64,000 bases of DNA from Centroscyllium fabricii. Taxonomy: Eukaryota. Under the pieces are notes generated by a model. That model did not search any database. It was not told where the DNA came from and saw only the letters and a program-made list of their open reading frames with translations. Made by a program: the position numbers and the translations under genes. How positions within the stretch are numbered: position 1 is the first letter of the stretch; each line of letters begins with the position of its first letter. Location of the stretch: NCBI GenBank assembly GCA_051313645.2, contig JBNRSN020000021.1:8804001-8868000 (forward strand), written 5' to 3'. Shown here one piece after another: positions 1 through 64,000 of this stretch.

Positions 1-737
1 TCTTATGTTCTCATAGGAACCGGCACCTCCCCCTTTCGCCATCCCACCTGCTTGCTCGCCTCCTGTCTTGAAGCCTCCCACGCTCATCTCCTGTACCTCT
101 CTCTCTCACGGGCCTACACGGAAAGCAAGGAACAGATCAGAAACGTACGTCTCGTAGTGATGTCATTCTCCCTAAACTCCGATAGATAAAAGTGCCTTTG
201 AGCAAAGATTTTCATTAAGAAATCAGAGCTTTTCCAACCACTGATACAAAAAAAATAAGATTAATAGTTGTTGGGAGGAGTTCAATTCTTTTTATATATC
301 CCCTTGACTAAGTAAGTACTTTAAATAGGACCAACGCTGACTGAACAATAAACTTCGCATTCAATGTGAGTAGTATGAAATGCAGATTAATATTCAATCA
401 ACATTAGTCTTTCAGATACTGCCACCAAGTAAAAAGGTTTAATTGGCTCTGAAAACCCAATAAAACCGTCCAATTATTAAGCTCTTCAAAATCCATATTC
501 CTTTAAATAATGCCAGACAAACTCTTATATGAAAGGGGACAGCAAAACTAGTGCACATGACCCCAGGAAATACTAAACTTCCCCAAATCCTTCTTATCAT
601 CTATATTAAGATGATTAAGGTTTTGGAAAAAAGAAAACCTCTGCTGATACCCCCCCGCCCACGTATAAATATGAAGACTGGTTGCTTGGTCAATGCTCCA
701 GAAGGATGTTTCTCATGCATGGAATGAAAGGCCAGCA

Positions 738-910
738 CATAGAAACATAGAAGATAGGAGCAGGAGTAGGCCATTCCGCCCTTCGAGCCTGCTCGGCCAT
801 TCAATGAGATCATGGCTGATCATCCAAACCCAGTACCCTGTCCCTGCCCTCTCCCCATATCCCTCGATCCCTATGGAGCCTGCACCGACACATATTCCAC
901 CCTATCCCCG
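738..910 (-). mobile_element. 3' fragment of V-SINE with CR1-B-type tail
   Basis: catagaaacatagaa repeat end followed by ggagcaggagtaggccattc...; matches tails of the full copies at 7824 and 38828. Confidence 0.8.
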
Positions 911-1199
911 AGCACGAGTTGGTGATGGCAGGAAAGGAGAGCTGGGTGGTGGGAAGAGACCTGGAGATGGTCCTAACCAGTAGTCGCCTGTCAACGAGTT
1001 ACAGGTTTCACGCCACAGCTAATAATACATCAGGAGGTTTGATAGAGGGGTGTATAATCATGAAGCATTTAGATAGAGTGATCAACGAGAAACCGTTTCC
1101 AATGGCTGAAGGGTCGATAATCAGATTTAAGGCGATTGCGTGGGAAAACAACCAGAGGCGAAATGAGGAAAAACATTTTTACACAACCAATGGTTAGGA

Positions 1200-1847
1200 T
1201 AGAGTCACAGTCATAGAGTTATACAGCACAGAAAGAGGCTCTTCGGCCCATCAAGTCAGCACCGGCCATCAAGCCCTGTCTATTCTAATCCCATTTTCCA
1301 GCATTTGGTCCGTAGCCTTGTATGCTACGGCATTTCAAGTGCTCATCTAAATGCTTCTTGAATGTTGTGAGGGTTCCTGCCTCGACCACCCTTTCAGGCA
1401 GTGAGTTCCAGATTTCAACCACCCTCTGGGTGAAAAAGTTCCTCCTCAAATCCCCTCTAAATGGTGGCATAATGGTTAGCACTGTTGCCTTACAGCACTA
1501 GAGACCCGGGTTCAAATTCGGCCTCGGGTACTATCTGTGTGGAGTTTGCACATTCTCCCCGTGTCTGCGTGTGTTTCCTCCGGGTGCTCCGGTTTCCTCC
1601 CACAGTCCAAAGATGTGCGGGTTAGGTTGATTGGCCATGATAAATTGACCCTTAGTGTTAGGGGGATTGAATATGTGGGGGTTACGGGGATAGGGTGTGA
1701 TATGTGTCGGTGCAGGCTCGATGGGCCAAAATGGCCTCTGTCTGCACTGTAGGGATTCCATGATTCTATGATTCTATGATAAAATCCTGCCACTTTCCTT
1801 GAAACTATGCCCTCTGGTTATTGACCCCTCTACTAAGGGAAAAAGTT
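1200..1847 (-). mobile_element. CR1 LINE family A 3' end, interrupted by a V-SINE
   Basis: ORF2 C-terminus FFTQRVVEIWNSLPERVVEA...GYGPNAGKWD; LINE resumes at ~1781 after the SINE. Confidence 0.9.
1463..1779 (+). mobile_element. HE1-type V-SINE (tail A)
   Basis: tRNA-like head (ggtggcataatggttagc...ggttcaaattc), V-domain tgtgtggagtttgcacattctccccgtg, tail ending (attctatg)n. Confidence 0.9.
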
Positions 1848-1999
1848 TATAGAAACATAGAAGATGGTAGCAGGAGTTGGCCAATCGGCCCTTCGAGCCT
1901 GCTCCGCCATTCAATGAGATCATGGCTGATCATCCGAACCCAGCACCCCACCCCTGCCCTCTCCCCCTATCGAGCCTGCACCGACAGTATGCTGCTGAA

Positions 2000-2205
2000 T
2001 ATATCATCACTCAACCAATGCCTAAGCAGACTATCTGGTCATTTATTTCATTGCTTTATGTGGGAGCTTGCTGTGCGCAAATTGGCTGCTGTTTTTCCTA
2101 CATTACAACAGTGACTACACTTTAAAAAGTACCTCGTTGGCTGTAAAGCGCTTTGGGACACTATGTGGTTGCGAACGGCATTATACAACCGCAAGACTTT
2201 CATAT
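2000..2205 (+). mobile_element. DeuSINE (SacSINE1-like) 3' part
   Basis: tgggagcttgctgtgcgcaaattggctgc...cattacaacagtgactacac...gctgtaaagcgctttggg. Confidence 0.8.
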
Positions 2206-2509
2206 CTTTAGTTGGCTGGGCCAGGGGCTAATGACATAATTAACTTAGGGGCTAATTGAACAGTGAAGCGGTATTAACTCATTAATTTCCTCCGAGGATT
2301 GTGACAGTCAGAGAATACAGGGTAAATGTCAATGGGCAAATGTGCGGATTACGACAATGAGCCCTCAAGTGTCGTGTGACCTCTCGACGACCTCGCTGGC
2401 CTCCAACGGAACATCTGGTCACAATTGGAGCCTCGCTCAACTTCCCCGTACTTAAAACCAAAGTTCCAGCAATAGGCTGGTGGAAGGGGGAAAAAATCCC
2501 ACAGAAGCT

Positions 2510-2990
2510 AGCAGACTGATACCTGGGATGGCAGGAATGACGTATGAGTTGAGATTGGGTCGATTGGGTTTATACTCGCTGGAGTTTAGAAGATTGAGAG
2601 GGGATCTCATTGAAACTTATAAAATTCTAACAGGACTGGACAGACTAGATGCAGGAAGGATGTTCCCGATGGCGGGGAAGTCCAGAACCAAGGGTCACAG
2701 TCTAAGGATAAGGGGTAAGCATTTAGGACAGAGATGAGGAGGAATTTCTTCACCCAGAGAGTGGTGAACCTGTGGAATTCTCTACCACAGAGGGCGGTGG
2801 AGGCCAATTCATTAAATATATTCAAGAAGGAGTTAGATATATTTCTTAAGGGATCAAGAGATATGGGGTTAAGGCAGGGGCAGGGTACTGAATTTGGATG
2901 ATCAGCCATGATCTCATTGAATGGCGGAGCAGGCTCGAAGGGCCGAATGGTCTATTCCTGCTCTTATCTTCTATGTTTCTGTTTCTATGT
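2510..2990 (+). mobile_element. CR1 LINE family B 3' end
   Basis: RLIPGMAG..LGLYSLEFRRLRGDLIETYKI; tail gatcagccatgatctcattgaatggcggagcagg...tttctatg. Confidence 0.9.
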
Positions 2991-3156
2991 AAAAGTTGAG
3001 TTGCCGCCCAAGAAGTGCAGGAGTGGAAGCTTTGCATAAACAACAGTGAAGCATGGGGTGAAGGGACGTGGCGCGCAAAATGCTATTATGTGGTGGAGAT
3101 TACTGCATTAGTGTGAGGGATGTTAGTGCCCGGAACTGGGAGCCTCTCTGCTCTTC

Positions 3157-3835
3157 AGAAGGCAGCAGGACAGGTGGATAAGGTGGTTAAAAAGGCATAT
3201 GGGATACTTGTCTTCATTAGCCGAAGCATAGAATATAAGAGCAGGGAGGTTATGATGGAGCTGTACAAAACGCTGGTAAGGCCACAGCAGGAGCACTTAG
3301 TGCAGTTCTGGTCGCCGCACTATAGGAAGGATGTGATTGCTTTGGAGAGGGTGCAGAGGAGATTCACCAGGATGTTACCTGGGCTGGAGCGCTTCAGCTA
3401 TGAAGAAAGACTGGACAGGCTGGGGTTGTTTTCCTTGGAGCAGAGAAGGATGAGGGGGGACCTGATTGAGGTGTACAAAATTATGAGGGGCAAAGATAGG
3501 GTAGATAGAAAGGAACTTTTTCCCTTGGTAGAGGGATCAATAACCAGGGGGCATAGTTTCCGGGTAAGGGGCAGGAGGTTTAGAGGGGATTTAAGGAAGA
3601 ACCTTTTCACCCAGAGGGTGGATGGAGTCTGGAACTCACTGCCTGAAAGGGTGGTCGAGGCAGGAACCCTCACAACATTCAAGAAGCATTTAGATGAGCA
3701 CTTGAAATGCCATAGCATACAAGGCTACGGACCAAGTGCAGGAAAATGGGATTAGAATAGACAGGGCTTGATGGCTGACGTGGACGTGATGGGCCGATGG
3801 GCCTCTTTCTGTGCTGTATAACTCTATGACTCTGA
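3157..3835 (+). mobile_element. CR1 LINE family A, 5'-truncated
   Basis: ORF 3120-3755 LYKTLVRP..VQFWSPHYRKDVIALERVQRRFTRM..GYGPSAGKWD; tail ctgtgctgtataactctatgactc. Confidence 0.92.
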
Positions 3836-4489
3836 TGAAAAGTAAGTTGTTGAGGCAGCAAGGATGGGGAGGGAGCAAGCAAAACGTAACAGATGAAAGA
3901 CACATTCAATTACATTTCTCTAGAACTGAAATCATTTTCAATTCACTCGAGTCTTATTTCACATTTACTCTGGAAAACAACGGATGAAACTTTTAACCAA
4001 CCGAAGAAAAAACCTTTACTGGGTTTCCTCCACAATGGATTTAAAACAGGACCCAAACCCGTGACAATGCTGAGTATTCTGATACAAGCCAGCAAAACAG
4101 ATCCCTCTGGCAGTTGCCAATCATTCTGATCAGCATTTTCAGTAAAAAAACATTCCGTAGAATAGCGCACGTGCCGGAACATATCTCAACTGCTTCAGTG
4201 AAAAGCCAGTGTTATAAATGAGGCAGCTCCAGTCAAGTGACACCTGCAAATCTATCTGGTGGATCTGGCTGATGGCACCACATCGCTGTAATAATGACAC
4301 ACAAAGAATCGGTTACCTTTGCACTGCAGCACTGCTCGTGTGCAATACTCCAGTTTAATTACCGCTTTCATGCTGGAATTAAACAGGTATTAAGAGCATA
4401 TTGGATTCAAGCTGGCAACATAATGTCGCATCCAAAATCAATCAATCTAGCAAATTGAGGGCTCGCGCTGGAAATAGCTGATCGCGAAG

Positions 4490-4680
4490 GCTGCCAGATT
4501 GTTGTTGGGGTGGCGGGGGTAAATCGAACCAGTTCACTGATGTCCTTCGGGGAAGGGCACCGGACACCCCTACTCGTGACTCCAGTCCACACGGCAAGGT
4601 TGGCTCTTAACACCCTCGGGATAACGAAGGGATGGACACCAAATGGGATGTTGCCAGCATTGCCTACTTCCCAAGAACAG
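4490..4680 (+). mobile_element. degraded copy of the SINE at 48995
   Basis: gttcactgatgtccttcggggaagg...gtgactccag...agggatgg resembles 49190-49440. Confidence 0.55.
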
Positions 4681-5724
4681 ATGGGAGATAAGCCCTTGGC
4701 TTCTGCTACGAGAACACTTGGAGCGATGACCATTTTATATCACTGAACTGCCACTGAAAAGTACAAGTCAACCCATTATATGTTGGAAGTGCCAGTGAGC
4801 TGTAATTCGTCAATATGCACAGCAACATCGGCGCCCACAGGACCAGTCAAACATAGAAACATAGAAGATAGGAGCAGGAGTCGGCCATTTGGCCCTTCGA
4901 GCCTGCTCCGCCATTCAATGAGATCATGGCTGATCATCCAAACCCAGTACCCTGTCCCTGCCTTCTCCCCATATCCCTCGATCCCTATCGAGCCTGCATC
5001 GACACAGTCGGGGAGAGGCCCGGGCATGCACAGCCAAACACGGCAGCCATTTTGCGCGTGTGCAGACCAGTCGGGGAGAGGCCCGGGCATGCGCAGCCAA
5101 GTGCGGCAGCATGCGCACACCAGTCGGCCGGATTCTTTCCGGACGACTGTAGGTTAGAAACATAGAAACATAGAAACTAGGAGCAGGAGTAGGCCATTCG
5201 GCCCTTCGAGCCTGCTCCGCCATTCAATGAGATCATGGCTGATCTTTGGCTGAGATCCGAGACCTCCGTAGGCAACGTTTGAGGTAGGTGCATTTGATTG
5301 ATGGTAGCTGGGTGCCGGTGATTCGTTGGGCAGTTTTGACTACCCGACTTGGAGGGGAAATTGCAGGTGGTGGTGCTCCCATGCACCTGCAGCCCCCGTC
5401 ATTCTAGGTGGCAGAGATTGTGGGCTTGGGAGGTGCTGTTGAAGAAGCCTTGGCAAATTCTCAATTTGGGCATAGATGTTGACTGTAACAGGCCTGAAGT
5501 GGGAAAAACAGTATACTAGGGGCAATCAAACAATAGCTTCAAGGGAATACAGAGTCAATAAGAACATGCACATATATTGGCTGTTTTGGTGTCTTTTATT
5601 TTTTTAATACAAGATTTACCCCATAAACAGGATCACAACCAATATTTACCCCTGACACCATAGCACAACCCACAGTATTGGCCCACCCAGGAGCCACAAT
5701 GCCTTTTGCTTACTAGGATGTTTA

Positions 5725-5968
5725 TCCCACCCCATCCCCGTAACCCCACATATTCAATCCCCCTAACACTAAGGGTCAATTTATCCTGGCCAATCAGCCT
5801 AACTCGCACATCTTTGGACTGTGGGAGGAAACCGGAGCACCCGGAGGAAACCCACGCAGACACGGGTGAATGTGCAAACTCCACACAGATAGTACCCGAG
5901 GCTGGATTTGAACCCGGGTCTCTAGTGCTGTAAGGCAACAGTGCTAACCACTATGCCACCGTGCCACC
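5725..5968 (-). mobile_element. V-SINE, 3'-truncated
   Basis: head and V-domain in reverse orientation. Confidence 0.88.
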
Positions 5969-6127
5969 CTGAAGACCAATGTGCCCATTAGGCCGCTCCC
6001 AATGCACGGCAGACTCCTTTGCACTGGCAGCAACTACTGCACATGTGCATTTGTTCTGAGAATCATGTTTTGAAACTTTATTTTCCGGACCTGAAGTCCA
6101 GCTCAATGGGTGGGAAAGCTCAATGGC

Positions 6128-6582
6128 TTTGTGTAGCACACTCGCTTCTGAGGCGGAGGTTTGTGGGCTCGAGTCCCACTCCAGGGACCTGAACGCATAA
6201 AGCTCGGCTGACACTCCGGGGCGGTGCGGAGGGAGCGCTGCAATGCCGGAGGTGCCGTCTTTCGGATGAGACATTAAATCGATGCCCCGTCTGCTCTCAG
6301 GTGGATGTAAAATATCCTGCGGCACTATTTTGAAGAAGAGTAGGGGAGTTACCCCGGTGTCCTGGCCAATATTTCTCCCTCAACCAACATAACCAAAAAA
6401 CAGATTATCTGATCATTATCACATTGCTGTTAGTGGGAGCTTGCTGTGCACAAATTGGCTGCCACGTTTCTCACATTACAACAGCGACTTCACTTCAAAA
6501 GTACTTAATTGGCTGTAAAGCGCTTTGAGTTGTCCAGTGGTCGTGAAAGATGCTATGAAATGTAAGAATTTTTTCTTCTTTA
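6128..6582 (+). mobile_element. DeuSINE (SacSINE1-like), near full length
   Basis: tRNA-like head tagcacactcgcttctgag...gggctcgagtccc, Deu core ggaggtgccgtctttcggatgagac, L2-like tail gtgaaagatgctat. Confidence 0.85.
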
Positions 6583-6780
6583 TTTCATATAATCCAGGCT
6601 GACACTCCCAGTGCAGTGCTGAGGGAGTGCTGCACTGTCAGAGGTGCCGTCCTTCAGATGAGATGTCAAACCGAGGCCCCACCTGTCCTCTCAGGTCAAC
6701 ATAAAAACATCCTACAGACTACTAAAGAAGACCATCGGCCGGCCGTGCCTTCAGCTGCCTAGGCCCTAAAGCTCTGCAAT

Positions 6781-7751
6781 TTTCAGCTGTTTCATCAATG
6801 ACCTTCCCTCCATCATAAGGTCAGAAGTGGGGATGTTTGCTGATGATTGCACACTGTTCAGCACCATTCAAGATTCGTCAGATACTGACGCAGTCCGTGT
6901 CCATATGCAGCAAGACCTGGACAACATTCAGACATGGGCTGACAAGTGGCAAGTAACATTCGCACCACACAAGTGCCAGGCAATGACCATCTCCAACAAG
7001 CGAGAGTCTAACCATCTCCCCTTGACATTCAATGGCATTATCATCACTGAATCCCCCACTATCAATATCCTGGGGGTTACCATTGATCAGAAACTGAACT
7101 GGACCAGCCATATAAAGACTGTGGCTACAAGAGCAGGCCAGAGGCTGGGAATTCTGCAGCGAGTGTCTCACCTCCTGACTCCCCAAAGCCTTTCCACCAT
7201 CTACAAGGCACAAGTCAGGAGTGTGATGGAATACTCTCCACTTGCCTGGACGAGTGCAGCTCCAACAACACTCAAGAAGCTCGACACCATTCAGGATAAA
7301 GCAGGCCGCTTGATTGGAACTCCATCCACCACCTTCAACATTCACTCCCTCCACCACCGGCGCACTGTGGCTGCAGTGTGTACCATCTACAAGATGCACT
7401 GCAGCAACTCGCCAAAGCTCCTTCAACAGCACCTTCCAAACCCGCGACCTCTGCCACTTAGAAGGACAAGGGCAGCAGACGCATGGGAACAGCACCACCT
7501 ACAAGTTCCCCTCCAAGCCACACACCATCCTGACTTGGACCTGTATCGATGCTCCTTCACTGTCGCTGGGCCAAAATCCTGGAACTCCCTTCCTAACAAC
7601 ATTGTGGGTGTACCTACACCATATGGACTGCAGCGGTTCAAGAAGGTGGCTCACCACCATATTCTCAAGGGCAATTAGGGATGGGCACTAAATGCAGGCC
7701 TAGCCAGCCAACGACACCCACATCCCATCAATGAATAAAAAAATTAAAAAA
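6781..7751 (+). mobile_element. CR1-group (Zenon-like) LINE, RT C-terminal part, inserted in an L2 end
   Basis: ORF 6827-7678: MFADD, QQDLDNIQTWADKWQVTF, YKAQVRSVMEYS, WNSLP; A-rich end. Confidence 0.85.
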
Positions 7752-7823
7752 ATCCCTCCCTAAACCTCTCTCCTCCTTTAAGATGCTCATTAAAGCCTAC
7801 CCCTTTGACCACGCTTTCGGTCA

Positions 7824-8220
7824 CATAGAAACATAGAAACTAGGAGCAGGAGTAGGCCATTCGGCCCTTCGAGCCTGCTCCGCCATTCAATGAGACCATG
7901 GCTGATCATCCAAACCCATTATCCCGCCCCTGCCCTCTCCCCATATCCCTTGATCCCTATCGAGCCTCCATCAACACATATCCCACCCTATCCCCGTAAC
8001 CCCACCTATTTAATCCCCCTAACACTAAGGGTCAATTTATCATGGCCAATCAACCTAACCCCGCACATCTTTGGACTGTGGGAGGAAACCGGAGCACCCG
8101 GAGGAAACCCACGCAGACACGGGGAGAATGTGCAAACTCCACACAGATAGGACCCGAGGCTGGATTTGAACCCGTGTCTCCAGTGCTGTGAGACAGCAGT
8201 GCTAACCACTGTGCCACCGT
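7824..8220 (-). mobile_element. V-SINE, full length, tail B
   Basis: head, V-domain and CR1-B tail; inserted at tcac in an L2 end. Confidence 0.9.
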
Positions 8221-8797
8221 CACCTGTCCTAATATCTTCCCATGTGGCTCGGGGTCAAATGTTTCTCTTGATGACACTCCCGTGAAGCACCTTGGGACGT
8301 TTTACGAAGTTAAAGGCACTGTTGCTGTTGGAGGACCTGAAGACTGGCACCTGACGGAAATTTTTAAAGGGAGAAGAGCAGCAGACTGTTGACACTCTCC
8401 CCGGGTTAAGATGAAGGAAAAGCACCTTAAAGTGATCAGAGGCAGAAAATGCTATTCCACAGACCCATGAACTGCCTGCTGTGAAATTACTTTTGAAGCC
8501 AGCGCCACTGAACAAAGCAACAAAATCCTCGTTGTAATTTTGAACACGCTCTATTAAATCTCCCCTTAAACTTCTCTCTGCTAAGGAGCAATAAAAAATC
8601 GGGGATGCGCAATGGGCCTGAATTACGAGGGGCTTTGATAGAGTCGAGAGGGAGAGGCTGTCTCCACTGGCAGGGGGGGTCGGTAACCAGAGGACACAGA
8701 TTGAAGACGATTGACAAAAATTCCAGGGGGGGGGAGAGGAGGAGAATTTTTCTTTTTACTCAGCAATTATGATGATCTGGAATGCGCAGGTTCAATA

Positions 8798-8878
8798 CAG
8801 GTTGAGCACCGTTAATCCGGCACCCACGGGACCAGGCCGGTGCCGGATTACTGAAAATTCCAAAGCACTGAAGGTTGA
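8798..8878. mobile_element. single end of a Tigger/pogo-like MITE
   Basis: ta-caggttgagcaccgttaatccgg TIR; reverse complement of 12055-12133. Confidence 0.75.
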
Positions 8879-9016
8879 AGAAGGGATCGAAAACTTACTG
8901 ATTAGCAGAGCTACCTTGAGTGAGGGAATGATGTGGAGGTGCCGGTGTTGGACTGGGGTGGACAAATGTAAGAAGTCGCACAACACCAGGTTATAGTCCA
9001 ACAGTTTTATTTGAAA

Positions 9017-9053
9017 TCACAAGCTTTCGGAGCGCTGCTCCTTCATCAGGTGA
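9017..9053 (-). ncRNA. minimal type I hammerhead ribozyme
   Basis: ucac-CUGAUGA-a-ggagc(agc)gcucc-GAAA-gc-UU-guga; all core residues intact. Confidence 0.8.
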
Positions 9054-9085
9054 AGTGAAGAGATGCCGGTGCAGCATATATAGTC

Positions 9086-9480
9086 ACGGTGGCATAGTGG
9101 TTAGCACTGTTGCCTTACAGCACTGGAGACCCGGGTTCAAATCCGGCCTCGGGTACTATCTGTGTGGAGTTTGCACATTCTCCCCGTGTCTGCGTGGGTT
9201 TCCTCCGGGTGCTCCGGTTTCCTCCCACAGTCCAAAGATGTGCGGGTTAGGTTGATTGGCCAGGATAAATTGACCCTTAGTGTTAGGGGGATTGAATATG
9301 TGGGGTTACAGGGATTGGGTGGGACATGTGTCTGTGCAGGTTCGAGAGGGATATGGGGACAAGGCAGGGACAGGGTACTGGGTTTGGATGATCAGCCATG
9401 ATCGCATTGAATGCTGGAGCAGGCTCGAAGGTCCGAATGGCCTACTCCTGCTCCTATCTTCTATGTTTCTTCTATGTTTC
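9086..9480 (+). mobile_element. V-SINE, tail B
   Basis: head, V-domain, CR1-B tail. Confidence 0.9.
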
Positions 9481-9699
9481 TAAAACAATGCTTGATGATT
9501 ACAGGTAATTTTTCTAACTGCCCTTTATCACACCTCGGCAGAGAGATAATCACCACAATCAAAGGTGTAAATGGTGTCCAAACAGGTCAGTCAGCAAAAC
9601 ATTCCATCAAAGAACAATGAGGTGGGGTCACAAGTGGTCAAATGTTGCACATGCTGTATGAAAACAAAAAACAAAACAAAGCAATAAAAAATAAAATCA

Positions 9700-9917
9700 T
9701 TCAATCCCCCTAACACTAAGGGTCAATTTATCCTGGCCAATCAACCTAACCCGCACATCTTTCGACTGTGGGAGGAAACCGGTGCACCCGGAGGAAACCC
9801 ACGCAGATACGGGGAGAATGTGCAAACTCCACACAGATAGTACCCGAGGCTGGATTTGAACCCGGGTCTCCAGTGCTGTGAGGCAACATTGCTAACCACT
9901 GTACCACCGTGCCTGCC
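9700..9917 (-). mobile_element. V-SINE, truncated
   Basis: head and V-domain in reverse. Confidence 0.88.
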
Positions 9918-9924
9918 CACATGA

Positions 9925-10790
9925 AGGGATTAGGACAGGTGACCAACAGCTTGGGAAAAGAGGTAGGTTTCAAGAAACGTCTTAAAGAAGGAGAGAGAGG
10001 TAGACAGGCGGAGAGGTTTATGGAGGGAATTCCACAGCTTAGGGCCGAGGCAGCTGAAGGCACGGCCGCCAATGGTGGAGCGATCAAAATCGGGGTTGCG
10101 CAAGAGGCCAGAATTGGAAGAGCGCAGATACCTGAAGGTTGTAGGGCTGGAGGAGGTTATAGAGATGGGGAGGGGGGCAAGGCCATGGACGGATGCGAAA
10201 AGAAGGATGAGAATACAGGTCCGGCACCGTTAATCCGGACACCGGTAATCTGGAAACTTCAGTCATCCGGAACGAATCCGGCCGACTGGTCTGCGCATGC
10301 GCAAAATGGCCGCCGCGCGTGGCTGCGCATGCCCGGACCTCTCCCGGACTGCCCAACTGGTCTGCGCATGCCCAAAATAGCCATCATGCGAAAAATGGCC
10401 ACCGCGCTTGGCTACGCATGCGCAAGCTGGCCACCGTGCTTGGCTGCACATGCCCGGGCCGCTCCCGGAACGACTGATGCTTCGGCGAGCACATGCGCAG
10501 ACCATTCAAAATGGCCGTTGGCCTTCGCGGTGGCTATTTTGAATGGTCTGCGCATGCGTTCGCCGAAGCTTCAATCATTTGGATTTTTCACTAGTCCGGC
10601 ACCGGCCTGGTCCCGCCGGTGCCGGATTAACGGTGTCGGACCTGTATTAAAATAGAGGCACTGGTGGACCGGGAGCCACTATAGACCAATGAGCACAGGT
10701 AAGATGTGTGAACGGGACTTGGTGCGAGTTCGGATACAGCCAGCACATTTTTAGATGAGCTCATTCACAGAGTGCAAAGTAGAATGCTGG
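9925..10790 (-). mobile_element. L2-type LINE 3' region, split by a MITE
   Basis: ttccacagcttagggccgaggcagctgaaggcacggccgcc (GRAFSCLGPKLWNS reversed); similar to 46727-47245. Confidence 0.7.
10216..10644. mobile_element. Tigger/pogo-like MITE, complete
   Basis: TIRs caggtccggcaccgttaatccgg / ccggattaacggtgtcggacctg, TA on both sides. Confidence 0.9.
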
Positions 10791-11389
10791 TCAGGGGAGC
10801 CTCCATACACAGGATACAGTGGACAGAATGCACGAGATAACGGCAATAATGAAAACCTGGCACTATTTGTTCGGGGTAATATTCCTCAGTCCTCTTCTCC
10901 CCCCGCAACACCGCATTAAACACAAATGTCATTTCACGGTCACTTAAAAAAAGAAAGAGGAAAAACGCATGAAGAAAAAGCGTTGTAAAATAACAGGTGG
11001 ATCCGGATAAAACACGCAATTAGTTTGCCAAGAAATGTTTTGCTTCGGTGAAGATTATGCTTCAATTAGCTGATTGTCAAATCTGTTGCACCATGGTAGG
11101 GGAACAAATCATTCTTTGAGCGACACAGCATAAATGAAAGGCAAACAACATTGAGAAAGAACTAATACATCAAAGCGATTAAACTTATTAAAACTACAGC
11201 CAATTATCAGCAGGTGAAGAAATGCAACAGGCGGTTATTCTTGTTTCTTTCTCCTCTGTCCGCCCCCCCCAACACCGGCAACTTTAGCCGGGCAAGTTTT
11301 CAGGGCATGGGTAGTCCACTGGGTACTTTACTTAGGTGGCCATTCTTAGGCGAATTCAGAGAGTGACTACTAGCCATTCCTGCTGTGGA

Positions 11390-12048
11390 GCACGCTCCGG
11401 GCCCTGGGGAGTGTTCCACTGCTCGCTACAAACCCCGGGGAGTGTTCTACTGCATGCTCCGGGCCCCGGGGAGTATTCTAATGCATGCTCCGGGCCCCGG
11501 GGAGTGTTCTACTGCACGCTCTGGGCCCCGGGGAGTATTCTACTGCATGCTCCGGGCCCCGGGGAGTGTTCTACTGCATGCTCGGGGCCCTGGGGAGTGT
11601 TCTACTGCATGCTCCAGGCCCTGGGGAGTGTTCTACTGCATGCTCCGGGCCGCGGGGAGTGTTCTACTACATGCTCCGGGCCCCAGGGAGTGTTCTACTG
11701 CATGCTCCGGGCCGCGGGGAGTGTTCTACTGCCCACTCCGGGCCCCGGGGAGTGTTCTACTGCATGCTCCGGGCCCTGGGGAGTGTTCTACTGCCCACTC
11801 CGGGCCCCGGGGAGTGTTCTACTGCATGCTCCGGGCCCTGGGGAGTGTTCTACTGCATGCTCCGGGCCGCGGGGAGTGTTCTACTGCCCGCTCCGGGCCC
11901 CGGGGAGTGTTCTACTGCCAACTCCGGGCCCTGGGGAGTGTTCTACTGCATGCTCCGGGCCCCGGGGGGTGTTCTGCTGCAGCCTCCGGGCCCCGGAGAG
12001 TGTTCTACTGCACGCTGCGGGCCCCGGGGAGTGTTCTACTGCGTACTC
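11390..12048. repeat. 31-bp minisatellite, ~21 units, inside a Tigger-like MITE whose right TIR ends at 12133
   Basis: unit ccggggagtgttctactgcatgctccgggcc; 31-aa periodicity in three frames; followed by ...cggtgctcaacctg-ta. Confidence 0.92.
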
Positions 12049-12135
12049 CCCCCGAACCTTCAGTGGTTCGGAATTTTCAGTAGTCCGGCACCGGCCTGGC
12101 CCCGAGGGTGCCGAATTAACGGTGCTCAACCTGTA

Positions 12136-12645
12136 CTTGCCTTGGAGGCGGTGCAACAAAGGTTCACTAGATTGATCCCTGGGATGAGAGGGCTGTCCTA
12201 GGATGAGAGATTGTGTAGAATGGGCCGATACTCTCTGGAGTTTAGAAGAATGAGAGGTGATCTCATTGAAACATACAAGATTCTGAAGGGATTGACAGGT
12301 TAGATGCTGAGAGGTTGTTACCCCTGGCTGGAGTGTCTAGAACCAGGGGGCACAGTCTCAGGATAAGGGGTCGGCCATTTAAGACTGAGATGAGGAGGAA
12401 TATCTTCACTCAGAGGGTTGTGAATCTTTGGAATTCTCTGCCCCAGAGGGCTGTGGATGCTGAGTCTTTGAGGATATTCAAGGCTGAGATTGATAGGTTT
12501 TTGGACTCTAGGACAATCAAGGGACATGGCGATCGGGCGGGAAAGTGGAGTTGAGGTTGATGATCAGCCATGATCTTATTGAATGGCGGAGCAGGCTCGA
12601 GGGGCCGTGTGGCCGACTCCTGCTCCTAATTCTTATGTTCTTATG
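12136..12645 (+). mobile_element. CR1 family B 3' end
   Basis: ALEAVQQRFTRLIPG..FTQRVVNLWNSLPQRAV..GDRAGKWS plus tail. Confidence 0.9.
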
Positions 12646-12994
12646 CTGGTGTTTATCCGCCACACAAGCCTCTTCATCAAACCCTATCAACAACAACTTG
12701 TCCCGCTCTTACTTCTTATGTTCTAATGGGAAAGCATGAAGGAGAGGAAAAAATTCAGCGCCCGTCAAATCCCAGTCACGATGGGTCGAGTGGCCTCCTT
12801 CTGTGCCGTTTTTTTCTGATTTTGACAGTCCATGCATGGCCACTTCAAGCATGGGTTTCCACTCCTCCACACACTCCCACCCAAGAAATCTCATCCAACC
12901 CCCCATGTTCATCCACCAGATCATTTTACGCCTCTGAAACCCTTGGCGTGTATCGAGCTAAATCTTTTTTTTAAAAGGCAGCAACTGAGAAATA

Positions 12995-13484
12995 CAGGTA
13001 GAGCACCGTTAATCCGTTACCCGAAACGCCGGCAACTTCAGTCGTCCGGTATAATTCGCCCCGACTGCCCCACGCATGTGCAAAATGACCGCCACGATCG
13101 ATGCTTTGGCGAATGATCTACGCATGCGCCGCCGAACGGCGAGCGCATGCGCAGATCATTCAAAACGGCCGCTGGAGGAGCCGGGCCTTCCGTGACGTCA
13201 GGGCGCGGCGGCTCGCGCCGCCTTTTGAATGTGCGGGTCCCAAGCGCCCGCCATGGTGAAGCGCGCGGTTCCCCGGAGCAGCCTGCAGACCGTCACGAGG
13301 AGGCACAAACCGCAGCTGAGACTCAGCAAGGACGTTCGGCGGCCATTTCCAATGTTGTGCGCATGCGCGTGGCCATTTTGAATGGTGCGCGCACGCGCAC
13401 TGGCCGGCTTCATTCTACCGTTTTTTTTCGCTCTACCGGCGTGGGCCTAGTCCCGCCCGTGCCGATATAACGGTGCTCAACCTG
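12995..13484. mobile_element. Tigger/pogo-like MITE, complete
   Basis: ta-caggtagagcaccgttaatc ... aacggtgctcaacctg-ta. Confidence 0.88.
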
Positions 13485-13492
13485 TAGTTGGA

Positions 13493-14050
13493 CAGCAAAA
13501 TACTGCGAATGCTGGAAATCTGAAATAAGAACAGAAAATGCTGGAGAAACTCAGCAGGCCCGGCAGCATCGGTGGAGAGAGAAACAGAGTCAAGGTTTCG
13601 GGTCGGGACCCTTTGTCAAGACTGAAGAAGCAAGAAAATGAACCAGATTAGAAGACCAGTAGGGGGCTGGGAGTGAACAAAGAGAAGAGAAGAGACATTA
13701 AGAGGTATTCAAAATGAGACGAGATGGTGATGGGGCTAATGGAGACAGAAGACGGCTGTAGATTAGATGTGAAATGCGTTGGCAGAATGGGAGACAGCGA
13801 CCATGTGGGAGAGATAAGAAACGGGGGGGGATGGCAAAAACAAAGGTGTGGATAAAAAATATGTAAAAATATAAAGGGGGCCGAGTTTACGATTTGAAAT
13901 TGTTGAACTCGATATTGAATCCGGAAGGATGTGAAGTGCTGAATTGGAAGATGAGGTGTTGTTCCTCGAGCTTACGCTGAGCTTCCGTGGAACAATGTAA
14001 TAATCCAAGGACAGAGAGATCAGAGTGGGAGTGGAGCGGAGAATAAATTG
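13493..14050 (-). mobile_element. PLE family 2 3' end (GIY-YIG C-terminus plus pLTR, degenerate hammerhead)
   Basis: reverse strand encodes ..EAQRKLEEQHLIFQF..GFNIEFNNF, as at 34760 and 59695. Confidence 0.8.
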
Positions 14051-14749
14051 AGAAAGAGTTAACGCAGCAATGTCTGGGGTGTCAAATCAGCCCTCCCTGG
14101 TCCCTAGGGCTCAGTGCATCACCACACAGAGTTCGTATTGCTTCATGTAGCATTACCCACTCTGGTTGGATGAATTGCTGGGAGGTTTCATCACCTCCAA
14201 TCGCCCCGCCCCTTCTCTCCATCTCTGATATTTTTTTAAACCAACAAAAAAAGTGTGCATTGCAAAGAAAATAACACTTCAAAAATCTCCGCAGCTCTAG
14301 CCAGCTTGAGAAGAAGCTGGCAAAACCATTTGCGCGCAGGCATACACTGTGCACACTGCTCACCAGACAACATTTGGCCAACATTCACACAAAGGGTAGC
14401 GAAAAATCAGGAACTCTCAGCCCTCCAAAAAGGTTGTTGAAGCTGTGAGTCAATTGAAAATTACAAAATTTGAGGTGAATAGATTTTTGTTAGGCAAGGG
14501 TATTAAAGGCTATTGAACCAAGGTGAGTAGATGGAGATATGATACAGATCAGCCATGATCTAATTGAATGACGGGACAGGCTCGAGGGGCTGAATGGCCT
14601 CCTCCAGTTCCTATGTCCTCTTGGGCTGTAATTGTATAGTGTACAATCTCTACCTCATTAGCTGCACCACAGAGTTCAATCATCACTTCATTGGCGACAG
14701 GTCCTACCTGTCAAAGAGCCCCCATCCTGCACTACCCTTAAAGAAAAGA

Positions 14750-16120
14750 ATGTACATAGGACATACAGCATAGAAACAGGCCATTCGGCCCAACCAATCC
14801 ATGCTGGCATTTATGCTCCTCTTGAGCCTCCTCCTGTCTTTCCTCATCTAAATCTATCAGCGTAACCCTCTATTACTTCTCTCTCATGGGCTTATCCAGC
14901 CTCCCCTTAAATGCATCGATACTATTTACTTCATCAACTCCCTGTGGGAGCGAGTTCCACATTCTCACCACACTTTGAGTAAAGTTTCTTCTGAATTCCC
15001 GATTGGATTTCTTGGTGCCTATCTTATATTAATGGCCTCGAGTTTTGCTCTTCCCCACAAGTATAAACACTTTCTCTGTATGTACTCCATCAAATCCTTC
15101 AATAATTTTGAAGACCTCAACAGGTCCAATTCGGACACCGTTAATCCGGAAACTTCAGTCGTCCGGAACGAACCCAGCCGACTGGTCTCGCTGCGCAAAA
15201 TGACCGCCGCACTTGGCTGCGCGAGCCCGGGCCTCTCCCCGACTGGTCTGCGCATGCGCAAAATGGCCACCGCGCTTGGCTGTGCATGCCCGGGCCTCCC
15301 CAAACGATTGATGCTTCGGCGAGCGCATGCGCAGACCATTCAAAATGGCCGCTGGCCTTCGCGGTGGCCATTTTAAATGGTCCGCGCATGCGCTCGCCAA
15401 AGCTTCACTCATTCGGCTTTTTCAGTAATCCGGCACGGGCCTGGTGCCAACCGTGCCGGAGTAACGGTGCTCACCTGTATCACCAAATACGAATTTTTTG
15501 TTTCGCAGAATTAAGCTCGAGATCATGTTTTGATCAAGTGCAGCCTCTCCCCGAACAATTGATGCTTCAGCAAGTGCATGCGCAGTCCATTCAAAATGGC
15601 TGGCGGCATGCGTGGCGGCCATTTTGAATGGTCTGCGCATGCGCTCACCGAAGCTTCAATTGTTCGGATTTTTCACTAGTCCCGCCGGTGCCGGATTAAC
15701 GGTGTCGGACCTGTATTAGGTCACCCCTCAGCCTTCCCAGCCTGTTCAACCTTTCCCTATAGGTACACCCTTACATCATCCTTGTAAATCTTTTTTGCAC
15801 CCACTCCAGTGCCTCTATATCCGTTTTATAATATGGCGACCAGAACTGTGCGCAGTACTCCAAGTGTGGTCTAACCAAGGTTCGATACAGGTTTAGCATA
15901 ACTTCCCTACTTCTCAATTCAACAGAAATAAACCCTAGTGCTTGGTTTTCTTTTTTTCATGGCCCGGGTAACCTGTGTCGCTACATTTAGTGATTTGTGT
16001 ATCTGTACTCCGAGATCCCTTTGCTCCTCTACCCCACTTAGATTCGTATTTTCCAAGTAATTTGTGACCTCCCTATTTTTCTTGCCAAAAATACCTCTCA
16101 TTTATCTGTGTTAAAATCTT
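14750..16120 (-). mobile_element. CR1 LINE fragment, interrupted by a MITE
   Basis: cagaactgtgcgcagtactccaagtgtggtct (RPHLEYCAQFW reversed); EEQRDLGVQIHKSL. Confidence 0.8.
15121..15713. mobile_element. Tigger-like MITE with an internal captured segment
   Basis: outer TIRs plus an extra internal right end at 15477 followed by 66 bp matching the flank of the MITE at 16339. Confidence 0.85.
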
Positions 16121-16338
16121 CCTGGCTCCAATCCAAGCAAAAGTGTGGGATTTTGCTGGAGTTAACAGTTTTCAGAATGTGCAATGCTTTAAAGTTCTTT
16201 TATTCACTTAATTGGAGCAACATTTGGGAAAGAAAAAGTCATGATATTTTAAAAGCTCGAATAGGCCTTAACTAAATACAAGCACTGTCGCTGTAGCATT
16301 GGCTCAGTAGCAATGTTTACTTTTTTTAAAATAAAATA

Positions 16339-16643
16339 CAGGTTGAGCACCGTTAATCCGGACAACGGTAATCCGCTAACTTCAGGCGTCCGGAACGAAT
16401 CCGGCCGACTGGTCTGCGCATGTGCGTAATGGCCGCCACGCTAGGCTGCGCATGCCCGGGCCTCCCCAAACGATTGATGCTTCGGCGAGCGCATGCGCAG
16501 ACCATTCAAAATGGCCACTGGCCTTCGCGGTGGCCATTTTAAATGGTCCGCGCATGCGCTCGCCAAAGCTTCACTCATTCGGCTTTTTCAGTAATCCGGC
16601 ACGGGCCTGGTCCCGACCGTGCCGGAGTAACGGTGCTCACCTG
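16339..16643. mobile_element. Tigger/pogo-like MITE, complete
   Basis: TIRs and TA duplication. Confidence 0.9.
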
Positions 16644-17011
16644 TATCAGCAAATACAAATTTTTTGTTTCGCAGAATTAAGCTCGAGATCATGTTTTGAT
16701 CAAGTGCAGAATCTGCGCTTCAGATTAAGTACTGTGACCAATGATGACATCATCACCGAGATGCAGATTTAATGACCATCGCCATGACCAGAAATGACAT
16801 CATAGCCAGATTAGCCAACTTCCTGTGCAGCCCATGATAACAAATTAAAATTTATAACTTTTTTTCGTGACCCACCAGGGGAATGACCATGTCCGACCAT
16901 CACGAGCTAATTACTGATGTGATCAGGTATCACACGGCAACAGCTACGTGATAAAGGATTTTCCACATGTCGCCCCCCCCACCCCCGCAGGCATAAAACC
17001 ACCCGATTATT

Positions 17012-18596
17012 GGGGTAAATTTTCAATGCGTCACGAGGCGGGCTTTTCAGCGAGGCGGGCCGCAAAATTGTTAAACCGGGGGGTCCCGACCCCCCCCCCC
17101 GCCCCCACACCCGCTGGATCCCCGCCGCTTTGCCATTTCCCGCCGCCCTGTCTCCCCGCCCAAAATCTTTCCCGCGGGGATGGCCGTTATCCTCATCAAG
17201 GGCCCTTAATTGTCATCTGTAATGCCATTTTAAGAGCCCTTAACGATTTTCAAGCATTTCCTACCCATAACCCGCCAGCTGCAAACCCCGCCGCTGAAAC
17301 CTAGCGGGGACACAATCGGATTACTGAGTCTCAGCAGCAGCTCCATCATAAGGTCTGACATTGAACCTGCCATGATCTGCAGGTGGCAGGATCTTATTTT
17401 TTCTGGCTGGGGGCAACATTTAGAAGTCCTAATCACACTTGTGGTAGTTTGGAGCCTCACACACATCTCCAGTGTGAACTCCTGGGAAACCCTTCTCGGC
17501 ACCTTCACTCAGCGCTTCCTCAGCGGAGGCATATGCCAAAAGCATGGAAGTCATTTAGGTTATGCCTTTCTGGGCATTAGATGAGCTCCCACACCAGCCG
17601 CGGCACCAGCAGTACCAGGAACAACAGCAGCAGCAGCAGCAGGAGCGCCAGGCTGCTGCTCACCCACCCACTCCTGCATCTGTTCCTGGAGTTCCAGCAC
17701 CGCCAATATTATGGATGGACCCAGAGGCAGAGGGTCGACATGCAGCTGAGCCCAGCTGGCAGAGTCCTGCACCCTCTGACTCGGACTCTCCACTGCTGTC
17801 CCTGTCTGGATACTTAGAAGGAGACAAAGATGGAGTGAGGTGGCAAGACCAAGGGCACTCCATATGTGTTGTCTATTGTGTTCAAAGCATCAGAGTGATA
17901 GGGAGTGTGAGGGATGCATGGTGGAATAGTTATGTGAATGGGAGCATAGAGAGAGAGGGAATGGGTAAGGGTGCATGGATGTGAGTGTCAAGTGGAATGT
18001 GGAGGAAGAGATTGCTGAAGCTGAGTGCTGGTGAAGAAAGACATTGGGGATCAGATTGAGGGTGATGGGAGTTCCATCCTCACTTTTCCAGTGGGCAGAA
18101 GGTCATGAAATCTCTTCCTGCACTGAATGCAGTTTCTGCGGGGTACTGATAATGAGTTGTCCTCCTCTGCCACCTGTATCCACACAGCCTGCTGGGGAGA
18201 CTTCTTCCTCCCTGAAGAAGGGAAGAGCACCACTTTATGAGCTCTTGCTCCCTCAACTGAAGCTTGCAGGGCCACATCATCGAACCTGGAAGCAGACCTA
18301 GGTCTCTCGATGGTCATTCTGCCTCCAGGTCCCTCTGGCATGAAAGGGCACAAGGTTGGCAGTCCGCAGCAGAAGCAAGGCTTGCTGTGGACCTGAAATG
18401 CACCAGCAACGATGACATCATATTGTGCGACTTTCTGACTGGAAATAGTCGATTGCCAAGGGTTCCCACACGCTGGAAATCAATTGGCCAATTGAGCCAA
18501 AATTGCATGGGGCTCCCAGGCCCTTAAAGATTCGTGTCAGAAACCTGACCCGTCGGAAACCAACTAATTCCCCACACCTCCGGGAAAATTTACCCC
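17012..18596. mobile_element. PIF/Harbinger-type element, internally deleted
   Basis: TIRs ggggtaaatttt / aaaatttacccc; subterminal similarity to MITEs at 35244 and 41661; Myb/SANT ORF inside. Confidence 0.8.
18051..18353 (-). pseudogene. Harbinger Myb/SANT-like DNA-binding protein remnant (NAIF1-like domain)
   Basis: RSASRFDDVALQASVE..VLFPSSGRK..AVWIQVAEE..RRNCIQCRKRFHDL; probable splice donor gtgagg near 18083. Confidence 0.75.
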
Positions 18597-18674
18597 TTAG
18601 TCTCCGAGTTGAAAATCTGCTGTCAGACCTAAACACGAGATTTCCTCTTTCCTTTTGTGGATGACCCAAAAAAA

Positions 18675-19000
18675 CGAAAGCACTTGTATTTATATAGCGC
18701 CTTTCGTCATGACCTCAGGATATCCCCCATGCGCTTTAGGACCAATAAAATACTTTTTGAAGTGTAGTCACTGTTGTAATGTAGGAAACACGGCAGCTGA
18801 TTTTGGCACAGCAAGCTCCCACATACAGCAATGTGCTAATGACCAGATTACCCTTTTTTTTCAAAAGTGATTGTTGGTTGAGGGGTAAATATTGGCCAGG
18901 GCACCAGGGGAGAACTCCCCTGTGCTTCTTCGACATAGCACCGCGGATTCTTTTATGTCCACCTGAGAGGGCAAAACGTTGGTTTAACGTCCTATCCAAA
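18675..19000 (-). mobile_element. DeuSINE 3' two-thirds
   Basis: atttatatagcgcctttc...gtgtagtcactgttgtaatgtagg...cacagcaagctccca. Confidence 0.82.
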
Positions 19001-19520
19001 AGTCTACCTTATTTAAACTTCTGAAAAATTAAATAGAAGCATCAGGGTTATTTGGCCCATCAAAGCTCCTCTCCCAACTTTTCTATCATAACAACCGACT
19101 GCACTTTGAATGAACCCAAATGTTTTTGATTACTTTGTTGCCTGGATGATTAATCCAAATACATCCCACTCTGAGCAAATACGACCACAAATGATATCTG
19201 TTTTCAATTTCCTGCTCATTAATTTGCATCTGCTGGTCCTGTTGCCCAAAGATCAGCCATGATCTCACTGAATGGCGGAGCAGGCTCGAAGGGCCGAATG
19301 GCCTACTCCTGCTCCTATCTTTATGTTTCTATGTTTCGATGTTTTGTCTCCAGGCAACAATCTGAGCTTTATCTCATCAAGTCCATGTACTATTAGCAAC
19401 TGAACAATGGAAACACCCCAACCACAAATGTAAGATGTGGAGGTGCCGGTGTTGGACTGGGGTGGACAAATGCAAGAAGTCACACAACACCAGCTTATAG
19501 TCCAACAGTTTTATTTGAAA

Positions 19521-19557
19521 TCACAAGCTTTCGGAGCGCTGCTCCTTCCTCAGGCGA
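19521..19557 (-). ncRNA. minimal hammerhead ribozyme
   Basis: ucgc-CUGAGGA-a-ggagc(agc)gcucc-GAAA-gc-UU-guga. Confidence 0.75.
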
Positions 19558-20138
19558 AAGAGAAGTTCATCCAAAGACAGCAGATATACAAGGGAGAGAG
19601 AAATCTAATCTCTCCAACATCTCACTTCAGCAGAGAGACAAACAGAGCAGACAAAGGTGTTTTAACATATTTTAACATATTAATCAGGCATCAGTCTGAG
19701 ATCAATGAGGCACAGTCACAAAGGGTCAAATGTTGCAGTCCTGTGTCTGTGTGAAAACACACAGAATGATTTAAAAAAAAGGATTTTCCTCACAAGACAA
19801 AGACGACTCTAGTCTGGATGACTGTACGTCATTGGCTTCATGTCACGCTACATGTGACCCTGCCTGACGTAGAGTCATCCAGACTAGAGTTGTCTTTGTC
19901 TTGTAAGGAAAATCCTTTTTTTTTAATCATTCTGTGTGTTTTTGCACAGACACAGGACTGCAACATTTGACCCTTTGTGACTGTGCCTCATTGATCTCAG
20001 ACTGATGCCTGATTAATATGTTAAAATATGTTAAAACACCTTTGTCTGCTCTGTTTGTCTCTCTGCTGAAGTGAGATGTGGGAGAGATTAGATTTCTCTC
20101 TCCCTTGTATTTGTGCTGTCTTTGAATCAACTTCTCTT

Positions 20139-20175
20139 TCACCTGACGAAGGAGCAGCACTCCGAAAGCTTGTGA
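20139..20175 (+). ncRNA. minimal hammerhead ribozyme
   Basis: ucac-CUGACGA-a-ggag(cagca)cucc-GAAA-gc-UU-guga. Confidence 0.78.
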
Positions 20176-20277
20176 TTTCAAATAAAACTGTCGGACTATA
20201 ACCTGGTGTTGTGTGACTTCTTACAATTGTAAGAAGTCACACAACACCAGCTTGTAGTCCAACAGCTTTATTTGAAA

Positions 20278-20314
20278 TCACAAGCTTTCAGAGCATTGCT
20301 CCTTCATCAGGTGT
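20278..20314 (-). ncRNA. minimal hammerhead ribozyme
   Basis: acac-CUGAUGA-a-ggagc(aau)gcucu-GAAA-gc-UU-guga. Confidence 0.7.
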
Positions 20315-20470
20315 AAGAGAGATGCATATAAACACAGCATATATAGACGGAGAACAATGTAATCTTTCCAACTGACCTACATCACACCTCAGCAGAGAGA
20401 CATTCATAGCAATCAAAGGTGTGAATGGTGTTTAAACAGATCAGTCAGTCAGGCAGGCACCACCTTAGGA

Positions 20471-21142
20471 AGACACACCCCCATCTTCATCCAAAGGGCT
20501 GAGGTGGAAAGGGTGTCCAGCTTCAAGTTCATCGGGGTCCACATCTCGGAAGATCTCTCCTGGTCACTAAACACCTCCTCTCTGGTTAAAAAGGCCCAAC
20601 AGCGCCTGTACTTCCTAAGGAAGCTGAAGAAAGCCAGGCTGTCATCCGGCATCCTCTCCAACTTCTACAGCTGCACAATAGAAAGCATACTGACAAGCTG
20701 CATCACAGTCTGGTATGGTAATTGCACTATCTCGGACCGGAAAACCCTGCAGCGGGTAGTCAAAACTGCCCAACGAATTACCGGTACACAGCTACCGTCA
20801 ATGGAAAGCATCTACCTCAAACGCTGCTTACGGAGGTCTCTGAACATTATTAAAGACCCCACACACCCCAGCCACAGTCTGTTCACCCCACTGCCCTCCG
20901 GGAGATGCTACAGATCAATTCGCACCCGCACGATTAGATTTCAGAACAGCTTCTTCCCCAGGGCTGTCAGCCTCCTGAACTCTAAAAAGAAACTCCGGTA
21001 CCTGCACACCTGATAATGTACTTTACTGTATGCAATTTGCATGTAATTTATTTGCACTACTCTCGGGAGCGTCGAGTCTTCGTCTCGTTGTATTGTACTA
21101 GTACTCTGCAATGACAATAAAACTTGAATTGAATTGAATTGA
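20471..21142 (+). mobile_element. Rex1/Babar-type LINE 3' part nested in the PLE
   Basis: ERVSSFKFIGVHISEDLSWS..KAQQRLYFLRKL..IESILTSCITVWYG..SFFPRAV; end aatgacaataaa..(ttgaa)n; aggaa on both sides. Confidence 0.9.
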
Positions 21143-21266
21143 GGAAAGGACGTACAACACAGACTACGGTGAGAGACTCTGCCGTCATACCTCTTGCAAA
21201 CTCCTCAACCATCTCGTACACCAGGTCGACAGCAGACGCCGCAACTTCGAAACCAGGATAGAGTCC

Positions 21267-23657
21267 ATGTTCTCAGCCTGTGCTCAGGACACAGCAGACC
21301 AGCTACGAGACACCGCCAAACAGACGAGGCAACTGAACTACACTGCCTACATGCACACCAGGAACAGGAAGCTTGAGAAACTCGGCATCACCACCAGCAG
21401 CAACCAAGCCTCCCCCGGTACCACGGTTGAAACCACAGCGAAGCCCATCGTCAACTTGTCCGACCACACCCTTCAACCAGATGAAATCGAAGTTCTCAGC
21501 CGAAGGCTCAATTTCTGCCCCACCACCAAAATGGACCCCATCGGTCTCACAGCAGACACAGAGGAATTCATCAGGAGAATGAGGCTCCAGGAATTCTTCC
21601 ACAGATCCCAAGATGTCAGCAGCGAAACCAATGAGACAATCAATGATCCTGAACAGCAGACAGAGGGATCCGCAGTGCAGCAACCGAAGAAGAAAGAGTC
21701 AAATTGGACCCCTCCGGAGGGCCGCTGCCCTAAGCTTGACATGTATGCTCAAGCTGTCAGGAGATGCATCAATGCAAGATTCATCAGCTGCACTCACAAG
21801 ACAGTCCAGAATGTCAACCAAGCACAACGCAACATCATCCGCGCTCTCAAGACCAACCGCAACATCGTCATCAAACCGGCAGACAAAGGAGGAGCCATCG
21901 TCATACAGAACAGAATGGACTATTGCAAAGAAGCATACCAACAACTGGACAACCAGGAATACTACAGACAGTTACCTGTAGATCTAACCAAGGAACACAC
22001 CCGCCAACTCAACAGACTGATCAAGACCTTCGCTCCAGACTTTCAGAGCATCCTACGCGCCCTCATCCCACGTAATCCCCACGTGGGAGATTTCAACTGC
22101 CTCCCAAAGATACACAAAGCCAACACACCCAGATGCCCTATCGTATCAGGCAACGGAACCCTGTGTGAGAACCTCTCTGGATACATCGAGGGCATCCTGA
22201 AACCCATCGTATCGGGAACCCCCAGCTTTTGTCGCTACACTACAGACTTCTTACAGAAACTCAGCACCCACGGACCAGTCGAACCAGGAACACTCCTCGC
22301 CACGATGGACGTCTCAGCACTCTACACCAGTATCCCCCACGATGACAGCATCACTGCGACAGCCTCAGTACTCAACACCAACAACAGCCAATCTCCAGAC
22401 GCCATCCTACAACTCATCCACTTCATCCTTGACCACAATGTCTTCACCTTCGACAACCATTTTTTTACACAAACACACGGAACAGCCACGGGGACCAAAT
22501 TCGCACCCCAATACGCCAGCATCTTCATGCACAAGTTCGAGCAAAACTTCTTCACTGCACAGGACCTCCAACCAATGCTATACACCAGACACATCAATGA
22601 TATTTTCCTCCTGTGGACCCACGGCGAAGAATCACTGAAAAGACTACACGATAACATAAACAAGTTCCAGCCCACCATGAAATTCACCATGGACTACTCC
22701 TCAGAATCGGTTTCATTCTTGGACACACGAATCTCCATCAAAGACAGCTACCGTAAGCCCACGGACAACCTCACGATGCTCCACTACTCCAGCTTCCACC
22801 CTAACCACATTAAAGAAGCCATCCCCAATGGACAAGCCCTGCAAATACACAGGATCTGCTCAGATGAGGAGGAACGCGATGGACACTTACAGACACTGAA
22901 AGATGCCCTTGTAAGAACGGAACATGACACTCAACTCATCGATCGACAGTTCCGACGGGCCACAGTGAAAAATCGCATAGACCACCTCAGAAGACAAACA
23001 CGGGACACAACCAACAGAGTACCCTTTGTGGTCCAGTACTTCCCCGGAGCGGAGAAACTGTGCCATGTTCTTCGCAGCTTTCAACATGTCATCGATGATG
23101 ATGAACCCCTCGCTAAGGCCATCCCCACGCCTCCACTACTCGCCTTCAAACAGCCGCCTAACCTCAAACAGACCATCGTTCACAGCAAATTACCCAGCTT
23201 TCACGAGAATAGCGACCATGACACCACACAACCCTGCCACGGCAACCTCTGCAAGACGTGCCAGATCATCAGCACAGATACCATCATCACACGTGAGGAC
23301 ACCACACACCGGGTACATGGTGGTATGTACTCATGTGACTCGGCCAACGTTGTCTACCTCATTCGTTGTAGGAAAGGATGCCCCGGAGCATGGTGCATCG
23401 GCAAGACCATGCAGACAATATGATAACGGATGAATGGACACCGCACAACAATCGCCAGGCAGGGGTGTTCCCTTCTAGTCGGGGAACACTTCAGCAGTCA
23501 AGGACATTCAGCCTCCGATCTTCGGGTAAGCATTCTCCAAGGTGGCCTTCGAGACACAGGACAATGCAAAATTGTCGAGCAGAAACTGATAGCCAAGTTC
23601 CGCACTCATGAGCACGGCCTCAACCGTGATATTGGCTTCATGTCACGCTACATGTAA
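21267..23657 (+). pseudogene. PLE reverse transcriptase - GIY-YIG endonuclease, inactivated
   Basis: IKPADKGG, LPKIHK, MDVSALYTSIPH, GTKFAP, RHIND (degenerate RYIDD), CHGNLCKTC linker, VVYLIRC..CIGKT; in-frame TGA TAA at 23421-23426, then the same frame continues to GLNRD.. Confidence 0.92.
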
Positions 23658-24129
23658 CCCCATCTGACATAGAGTCATCCAGACTCGAGTCGTCTTTGGC
23701 TTGTCCTCACTACACAGATGCGGCTGTACCGACTGCGATTTCCAGCAAGAAAAATCTTTTTTTTTTAATTGTTCTGTGTGGGTTTTCACACAGACCCCAG
23801 ACTGTGCAATATTTGTCCTTTGTGACTCCACTTCATTGTTCCTAGGGTGGTGCCTGCCTGACTGACTAATCTGTTTTAACACCATTCACACCTTTGATTG
23901 CTATGAATGTCTCTCTGCCGAGGTGTGATGAAGGGCAGTTGGAAAGATTACATTGTTCTCCGTCTATATATGCTGTGTCTTTATGCATCTCTCTTACACC
24001 TAATGAAGGAGCAACGCTCCGAAAGCTTGTGATTTCAAATAAAACTGTTGGACTATAACCTGGTCTTGTGTGACTTCTTACATTTGTCCACCCCAGTCCA
24101 ACACAGGCACCTCCACATCACCCCAACTA

Positions 24130-24284
24130 CAGGTTGAGCACCGGTAATCCGGCGCCCGATGGTCCGGCGCCTTCAGTAGTCCGGTACGAATCGAAACCGG
24201 CGGTCTTCAGTTTGCGGAGCAGCCGCTCGGCGTCACTGTTCTACCCACGCGCTCTGGGCCCCGGGGAGTTTTCTACCCGCGCAC
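24130..24284. mobile_element. Tigger-like MITE, left part
   Basis: TIR and two minisatellite-like units; same subfamily as 37938. Confidence 0.8.
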
Positions 24285-24494
24285 CTTCTTTTCCCAACAA
24301 TGACGTTGGAAACATTGGCAAAGAAACCGGAGCTTCCCACTTGGGCCAAAACCTGCCATTGCCATCGGGAATTCAGAAGAAACTTCTCTACCCAGAGACT
24401 GGTGAGAATGTGGAACTCGCTACCACAGGGAGTGGTTGAAGCGAAAAGTATAGATGCATTTAAGGGGAGAAGGGATTAGAGGGTTACACTGAGA

Positions 24495-25286
24495 GGGCAA
24501 AAGATTCATGTCGCCGTGAGACGGGGTTTTGGGTGGGTTGGACAGCAAAATAGCGGAACCGGTGGGTCCCTGCCGCTTTTCCATTTTCCGCTGCCCTGTC
24601 TCCCTGCCCCGAATCTTTCCCACTGGCGGCCGATGGGGATGGTTGTTAAGCTCATTAAGGGCCATTAATTGGCACTTGTAATGCTATTTTAAGGGCCCTT
24701 AGCAATTTTCAACCCCTTTCCACCCAAACCCTGCCATTCCTAAAACCCCACTGGTGAAACCCAGCAGGAGCAGATGGTCTTGGTAACTTTCTCCTTCAAG
24801 GTGTTGAAGGACCTAGAGCAAAATGCTTCCCAGGCCTTCAACACCCTGGACGTGTAAGTGACTCCCTTGGGTGAAGACCAGCTGTGGGAAAAAACTTAAA
24901 AATCTTACCTTGCCAGCTCCATTGATAGCTCCGTTGACAGTCGGTCCCTAGTTGTCAAAGATTTGCAGCCCGCCCACCCACCTGTCACTCAGAGCACTTG
25001 GCCTTTCCCATTGGTTGCACTCCACTGTGATGTCACAGTGGAGTGTTTCCATGGGAACTGCAACACACAGTCCGCGCAGCTGTCTGACAACCTCCTAGAA
25101 TCCCGCTTGAGCTCCGTAATTGCCGACTGGACTGAGGCAATTACCAGGGGCACTCCGCACGCGGTGATTTCATTGAGCAATTAAAGGAAAATAGCGTTGG
25201 CTTTCCAGGCCCTTGGGCGGGCAGGACAGGAACCTGTTCCGACCAATCCCCGCCAGGATCCCGCACCTCCAGGAAAATCCCCCCCC
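24495..25286. mobile_element. Harbinger-type MITE (gggggatttt family)
   Basis: colinear with 35244-36082; right end aaaatcccccc. Confidence 0.78.
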
Positions 25287-25924
25287 ACCCCCGAGATTTA
25301 GATGAGGAAAGCTGGGAGGAGGTTCGAGTGGAGCATAAACACTGGCATGGACTGGTTGGGCCGAATGGCCTGTTTCTGTGCTGTATATCCTATGTAAACA
25401 GATTCTTAAAATATCACCAAGAACGAGTAGTGTTTTTGTGTTTACTTCCTGGAAGAGTGAAATAAGCCGCAATTATAAAATCAGAAAACCTAAAATTACT
25501 TGGAGTGCGGTTTCGGGTTAGAAAAACTGTGGCCGCATAACATGCCAGGAGCATCATAGAATCATAGAAATTTTACAGTGCGGATAAGGGCCATTCGGCC
25601 CATCCAGTCCGCACCGGCCCAGAAAAACTCCTCACTGTACTAACCCCAGTTGCCCGCACCTGGTAGAGATAACAGGAATGGGACTAATTAGGTAGCTCTT
25701 TTAAAAGAGCTGGCACCAGTACGATAAGCCAAATAGCTTATTGTGCTGCGTCATTATATCATTCTATAACCACGGGTATGAGCAGGAGGCTAACCTCAGT
25801 GTCACAGCGTGCTGAATGTGGTTTTGAAACTTCACCTTGACCAATGCATCAGCACATTCTCCAGATTTTTAGTTTAAGCTTAAAAGATGAAAGGCAGGTT
25901 TCACCATTAATATCATTTGAAGTG

Positions 25925-26675
25925 TCAGCCATGGCTGAGTGGGTAGCACTCTCGCCTCTTCTGAGCCAGAAGGCCGTGGGTTTCAAGAGCCCACTGCAGT
26001 AGCCTGAGCACAAAAGCTCAGCTGACTCTACCAGTGCGGTGCTGAGGGAGTGCTGCACTGTCGGAGGTGGCGCCTTTCGGATGTGACGGCAAACCGAAGC
26101 CCCGCCCGGTCTGCCCCTCCCAGGTGGACGTAAAAGGTCCCACGGCAGGGGAGCTCTCCCCAGTGTCCTGGCCAATATTTATCCCTCAACCAACAGCACT
26201 AAAAATAAATTATCTGGTCATTATCTCACTGCTGTTTGTGGGAGCTTGCTGTGCACTAATTGGTGGCCGCGTTTTCTACATTACAACAGTGACTACACTT
26301 CGAAAAGTGCTTAAATTGGCTGTGAAGCTCTCTGGCTCTGCTTAGCTTCCAAGCCTTGCCAGTGACCCTGTTCCTGGGACTGGGGACAGGGTCACTGGTC
26401 AAGGCTTGGAAGCTAAGCAAGAGCCAGGCCTGGTTGGTACTTGGATAGGTGACTACCAGGTGCAGAAGGTCACAAAAGGAGCCCCAGGGACGGGTGGTTG
26501 GCTGAAGATTGTCGGAATGATGGAAAGATGGAATGGCGGCGCGCACAGACGCAGCGGCTTTGCTGGACTCTTGGGAGCTTGCAAGATCACATTTCATTGT
26601 TTATGTATAATGACAATAAAGTTGAATTATTATTATTAATTATGGGATGTCCCGAGGTTGTGAAAGGCACTATAT
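25925..26675 (+). mobile_element. DeuSINE interrupted by a 5S-derived SINE
   Basis: head gggtagcactctcgcct, Deu core; tail resumes at 26641. Confidence 0.82.
26332..26638 (+). mobile_element. 5S-rRNA-derived SINE with Rex1-type tail and 5' fold-back
   Basis: ggaagctaagcaagagccaggcctggttggtacttggat matches the 5S internal control region; tail aatgacaataaagttgaa(tta)n. Confidence 0.82.
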
Positions 26676-27269
26676 AAGAGCAGGGAGGTTATGATGGAGC
26701 TGTACAAAATGCTAGTAAGGCCACAGCTGGAGTACTGTGTGCAGTTCTTGTCACCACGCTATAGGAAGGATGTGATTGCTTTGGAGAGGGTGCAGAGGAG
26801 ATTCGCCAGGATGTTAGCTGGGCTGGAGCGCTTCAGCTATGAAGAGAGACTGGACAGGCTAGGGTTGTTTTCCTTGAAGCAGAGAAGGCTGAGGGGGGAC
26901 CTGATTGAGGTGTACAAAATTATGAGATGCATAGATAGGGTTGATAGAAAGGAACTTTTTCCCTTAGTAGAAGGGTCAATAACCAGGGGGCATAGTTTAA
27001 AGGTAAGGGCCAGGAGGTTTAGAGGGGATTTGAGGAGCAACCTTTTCAGCCAGAGGGTGGTTGGAATCTGGAACTCACTACCTGAAAGGGTGGTGGTAGA
27101 GGCAGGAACCATCACAACATTCAAGAAGCATTTAGGTGAGCACTTGAAATGCCACAGCATCCAAGGCTATGGACCAAGTGCTGGAAAATGGGGTTAGAAT
27201 AGACAGGGCTTGATGGCCGGCATGGACACGATGGGCTGAAGGGTCACTTTCTGTGCTGTATAACTCTAT
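26676..27269 (+). mobile_element. CR1 family A 3' end
   Basis: ORF 26691-27197. Confidence 0.9.
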
Positions 27270-28185
27270 GGGCGAAACATTCGTGAGCGCACGGATTGGG
27301 CGCTAAATTTGGCCATGTGCTAAAACTTAGTGCCGGCGCTAAATTAGCACCGAGGCGGCCGATATTGATACTAGCGGTGGCCTTGCAGATTTTGGCGCGA
27401 AGTCACGCCTTGCACAGCTTCCAGGCAGCCAATATATTGCCATTAATGGCTGTTCCCAGGCGCAGCGATGCCTCACTAACTGCTTGCTTCCCCATGGCCT
27501 CTGCAGCCGATTAGGCCTTAAAGTGGAAGCAGAGCAGACTCTTTCCCTCCCCGTTCTCTAATCACCTGCCAACCGCGGGCCATCAGCAGTCGCGGCCATC
27601 CCTTCTCCCCTCCCCGCTGTCCGATCAGCAGTTGCGGCCATCCCTTCCCCCTTCCCTCCTCCCCGCTCTCCGATCAGCAGTCGCGGCCATCCCTTCCCCC
27701 CTCCCCGCTCTCCGATCAGTAGTCGCGGCCAGCCCTTCCTCCCTCCCCACTTTCCGATCAGCAGTTGTGGCCGATCTCTGATTAGCAGCCGATCTCCTCT
27801 CCCTCCCTCCGATCAGCAGTCGCAGCCGTTCTCCTCTCCCCCCTCCGATCTCCGATTAGAAGCCGATCTCCTCCCCGTCCTCAGGCCGAAGAGGGAGGGT
27901 GGCCCTTTTAGCAGCGCTGCAGCGGCCACTCAAACCCACTGCAGCGCTTGCAAAAGCTGGCGCTGATAGCGCGGGGGGCGGTGGAAAGATGCTAAGCCCA
28001 ATATCGGGCGCAGTCCGCCGGGCGGGCGTTGCACATGCATTGTCACGACGATCGGTGATCGCCAGGCGGCTAACCACTAGGCCAATTTAGCGCCCGGCGC
28101 TAATTTGGGCGCTTCGTCGGCGCTGGCCCATTAGTGCCGATTTTCAGCGCTAATGGGCCGGCGCTAAGGTGCCAATTTTCCGGTC
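27270..28185. mobile_element. probable Harbinger-type MITE with internal ~41-bp tandem repeats
   Basis: tat duplication in the CR1 tail; imperfect TIRs; subterminal gcgctaa motifs; ccgatcagcagtcgcggccatcccttcccc units at 27580-27870. Confidence 0.65.
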
Positions 28186-29369
28186 TATGGTTCTATGATA
28201 TAAGCTCTTTCTTTGAGGGAAAAGTAAATGGTGATGCTGGGGGTGGGGGGGCGTGTGGGCGGGTACAACGCAAGTAAGCTGCGCTGGAGGCGGGGCGACA
28301 CTATTGTTTCTCCGCAGTTGGATATACGCCATTAAAGCTGCTGTTGCCGCACAAGACAATCGTCAATGCATAATCCAACACATAAAGAAGGGTGAAACTC
28401 AAGACATCCAGTCTGTGAAGCAGATATTTATTACTGAACCGGGTCACGGCCTCAAATGTTTAAGAGACTACATACAAGGAGGGCCAATCAGAGTACAAAT
28501 AAACAAGTCACACATTAAGCACTAAGTGGATGAGGGAAGCCATCGAGGGAGATGTCGGACACTGCTGGTGTCCCTCAGTTAGACTCCGTTGCCAGGCAAC
28601 CTCAAGGCCTGAGGGAGAAGGGATTCCAAAGCGATTTGGGACAAATATATCCATTAGTGACTGCAATCACACAAGCAGCAGCAGACCCACAGCTTCAGCA
28701 GATAGTGCTTTACTGCCTGGATTCACTCCAGCAAAGTGGGGGGAGAATATCATGAATTGTTCTGATGTTAAAAGCATACATTGTAAGCTATACTCCAAAA
28801 GCCTTTTTAAAAAAACGAGAACGTGAATCAGCATCGATCTCTTTCAGAAAACGCACAGGTTCCCAGACCGTATCCTTCTATTAATTACGTACTTAATATT
28901 CAACTCACTCCCCAGATCTAAGAGTTTCCTTTCATCGAACTAATTTTCATCTGGAGGAGAAAAAAACCACATTTTATTTCCTAATAACGTGTTTAAATGA
29001 AAACGATGAGCCAGGTGAAAGGTTAATTCAAACCCTTTAAATGTCTTTACTTTCTGTGTGACCTACTCATTGAATCTCTGATTATGCATAACCTAAATTC
29101 ACAGCAGCTAAGATTAGCTAGGATTAGAAAAGAGAAAAAGCCCAGTGCTTGGGGTTTGCATTTCCACAAATGATCGCCTGCTCTTCAATCCACCGTCATT
29201 TCAGAGTGAAAGAGCCTGGAAAAAAGCCAGTCTCACCATTTTTGTCGGGGTTTACACAACACTCTTTCACCAGCGTCACGGCGGAGGAGTGATGGATAAA
29301 GCCTGCCGCCGAGATTTACTTCGCCTTTATTTCTATTGGGCGGCAAATTCAGACAGATAAAGGAAAAGA

Positions 29370-30445
29370 AGGAATTGCATTCATATAGCGCCTTTCACAC
29401 ACCCCCAGGACATCCCAAAATGCTTTACAGCCAGTGCGGTATTTTGTGCGGTGCAGTCACTGTTGCAATGTAGGAAATCCAGCAGCAAATTTACGCACAG
29501 CAAGCTCCCACAAACAGCAATGAGATGAAAAAAAAAACTAGCATTTCTACACAGGTCCGACACCGTTAATCCGGCACCGGCGGGACCAGGCCGGTCGGTG
29601 CCCGACGAGTGAAAAATCCGAACGATTGAAGCTTCGGCGAGCACATACCATTCAAAATGGCCGCCGTGAAGGCCGGCGGCTATTTTGAATGGTCTGCGCG
29701 TGCGCTCGCCGAAGCATTAATCGTTCGGGGAGAGGCCCGGGCATGCGCAGCCAAGCGCGCCGGCAATTTTTGCGTCTGTGCAGACCAGTTGGGCAGTCGG
29801 GGAGAGGCCCGGGCATGCGCAGCCAAACACGGCAGCCATTTTGCGCGTGTGCAGACCAGTCGGGGAGAGGCCCTGGCATGCGCAGCCAAGTGCGGCAGCC
29901 ATTTTGCGCACTCCAGTCGGCCGGATTCTTTCCGGACGACTGTTGGTTCCGGATTAACGGTGTCCGGATTAACGGTGCCAGACATGTAGTGCCTTTTACA
30001 ACCCCAGGACATTCCAAAACGTTTTACTGCCAATGTGGTACTGTTGCAATGTAGGAAATGTGGCAGCAAATTTACGCACAGCAAGCTCCCACAAACAGCA
30101 ATGAGATGAAAAGAAAAAAAAAACAAGCATTTACATAGTGCCTTTCACAACCTCAGGATGTCCCAAAGCACTTTGCAGCCAATGATGTACTTTTTGAAGT
30201 GGAGTCACTGTTGTAATGTCGGAAACACGGCAGCCAATCTGCGCACAGCAAGCTCCCACAAACAGCAATGATCAGATAATATGTTTTTGTTATGTTGATA
30301 GCGAGATAAATATTGTCCAGGACACTGGGGATAACTCCCCTGCTCTTCTTTGAAATAGTACCGTGGGATGTTGTACGTCCACCTGAGAGTTTAATGTCTC
30401 ATCCGAAAGACAGCACCACTGACAATGCTGCACTCCCTCAGAATC
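29370..30445 (-). mobile_element. DeuSINE with tandemly triplicated 3' part
   Basis: tail blocks begin at ~29375, ~29540/29987 and ~30127. Confidence 0.78.
29552..29986. mobile_element. Tigger/pogo-like MITE
   Basis: caggtccgacaccgttaatccgg / ccggattaacggtgccagacatg. Confidence 0.87.
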
Positions 30446-30759
30446 ACTCAGCCACGGCTGATGTCATGTGACTAAAGGGACGATAAAAACACAGACGAAA
30501 GGAGCAGGAGTAGGCCATTCGAGCCTGATCCGCCATTTTTATGAGATTATGGCTGATCATCCAAACCCAGCACCCACCTTCTACCCTCTCCCCATATCCC
30601 CCCTCCTACCCTCTCCCCATATCTCCCCCCCCCCCTCCTACCCTCTCCCCATATCTCCCCCCCCCCCTCCTACCCTCTCCCCCCCCCCCTCCTACCCTCT
30701 CCCCCCCCTCCTACCCTCTCCCCAAATCCCCTGACACCCCCAACTCTAAGAACTATATC

Positions 30760-31185
30760 TCACACACATGCTCATGGGCAATTTTTATTATCTCCAATTT
30801 ACCTAACCTGCATGTCTTTGGGAGGAAACCGGAGTAAACCCACACGAACACGGGGAGAACATGCAAACTCCACACAGAGGTCCCGGGCCAAGCAGGGTTC
30901 GAACCCAGGAGCTCCTATATTGCAAGGCAGCAGTGCTAACCACTGCGCCACCGTGTTGTCCTGGACCAACAGAGCAGGCTGAGACAATTCAATCAACAGG
31001 GCCACTTTGGACAATAATGTTCAGGGTTACAATTCAATGAAATGCAACTTTGTCATTGTACAGTACACAAGTACAGTACAACGAAATGTGAGCTTTCAAG
31101 CTCCCAAGATACGGTGCAAATAGTCATTAAGTGTGACATTGAAATGTAACAATGGTGCGAGTAGTCATAGTGTAAACAATGTAAG
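30760..31185 (-). mobile_element. Rex1 3' UTR + spacer + V-SINE composite, copy 1
   Basis: near-identical to 31525-31887. Confidence 0.8.
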
Positions 31186-31441
31186 CGGCGGAATGGATTT
31201 GTATGATAGGATGGAATGATCACGATGTTCTAAATGTTTTTAATGTTCAATAAATATATATTTTTTTTTAATGGGTAGCACACTCGCCTCTGAGTCAGAA
31301 GTTGCTGGGTTCCAGTCCCACTCCAGGGTTTAGAACACAAAAATCTAGGCTGGCACTCCAGTGCAGTGCTGAGGAAGTGCTGCACTGTCGCAGGTGCTAT
31401 CATTTGGATGAGATGTTAAACCAAGGCCCTGTCTGCCCTCT

Positions 31442-31722
31442 TCAATTAAACTTTATTGTCATTGTACAGTGCTTAGGTACAGTACAACGAAAAGTGAGCT
31501 TGCACGCTCCCAAGATACGGCGCACACACATACTCATGGGCAATTTTTAGTATCTCCAATTCACCTAACCTGCATGTCTTTGGGAGGAAACCGGAGTAAA
31601 CCCACACGAACACGGGGAGAACATGCAAACTCCACACAGAGGTCCCGGGCCAAGCAGGATTCGAACCCAGGAGCTCCTATAGTGCAAGGCAGCAGTGCTA
31701 ACCACTGCGCCACCGTGTTGTC
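31442..31722 (-). mobile_element. V-SINE variant with Rex1-type tail
   Basis: tRNA head and V-domain; 3' end ...cgttgtactgtac..aatgacaataaagtttaattgaa on the minus strand. Confidence 0.82.
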
Positions 31723-31792
31723 CTGGACCAACAGAGCAGGCTGAGACAATTCAATCAACAGGGCCACTTTGGACAATAATGGTCAGGGTTAC

Positions 31793-32860
31793 AATTCAAT
31801 TCAATGCAACTTTGTCATTGTATAGTCATTAAGCGTGACAATGTAATGTGACAATTGTGCGAGTAGTCATAGTGTAAACAATGTAAGTGTAAACAGTGGA
31901 GGTACATGTACACAGTATATATATTGCACAGTTCCCGTAGGTTAAGGTGACTGTAGTTGAGGTAGCATGGGGTACTGATCGAGGTAAGTAAGTATTCAGA
32001 ATTATAAAGTGCAAAGTGCAAATGGCAGTGCAAAGTGTAGATGAGCAAGGGCTGGGGAGCAAATGGGCGGATAGTGCATTGTGTGGGGGGCAGGGGGGCC
32101 GATGGTAGGCAGAGTTAGTGGTGAGTGACAGAGTTCAGCTGGGTAACAGCCGTGGGGAAGAAGCTGTTCCTGAGCCTGGTCGTTCAAACTCGAATGCATC
32201 TGTAGCGCCTCCCAGATGGTAGGGGGGCAAAACAGTCTATAGCTGGGATGGGTGGGGTCCCTGGTAATGCTGAGTGATCCCCATAGGCAACGTTTCTGGT
32301 AAATGTCCTGAATGGCAGGTAGCTGGGTGCCGGTGATGTACTGGGCAGTTTTGACTACCAGCTGCAGGGCTTTCTGGTCAGAGGTGGAGCAGCAGCCATA
32401 CCACACCGTGATGCAGTTGGTCAGGTTGCTCTCTATTGTGCACCGGTAGCAGTTGGAGAGAAGCTGGGAGGACAGGTTGACTCTCTTCAGCCTCCGCAGG
32501 AGGTATAGGCGCTGCTGAGCTTTCTTCACCAGAGAGGAGGAGTTGAGCGACCATGAGAGGTCCTCTGTGATGTGGACGCCCAGGAACTTGAAGCTGCAGA
32601 CCCTTTCCACCTCAGCCCCATTGATGTAGATGGGGGGGGGGGGGTGTCTGCTGCCTCTGGACTTCCTGAAGTCCACAATGTGCTCCTTGGTCTTCTTGGT
32701 GTTGAGGGCCAGGCTGTTGTCAGCGCTCCACGTCACAAGTTATTGGACCTCTTCCCTGTAGGCTGACTCATCATTGTTGGTGATCAGGTCTACCACCGTG
32801 GTGTCGTTCGCAAACTTGATGATGGTGTTGGAGTCGTGGACAGGCACACAATCATGGGTG
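31793..32860 (-). mobile_element. Rex1/Babar-type LINE, 5'-truncated and disrupted
   Basis: IIKFANDTTVV (FADD motif), LALNTKKTKEHIVDFRK, KAQQRLYLLRRL; (ttgaa)n end. Confidence 0.9.
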
Positions 32861-33389
32861 GCTGTGCAACAGTATTGATCAATTGAAAACAAAAAATTTA
32901 AATGTTTTTTATTGGAGTCAATGCATTTATGAACGTCATTCAGAGACAAAGTGGCCAAAATACTGGTTCCTTTTCCACACTTGGCTTTCTTTAAAAATCA
33001 GAATCATATATAGGCACCAGCATAACCGCCCAAGAGTTACTGCATGAAATCTCAAAAGGTAACAATGTCTTATTTCCGCTCCCCCAAAATATCAATCCAG
33101 TTTACCCCCCGCCCCCAATTTGCTTCTGAGTCCTATAACGCAGAGGTTAGTTAAGATTAACCGTGAATTTACAAAGTTACAGTGCAAATATCGCATCTCA
33201 AGCTCTGATGCGACCCCCATAGCCTGTCCCATTCACACCCGCTGTCTAGATTTTGGACTGGAGGAGGTGGGGGGTGGGAGGCATAACGGGCAGACCAAAT
33301 AGACGGGAAAACATTGAGCATTAAGGCGAGGTTATAGTGACTAACTTGGAAATGCCACGGAACAACCCTTGATCTCTCTACTGCCACAT

Positions 33390-34145
33390 CTCTCTTCTCC
33401 AACAAGCAAGACTCTAACCAACACCCCTTGACATTCAATGGCATTATCATCGCTGAATCACCCACTATCAACATCCTGGGGGTCACCATTAACTAGAAAC
33501 TTAACTGGACCAGCCACACACATAATGTGGCAACAAGAGCAGGTCAGAGGCTGGGTATTCTGCGGTGTGTGTCTCACCTTCTGACTCCCCAAAGCCTTTC
33601 CACCAGCTACAAGGCACAAGTCAGGAGTGTGCTGGAATACTCTCCACTTGCCTGGATGAGTGCAGCTCCAACAACACTCAAGAAGCTCGACACCATCCAA
33701 GACAAAGCAGCCAGCTTGTTTGGCACCCCATCTACCACCTTAAACATTCACTCCCTCCACCACCGGCGTACAGTGGCTGCAGTGTGTACCATCTACAAGA
33801 TGCACTGCAGCAACTCGCCAAGCCTTCTTCGGCAGCACCTCCCAAAAACGCAACCTCTTCCAACTAGAAGGACAAGGGCAGCAGGTGCATGGGAATGCCA
33901 CCACCACCAAGTTCCCCTCCAAGTCACACAACATCCTGACTTAGAAGTATATCGGCATTCCTTCATCGTCGCTGGGTCAAAATCCTGGAACTCCCTCCCT
34001 AACAGCACTGTGGGAGTACCTTCACCACACGGACTGCAGCGGTTCAAGAAGGCGGCTCACCACTACCTTCTCAAGGGCAATTAGGGATGGGCAATAAATG
34101 CTGGCCTTGCCAGTGACGCCCACGTCCCATGAACAATTTTTTTTT
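33390..34145 (+). mobile_element. Zenon-like CR1-group LINE 3' end
   Basis: same family as 6781-7751. Confidence 0.85.
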
Positions 34146-34759
34146 ATAAATTGTTTCTCTGACAATAGCTGTGGGGACTGCTGTCTGCTTATAACCTCAA
34201 AGAGCAAGTGGCTTGCGTTTGAGGGATGGACGGTGGGTGTTGGGGATTCTCTCAAGGCTTTTACATAATGTGTGGGAAGGGAGGTGGCGAATGAGAGCTC
34301 ACACTTAAATTTTACACGTCTACTGGGAAAACATCTGGACTTAACAACCTTGAACAGATCATATCCCCAGTGATACCGTCATCTGTGTGGCCCCACTTAA
34401 CATTCTCGTGAAGAGGTTCTTACAAAATCTTTTAAATGCCCGAGCCTTCAGAAATTCGGATTGAAGCACTTGGTCATGGGGGACTGTCCTGTGAGGAGTG
34501 ATTGAGTGGACTTGGCCTATATTCCCTGGAGCTTCAAAGAATGAAAAGTGATCTCATTGAAACGCATACAATTCTTAAGGGGCTTGACAGGGTAAATTTT
34601 GGGAGGATGCTTCCCCTGGCTGGGGAGTCTAGCACTAAGGGGTCACAGGCTCTGAATAAGGGATCAGCCATTTAGGACTGAGATGAGGAGAAATGCCTTC
34701 AGAGGGTTGTGGGTCTTTGGAATTCTCTAACCCAAAGGGCTGCGGATGCAGTCATTGAG

Positions 34760-36154
34760 CCCAGTGGCTTGTCACTTTAATTCTCCACTCCACTCCCATT
34801 CAGACCTCACTGTCTGTGGCCTGTTGCATTGTTCCACGGAAGCCCAGCGTAAACTCGAGGAACAGCACCTCATCTTTCACTTAGGCACTCTACAGCCCTC
34901 TGGACTAAACATAGAGTTCAACAATTTTAGATCATAACCTCGCCCCCTACCCCACTTTTATATATATATATATATATTCTCTCTTTTTCCAATCCACACT
35001 TTCATCTGGGCTTTTTTCTTTTTTCTTTACTCTGCCAGAGCCGTACACACCTATCCAGAGCCATCCTGTGTTCCTTCAATTTCTGCTAATATCTCCTATC
35101 TCCCCACCTTCTAGCCTGTTGCTGGTCTTTCCTTTGATCTTTCAGCCCACCGTCCCCTTTCCCCAGCGCCCTACCAGCTTTAAAATCTATCCCCCCTCCC
35201 GGCTCCTCCAGTTCTGAAGAAAGGTCATCGACCTGAAACGTATGGGGGGATTTTCATGTCCCCGTGAGGCGGGGATTTCGGCGGCCCAGCCGGCAAAATA
35301 GCGGGAGCAGCGGGTCCCGCCCCCCCCACCCCCGCCGTATCCCTGATGCTTTCTCATTTTCGCCCGCCCAGATTCCCCACCCCGAAACCTTCCCGCCGCC
35401 AACCGGCGGGAATGGGTTGTCACCTTATTAAGGGCCCTTAATTGGCATCTTTAATGCCATTTTAAGGGCCCTCAGACATTTTGCCATTTCCCGCCCTAAC
35501 CCCGCCACCCTAAACCCCGCTGGGTGAAACCCAGCAGGAGCACAGCGCTGGTTATTACTGTTGGGACTATAACCTGGTGTTGCCTGACTTCTTGCATTTA
35601 TAACTTTCTCCTTCAAGGTGTGAGGGACATGCTGCCAAATGCTTGGCATGCCTCCAGCACCTTAGAGGAGTAAGTAACTCCGTTCTGGCTGCAGCAGCAG
35701 CTGTGAGCAGAAACTGAGAAATCTCAGTTCTGCACAGTTCCTGACAGCCACTGTGAGTTGTGAGGGATTCTGAGCCCGCCCGCCCACCTGTCAGTCACCA
35801 GCACTTGGCCTTTCCCATTGGTTGCACTCTACTGTGATGTCATAGTGGAGTGTTTCCATGGGAACTGACAACAACCAGTGCTGGAACTGTCAATCAAACT
35901 GCTCGCAGCCCCGCTGCAGCCCGACTCGATTGACCTAATTACCTCCCGCCTCCGCCGACAGGGATTTAACAACCTAATTAAACTAAAATTGCGTGGCCTT
36001 CCCAGCTGTTTGGGCGGGCGGGGCCGGAGGCAGCCCAGATCAATCCCCGCCAGGTTCCCGCCCTTCTGGCAAAATCCCCCCCATTAACTCTGTTTCTCTC
36101 TCCACCGATGCTGCCTGGCCTGCTGAGTTTCTCCAGCATTTACTGGTGTTATTT
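34760..36154 (+). mobile_element. PLE family 2 3' end, split by a MITE
   Basis: PVACHFNS..QRKLEEQHLIFHLGTLQPSGLNIEF; TSD cagtcattgag at 34749-34759 and 36155-36165. Confidence 0.88.
35244..36082. mobile_element. Harbinger-type MITE
   Basis: TIRs ggggggatttt / aaaatccccccc. Confidence 0.85.
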
Positions 36155-37183
36155 CAGTCATTGAGTAGGTTCAACACAGAGGTCGTCGATAGATTTTTGG
36201 ATACTGGGGGAATCAAGGGATGTGGGCCTAGGGCAGGAACGTGGAGTTGGGTTAGAAGAGCAGCCATGATTCTATTGAACAGTTCGAAGGGCCGAATGAC
36301 CTACTCCTGCTTCTATTTTTTATGTTCTTATGTCAAGCAACAAGAACGCTTAATTCTTTGCACACACAAATTGTTGCCATACAGCAACGAGAGAAAACCT
36401 ATGTCCATCAGGGGATGTAAATCCTCTCGAGTCTCCTCAGAGTCTATTATTGCTGTGCTGGGCTGGGCGGAAGCCAATTATGAAGCCACCAAAACTATAA
36501 GCCTATTCCTTCATAATCAAGATTAGAAAGTGAAAAAATAAAATCCCAGACCTTTTAGCTAAGATGCCAAAGGGGTGAAGAGAAGTGTACACACGCCAGG
36601 GACAGTAAGGAGGACAGCTTGGGAGACCGCAAGTCTGGAGACAGCAATCAGAAACCGTGTTAAACATCTGAATAGAGTTACAATAAAATAAAAGGCCTTG
36701 ATAAATGATTTTGCATGGGCTAAAGATTTTTTTTTCCAATTATTCCCAAAGGTGTAATAATTCCACTTGTGCTCTCCTAACCCACTCAGTCCCACCCTCC
36801 TCCAAATCAGCTGAAGCACGGAGTGGGATACTGTGCCCACTTGCGTCTGTTGCTGTCCCACAAATCTGAGTCAGGCACAGCAGGTGTGGAACAATTCACT
36901 GCTGTTGTCCAGTCAGCCCACCCAGATTCAAAATATCATCAGAATGAGAGGTGATCTCATTGAAACGTAGAAACATTTCTAAGGGGCTGGACAGGGTAGA
37001 TGCAGAGAGGATGTTTCCCCTGGCTGGGGAGTCTAGAACCAGGGGTCACAGTCTCAGAATAAGGGTTCGGCCATTTTGGACTGAAATGAGGAGAGATTTC
37101 TTCAATCAGAGGGTGGTGAATCTTTGGAATTCTCTACCCCAGAGGGCTGTGGAGGCTCAGGCCATTGCTTTAGCAACGCAATT

Positions 37184-37590
37184 CATAGAAACATAGAAAC
37201 ATAGAAGATAGGAGCAGGAGTAGGCCATTCGGCCCTTCGAACCTGCTCCGCCATTCAATGAGATCATGGCTGATCATCCAAACCCAGTACCCCGTCCCTG
37301 CCTTGTCACCATATCCCTCTCGAGCCTGCACCGACACATATCCCACCCTATCCCCATAACCCCACATATTCAATCCCCCTAACACTAAGGGTCAATTTAT
37401 CATGGCCAATCAACCTAACCCGTACATCTTTGGACTGTGGGAGGAAACTCCGCGGAGCACCCGGAGGAAACCCACGCAGACACGGGGAGAATGTGCAAAC
37501 TCCACACAGATAATACCCGAGGCTGGATTTGAACCCGGTTCTCTAGTGCTGTAAGGCAACAGTGCTAACCACTATGCCACCGTGCCGCCC
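37184..37590 (-). mobile_element. V-SINE (tail B) in a CR1 fragment (36940-37689)
   Basis: full head, V-domain and tail; flanked by ~100-bp direct repeats. Confidence 0.9.
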
Positions 37591-37937
37591 TGAGATGAGG
37601 AGAGATTTCTTCACTCAGAGGGTGGTGAATCTTTGGAATTCTCTACCCCAGAGGGCTGTGGAGGCTCAGGCCGTTGCTTTAGCAATGCAGTTCTGCGTGA
37701 AGCTTAAAAAATTTCACTTTTTAAAAAGACCTGCTTTACCTATTTGGGAAATTTTGCAACAGAGGTGCATTCTGGGTAACACATAGCCAATACTCTTCCT
37801 TCAAATTGCTACCTAGTTAACAGTACTTTGTGAGGGATTAGTTCTGGTAGCTTAATTTTGGTAAAAAGTGAAATGCAATGCAGACATTTTTCCCAACTCC
37901 ACCCTCACCCAAATTTATCGAAGATTTTTTTGCAATA

Positions 37938-38331
37938 CAGGTTGAGCACCGGTAATCCGGCACCCGATGGTCCGGCACCTTCAGCGGTCTGGCACGAATG
38001 GAAACCGGCGGTCTTCAGTTTGCAGAGCAGCCGCTCGGCGGCGCCACCGTTTCCTGTGAAGGATGGGTGTTTGGGTTGCTGTTATTTAAGGTCCTCTAAG
38101 TGTTCTATCCCCGGGCTCCCTCCTGGGGAGTGTTCGACCCGCGCACTTCGGCGCCCGGGGAGTGTTCTACCCGCGTGCTCCGGCGCCCGGGTAGTGTTCT
38201 ACCCGCGTGCTCCGGCGCCCGGGTAGTGTTCTACCCACGCGCTTCCCCCCAGAACCTTCAGTGGTTCGGAATTTTCAATGGTTCGGCATCGGCCTAGTCC
38301 CGAGGGTGCCGGATTACCAGTGCTCAACCTG
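37938..38331. mobile_element. Tigger-like MITE with ~5 internal repeat units
   Basis: TIRs and TA; units gtgttctacccgcgtgctccggcgcccggg. Confidence 0.9.
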
Positions 38332-38733
38332 TAGAGCCGACCTCCTGAGGAGGTGTTCACTAGTCTGGTGCAAGGGTGTGAGGTTCAGCTGCTGAGCTCT
38401 GCAATTCTCTTCATAAACCTCTCTGCCCGTTGCCTCTTTCTCCCCCTTTAAGACGCGCCCTAAAGCCTACCTCATTGGCCAACCCTTTGGTCACCTGCCC
38501 TAACATCTCATGTGGCTCGGTGTCGAATTTAATTTGATATTGCTTGCGATGTTTTATTACGTGAAAGGCACTATATAAAAGCAAGTTGTTGTTGCTGCTA
38601 GCGTAGCCCAGTCCTTTAAAACTACTGCTCAAGTACTCACTGGGAGAATCCGGCTTATTACTGCTGACTGTAAATTTCAGGCTCCGTGTCGTAAGAGCTC
38701 ATGATGAAATGCCCATTTTTCTGTCATAAATGT

Positions 38734-40070
38734 AGAGTCATAGAGTAATACAGCACAGAAAGAGGCCCTTCGGCCCATCGCGTCCGTGCCACCCATCAAT
38801 CCCAGTCTATATGGGACTGGGATTGATGGGCGGCACGGCGGCACAGTGGTTAGCACTGTTGCCTCACAGCACTGGAGACCCGGGTTCAAATCCGGCCTCG
38901 GGTGACTATCTGTGTGGAGTTTGCACATTCTCCCAGTGTCTGCGTGGGTTTCCTCCGGGTGCTCCGGTTTCCTCCCACAGTCCAAAGATGTGCGGGTTAG
39001 GTTGATTGGCCAGGATAAATTGACCCTTAGTGTTAGGGGGACTGAATATGTGGGGTTACGGGGATAGGGTGTGATATGTGTCGGTGCAGGCTCGATAGGG
39101 ATCGAGGGATATGGGGAGAGGGCAGGGGCGGAGTACTGGGTTTGGATGATCAGCCATGATCTCATTGAATGGCGGAGCAGGCTCGAAGGGCCGAATGGCC
39201 TACTCCTGCTCCTAGTTTCTATGTCTATGTCTATGTCTATACTAAACCCAGTGTCCCGCATTTGGTCCATAGCCTTGTATACTATGGCATTTCAAGTGCT
39301 CATCCAAATGCTTCTTGAATGTTGTGAGGGTTCCCGCCTCTACCACAATCTCAGGCAGTGAGTTCCAGATTCCAACCACCCTCTGGGTGAAAAAGTTCTT
39401 CCTCACATCCCCACGATACCTCCTGCCCCTTACCCTGAAATTATGCCTCCTAGTTATTGACCCCTCTACCAAGGGAAAAAGTTCCACTCCATCCACCCTA
39501 TCTATTCCCTTCATAATTTTGTACACCTCAATCAGTTCCCCCCTCAGCCTCCTCTGCTCCAAGGAAAATAACCCGAGCCTGTCCAGTCTCTCTTCATAGC
39601 TGAAGCTCCCCAGCCCAGGCAGCATCCTGGTGAATCTCCTCTGCACCCTCTCCAAAGCTATTACATCCTTCCTGTAGTGTGGTGGCCAGAACTGCACACA
39701 GTACTCCAGCTGTGGCCTTACCAGCGTTTTGTACAGCTCCATCATAACCTCCCTGCTCTTATATTCTATGCCTCGGCCAATGAAGGCAAGTATCCCATAT
39801 GCCTTTTTAACCACCTTATCCACCGGTCCTGCTGCCTTCAGGGACCTATGTACCTGCACACCAAGGTCCCTCTGATCCTCTGTCTTCCCTAGCGTCCTAC
39901 CATGGTGTATTCCCTTGCCATGTTAGACCTACCGAAATGCATTACCTCACACGTTTCAGGATTAAATTCCATTTGCCACTCACCCATCTGACCAACTCAT
40001 CTATGTCGTCCTGCCTGTTGCAGATTCCCTCCTCGCTATTTACCAACCCACCAACTTTTGAGTCATATAG
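38734..40070 (-). mobile_element. CR1 family A, tail interrupted by V-SINE 38828-39240 (+)
   Basis: ORF 39242-39859; tail at 38734-38810. Confidence 0.9.
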
Positions 40071-40176
40071 AACATAGAACATAGAACATACAGCACTGTA
40101 CAGGCCCTTGGGCCCTCAATGTAGTGCCGAACTTACTGATCATGCCTTTTACATTTATATCTAAATCATTAATATA

Positions 40177-40928
40177 GGCCCAGAAATTCCCCTCATCGCA
40201 TATCGGGTTTAAGCTCTGCGAGCGCACCAGATCTTAAACCCGCAGGAAGGAGCCGGTGAGCACGCTCCAGGACTTCCTGTGCCGCCCAGCGGGGGGGTCA
40301 GTGCTCCCTGCGAGGTCCATCACAGGAAGCATCGCACTACCGGACCGCCCAGACATCCCGATGTTTTAAAAAAAAAATTCAGCGGACCAAGAGAAGAGAA
40401 ATCAACGCTGGAAAAAAGCAGTCGTTAACACCTGTTTTCATCTGGTAAGTGTATTATATTTTATTGATTTTAATTGTTGGTTTTTCAGGTTTTTAATTGT
40501 TGATAACTTTAAAGACAGGTAAGTATTTTTTTAGACCCGTTTGAAGTTAAAAAAAAAATCTGCAAATTTTTATTTTTTCTTTAAAATAGGTTATTTTTGT
40601 TAGTTGGGGTAATGTTTAAAAAATGTGGTGTTTGTAAAATTTTATTTTTGTGTTTAGGTGTCTTTTGAGAAACTCTCCATTCAAAACTCGCAGATTTCTC
40701 TCTGGAAATTTTGAACGGAGAATTCCTTTCACTGATTGGCTCCCTGCCAATCAGCTGGTCTCAAAAGCCAGTTCGCACTAATTACGCCCTTCAGATCTCG
40801 CACGGAGCACTGACAGACAGGGCTAATGGGAATTTCTCAGTGCAAAAAATCAAAAGTGAATATGGGCAATTAAAGTGCGTTAAGCAGTTCTGCACCCACG
40901 TGAAAGGCTCCACTGCAATTTCTGGGCC
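40177..40928. mobile_element. Harbinger-type MITE (ggcccagaaatt family)
   Basis: TIRs ggcccagaaatt / aatttctgggcc, 3-bp TSD ata; splits a CR1 RT segment (SGVPQGSVLGPLLF). Confidence 0.88.
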
Positions 40929-41660
40929 ATAGACTACAAACAGCAAGGGACCCAACACCGATCCCTGCGGTACCCCACTGGACACGGGCTTCCAGTTACA
41001 AAAACAACCTCTGTGTGACAAATGTACTGTGCAGAATGTAGACTAGAGGCAAGACTGATATCAATCTATATTTGTGCAGAAGTGTTTATCTAAAAAGGCA
41101 TGGGGAGGGGGCAGAATTTCAATTCAAATGTAGCCTCTGCGCACATTGGCAACATTGCTTCTGTGGCTGGTTATTTGGTGACATCCTGGGTGAGAGCGAG
41201 AAGATGGACATTATGCTCGTCTTATCTCGAATCATGGTTCGAACAAACAGCCGAGCCAACTTCAGATCAGTAGATTTTCAGGAGTAAAAGATCCTGCCTT
41301 CAACGCCTTCGAACTTGAATGAGTTAAGCCAAATCCATACCAAGACCTTCGAACGTTGGCTGATTTAACTTGACATTCAAGGCAATGAATAAGAGAAGCA
41401 AGGGATGGCTGTTGGTTTCTCTTCCATGCACTCCCCTGCCCCCTAATTAAATAATTAATCCAAACAATGTGTCTTCCAACATACATTCCTTTCCTGAATG
41501 AAAATACTAATTAAATGATTACAATGAAATGGATGGTTCAAGCATAGGCGTCGAGTTCATGTTGTATGTCATAGGCTTGACACGAGCTGAATTTTTATCC
41601 CTCAGCTCAGTTCTCTGAGCTTACATCCCCGCCCTTAAGGGACACAAAACTAGAACCATA

Positions 41661-42446
41661 GGGGGGGATTTTGCTGGAGGTGCGGGAACCTGGCGGGGAT
41701 TAGTTCGTGCGGGTTCCTGACCCGCCCGGCCAAGGGCCTGGGAAGCCCACACCTTTTAGCCCAATGACTCAATTAAATCCCCGCGTGCGGGGTGCCTCTG
41801 CTAATTACAGCAGTCCAGTCGGCAATTACGGCGCTGAAACGGCTTTGCAGAAGGCTGTCAGGGAGATGCAGGAACTGTTTGTTTACAATTCCCATGGAAA
41901 CACTCAACTGTGATGTCCAATGGGAGAGGCCAAGTGCTGTTGAGTGAAAGGTGGGTGGGCGGGCGGGCTCCGAATCTTTGACAGATAGCCAGCGTCTGTC
42001 AGTCGAGCTGGGAAGATAAGTTTTTTAAAGTTTTTGCCCTCAGCTGGTGTTGACACAAGGGAGTGACTTACTCCTCCAGGGTGTTGAAGGCCTGGGAAAC
42101 ATTTTGCTTCCAGGTCCTTCCAACACCTTGAAGGAGAAAGTTAGCAACACCACTGTGATCCCGCTGGGTTTCACCTGCGGGGTTTTAGGATGGCGGGGTT
42201 TGGGTGGGAAGGGGGTGAAAATGGCTAAGGGCCCTTAAAATGGCATTAAACATGGGAATTAAGGGCCCTTAATGAGCTGACCCAAGCATCCCCGCCGGCC
42301 GCCGGTGGGAAAGATTTGGGGCGGGGGCAAATGCTGAAGCAGCGGGGATCTGGCGGGGGGGGGGTGGGTCGGGACCCACCAGTTCCGCTATTTTGCCGTC
42401 CAACCTGCCGAAAACCCCGCCTCACGGGGAGATGAAAATCCCCCCC
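41661..42446. mobile_element. Harbinger-type MITE
   Basis: gggggggatttt / aaaatccccccc, TSD ata. Confidence 0.88.
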
Positions 42447-42519
42447 ATATTCTTTCTTCTTTGATGAACATGACTCTAGTCTCAATTAACTCTTGGGTCC
42501 CCAAACCAAGTCAACCAAA

Positions 42520-42825
42520 AGAAAGAAAGACTTGCATTTATATACCGCCTCTCACGACATCCCAAAGTGCTTTGCAGCTGATTAAGCACTTTTTGAAGTG
42601 TAGTCACCATTGCAATGTGGGAAACGCAGCAGCCAATTTGTGCACAGCAAGCTCCCACAAACAACAATGAGATAATGACCAGATAAATCAGTTTTGGTGA
42701 TGTTGGTTGAGTGCAAAATATTGACCGGGACACCAAGGATAACTCCCCTGCTCTTCGAATATTGCCGTGGGAATTTTTATCTCCACCCGAGAGGGTAGAC
42801 AGCTTAACGTCTTATCTGAAAAACT
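42520..42825 (-). mobile_element. DeuSINE 3' part
   Basis: family motifs in reverse. Confidence 0.8.
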
Positions 42826-43107
42826 TTAAAACTCAACCGCTCATTAAAACATAATGAGGTCTGATGAGATGTTAAATCCTGTCAAATGTATCACTCAACT
42901 CTTTTCTACAATCATCTGAATAGTGTCATGAGGCGCATAAATGCTGTGCTCCTGGCATCACCTTGGTAATCTCTGTCATTGTTTAATGAATTCAGTGATC
43001 CAGTGGGTATGCCAGTCCCCCGTTGTCTCAAACCCTTCCTCCAAGCCCTTGTTAAGTTAATGTCTCCTCTTTTTATCAGGGTTTGTCAGCCATGCCTCTG
43101 TGAGTAA

Positions 43108-43710
43108 CATAGAAACATAGAAGACAGGAGCAGGAGTAGGCCATTCGGCTCCTCGAGACTGCTCCGCCATTCAATGAGATCATGGCTGATCATCCAAACT
43201 CAGTACCCTGTCCCTGCTTTCTCCCCATATCTCTTGATTCCTTTAGCCTTAAGAAATATATTCCATTCCTTCTAGAATATGTTTAATGAATTGGCCTCTA
43301 TGGCCTTCTGTGGTAGAGAATTCCGCAGGTTCACCACACTCTGGGTGAAGAAATTCCTCTTCATCTCTGTCCTAAATGGCTTACCCCTTACCCTTAGACT
43401 ATGACCCCTGGTTCTGGACTCCCCGACATCCTTCCTGCATCTAGTCTGTCTGGTCCTGTTAAAATGTTATAAGTTTCAACAAGATCCCCTCTCATTCTTC
43501 TAAACTCCAGCGAGTATAAGCCCAATTGACCCAATCCCTCCTCATACATCATTCCTGCCATCCCAGGTATCAGCCTGGTGAATCTTCGCTGCACTCCCTC
43601 CATGGCAAGAACATCCTTTCTTAGATAAGGCGAACAAAACTGCACACAATACTCAAGATGTGGTCTCACCAAGGCCCTGTACAACTTCAGCAAGACATCC
43701 TTGTTCCTCC
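43108..43710 (-). mobile_element. CR1 family B 3' end
   Basis: LYRALVRPHLEYCVQF..; (tttctatg)n end. Confidence 0.9.
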
Positions 43711-43714
43711 TGTA

Positions 43715-44110
43715 ACACTCTCGCCTCCAATTCAGGAAGTGCTAAATTCAAGCCCCACTCTGAAACTTGAGCACCTAATCTCAGCTGACACTCCAGTGCC
43801 GTACTGAGGGAGTGAGGCATTGTCAGAGGTGCCGTTATTCAGATAAGACGTTAAATCAAGATCCCATTTGCGCTCTCAGGTGGATAAAAAGATTCCATGG
43901 CATTATTTCGAAGAGCAGGGGAGTTCTCCACGGTGTCCTGGCCGACATGTGTCCATCAACTCACATCAGTAAAACCACTTACTCATTTATTTAGTGCATT
44001 GCTGTTTGTGGAATCTTGCTGTGCACACATTGGCTGCCACATTTCCCTACAACGATGTTTACATTTCAAAAGTACTGGACTATAGTATGTTGGGACATCC
44101 TAAGGTTGTC
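43715..44110 (+). mobile_element. DeuSINE
   Basis: head and Deu core. Confidence 0.78.
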
Positions 44111-44476
44111 TTCTAGAATACTACAAATTCATTTTTGGAAAAAATGGACAATTTACCACATACGGCAACTGGTAGTTCTTGGAAGCAAAACCAATCCTAT
44201 AGTAACTGATGGTAACATGCAGCCTACATTGGTTCCCATAATAAGGATCGCCTTAGTGGGTTAGTCTGTCCTGAAGATATTCATGTTGGTTTAGTTGATC
44301 AATACATAGCCTCTGAGGTTACTTTTGTCCTTTGTAGGGTAACAGTCCTCAGGCTAAATGTATTGCAGTTTGGAAATGCTCTGAAACAAAATGAGATGGC
44401 GGAGATATGATCCATGTTTTCTAATACATGATGTAAAGTCTAATTAAAGGACTTCCAATTGAGGTATTAGAGTGAT

Positions 44477-44925
44477 GGGGGGGGATTTTCATGTCCCCGT
44501 GAGGCGGGGTTTTCGGCGGGTCAGCCGGCAAAATAGCGGAACCAGCCGGTCGCGACCCGCACCCGCCGGATCCCCGCCACTTTGACATTTTCCCCTGCCC
44601 TGATTACCCGCCCCGAAACCTTCCCGCCGGCAGCCGGCGGGGATGGATTGTCACCTCATTAAGGGCCCTTAATTGGCATTTTTAATGCCATTTTAAGGGC
44701 CCTTCCGAATTTTCATGCCATTCCCACCCTAACACCGTCAGCCTAAAACCACGCTGGTGAAACCCAGCGGGAGCACAGTGCTGTTCATGACTTTCTCCTT
44801 CAACGTGTTGAAGGACATGCTGCAAAATGCTTCGCACGGCTCCAGCACCTTAGAGGAGTAAGTCACTCCGTAGTGGATACGCCAGCTGTGGGCAAAAACT
44901 GAGAAATCTCAGCTTTGCACATTTA
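44477..44925. mobile_element. Harbinger-type MITE, left half
   Basis: colinear with 35244-35740. Confidence 0.8.
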
Positions 44926-44979
44926 CTCACAGAACTAGGGGGCATAATCTGTGAATAAGGGGCTGCCCTTTCAAAACTG

Positions 44980-45146
44980 TGATGTGGAGATGCCGGTGTT
45001 GGACTGGGGTGGACAAATGTAAGAAGTCACACAACACCAGGTTATAGTCCAACAGACTTCACCTGACGAAGGAGCAGCGCTCCGAAAGCTTGTGATTTCA
45101 AATAAAACTGTTGGACTATAACCTGGTGTTGTGTGACTTCTTACAT
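44980..45146. mobile_element. 167-bp PLE-1 mini element inserted in a CR1
   Basis: TSD ctttcaaaactg at 44968-44979 and 45147-45158; inverted arms. Confidence 0.9.
45059..45095 (+). ncRNA. minimal hammerhead ribozyme
   Basis: ucac-CUGACGA-a-ggagc(agc)gcucc-GAAA-gc-UU-guga. Confidence 0.8.
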
Positions 45147-45972
45147 CTTTCAAAACTGAGATGAGGAGGAATTTCTTCACTCAGAGGATGGTGAGATGTG
45201 GAATTTGCTGCCTCAGCGAGCTGTGGAAGCTGCGACATTAAATAAATTTAAAACGGAGATAGACAGTTTCCTAGCTGATAAGGGAATAAGTGGTTACGGG
45301 GAGCGGGCAGACAAGTGGACGTGAGTCTAAGTTAGGATCAGCCATGATCCTATTGAATGGCGGAGCAGGCACGAAGGGCCGTCTGGCCTACTGTGGAAAT
45401 ATAGAAAAAAGGGGCAACTATAGATTGCAAGGCTTGCTGGGATATTATACAGTCAAGCAAAATAAGAGCTTGCTTCAGCAACTAATAAGCAGTAAGCAGT
45501 TTTCACCCATGTTGCAATAAATCTAAAGGAAAAAAAGAAAAACAAAACCTGCCACGAAAATGGAGAAGTAATTGTTAAAACTAGACATCGAAACAAGCAA
45601 AGGGTATCCCTTATAAGGAATACTTACTGTTGCTCGGCAGAAACAAGTATTGATTGGATAGCACTGTTAAAGTTATTATTTTAGAAACAGCCTGACACTG
45701 TTGAAATATTGTAGACTCAGTACTTTTACCAGACACAGAAAAAGGGAACCATTACGTAAAAACCCATGATAACTTGTTTGTCTTGCTGTACAAAAATGCA
45801 AAGATTCTTCAAGCTTGTTGGGAGTTGTTCTTTTCTCTCAACCTTTGCTTGAGAGAAGCTCTCCCCTTGGCAAGTAAAAAAGATTAAACTGGTGCTTGAT
45901 TGGATTCTAACTTTGTGTCTGAGTCTTACTCGGTTCGAGATTTCGACACGACTCCTGCTCCAACTTCTTATG

Positions 45973-46091
45973 CAAGAAGTCACACAACACCAGATTATAG
46001 TCCAACGGTTTTATTTTAAATCACAAGCTTTCGGAGCTTCTGCCCCTTCGTCAGGCGAAAGAGAGTCTGGCTTAAAGAACGCACATTTAGG
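45973..46091 (-). mobile_element. PLE-1 mini element with hammerhead at 46021-46058
   Basis: TSD ccaacttcttatg at 45960-45972 and 46092-46104; ucgc-CUGACGA-a-ggggc(agaa)gcucc-GAAA-gc-UU-guga. Confidence 0.85.
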
Positions 46092-46470
46092 CCAACTTCT
46101 TATGTTCTTATTGTACACACTGCAGCCACAGGTGGTGGATGCTTTGGGTCAGTGGTTGAAGTGCCAATAAAAAACAAAACTGAAAGATTGCAAGGAATGG
46201 GATTCTTCCTTAAGGTGTCAACTTTGGTTTGCATATTTACCATCTGCATAATGGAAATGAACAGTAATGGGACAAAATACACCCGAGAGAAGCCTCTTGT
46301 GTCGGTGGCATGTTAAACCCAATCGATCTCTGTGTTTCTCTTGGGATTCAGTGAATAATAATAACTGACCATTCAGCTTTTACAGCATGCCCACTTTACA
46401 GATGAAAAATACCCAGAGGTCACAACTGTAGATTTTGGTCATACAACAACAACAACGTGCATTTCTATTA

Positions 46471-46718
46471 CATAGAAACATAGAAGATAGGAGCAGGAGT
46501 AGGCCATTCGGCACTTCGAGCCTGCTCCGCCATTCAATGAGATCATGGCTGATCATCCAAACCCAGTACCCTGTCCCTGCCTTGTCCCCATATCCCTCGA
46601 TCCCTCTTGAGCCTGCACCGACACATATCCCACCCTATCCCCGTAACCCCACATATTTAATCCCCCTAACACTAAGGGTCAATTTATCCTGGCCAATCAA
46701 CCTAACCCGCACATCTTT
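46471..46718 (-). mobile_element. V-SINE (tail B), 5'-truncated
   Basis: tail and partial body. Confidence 0.85.
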
Positions 46719-47245
46719 GTGCCTTTAACGTAGTAAAACGGTCCAAGGCACTTCACAGGAATGTTATAAAACAAAATTTGACAACAAACCACAAAAGGAG
46801 AAATTAGGGGAGACTTGGTCAGTGAGGTAGGTTTTAAGAAGTGTCTTAAAAGGAGGAAAGAGAGGTAGGGAGGCGGAGAGGTTTAGGGAGGGAATTCCAA
46901 AGCTTAAGACCTCGGCAGCTGAAGGCATGGCCGCCAATGGTTGAGCGATTATAATCAGGGATGCTCAAGAGGGCAGAATTAGAGGAGCACAGATATCTCG
47001 GGGTGTTGTAGGACTGGAGATGATTACAGAGATAGGGAGGGGCGAGGCCAAGGAGGATTTTAAAAAAAAGAGGTGTTGCTTAAAATGGAGATAATGTAGG
47101 TCAGCAAAAACAGGGGTGATGGGTGAATGGGACTTGGTATGAGTTAGGACACGGGCAGCCGAGTTTTAGATGACCTCAAGTTTACGTAGGGCAGAATGTG
47201 GGAGGCCAGCCAGGAGTGCATTGGAATAGTCAAGTCTAGCAGTAA
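46719..47245 (-). mobile_element. L2-type LINE 3' region
   Basis: reverse strand reads LDYSNALLAGLP..QNSAARVL..GGHAFSCRGLKLWNSLP. Confidence 0.8.
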
Positions 47246-47253
47246 CAACAGTA

Positions 47254-47628
47254 CAGGTTATGCACCGTTAATCCGGCATGGTCAGGACCAGGACCGTGCC
47301 GAAATTTTGAAAACTCTGAATGATTGAAGCTTTGGCGAGCGCATGCGCAGACCATTCAAAATGGCCTCCACGAAAGCCCGGCAGCCATTTTTAATGGTCT
47401 GTGCATGCGCTCGCCCATCAATCGTTTGGGACCATTCAAAATGGCTGCCGCGAAAGGCCGGCAGCCATTTTGAATGGTCTGTGCATGCGCTCATCGTTCG
47501 GGAAGGCCCGGGCATGCGCAGCCAAGCGCGGCGGCCATTTTGCGCATGCGCAGATCAGTCGGCCGGATTCGTTCCGGATGACTGAATTCACCGGATTAAC
47601 GGTGTCCGGATTAACGGTGCTCAACCTG
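47254..47628. mobile_element. Tigger/pogo-like MITE
   Basis: TIRs; TA only on the left. Confidence 0.85.
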
Positions 47629-48083
47629 GGGGTTAGGTCTAGGGTTACCATCTTTTGCCAACTTGCAGCACCACAATGTTCACTCGCAGAGTCCCAAGAG
47701 GGAGGCGGAGCGCTTCCAGTAACACCCCGCTTCCCTCTTGGGGCGCTAACAGTGAAAATTGGACTGCGGGGGCACTAAATTTTCGGGATGCTAAAAGTAG
47801 CGCACCGGCGAAGTTTGCGCCCCAAAGGGGGTGCGACTCAATTTCTCCCCCTCAGACTTTTCTGTAGATAACAGATTTGTTTTGAATTTGCTGTCTAGTC
47901 CCACCTCATTGGGAGAACCTCTCCCACCAGTGACAGATCGCTTCTATAATCTCACCTGCGGCTGCCATCTGTTCTAGCCTAAAGAGGGAGTCACTGGAGA
48001 GCCTGGGTGCAAGAGCTCACCTGTGAACAATGGTTGCAGCACCTCAACGCTGTCAAACACTGAAAAATCAACTATAAAAAAAA

Positions 48084-48571
48084 AAGTGCGTCTCCAACCG
48101 CCGGTCCGCGGAGCGGCTCCGGGCCGCGGGACAGTCTTACCGGTCCGCGGATGGTTCTGAGAAGCCGCGATGCGCCGAATCAACAACCTTGCCACGGACC
48201 GTTGGCTATTGATCGGCGCATGCGCCGCCTCACAGACTTAGCCGCGGCCCGCTGGCAATTGAAAGATTTACAGCGGCAGGGTCTGTGAATCGGCGCATGC
48301 GCGCAATCTCGGAACCTTCCTGTAGACGAGGCACAGACGCAAGGCAGCAGCCCAGCCGGTCAGTCTAATCACCCCGTCAGCCTAGAAAATCTCCGCCAGC
48401 ACCCCCCACCCCCGCTGAGACTGAAAATCGCCGTCAGCAACCCCCCCCCCCCGCTGAGACTGAAAATCTGCGTCAGCACCCCCCCCCCCCCGCTGAGGCT
48501 AAAAATCTCCATCAGAACCCCCCCACCGGTCCGCGAAGAAATTGACAACCCCAAAAGGTCGGGGACCACTG
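48084..48571. mobile_element. hAT-like MITE with short internal repeats
   Basis: right end aggtcggggaccactg, degenerate left end agtgcgtctccaacc; ggtccgcg subterminal motifs; cccgctgagactgaaaatc repeats. Confidence 0.55.
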
Positions 48572-48994
48572 CTGTAAGATAACCGGCAGATGACGCGTCA
48601 TCAAATGATGTCAACTGACACCGGCTTCCTCTTAATTGGCCGGGCTTAACAAGGACAATTGACGTAAAATTACAACTGTAGGGCAGATGTAGTTGGGGGT
48701 GGGACTGGAACCCGGAAGGCTGCTGGCCCGCTCCCAAGCCGCCTCGAAGCAGAAAATCGCGGCCAAAGTACTTGAGAAAGGAGAAGCACTTTTTCATCTT
48801 TGGAACTGAACAGAATTCAAATAATTCATAGGGAGACACAGCCAGTCACGATCGTGTTAATGTTGAAAGACACTGAATTAACTGAAATCTAAAACATACA
48901 GGTATCATACATACAAATCATACAAATTTACGGCACAGAAGGAGGCCATTCGGCCCATCGTACCTAATCCCACTTTCCAGCTCTCGTTCTGTGT

Positions 48995-49460
48995 GGAGGT
49001 GGTGGTGTAGTGGTTATGTCACCAGACTAGTAAGCCAGAGGCTCAGTCAAATACTCTGAGGATATGGGTTCAAATCCCACCACGGCAGCTGGTGGGATTT
49101 AATTCAATTCAATTTAATTCTGGAATTAAATGTTAGTCTTAGTAATGGCGACCATGATACCATTACCGATTGTTTCAAAAACCCATCTGGTTCACTAATG
49201 TCCTTTAGGGAAAGAAATCTGCCGTCCTTACCTGGTCTGGCCTTTATGTGACTCTAGACCCACAGCAATGTGGTTGACTCCTAATGCCCTCTGAAATGAC
49301 CCAGCAAGCCACTCAGTTGCAAACAACCGCTATGAAAAACAATAAGACTGCAGCGGTTCAAGAAGGCGGCTCACCACTTCTCAAGGGCAATTAGGGATGG
49401 GCACTAAATGCAGGCCTAGCCAGCCAGCGACGCCCACATCCCATCAATTGAATTAAAAAA
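48995..49460 (+). mobile_element. tRNA-derived SINE (MER131-like core) with the Zenon-like LINE tail
   Basis: head ggtggtgtagtggtt...ggttcaaatccc; 49346-49460 nearly identical to 7628-7740. Confidence 0.8.
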
Positions 49461-49738
49461 AGATATCGGTATATAATACTCATGTAGATAATTCTCTCCA
49501 GTAGGAAAGAACAATTTCCTAACAAAATGAGGGAGCCCACACGTAGGAATGATGAAAAACAGGTCTATTACATCTGAAGTCAATCTCAACACTGAACAGA
49601 AAAGCCCGCCAAAAGCCCTGTAGCTGTAAACGATACATTCACAGTTTCATTTGTGCCTAACACCCTGGTTAAATGTCCGGAGGATGTTGGGAGTCTGTTG
49701 GAGAGAATTATATACATGAGTATTATATACAGATATCT
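49461..49738. mobile_element. unclassified MITE-like element
   Basis: 40-bp inverted repeats at 49461-49500 and 49699-49738 (2 mismatches). Confidence 0.65.
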
Positions 49739-50230
49739 ACAGTGGGATGTGGACCTGCCACACAGGCAAGGATCTTCTGCTCATAGCAAGCCAGATAATA
49801 CAATGTTTTATAAGTGGAGAACTACAGGAGGCGACGCAGAACGTATTATTCTGCTTCTAAGGCGATGTTGTATACATTTAAGGCTATGGCTATTAATCAA
49901 ACACGAGAACGAGTTCATTCGAAGGCTAAATGCTATTCAGGCTGGACTTCAAACAATAGCTTTGTCCGTGGGAAGGTCTATTAAGAGGCAGTGATTCCGG
50001 TGCTCTGTTTTTTTCTGCCTCTACATTCAAAAGGACAGCAAGAGATTTATCTAGAATAAGGTAACTTACCTCTAATTGAGCCTGTGCCGAGTATGACACA
50101 GGAAGTGTGATGCTCACGTGACAGGAAGTGCATGGAGACAGACATGTTACAATAAAAACAGATATATTCATTCTCACAGGAACCATCAAAAAGGAACTGA
50201 GGTTGGTCATCTGGGGTTTCCTCGTGGTAA

Positions 50231-50584
50231 AGAATCATAGAATCATAGAATCCATACAGTGCAGATAGAGGCCCTTTCGGCCCATCGAGCCTGCACCGAC
50301 ACTTATCCCACCCTATCCCGGTAACCCCCACATATCCCACCCTATCCCCATAACCCCCACATATATTTAATCCCCCTAACACTAAGGGTCAATTTATCCT
50401 GGCCAATCAACCTAACCCGCACATCTTTGGACTGTGGAAGGAAACCAGAGCCCCCGGAGGAAACCCACGCAGACACGGGGAGAATGTGCAAACTCCACAC
50501 AGATAGTACCCGAGGCTGGATTTGAACCCGGGTCTCCAGTGCTGTGAGACAACAGTGCTAACCACTATGCCACCGTGCCGCCCC
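50231..50584 (-). mobile_element. V-SINE (tail A)
   Basis: full length with a small internal duplication. Confidence 0.9.
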
Positions 50585-50609
50585 AAGAGAGAAGAAAAGT
50601 TTCCTAAAG

Positions 50610-51062
50610 AAAGAAAGACATGCCTTTCACAAGCACCGGACGTCTCGAAGCACTTTACAGCCAATTAAGTACTTTTTGAAGTGGAGTCACTGTTGTAACG
50701 TGGGAAATGCGGCAGCCAATCTGCGTACAGCAAGCTCCCACAAACAGCAATGTGAAAATGACCACACAATCTGTTTTTGTTATGTTGGTTGAGGGAGAAA
50801 TATTGGCCAGGACACCGGGGATAACTCCCCTATTCTCCTTTGAAATAGTGCCATGGGATTGTTTACGTCCACCTGAGAGAGCAGTCGGTTTAATGTCTCA
50901 TCCGAAAAACGGCATCTCTGACAGATCAGCACTCCCTCAGTACCGCACTGCAGTGTCAGCCTAGCTTAATGTGCGCATGTTCCTGGAGTGGGGATGATGA
51001 ACTCACAACCTTCTGATTCAGGGGCGAGAGAGAGTGCTACCAACTGAGCCATAGCTGACACA
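50610..51062 (-). mobile_element. DeuSINE, full length
   Basis: family motifs in reverse. Confidence 0.82.
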
Positions 51063-51099
51063 CCGAGTCATTCAAGGAAGAGCAAATGTTAAAAGGAAC

Positions 51100-51608
51100 A
51101 CACTATAGGAAGGATGTGATTGCTTTGGAGAGGGTGCAGAGGAGATTCACCAGGATGTTACCTGGGCTGGAGCGCTTCAGCTGTGAAGAGAGACTGGACA
51201 GGCTGGGGTTGTTTTCCTTGGAGCAGAGAAGGCTGAGGGGGGACCTGATTGAGGTGTACAAAATTATGAGAGGCATAGATAGGGTAAATAGAAAGAAACA
51301 TTTTCCATTAGTAGAGGGGTCAATAACCAGGGGGCATAGTTTCAAGTAAGGGGCAGGAGGTTTAGAGGGCATTTGAGGAATAACTTTTTCACCCAGAGGG
51401 TGGTTGGCATCTGGAACTCACTGCCTGAAAGGATGGTCGAGGCAGGAACCCTCACAACATTCAAGAAGCATTTAGATGAGCACTTGAAATGCCACAGCAT
51501 ACAAGGCTATGGACCAAGTGCTGGAAAATGGGATTAGAATAGACAGGGCTTGATGGACGGCGTGGACACGATGAGCCGAAGAGCCCCTTTCTGTGCTGTA
51601 TAACTCTG
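51100..51608 (+). mobile_element. CR1 family A 3' end
   Basis: HYRKDVIALERVQRR.. plus tail. Confidence 0.9.
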
Positions 51609-52091
51609 CTCAATAACTCCAAGTATCCCCTTGGGATTTCATAATTGTATTGTTTACAACAACCGGGCAAAAAAAAAATTGTAATGTATAAAAAGTTATT
51701 TTGTGTAGCTGGATTATCTTTGCTCGCAATACAATGAACATGTTTGGCAAGACAGGCATCCCATCCCCAGAGCGTTGCTTCGGTCCACTCTGGTTAATAT
51801 CTCGAGCTGGCTTTATACTTCCAGTTTTTCAGCGGATTACCATCGACAAGAGTCAAATACGTTTAGGTGAATAAACAGGAAGCCCAGAACATTTGGTTAC
51901 CTTGGCAAATGTGACCCAAAGTGGGTTGAAGCTTTAACACCTATTTCAGCAGTTGCTAGAATCAAATCAACAGTCACGTGTGGTCCAGTGAACATCTTAA
52001 AAGTTTTATCAACAAGCTTAGATTTCCGCTGTGCCTCAAACTAACCTTTGTACAATGAATCTCCATTGATTTGCTAGAATTTTCACAGGGC

Positions 52092-52727
52092 GAATTAATT
52101 CACCACTTACCTTACGGCTGCTTTTTACATGTCTAAGTTTTTCACACTTACCCGGACAGAAAATCCTGTAAAAAAACGTAAGTGCAATGCGCACACGCTG
52201 CTGCTCCCGCGCACGCGCTCCACCTCTTCACCCCTTCGTTAAGGGGAACGGAAGTGCCGGTTTCCCGCGCATGCGCCGTGCATGCACGAAACCGGCACTT
52301 TCGTGGGGCTTACGGGTGAGTACCCCGTCCATACTCACGCGTGGAGACCCCAATTTGTTTGTTTTATTGAATTCCTATCATCTTTCCTCAGTCAATAAAA
52401 CATCATGTTTCTTGTATTTATCGCAAACTCGCCTTTATTCCGGTACTTTGCTATTGGCCCAGAAATTGGGGTCTCCACGCGTGAGTACGGACGGGGTACT
52501 CACCCGTAAGCCTCACGAAAGTGCCGGTTTCGTGCATGCACGGCGCATGCGCGGGAAACTGGCACTTCCGTTCCCCTTAACGAAGGGGTGAAGAGGTGGA
52601 GTGCGTGCGCGGGAGCAGCAGCGTGTGCGCATTGCACTTACATTTTTTTACAGGATTTTCTGTCCAGGAAAGTGTGAAAAACTTAGACATGTAAAAAGCA
52701 GCCGTAAGGTAAGTGCTGAATTAATTC
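52092..52727. repeat. 265-bp inverted repeat with 106-bp spacer
   Basis: 52092-52356 is the reverse complement of 52463-52727, few mismatches. Confidence 0.93.
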
Positions 52728-53506
52728 AAATTAAAACACTTTTTCCACAGGTTTATTATTTTTAAATACTGTAATGAAAGGTAAGTTTACTTTTAGCCCC
52801 GTTAGAAAATATAATTCACTTTTCAAAAATTTAAATTGTTTAAAATAGTTATTTCATGTCATTTATAGTTATTTTTAAAATGCGATGTTTTTGAAAAATG
52901 TATTTGAAGTTTCAGTGATGTTTTGGGGCTTGTAGTTTTCATAGTTTTGACAGCATTTCCTGTCAAACTTTATGAATGGAGCATTCTCTGCTCCGATTGG
53001 CTCTCCATGGCCCACGTGATCCCACGCGATCCATCGCACTACCTGCGCCGCTGGGATACGCAAGCACTGCGCGCCGGCAGTTGGAGGAGGCCCAGGACCC
53101 TGTTCCTGGGACTCGGGACAGGGCCACTGGCAAGGCTTGGAAGCTAAGCAGAGCCAGGCCTGGTTAGTACTTGGATGGGTAACCACCAGACAATACCAGG
53201 TGCAGAAAGTCCCGAAAGGAGCCCCGGGGAGGGGCGGTTGGCTGAAGATTGTCGGAATGATGGGAAGATGGAATGGCGGCGCGCACAGACGCAGCGGCTT
53301 TGCTGGACTCTTCGGAGCTTGCAAGATCACATTTCGTTGTTCATGTACTTGTACATTGTATAATGACAATAAAGTTGAATTATTATTATTATTATTATTA
53401 AGGAATGGAATTCCAAGCGGGCCCACCGCTCAACGGCCGGCGCGCAAGTTAAGTGCAGGTTGGAGGCTTGAACCCACGGGAAGCCTCCGACCCGAATTTC
53501 TGGACC
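52456..53506. mobile_element. Harbinger-type MITE (ggcccagaaatt family) containing a 5S SINE
   Basis: ggcccagaaatt / aatttctggacc, TSD att. Confidence 0.8.
53096..53400 (+). mobile_element. 5S-rRNA-derived SINE with Rex1-type tail
   Basis: ggaagctaagcagagccaggcctggttagtacttggatggg..aataccaggtgc resembles 5S nt ~46-110; (tta)n end. Confidence 0.85.
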
Positions 53507-54183
53507 ATTGCAGTACTAGAGGAGCGAGGAAGATCTCGATTATCTGCCAACTCCCATTAGCCGCCGAGGGAATTGGGGTGGGTGGGGGGAAGAGAAGGGT
53601 GCATCCATTCAAATGAATAATGAGGTTACATTATAGTCGTTAGAACGTTCCACACGCAAATACACCGTGTGGTGTGGTATAGAAAGATCCAGCACAGAAA
53701 GAGTCCATTAGCCTATCGTGCCTGTCCTGGCTCTTTGAAGGAGCTTTCCAATTAGTCCCACTCTCCTGCTCTCTCCACCACAGCCCTGCAAATTATTCCG
53801 TAATTTCTCCCAGTTTATCATGGTTTCGAACACCTCTATTAAATCTCTCCTTAACCTTATCTACTCGAAAGGAGAACGTTTCTCAGCTTCTCTAGTCTCT
53901 GCACTACGAAGATCAGGTTGCGATCCCTGATCTGTGTGACCTGACTGTCAAGACATCACAATCGGTTTCAGTGATCCTGGGCTTTGAAGGGTTGCAAATA
54001 AGTGCTTCGAAAGAAATACCTGCATTTCTATAGCACCTTTCATGCCCACCGGGCATCCCAAAGCGCTTTACAGACAATTAAATACTTGATTGAAATATAG
54101 TCACTGTTGTAATGTAGGAAACGTGGCAGCCAATTTACGCACAGCAAGCTCCCACAACAGCAATGTGATAATGACCAGACCTT

Positions 54184-54970
54184 GGGGGCGATTTCCCCAA
54201 CGGGGCGGGAAGCTGGTGGGGATTGGTCGGGTCGTGTTTCTGTCTCGCCCGTCCAAGGGCCTGGAAGCCCGATTTAATTTTCCATTCATTGCTCAATTAA
54301 ATCTCCGCGTGCGGGGAGCCCCTTGTAATTGCCTGAGTCGAGTCGGCAATCAAGGCGCTGGAGCGGGGTGCGAGGAGCTTGACAGACAGTACTAGGGGCT
54401 GTCTGTTGACAGTTCCCATGGAAACAATCCATTGTGACATCACAATGGAGTGCAACCAATCGGAATGGCCAACTGATTTGACTGACAGGTGGACGGGCGG
54501 GCTGCAAGTCTTTGACAGCTAGGGAGCGTCTCTGAATGGATCTGTCAAGGTAAGGTTTTGAAGTTTTTTCTCCACAGCTGGTCTTCACCCAAGGAAGTCA
54601 CTTACACCTCCAGGGTGTTGAAGGCCTGGAAAGCATTCTGCTCTAGGTGATTCAATACCCTGAAGGAGAACGTGATCAAGGCCACTGTGCTCCCGCTGGG
54701 TTTCAACAGCGGGGTTTCACGATGGCGGGGTTTGGGTGGGAAGGGGTTTAAAATAGGTGAGCCCTTAAAATGGCATTATCCAGACCAATTAAGAGCCCTC
54801 AATTACTTAAACGAGCATCCCCGCCGGCGGCGGGCGGGAAAGCTTCAGGACGGCGGGACATGCCGCCCGAAACTGACAAGCCGGCGGCAATCCAGCAAGG
54901 GGGGGGGGGGCAGGACCACCCGGCTCCGTGATTTTAGGCCCCCGCCCCGCCGGAGAGCCGCCCTCGTGGT
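54184..54970. mobile_element. Harbinger-type MITE, diverged
   Basis: colinear with 41661-42446. Confidence 0.72.
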
Positions 54971-56165
54971 ATATGAGTTTCGGCGCTAATTCGGCGCCGG
55001 CCCATTGGCGCCCATTTTCGGCGCAAATGGGCCGGTGCTAACCCGCCAATTTCATGCCCTATGACTCTACGACTGCAGCGGTTCAAGAAGGCGGCTCGCC
55101 TCCAGCTTCTCAAGGGCAATTAGGGATGGGAAATAAATATTGGCCTCGCCGGCGATGCCCACATCCCATAAGCGAATTTTTAAAAAAGGTAACTCGGGGT
55201 TGCTGGCATTCGTATCCCAGCTAAAATAAAACTTTTAGGAGAGGAGACCAGATAAAGTCGGCAGAAAATGAAAGGAGTATTTTTGCAACCCATTCAATTG
55301 TCGCCAGATCAGCATCACACTGGAATCCATCATCTGAAGTGCTTAGCATTGTGATATAGAGCCTGCAACATCCTAATCACCTGTACCAATTACTCACCCC
55401 AGCGCACTATAGTTCAGCTGACACACCAGCTCGCAGCAGGCTGCTGAAATATGGGCATAAATACTGTAATCTAACTGGGGCCTTCCTTTCCCCGCACCAC
55501 TCTCCCATCCCCCCCTCCACCGCCCCCCCAAACCCCCCACCACCACCATCCCTCCCACACAAAGACTCATATAACGTGAGCATATTATAAATGCTGCAAC
55601 TTGACTGGACCTCCCTCCCCCTTTTCACAGAGTCAGCATAACAAAAAGGCAGCAGTGCAGTAATTCACGGGTGAGAAATGCATTCTTGCGCTGACGAGCT
55701 GCAATCGATAGCTGGAGTTTTTCCACCTCTCAAATATGGCTTTGCCCATTCCGAGCTCAATTTCTTTACGCAGCGCAGAACTTTCCGTTTCGTCAAGCAG
55801 GGCAAGGAAATACGATTTGTGTACGCTGTAGAAATTCCGCGCAGTCCGCAACATGGGCGGCACGGTGTGGCATAGTGGTTGGCACTGTTGCCTCACAGCG
55901 CCTCGGCACTGCACTGCGAGCGTCAGCCTAGCTTTATGTGTTCAAGTCCCTGGAGTGGGACTCGAGCCCACAAACCTCCGCCTCAGAAGCGAGTGTGCTA
56001 CGCAAAGCCATTGAGCTTTCCCACCCATTGAGCTGGACTTCAGGTCCGGAAAATAAAGTTTCAAAACATGATTCTCAGAACAAATGCACACGTGCAGTAG
56101 TTGCTGCCAGTGCGAAGGAGTCTGCCGTGCATTGGGAGCGGCCTAATGGGCACATTGGTCTTAAG

Positions 56166-56483
56166 GGCGGCACGGTGGCATAGTGGTTAGCACTGTTGCC
56201 TTACAGCACTGAAGACCCGTGTTCAAATCCAGCCTCGGGTACTATCTGTGTGGAGTTTGCACATTCTCCCCGTGTCTGCGTGGGTTTCCTCCGGGTGCTC
56301 CGGTTTCCTCCCACAGTCCAAAGATGTGTGGGTTAGGTTGATTGGCCAGGATAAATTGACCCTTAGTGTTAGGGGGATTGAATATGTGGGGGTTCCGGGG
56401 ACAGGGTGGGATATGTGTCGGTGCAGGATCGATGGGCCGAAATGGCATCTATCTGCACTGTAGGGATTCTATGATTCTATGAT
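56166..56483 (+). mobile_element. V-SINE (tail A), full length
   Basis: gggcggcacggtggcatagtgg head to attctatgattctatga. Confidence 0.9.
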
Positions 56484-56861
56484 CACCACCTTCTAGTCTC
56501 TGAACCTTGGAGGCAAGCAGAGAGGACGGCACCGGAATCAACAATGATAGGTATGAAATGACAGACTGCATTTGAATAGGTTAGACAATACGAGGGTTGT
56601 AATCTGGTGTGAAATACCTCACGGAAATAATCTATTATTTATTTTTCTCCACTGCTGTCCTGAAGAGGAGGGGTCATTGGTGTGGGGGTTGGGCATCGGC
56701 ACCAGGTGCCCTTTGGTACCTCACCAAAGTGGCTTTTCTTCTGACGTTCAATTGGCCATTCAACTATGGAGGGCGTCACTGCTGAGCACCATGCTGCCCT
56801 CAATGGGAGCCACTCGTTAGGCACCAGGAGCAGGGACGCTGGGCTGACTTTTCCCCCTCAG

Positions 56862-57285
56862 CTTTGGCTCAGTGGGTAGCTCTCTCACCTGTGAGTCAGA
56901 AGGTCATGGGTTCAGCTCCCACTAAAGAGGCTCGAGCACAATATCCAGGCCGACACTCCAGTGCAGTACGGAGGTGCCGTCTTTCGGAGGAGATGCTAGT
57001 CTGCTCTCTCGGGTGGAAGTAAATTCCCACAGCCCTATTTCGACAAAGAGCAATTGAATTTTGCCGGGTGTCCTGACCAATATTTATCACTCAGCCAGTT
57101 ATCAGTAAAATCTAGTCCTCAGCACATTGCTGCTTATGGGACCCTGCTGTGCATAAATTGACTGCCGCGTTCCCAACATTATCGCAGAGACTACACTTCC
57201 GCGGTATTTCACTGGCTGTAAAATACTTTTGGGATACCCCAAGGTCGTGAATGGCGCTATAGAAATGAAAGTCCTTCTTCCATTC
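56862..57285 (+). mobile_element. DeuSINE, diverged
   Basis: head, core and tail recognisable. Confidence 0.72.
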
Positions 57286-57321
57286 ACTAATGCAAGAACA
57301 CAGCGGTCAGTAGTTATAATA

Positions 57322-58023
57322 CAGGTTGAACTTCGTTGATCCGGCATGGCAACTTCGAACGTCCGGCAATAATTTCCCCGACTGCCCTGTGCATGCGCAA
57401 AATGGCCACCGCGATCGATGCTTCGCCGAATGATCTGCGCATGCGCTGCCGAACGGCGAGCGCATGCGCAGATCATTCACAATGGCCGAGCCGATCCCGA
57501 GCCAAGCCTGGCTGCTGCAAACCTCCGTAAGCCTGGCCACTGCGAGCCTCCGTGAGCCTGGCCGCTGCGAGCCTCCCTGAGCCTGGCCGCTGCGAGCCTC
57601 CGTGAGCCTGGCCGCTGCGAGCCTCCCTGAGCCTGGCCGCTGCGAGCCTCCCTGAGCCTGGCCGCTGCGAGCCTCCGTGAGCCTGGCCGCTGCGAGCCTC
57701 CCTGAGCCTGGCCGCTGTGAGCCTCCGTGAGCCTGGCCGCTGCGAGCCTCCGTGAGCCTGGCCGCTGCGAGCCTCCCTGAGCCTGGCCGCTGCGAGCCTC
57801 CGTGAGCCTGGCCGCTGCGAGCCTCCGTGAGCCTGGCCGCTGCGGGTCTCCCTGAGCCTGGCCGCTGCGGGTCTCCCCGAACGATCAGCGCATACGCAGA
57901 CCAGGCCAGCGGCCATTTTGAATGGTCTGCGCATGCGCGCGACAAAACTTCAATCATTCGTGATTTTCACTTGTCCGGTACGGGCCTGGTCCCGCCTGTG
58001 CTGGATTAACAAACTTCAACCTG
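57322..58023. mobile_element. Tigger-like MITE with an internal minisatellite
   Basis: ta-caggttgaa / ttcaacctg-ta. Confidence 0.85.
57504..57878. repeat. 25-bp minisatellite, ~15 units
   Basis: unit gagcctggccgctgcgagcctcc(g/c)t. Confidence 0.92.
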
Positions 58024-58104
58024 TATTGCTTTCAACCGAGCCTGCAATTAGAAAAGTCAGTACAGAGTCCTGCTACTTCTCCGCTTTGTGTGAATCAGGA
58101 CCAT

Positions 58105-58740
58105 CATAAGAACATAAGAAGTAGGAGCAGGAGTAGGCCAACCGGCCCCTCGAGCCTGCTCCGCCATTCAACAAGATCATGGCTGATCTGATCTAACCTT
58201 AATTTTACTTTTATTCTCCATCCCGCCCAAACCCATGTGAAAAACCAGACAAAAACCCAGTGGCCAATTTTAGAGAAAAAATCTGGGAAATTCCTCTCCG
58301 ACCCATCTAGGCGATCGAAAACTGGTCCAGGAGATCACATGGCCGATCTGAACCTAGCCTCACGTCCACTTACCTGCCCGCTCACCATAACCCCTAATTC
58401 CCTTTACTTCCAGGAAACTGTCTATCTCTGTTTTAAATTTATTCAATGTAGTAGCTTCCACAGCTCTCTGGGGCAGCGAAGTCCACAGACCCACCACCTT
58501 CTGACTGAAGAAGTTTCTCCTTCTCTCAGTTTTGAAATGGCAGCCCCTTATTTTAAGATTATGCCCCCTTGTCCTAGTCTCACCCACCATTGGGAACATC
58601 CTCACCGCAGCCACCCGATCAAGCCCTCTCACAATCTTATGTTTCAGTAAGTTCGCCTCTCATTCTTCTGAACTCCAATGAGTAGAGGCCCAATCCACTC
58701 AGCCTCTCCTCATATGTCAGCCCACTCATCCCCGGAATTC
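58105..58740 (-). mobile_element. CR1 family B-like 3' end with a longer 3' UTR
   Basis: ORF 58360-58632 ..GYGERAGKWT; (ttcttatg)n end. Confidence 0.85.
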
Positions 58741-59694
58741 TTTGCACTGCCTCGAGAGCAAGTATGTCCTGGATGGCGTACTTCCCTCAAAAGCCTTTGG
58801 GTCAACCTCGAATTTGACTTTTCAGTCATCCGTCAGCTCTCTTTGTTCCTTCTCCCTCAGCATGGTCCTCCTCCAATTGTTCCATCATTCCCTCTAATTC
58901 TTCTTGGTTACTAATTCCCACTCCCTTCCCTTCGCTGTTTGCTCGGGTGGGTGGCTTTTGTTCATGCGAGCACGTTAAAAAAGAAAAGCACGATCAGAGA
59001 ACGGCAAGAGGTTCATAGTAGGAACAGAGCAGTCGAAAAATGGATCCCCCACACAGAGTCCTTCCACACTAGGGAGATGCCGGTCAATTGTACTTAACAG
59101 CTGCTTGGCCCACACCACTGCCAAAACCCATGTGTTCGGAAGAGGATCTGGTGTCCCGAGAATACATCTGGCACTTGTAATTAATCCCAGCCAGGATGGG
59201 GAGTATATTAAGCATTTGCTCTGGAATCCCAAAGTAACTTTACATTCTTTCAATCTATTTCAGCGGTTTCCAAAGAATTTATCTGCAGTAAAAGCCAAGA
59301 TAATGGCACATCTCCTCTTCACACAATGGGATCCTTGGCATGGACTATGTGCTGTCCTGGCAAATCAAAGAAAATAAACTGAGGACACAAGAGGCCTGGG
59401 GTTTCAAGTTACTGCTGCAAGGCCTTTTAAGTTCTGGTCGCTGTGCAAAGAAATAACGAGCGACCTGACCAAGTACAACAGCATGCTATCGGAAGGGATT
59501 GTAGACCACCCCAAAAAAGGAGTTCGCAAGTTAGCATCAATGGTTCATTCCCTCCACGGATAGCTACTCCATTGACTCAGTTGGTAAAGGGTATGCGCAA
59601 ACGAGCCATTTGATCGCAAGGGTCTGCCTTCGGTTTCATTCCCAACTCGCTGCTAATTGAGTGAATCTTAGGCTGGAGATCAATAAGAATCTTT

Positions 59695-60302
59695 GCGGAA
59701 CACCTCCGTTCAGTCCGTAAGGGGGACCCCGAGCTCCCGGTGGCCTGTCACTTTAAGTATCCACTCCACTCCCATTTAGACCTCACTGTCTGTGGCCTGT
59801 TGCATTGTTCCACGGAAGCCCAACGTAAACTCGAGGAACAGCACCTCATCTTTCGCTTAGGCACTCTATAGCCCCCTGGACTAAACATAGAGTTCAACAA
59901 TTTTAGATCATAACCTCGGCCCCTACCCCACTTTTATATATATATATATTTTCTCTCTTTTTTCAATCCACACATTTGTCTGGGCTTTTTTTTCTTTCTT
60001 TACTCTGCTAGAGCCGTTCACACCTATCCAGAGCCATCCTGTCTTCCTTCAACTTCTCCGAATATCTCTTACCTCCCCCGCCTTCTAGCCTGTTGCTGAT
60101 CATTCCTTTGTTCTTTCAGCCCCCCTCCCCCTTTCCCCAGCGCCCCCTCCCCCTTTCCCCAGCCCCCACAAGCTTTAAAATCTATCACCCCTCCTGGCTT
60201 CTCCAGTTCTGAAGAAAGGTCATCGACCTGAAACGTTAACTCTGTTTCTCTCTCCACTGATGCTGCCTGGCCTGCTGAGTTTCTCCAGCGTTTTCTGTTG
60301 TT
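59695..60302 (+). mobile_element. PLE family 2 3' end
   Basis: AEHLRSVRKGDPELPVACHF..; TSD aataagaatcttt at 59682-59694 and 60303-60315. Confidence 0.88.
60205..60241 (+). ncRNA. minimal hammerhead ribozyme (PLE family 2)
   Basis: aguu-CUGAAGA-a-agguc(auc)gaccu-GAAA-cg-UU-aacu. Confidence 0.8.
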
Positions 60303-60315
60303 AATAAGAATCTTT

Positions 60316-60529
60316 AATGTGGAGGTGCCGGTGTTGGACTGGGGTGGACAAATGCAAGAAGTCACACAACACCATATTATAGTCCAACGGTTTTATTTTA
60401 AATCACAAGCTTTCGGAGCTTCTGCCCCTTCGTCAGGTCTCTTTCACCTGACGAAGGGGCAGAAGCTCCAAAAGCTTGTGATTTAAAATAAAACCGTTGG
60501 ACTATAATCTGGTGTTGTGTGACTTCTTG
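60316..60529. mobile_element. PLE-1 fold-back mini element
   Basis: tail plus two inverted hammerhead regions (the plus copy has GAAA>AAAA). Confidence 0.88.
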
Positions 60530-61719
60530 AATAAGTATCTTATAATTGGCCATTTCAAAAGATGGAGGGGGGGAAAGAGAGTCAGCGCACGCGCACACAA
60601 ATGGCAAGGGCAGGATCTATCTCGGTGTGACGCCTCCATGGTGAATAGCTTACTGTCACTCATTATCTCAGAACACACACAGGTAAGGTTTTGGGAGGTT
60701 GGCTGACACACGTGGCACTGTATCCCAGGATAAAAATCAGTGCCTTCAGAAAAGTGGAGGAAAATTGGGAGGGAGGTGAAGATGAAGAGTGAAGAATCAA
60801 ATCTGCGGAATAAATCCCTTTCACAAAGGTACATTTTTCTATCTATTCCCCCCCGCCCTCTCTCTATCTTACCCAAACAGAAAAGGGAGGTTTAAATGGT
60901 AAAACACCCAAAGCCGTTCGAGGTCACATATAAATGCTCTCACTGCACTATTGGCACACTGGCGTTAACCGGTTTTATAACAGGACAGGGCAAAGCCTGA
61001 GCAACAACAGCCCATACAGGGAGGTGGTGTGTGTGCACGTGTTGAGCTTACATAGGTGACCATCGTCACTTGGAAGCTCTGCCTACCATCCCAATTCTTT
61101 CTGCTCTGAAATATCCTCTTTGTTAGATCCCTCCCTGTAATGGCATTTCAGCTATGCTATTATTATCCAACATTAAAAAAAAAGACAATTAAAAAAAAAA
61201 GTCTGGCACGTTGTCAACCTGTAACAAACCCAGAGATGTTGATTCAAATCTGATCGGATTCTCAACATTTAAGGCAAGCTGGATCAGATAGTTAAAACCT
61301 CCCATAAGGCTTACATTTATCTTTTCATAATCGGATACTAAAACCTGCTCCGTGCATTATGTCTCCTTTAACGTTAATATGGGCTTCTTGGTGAACAGCT
61401 GGAAGATAAAATTACTTTTGCGTTTCAGGGTTGGAGGACTGCGGCTGGATTTGATTCCCATAGCCATCAAGGACTAGGTTCTGGTGTTTTCCATTCCAAT
61501 CTCTTATTTTTGTTCATTCATTCATTTGTATTAATTGTTTGCAGCCGACGATTTTCCTCTTTCTGGCAGCTACTCTCGTGTCTAACTTATCTTGGCACAT
61601 CGCTCTCTGTCTCTGCTGTGTGTTGGCCTTTCCCCATAGGGCTTACTGATTTCCTTAGTATCAAGAAAATTAGTGTAAATCCCATACAGGCATATGGGAT
61701 ACTTTCCTTTATTAGCTGA

Positions 61720-61983
61720 ATGCAAGAAGTCGCACAACACCAGGTTATAGTCCAACAGTTTTATTTGAAATCTCAAGCTTTCGGAGCGCTGCTCCTTCGT
61801 CAGGTGAAGTGAAGAGATGCATATAGGCACAGCGTATATATAGTCAGAGAACAATGCTTCATCTGATGAAGGAGCAGCGCTGTGAAACCTTGTGATTTCA
61901 AATAAAACTGTTGGATTATAACCTGGTGTTGTGTGACTTCTTACATTTGTCCACCCCAGTCCAACACCAGCACCTCCACATCA
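61720..61983. mobile_element. PLE-1 fold-back mini element, followed by V-SINE 61982-62216 (-)
   Basis: inverted arms, tail on the right; TSD ctttattagctga at 61707-61719 and 62228-62240. Confidence 0.87.
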
Positions 61984-62227
61984 TAGAAACATAGAAACTA
62001 GAAGCAGGAGTAGGCCATTCGGACCCTCGAGCCTGCTCCGCCATTCAATGAGATCATGGCTGATCATCCAAACCCAGTACCCCGTCCCTACCCTCTCCCC
62101 ATATCCCTCGATCCCTATCGAGCCTGCACCGACACATATCCCACCCTATCCCCGTAACCCCACATATTTAATCCCCCTAACACTAAGGGTCAATTTATCC
62201 TGGCCAATCAACCTAAACCTATCATGG

Positions 62228-63595
62228 CTTTATTAGCTGAGGCATAGAATATAAGAGCAGGAAGGTTATACTTTAACATTATAAAACATTAGTTGGGCCA
62301 CAGCTAGAGTACTGCATACAGTTCTGGTCACCACATTGCAGAAAGGATATGATTGCACTCGAGGGTGCAGAGGAGATTTACGAGAATGTTGCCAGGACTG
62401 GAAACTTTTGGCTACGAAGAAAGATTGGTTAGGCTGGGGTTGTTTTCTTTGGAACAGAGGAAGCTGAGGGGAGATTTGTTTGAGGTGCATAAAATTATGA
62501 GGGGCCTAGATAGAGCGGGCTGATCTTCTGCCTCAACTCCATTCACTGGCCCTATCGCCATATCCCTTGATGCCCTTACTAGTCAGAAATCTATCGACTT
62601 CTGTTTTGAATATACCCAATGACTGAGCCTCCACCGCCCTCTGGGGTAGAAAATTCCAAAGATTCACCACCCTCTGTGAGAAGAAATTTCTCCTCACCTC
62701 AGTCCTGAATGGCCTACCCTTTATCTTGAGGCTGTGGTCCCTGGTTCTAGACCCCCCTGCTAAGGGAAACATTCTCCGAGCATCCATCCTATCAAGCCCT
62801 GTAATAATTCTGTATGCTTCAATGAGATCCCCTCTCATTCTTCTGAATTCACGAGAATACAGGCCTAGTTTACTCAATCTCTTCTCATACTTGCACTCCC
62901 TCTATGGCAAGTATATCCTTCCTTCGCTAAGGAGACCTAAATTGTACACAGTACTCCAAGTGTGGTCTCCCCAAGGCCCTATATAATTGAAGGAAGAATT
63001 CTTTACTCCTGTACTCAAATCCTCTTGTAATGAAGGCCAGCATACCATTTGCCTTCCTAATGGCTTTCTGCACCTGCACATTCACTTTCAGTGACTCATG
63101 TACAAGGACACCCAGGTCCCTTTGAGCATCTGCATTCCCCAATCTTTCACCATTTAGGAAATACTCTGCCTTTCTGTTTTTTCTACCAAAGTGGATAACT
63201 TCACATTTATCCACATTATATTCCATCTGCCATGTTCGCGCCCACTCACTGAGCCTGTCGAGATCCCCTTGAATCCTCTTCACATCCACTTCGATCTTCA
63301 GTCCTCATATATTCAAAGTTATTGGTAAAAGGATTAGAGGGGAGTTGAGGAGAGCTTTTTTCACCCAGAGGGTGGTGGGGGTCTGGAACTCACTGCCTGA
63401 AAGGGTGGCAGAGGCAGAAACCCTCATTACATTTTAAAAATGCTTGGGATATGCACTTGAAGTGCCATAACCTACAGGCTACGAACCAAGAGCTGAAAAG
63501 TGGGATTAGGCCGGATAGTTTTTTTCCGGCTGGCACAGAAATGATGGGCCAAATGGCTGCCTTATGTGCTGTAAAGTTCTAAGGTTCGAGGATTC
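62228..63595. mobile_element. cluster of CR1 fragments (+ 62228-62515, - 62520-63290, + 63310-63595)
   Basis: ORFs 62533-62877 and 62927-63289 are CR1 ORF2 pieces. Confidence 0.85.
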
Positions 63596-63604
63596 TAGGA
63601 TATG

Positions 63605-64000
63605 GAGCACAAAATCTAGGCCGACAATTTCTGTGCAGTGCTGAGGGACTGCTGCACTTTCGAAGGTGCTTCTTTCATGGATGAGATGTAACACTGAGGC
63701 CCCACCTGTCCTCTCGGTTGGATGTAAAAGATCCCATGAGCATTATTTCAAAGATCCCATGAGCATTATTTCAAACAAGAGCAGGGGAGTTCTCCCCCGT
63801 GTCCTGGCCAATATTTATCCCTCAACCAACATCACAAAAAAAAATCATCTGGTTATTGCTGTTTGTAAGAGCTTGCTGTGTGCAAATTGACTGCCGAATT
63901 TCCTGCATTACAACAGTGATTGCACTTTAAAAGTACTTGATTGGCTGTAAAGTGCTTTGGAAGATCCTGAGTTTGTGAAAGGCACTATAGAAATGCCAGC
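63605..64000 (+). mobile_element. DeuSINE lacking the head
   Basis: core and tail gtgaaaggcactatagaaatg. Confidence 0.8.

Follow-up and report, generated by a model that had tools for sequence, protein, structure and literature searches.

Short hammerhead-bearing fold-backs in Centroscyllium fabricii as truncated ends of a Penelope-like element, likely formed anew at each insertion

The window analysed here is a stretch of 64,000 nucleotides of Centroscyllium fabricii (assembly GCA_051313645.2, contig JBNRSN020000021.1, positions 8,804,001 to 8,868,000). It contains very short inserts built around a hammerhead motif, most of them folded back on themselves, and these raise the question of whether they are remnants of a longer element or a small element with a lineage of its own. 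The first-pass annotation had left both readings standing, as extreme 5' truncations with inversion or as a non-autonomous ribozyme mini-retroelement. We consider it likely that the inserts derive from an abundant endonuclease-bearing Penelope-like element (PLE), of which they are 3' ends truncated on the 5' side, and that each hairpin arose anew on insertion, when two short cDNAs were joined head to head.

Inserts were found at all four places given by that annotation, 44980, 45973, 60316 (where the insert starts at 60315) and 61720. Each is flanked by a TSD, as had been claimed, of 12, 13, 12 (one mismatch) and 13 bp, respectively. Three of the four are inverted pairs with one tail each, also as described. 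The insert at 45973 had been thought to share the tailed core and has no tail at all. The parts of these inserts are the following, with the source of each call in brackets.

44968-44979, + strand: left TSD, 12 bp, exact (read in the sequence)
44980-45055, - strand: tail-bearing arm, the PLE 3' end (core 51-125) with a tail of ~35 nt (BLAST of the core against the window, arm mapping)
45056-45146, + strand: tailless arm, core 1-89 plus 2 nt of upstream pLTR (BLAST, arm mapping)
45147-45158, + strand: right TSD, 12 bp, exact (read in the sequence)
45960-46104, - strand: solo tailless arm at 45973-46091 with exact 13-bp TSDs at 45960-45972 and 46092-46104 (sequence, BLAST)
60303-60541, no strand assigned: 215-bp fold-back at 60315-60529, tail on the left arm, 7-nt loop (arm mapping)
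61707-62240, no strand assigned: 266-bp fold-back at 61720-61985, tail on the right arm (arm mapping)

The 12-bp TSD of the 215-bp fold-back, with its one mismatch, lies at 60303-60314 and 60530-60541. For the 266-bp fold-back the exact 13-bp copies are at 61707-61719 and 62228-62240, displaced by ~240 bp by a repeat inserted in the tail end. TSD detection at insert edges misses displaced duplications such as this one.

BLAST of the ~125-nt core within the window identified it as the last part of a longer element that ends at 24120, where the core occupies 23997-24120. The longer relatives are:

20223-24120, + strand: long fold-back ending in hammerhead and tail at 24120 (BLAST)
21138-23654, + strand: PLE reading frame, 5'-truncated, with two stops near 23421-23426 (translation, Pfam, motifs)
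19434-20230, no strand assigned: 797-bp fold-back built in the same way, inserted into the 20223-24120 element at its outer end (arm mapping)
8930-9691, - strand: longer pLTR piece with a tail, broken by a short repeat at ~9085-9480 (BLAST)

The long fold-back consists of an inverted tailless arm (20223-20471), an unrelated LINE-like piece and then the PLE body. Its reading frame of 839 codons, read with X at the two stops, has an RVT_1 match at E 1e-4, below the Pfam cut-off, and a DKG motif. A CX4CxxC linker and a GIY-YIG-type endonuclease region with internal cysteines were read by eye; Pfam, run on the same frame with X at the stops, did not call GIY-YIG. Motif definitions for the linker and the endonuclease were taken from the accessible part of PMC8557442. 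By these definitions the predicted protein is that of a C-terminal-endonuclease PLE of Neptune or Nematis type: the translation carries the linker that marks the Neptune clade, a feature common to Nematis in the same source.

The related sequence noted earlier at 8929 and 19434 is present (the first copy at 8930), in both cases as longer pLTR pieces and not as minis, and the different upstream pLTR sequence attributed to the subfamilies was borne out. Sizes within the window run through 119 bp (the solo arm), 167, 215, 266 and 797 bp to ~3.9 kb. Lengths form a continuum from 108 bp to several kb, with the minis at its short end.

Some further features of the window were recorded. The region 19423-24130 is a nested stack, in which the 797-bp fold-back is accompanied by a 12-bp duplication that consists of sequence from the element itself, the LINE-like piece (~20472-21140) interrupts the longer fold-back, and a small inverted-repeat element begins inside the right TSD of the latter. 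The start of the pLTR, just after the stop codon, contains a short internal inverted repeat (23631-23704, 19792-19904), as described for rotifer pLTRs. Elsewhere, tandem arrays of 31-nt and 25-nt units lie inside small inverted-repeat elements (11266-12154 and 57430-57951), and a long inverted repeat at 52092-52727 (265-nt arms, 97%, 106-nt spacer) is unrelated to the PLE core. At 53100-53201 there is a sub-threshold 5S rRNA match (25.7 bits, gathering 38), possibly a 5S-derived repeat head.

The hammerhead of the fold-back at 44980 was placed as follows.

45059-45095, + strand: minimal type-I hammerhead motif, predicted cut between 45091 and 45092 (fit to the motif in the accessible part of PMC4209133)

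This motif has a 4-bp helix I, a 5-bp helix II, an extra A after the first core box and a palindromic helix III. Since an Rfam scan returned no match to the hammerhead families (its miRNA hits were sub-threshold hairpin artefacts), the ribozyme call rests on the fit to the published minimal motif. Of 198 distinct arms, 171 fit that motif in core boxes, helices I and II, extra nucleotide and palindromic helix III. The arms differ mainly at the free core position, in the loop of helix II and at one wobble pair. Pairing is kept in 93.1% of cells (98.1% in helix II), against 26-58% with the partners slid, in the 76 of 138 arms listed. Helix II does vary with its pairing preserved, as the annotation stated; the variation is a one-sided change from A-U to a G-U wobble (26/75 rows), with no compensatory change in it. 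A two-sided change occurs in one cell, and 51 of 500 shuffles reach the covariation score, the copies being too alike for a clear signal.

By structure prediction, the 60315 copy folds into a hairpin (-153 kcal/mol) that buries the motif. For the 44980 copy the motif falls in the hairpin loop, with helices I and II predicted to form. According to the accessible text of PMC4209133, single minimal motifs of this kind fail to cleave alone, and in that of PMC11167929 hammerhead cleavage needed protein. The hammerhead would travel with the pLTR as a passenger. Where the two arms are nearly symmetric, the hairpin is predicted to mask it, leaving stumps that would mostly be dead on arrival.

To describe the layout beyond the window, we sampled 120 stretches of ten kb, 110 at round coordinates of large contigs and 10 beside the window. 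They contain 19 head-to-head pairs and 22 unpaired matches. One tail is present in 18 of these pairs, none in 1 and two in 0. Pair lengths range from 143 to 1924 bp, with 14 of the 19 under 270 bp and the others between 472 and 1924 bp. Tailless arms end at core 65-98, mostly 85-97. Scaling the 10 mini fold-backs found in the 1.1 Mb of the 110 stretches away from the window to a genome of 7.2 Gb gives ~65,000 copies (Poisson range 31,000-120,000); the density and length estimates rest on the 19 pairs. An exact 22-nt word of the core has 129,944 matches, under a filter that keeps about three in four.

As for the TSDs, a flanking direct repeat of at least 11 nt (at most 1 mismatch) was found in 109 of 148 one-tailed pairs and in 4 of 439 shuffled flank pairs, with a mode of 12; these 148 pairs are drawn from all groups, junction-selected ones included. 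Three fold-backs (L114, L123, L119) are inserted into other copies of the same PLE end, which suggests some self-targeting.

The junction between the two arms bears on whether the minis form a lineage. The annotation had proposed comparing recurrent with random junctions, and the outcome is mixed: recurrence is real, while a lineage does not follow from it. The 60316 junction is spanned by 40 of 40 scored matches at 97-100% identity, and a pattern count found it exactly at 36 loci genome-wide. Two hammerheads of the subfamilies concerned lie 0-30 nt apart at 3,175 loci, so that this junction accounts for about 1% of them. Among the first 50 of the 3,175, 47 junction strings are distinct by eye, or 45 once one-base variants are merged. 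In groups unselected by junction, where 51 of 73 pairs could be resolved (the rest being mostly long), 50 of the 51 junctions differ.

If a hairpin unit were transcribed and re-inserted whole by the PLE protein, giving rise to lineages of its own, recurrent junctions of this kind would be found, and the 36 exact copies differ in their flanks and have separate TSDs. Several loci also show the 45015 junction, and one hypermutated fold-back, L309, resembles a whole hairpin RNA that was edited and then copied back. Against such a unit, the two junction forms nearest to that of 60316 comprise 26 distinct copies, of which 12 have the tail on the long arm and 14 on the short arm; at least two marker backgrounds are represented among them. 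The 61720 junction has no twin among 40 scored candidates, the great majority of junctions differ in both sets above (47/50 and 50/51), and the editing scar is seen in only 1 of 153 fold-backs. We regard a self-propagating hairpin element as very unlikely. Two of the 26 copies, L147 and L148 (G000:C1266, ~2 kb apart), have the same junction and the same left flank and are probably a local duplication.

A further recurrent form, the gap -10 junction, occurs in L207, L213, L263, L276 and L309 with different helix II types and both tail orientations, and sits at a short inverted word. Given the varied backgrounds, the two tail orientations and the many distinct junctions, recurrence is what would be expected from many short events with microhomology. 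The truncation reading of the annotation is supported, the core being the PLE 3' end and the junctions diverse. Its mini-retroelement did not hold up: no fixed structure with diagnostic mutations of its own emerged from the 36 of 3,175 loci or from the 51 resolved junctions.

The arms themselves point to how the hairpins form. Concordance between the two arms of one insertion is 58/62, 54/57 and 42/55 at three markers, against shuffled means of 30.7, 28.3 and 13.1, and it lies far above the shuffles at five of seven markers. At the N7 marker the arms agree in 35 of 53 (shuffled maximum 36), and another marker is nearly invariant and does not discriminate. In the 51 resolved pairs the tailless arm is the longer one in 28, the tail arm in 15, and the two are within 3 nt of each other in 8. 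Their joints overlap by 1-5 nt in 29, are blunt in 7 and contain extra bases in 15.

These lengths rule out a tail-primed snap-back as the sole mechanism (tailless arm longer in 28/51). Because such a snap-back cannot lengthen the tailless arm, and the tail cannot come from a strand that starts at the inner site, two separately primed cDNAs would be the simplest reading. The GIY-YIG domain would nick both target strands ~12 nt apart, and the 3' end of each nick would prime reverse transcription, one at the tail end and the other ~35 nt further in. Two start sites have been reported in vitro for a lizard PLE, and these priming sites may correspond to them. Both cDNAs would end prematurely, somewhat more often in the stretch immediately 5' of the hammerhead, and their ends would anneal via 1-5 nt of microhomology, which the overlaps in 29 of 51 joints fit. 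With thousands of short events and a few hundred possible joints, identical junctions would then be bound to recur.

Alternatively, a single cDNA may prime itself, or a long palindrome may form first and lose its unstable centre later, leaving short asymmetric hairpins. The 5' ends of the two arms are correlated (Spearman 0.65, n=51), markers are common to both arms and perfect palindromes with self-complementary centres occur, all of which would agree with such an origin. The accessible part of PMC3846280 interprets junction palindromes as self-priming, and loss of a palindrome centre could yield the same arm asymmetry as dual priming. However, self-priming needs a second step to account for the longer tailless arm in 28 of 51 pairs, and deletion of the centre leaves the peak of junctions at the hammerhead's 5' edge unexplained. 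We judge this route unlikely.

That peak was seen from two anchors. With one, the joint falls in a 28-nt bin inside the hammerhead at 393 loci and in the next bin, just 5' of it, at 1,567. With the other, the first 31-nt bin upstream contains 3,175 loci and the one beyond it 965. Random truncation alone does not account for these counts, which rise and then fall across the bins, unlike a steady decay. Individual arms were also read by eye. Of 100 arms followed past an anchor just upstream of the motif, 11 stop within 5 nt, 12 in the 31 nt after that, and 77 run on. In another 100 arms, ~17 end between core +10 and -7, ~13 further 3', and ~70 run on.

The ribozyme could set these ends directly, by self-cleavage defining the 5' end of the copied RNA. 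Core 33-37 contains 5 of the 54 arm ends from the two least selected groups, ~2x the local background and not significant. By contrast, 0 of 100 arms read by eye begin at the predicted cut, the junction peak lies ~35 nt upstream of it, and cleavage was unnecessary for insertion in vitro in the accessible text of PMC11167929. The hammerhead cut is rejected as the source of 5' ends for that sample of 100 arms, and as a general explanation it seems most improbable.

A pLTR promoter just 5' of the hammerhead offers another source. The minis would then be complete copies of a short RNA started there, which would refine the two-cDNA reading and does not exclude it. The peak lies at that place, 11 of 100 arms stop no more than 5 nt past the anchor, and in one subfamily an initiator-like word is preceded at ~30 nt by a TATA-like box, labels that follow the promoter consensus. 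Similar motifs are described for a rotifer PLE in the accessible part of PMC3846280. On the other hand, no single-base start-site cliff was seen among the 100 arms, with 3 of those 11 arms ending at the candidate start. Short inverted words, which favour joining by microhomology, are abundant in the zone, and many arms stop inside the hammerhead or further 3'. A promoter is possible, and we lean somewhat against it.

One locus departs from the rest. L309 (2743-2949) has 40 substitutions, including 23 A-to-G and 8 T-to-C, while the next highest such count among 153 fold-backs is 5. Compared with one reference arm, its 16 unmirrored changes are all A-to-G, on one physical strand and across both arms, with none on the other strand; 8 further changes are mirrored in the partner arm. 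Its flanks match other copies of their repeats at 90-97% and resemble a small DNA transposon with terminal inverted repeats. A search for sister copies gave 0 matches and also missed L309 itself. The pattern suggests an edited hairpin RNA that was copied back whole, a rare re-copying in one case of 153. These one-strand scars count against the two-cDNA model, because that model cannot make them in one step.

A wider reading would take the stumps as the fossil record of an undescribed PLE integration step, in which both nicks prime on an RNA that often starts at the hammerhead's front edge. The hairpins would occasionally be transcribed, edited as double-stranded RNA and written back whole, seeding MITE-like retroelements. 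We think this combination rather improbable.

Much of this layout has precedents. An inverted 5'-truncated copy with a 30-40-bp tail at one end is described in the accessible parts of PMC8557442, PMC3846280 and PMC8969392. As in the complex insertions of endonuclease-bearing PLEs reported there, the inserts here have a head-to-head inverted copy, a tail at one end, a TSD, heavy 5' truncation and a palindromic joint. TSDs are 8-10 bp in the rotifer PLE passages, whereas the mode here is 12 bp. Unlike the published complex insertions, as far as those passages go, 14 of 19 pairs are under 270 bp and junctions are most frequent at the 5' edge of the hammerhead. The text available of PMC4209133 (Cervera and de la Pena 2014) reports pairs of motifs on opposite strands, 100-700 bp apart. 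The minimal type-I hammerheads of metazoan PLEs in that source have a helix II of 7-8 bp in the Schistosoma families, compared with 5 bp in the putative ribozyme here.

The closest biochemical parallel is Poseidon of Anolis carolinensis (Frangieh et al. 2024, PMC11167929, accessible part). In vitro, its tail is the stretch between two reverse-transcription start sites, both target strands are cut and extended, and the protein is predicted to be a dimer. The PLE here would be alike in the two start sites bounding the tail, the cutting and extension of both strands, the predicted dimer and a hammerhead dispensable for insertion. The PLE of the window differs from Poseidon in its CX2-5CxxC linker of Neptune/Nematis type. 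Joining of two cDNAs is proposed here and has no description in that part of the paper.

Non-LTR retrozymes are likewise short, non-coding, equipped with a type-I hammerhead and derived from PLE pLTRs, and are reported in a chondrichthyan (bioRxiv 10.64898/2026.07.22.740005, accessible part). They are head-to-tail tandems with at least 2 same-strand hammerheads, whereas the inserts here are head to head with one motif per strand. Membership in the retrozymes was rejected on orientation, the window copies being head to head or solo.

A literature search, with subscription papers mostly outside its reach, turned up no PLE paper dealing with a hotspot of junctions, with dual priming or with the editing of hairpins. 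The layout of the inserts is already known for PLEs, and the hotspot and the edited copy alone go beyond the account given in the portions of the PLE literature examined.

Lastly, those portions treat the formation of inverted pLTRs and of the one-sided tail as unsettled. The ~65,000 mini fold-backs of this genome are data on which priming, stopping and joining can be counted. So many near-perfect hairpins could also give double-stranded RNA when transcribed.

Follow-up and report, generated by a model that had tools for sequence, protein, structure and literature searches.

The 64-kb window (the whole stretch of DNA analysed here) is repeat-rich vertebrate DNA, its repeats apparently resembling those of cartilaginous fish, and contains two copies of a genuine SINE3-type retroposon. 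The element works in the manner of the known 5S-headed bipartite SINEs but is built on a LINE of the Rex1 clade; it has an unusual hairpin head and probably includes one snapback insertion. The copies are dispersed and independent insertions of about 300 nt each, 27 kb apart in unrelated flanks, and LINEs of the Rex1 clade lie near them. Both have the same order of modules: a terminal hairpin, a segment matching 5S rRNA positions 50-109, a linker of about 70 nt, 28-36 nt of a likely Rex1 5' terminus, a Rex1 3' tail and an (ATT)n end. An earlier note on this DNA had rightly listed the 5S head and the Rex1 tail, but it overlooked the Rex1 5' terminus and the 27-nt inverted extension of copy 2. 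The features of the element are as follows.

53092-53399 (+): copy 1, probably complete, running from the predicted Pol III start as far as the terminal (ATT)n
26332-26641 (+): copy 2, with a 10-nt deletion in the 5S part and a 13-nt deletion in the tail loop
53092-53130 (+): 5' terminal hairpin replacing the first part of 5S; fold of -20.0 kcal/mol from 53094
26359-26398 (+): terminal hairpin of copy 2, with a 16-bp stem and an 8-nt loop
26332-26358 (+): 27-nt inverted extension, candidate snapback product; reverse complement of the stretch that immediately follows the hairpin
53141-53201 (+): segment derived from 5S rRNA (Rfam model positions 50-109) that includes the internal control region
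53202-53272 (+): purine-rich linker, with no run of four T
53273-53308 (+): likely Rex1-clade LINE 5' terminus, with the ATG at which the long ORF of fish Rex1 starts; 36/36 between copies
53309-53381 (+): Rex1-type 3' tail, stem 53334-53342 / 53358-53366
53379-53399 (+): (ATT)n terminal microsatellite
26533-26628 (+): likely Rex1 5' terminus and 3' tail of copy 2

Alignment of copy 1 (53092-53381) with copy 2 (26359-26628) gave 252 matches, 15 substitutions and gaps of 1, 1, 1, 10 and 13 nt, an identity of 94.4% without gaps (blastn E 8e-103). This bears out the earlier observation that the element occurs twice, while the start given for copy 1, 53096, has to be moved, homology in fact beginning at 53092. 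A third copy of the head, linker or body was not found elsewhere in the 64-kb window, and the linker had no match in the window outside the element or in the best 80 of 426 Rex1 loci. Copy 2 is a clean insertion at the 3' end of an abundant repeat, its left flank having 12 other matches, and both of its boundaries were set by eye from an empty-site comparison with seven uninterrupted copies of the host repeat. The flanks of copy 1 had no match elsewhere in the window. No target-site duplication longer than 4 nt was seen at either copy. In size, interspersion and non-tandem layout the copies agree with the SINEBase definition of a SINE (<1 kb), as given in the accessible part of PMC3531059. ARAGORN reported no tRNA gene. 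As side observations, a 16-nt inverted match (15/16, E 0.88, chance level) at 53068-53083 and 53431-53446 flanks copy 1, whose host may be a palindromic element, and tandem arrays with periods of 31 nt and 25 nt are found at 11266-12154 and 57430-57951.

At positions 53100-53201 the Rfam 5S model scored 25.7 bits, short of its gathering score of 38, with an E value of 0.52 when the whole window was scanned and of 0.0028 in a scan of 351 nt. Model positions 50-109 aligned to 53141-53201, unbroken in copy 1, and a count by eye gave about 40 identical columns out of 61; positions 1-13 were unmatched, 14-28 weak and 29-49 skipped, and the hairpin occupies that place. Homology to 5S up to the 5' end of the element, which is typical of SINE3 and not a stated requirement, was thus not found. 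The control region of 5S comprises box A (+50-64), the intermediate element (+67-72) and box C (+80-97), all of which, on this numbering, are presumably covered by the segment. The 10-nt deletion in copy 2 lies towards the 3' side of this region. The head reaches the at least 60% identity to tRNA, 5S or 7SL RNA over at least 60 nt that SINEBase asks for, its length being borderline (accessible part of PMC3531059).

In the Rfam alignment position 1 of 5S maps to 53092, which is the 5' boundary of copy 1, and the nearest purines are A 53094 in copy 1 and A 26361 in copy 2. We consider it fairly probable from this alignment that Pol III starts at the hairpin, at these two residues, and the predicted start is in line with the start near 53093 that had been proposed earlier. 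A run of four T does not occur within either copy; the first one downstream is at 877 nt for copy 1 and at 227 nt for copy 2.

The hairpin that the earlier note had described in place of the start of 5S is present, but longer than stated there (16-bp stem, 26359-26398). From the predicted start, the RNA of copy 2 folds into a flush 15-bp hairpin of -27.3 kcal/mol, and its cDNA has a flush hairpin at the 3' end (-14.0 kcal/mol with DNA parameters); the extended fold of copy 2 has a z score of -9.05. The empty-site comparison with the seven host copies shows that the 27-nt extension falls inside the insertion. This extension matches the sequence of copy 1 at 27/27 positions and the own arm of copy 2 with 27 matches and two 1-nt gaps; the 3' arm of copy 2 carries two 1-nt insertions that are absent from the extension and that must be later changes or assembly errors. 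All three of the 1-nt indels between the copies sit in the hairpin or the mirrored arm (53092-53160 / 26359-26427), and they could come from cruciform-linked mutation or from assembly error in an inverted repeat.

Snapback synthesis on cDNA has been reported for R2 proteins, with junctions mostly templated by the cDNA itself and often formed after full-length synthesis (PMC11371274, PMC11204384). The extension is what self-priming of a finished cDNA would write, and we therefore lean towards a snapback origin; such self-priming is probably the best explanation for it, the single copy not being decisive. As in the R2 junctions, the 3' end of the cDNA would prime antisense synthesis on itself before joining the target. 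However, the R2 cases were seen in engineered insertions in cultured cells (PMC11371274, PMC11204384), whereas the present one would come from a single natural SINE copy, and the terminal hairpin of copy 2 is a ready-made primer, unlike in those cases. Copy 1 has two C residues ahead of its predicted start, which could stem from a snapback of 2 nt, from transcription beginning 2 nt earlier, or from chance. Perhaps the hairpin itself arose by an earlier snapback, as we infer.

Alternatively, the master element might have had a long arm of about 40 bp and been transcribed from further upstream, by a flanking promoter or by read-through, in which case copy 2 would be full-length and copy 1 truncated at its 5' end. 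The extension is identical to copy 1 and two indels away from the arm of copy 2, as such a master would predict, and 5' truncation is common in LINE-driven insertions. However, the truncation of copy 1 must then have landed by chance no more than 2 nt from 5S position 1. Moreover, a type-1 Pol III transcript cannot include sequence 27 nt upstream of its start, so that the retained control region would be idle. We regard a long-armed master as improbable and retain snapback as the preferred origin of the extension.

Other folds and likenesses of the element did not hold. A mir-4650 identity for copy 2 (33.5 bits against a cut-off of 80.7) merely reflects the long hairpin, and the head resembles 18 nt of another repeat in the window no more than expected by chance (E 0.88). 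The small hairpins that had been noted in the body have stems of 3 and 5 bp, and they are unsupported because each loses a pair in copy 2 (2/3 and 4/5). The 3' half of the two copies folded no better than shuffles (z -0.74 and -0.43).

The 3' terminal motif of the tail occurs at four other ends in the window, and the LINEs to which the tail is related are the following.

20440-21140 (+): LINE-A, a 5'-truncated Rex1-clade element
31030-31200 (-): end of the LINE-B 3' UTR, which matches the tail best; a local duplicate of the RT element's end (element at 31795-32880)
31795-32880 (-): LINE-B, a 5'-truncated Rex1-clade element with the end of the RT and the PF09004 region, lacking most of the tail

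The end of LINE-B (31041-31109, minus strand) is most similar to the tail, with 60 matches and 9 substitutions (87%), followed by a tRNA-headed SINE (31444-31515, minus strand; 83%) and by the end of LINE-A (21061-21130; 53 matches, 15 substitutions and 5 gaps, 78%). The score of the latter was reached by 0 of 2000 shuffles, and the likeness to the LINE end at 21065-21140 that had been pointed out earlier is real, but LINE-B is closer. Compared with the RT element, the LINE-B end is 92% identical in the 3' UTR and 98.7% in the flank. Both ORFs in the window, those of LINE-A and LINE-B, contain PF09004. From 2367 candidates 1026 homologues were obtained, the best 120 listed being mostly fish RT proteins with PF09004. 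The peptide of the Rex1 forward primer was present at at least 6/7 residues in 116 of 145 proteins, and in 76 of these 116 its spacing to the reverse-primer motif was 573 or 576 nt; the Rex1 amplicon has been published as 573-575 bp (PMC3728117). By eye, REX-11_DR of the RTclass1 set (from the accessible part of the PMC3708506 supplement) is very close to homologue P0052 and to the LINE-B ORF. LINE-A and LINE-B accordingly belong to the Rex1 clade by primer-motif spacing and this comparison by eye, rather than by a tree. Matching of the Rex1 primers at the nucleotide level was uninformative (12-18/21 and 12-16/24, controls alike) and was replaced by the peptide level. A search for Rex1 protein in viral contigs confirmed nothing.

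Across seven tails, 95.2% of 63 cells are paired in the 9-bp stem ahead of the terminal motif, against 14-68% in slid controls, the stem having been drawn from the same sequences. There were no double-sided changes and no excess over column shuffles, and the stem is therefore compatible with a recognition stem-loop without being proof of one. The alignment to 5S positions 50-109 and the tail match together support the earlier reading of a 5S-derived SINE with a Rex1-clade tail, and on these sequence grounds the element is very likely a SINE3 with a Rex1 tail.

Several neighbouring repeats were observed besides. The tRNA-headed SINE (31440-31722, minus strand) and a second, partial copy of it (about 30760-30960, minus strand) have the same Rex1-type tail and lack the Rex1 5' piece; this SINE, whose body we take to be V-domain-like, is possibly a second family using the same LINE. 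A local duplication (30760-31200 / 31560-31891, minus strand) includes the LINE-B 3' end, its flank and the tRNA SINE, one copy being without most of the LINE tail. LINE-A (20440-21140) appears to be inserted into an RT-like element with a 761-codon ORF (21138-23423, plus strand), which we assume to resemble a Penelope-type element and which has long inverted repeats nearby (19466-20230 and 23839-24087).

Directly before the tail, positions 53273-53299 read in one frame as MAARTDAAA, and homologue P0106 carries MAARLDAAA 126 residues ahead of its endonuclease motif. For comparison we used the best 80 of 426 confirmed loci, fetched with an alignment of 15 proteins and coming from other organisms. 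In two of these loci the 5' piece of the SINE was matched on the coding strand, at 26/28 nt in L035:1554-1581 (E 3e-6) and at 23/28 nt in L027:38-65, the distances to the endonuclease ORF match downstream being 273 and 327 nt. The next best site for the 28-nt match was 20/28 among these best 80 of the 426 loci and 18/28 in the window. The remaining 12 of 14 loci with upstream sequence scored 12-17/28, and several start with a shorter ATGGC-type motif, which suggests that the piece belongs to one Rex1 subgroup. When all 639 tiles of 100 nt from the window were compared with the 14 LINE upstream regions, the top four matches came from two SINE tiles (E 7e-8 and 3e-5), the next best having an E value of 4e-4. 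P0106 and P0122 are near-identical and share just 2 residues upstream of the motif, and this difference in upstream sequence suggests that the motif marks the LINE 5' terminus. In a second search the motif was present at at least 7/9 residues in 22 of 45 proteins, a figure that is not a prevalence because the query began with the motif; it stood at residue 1 in 13 and was complete (9/9) in P0183. Seven diverse Rex1-like LINEs (L001, L015, L021, L023, L032, L034 and L065) were also seen to have an ATGG(C/T)-type motif, presumably a YY1-like site, about 200-450 nt before the endonuclease match, and L011:4595-4621 (minus strand) matches the Rex1 5' motif at 20/28 nt, shortly before an RT fragment of a different type.

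The tail begins within 8 nt of the 5' match. A LINE 5' piece followed on the same strand by a 3' end of the same clade is the arrangement called bipartite in the accessible part of PMC5786205, the 5' piece being identified here through loci outside the host; the donor is a LINE of the Rex1 clade rather than RTE or Vingi. The 5' match is short and comes from non-shark loci, and the window offers no full-length LINE joining such a 5' end to LINE-A or LINE-B, both of which are 5'-truncated. Still, the evidence from these comparisons strongly suggests a bipartite Rex1 body.

Because the head and linker lie directly upstream of the ATG-bearing LINE piece, the SINE might instead descend by deletion from an autonomous Rex1 LINE with a 5S-derived Pol III head of its own, the linker being the 5' leader of that LINE. 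However, head and linker were present in none of the best 80 of the 426 loci, which are from other organisms, and an ORF of 3 kb would hold many T4 terminators (4.8 per kb in the window). We consider such a LINE an unlikely source.

The distribution of the element bears on whether it is a family at all. Part of it was present in 20 of the 22 sequencing runs listed (10 studies, covering organisms A-F and fish gut metagenomes). At least half of the 29 sampled words were found in 9 run rows from 3 studies, the best holder of which may be the source sample, and the 11 of 20 holder runs with under half of the words were excluded as evidence. These values are word shares and not copy numbers, and they suggest that the element is present in more than one organism. 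Searching metagenome contigs with the exact 29-nt body pattern gave no matches. This absence, and the presence of only two copies in the 64-kb window, would suit a low-copy chimera in which a 5S fragment and a Rex1 remnant were joined by template switching and which does not propagate itself. However, the same modular structure at two independent insertion sites within 64 kb, as well as the 9 run rows from 3 studies, speak against a chimera of this kind, which we find very improbable. That the piece at 53273-53308 is no Rex1 5' end is hardly credible, since the match, although just 28 nt in length when several LINE 5' ends share a short ATGGC core, reaches well past this core at 26/28, has no other site better than 20/28 in the best 80 of 426 loci or 18/28 in the window, and directly abuts a tail of the same LINE clade.

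Taking these results together, we favour a non-autonomous SINE3-type retroposon in which an internally deleted Rex1 LINE supplies both body and tail, and regard this origin as rather likely. A Rex1 element would have been reduced to about its first 36 nt and its last 75 nt, and what was left would have acquired a 5S-derived head, probably by a template switch. The 5S internal control region would then direct Pol III to a start some 50 nt ahead of box A, so that the RNA would open with the hairpin's first base (A 53094 / 26361) and read through the T4-free body. Rex1 protein would bind the 3' stem-loop and insert the RNA by target-primed reverse transcription. At the 5' end of the RNA the cDNA would finish in a flush hairpin able to prime itself, and in copy 2 a further 27 nt would have been copied before joining to the target. 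Lying upstream of the start site, this extension would not be inherited.

A bolder reading, which we offer as a speculation that may well be wrong, is that this is the first SINE on a bipartite Rex1 remnant whose head is both made and renewed by snapback. A 5'-truncated 5S-derived copy would fold back and so add an inverted arm ahead of its promoter. Inside this arm, about 50 nt from box A, Pol III would start and thereby fix the flush hairpin as the 5' end. The hairpin would prime snapback at later insertions, and Pol III would trim the extension off again. If this were true, a 5S SINE that had been truncated could regain a functional head by using its own sequence.

Among the LINEs that share tails with known SINEs, RSg-1 presumably belongs to the Rex1 clade or is Rex1-like; a clade placement of it was not found in the literature searched. 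In the accessible parts of Ohshima 2013 (PMC3747384, Table 1) and PMC5135761, OS-SINE1 of salmonids likewise has a 5S head and a LINE-shared tail, that of RSg-1, but it is a DeuSINE; Ped-1 has a BovB tail (PMC3747384). A 5S head with a tail other than CR1/L2, which had been put forward as possibly new, is thus preceded by OS-SINE1 and Ped-1, while the Rex1-clade tail itself stands. A Rex1 tail on a tRNA head is given, in the same part of PMC3747384, for SINE2-5_NV (with Rex1-24_NV). Between the 5S part and the tail the present element has about 107 nt, 36 of them the LINE 5' end. The vertebrate Deu domain measures 330 bp in the accessible part of PMC4824008, and for this reason a full Deu domain cannot fit here, although the linker could hold a fragment of one. 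SINE3-1 and AmnSINE1, of zebrafish and amniotes, likewise have a 5S internal promoter and a LINE-type tail; unlike the present element, they have a Deu body with a CR1-4_DR tail and no Rex1 parts, as described in the accessible part of PMC3747384. The SINEs of cartilaginous fish, namely HE1 and SacSINE1 of sharks and the CmiSINEs of elephant shark, also share their tails with LINEs but are all tRNA-headed, with HER1, CR1-like or L2 tails (accessible parts of PMC3747384 and PMC5499810); the term Rex is absent from that part of PMC5499810.

The closest relatives in organisation are CoeSINE5, Ped-1, HaSE3 and SINE-1_Pmo, in which, according to the accessible part of Kojima 2018 (PMC5786205), a 5S head is likewise followed by a LINE 5' piece and a 3' end of the same clade. 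Their bodies are from RTE, whereas the LINE parts here are from Rex1; the piece here also represents the very 5' end of the LINE and contains the start codon of the ORF, and a hairpin replaces the first part of 5S. The same part of PMC5786205 gives RTE and Vingi alone as sources of LINE 5' parts in SINE bodies, and RTE, Ingi, Vingi and R2 alone as sources of bipartite derivatives without an ORF; in its supplement the terms Rex1, SINE3 and shark have 0 occurrences. The element is not described in the accessible parts of PMC7245038, PMC6274825, PMC10946416, PMC5499810, PMC4824008, PMC3531059, PMC5135761 and PMC3708506. A search of titles and abstracts found no bipartite Rex1 SINE or shark SINE3; subscription literature lies largely outside this search, and a database entry is possible.

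In the literature searched, so far as its accessible parts extend, a 5S head on a bipartite LINE body is known just for RTE and Vingi, and the Rex1 case would be new there. It would add Rex1 to the few LINE clades whose 5' end forms a SINE body, and would be a direct case for SINE bodies coming from internally deleted LINEs. The 36-nt 5' piece is unchanged though the copies differ by 5.6% overall, and while it is too short to show selection, it raises the question of whether the Rex1 protein recognises both ends of its own RNA. Finally, the element may be a natural record of cDNA snapback, which in the literature searched is otherwise known from engineered R2 insertions.
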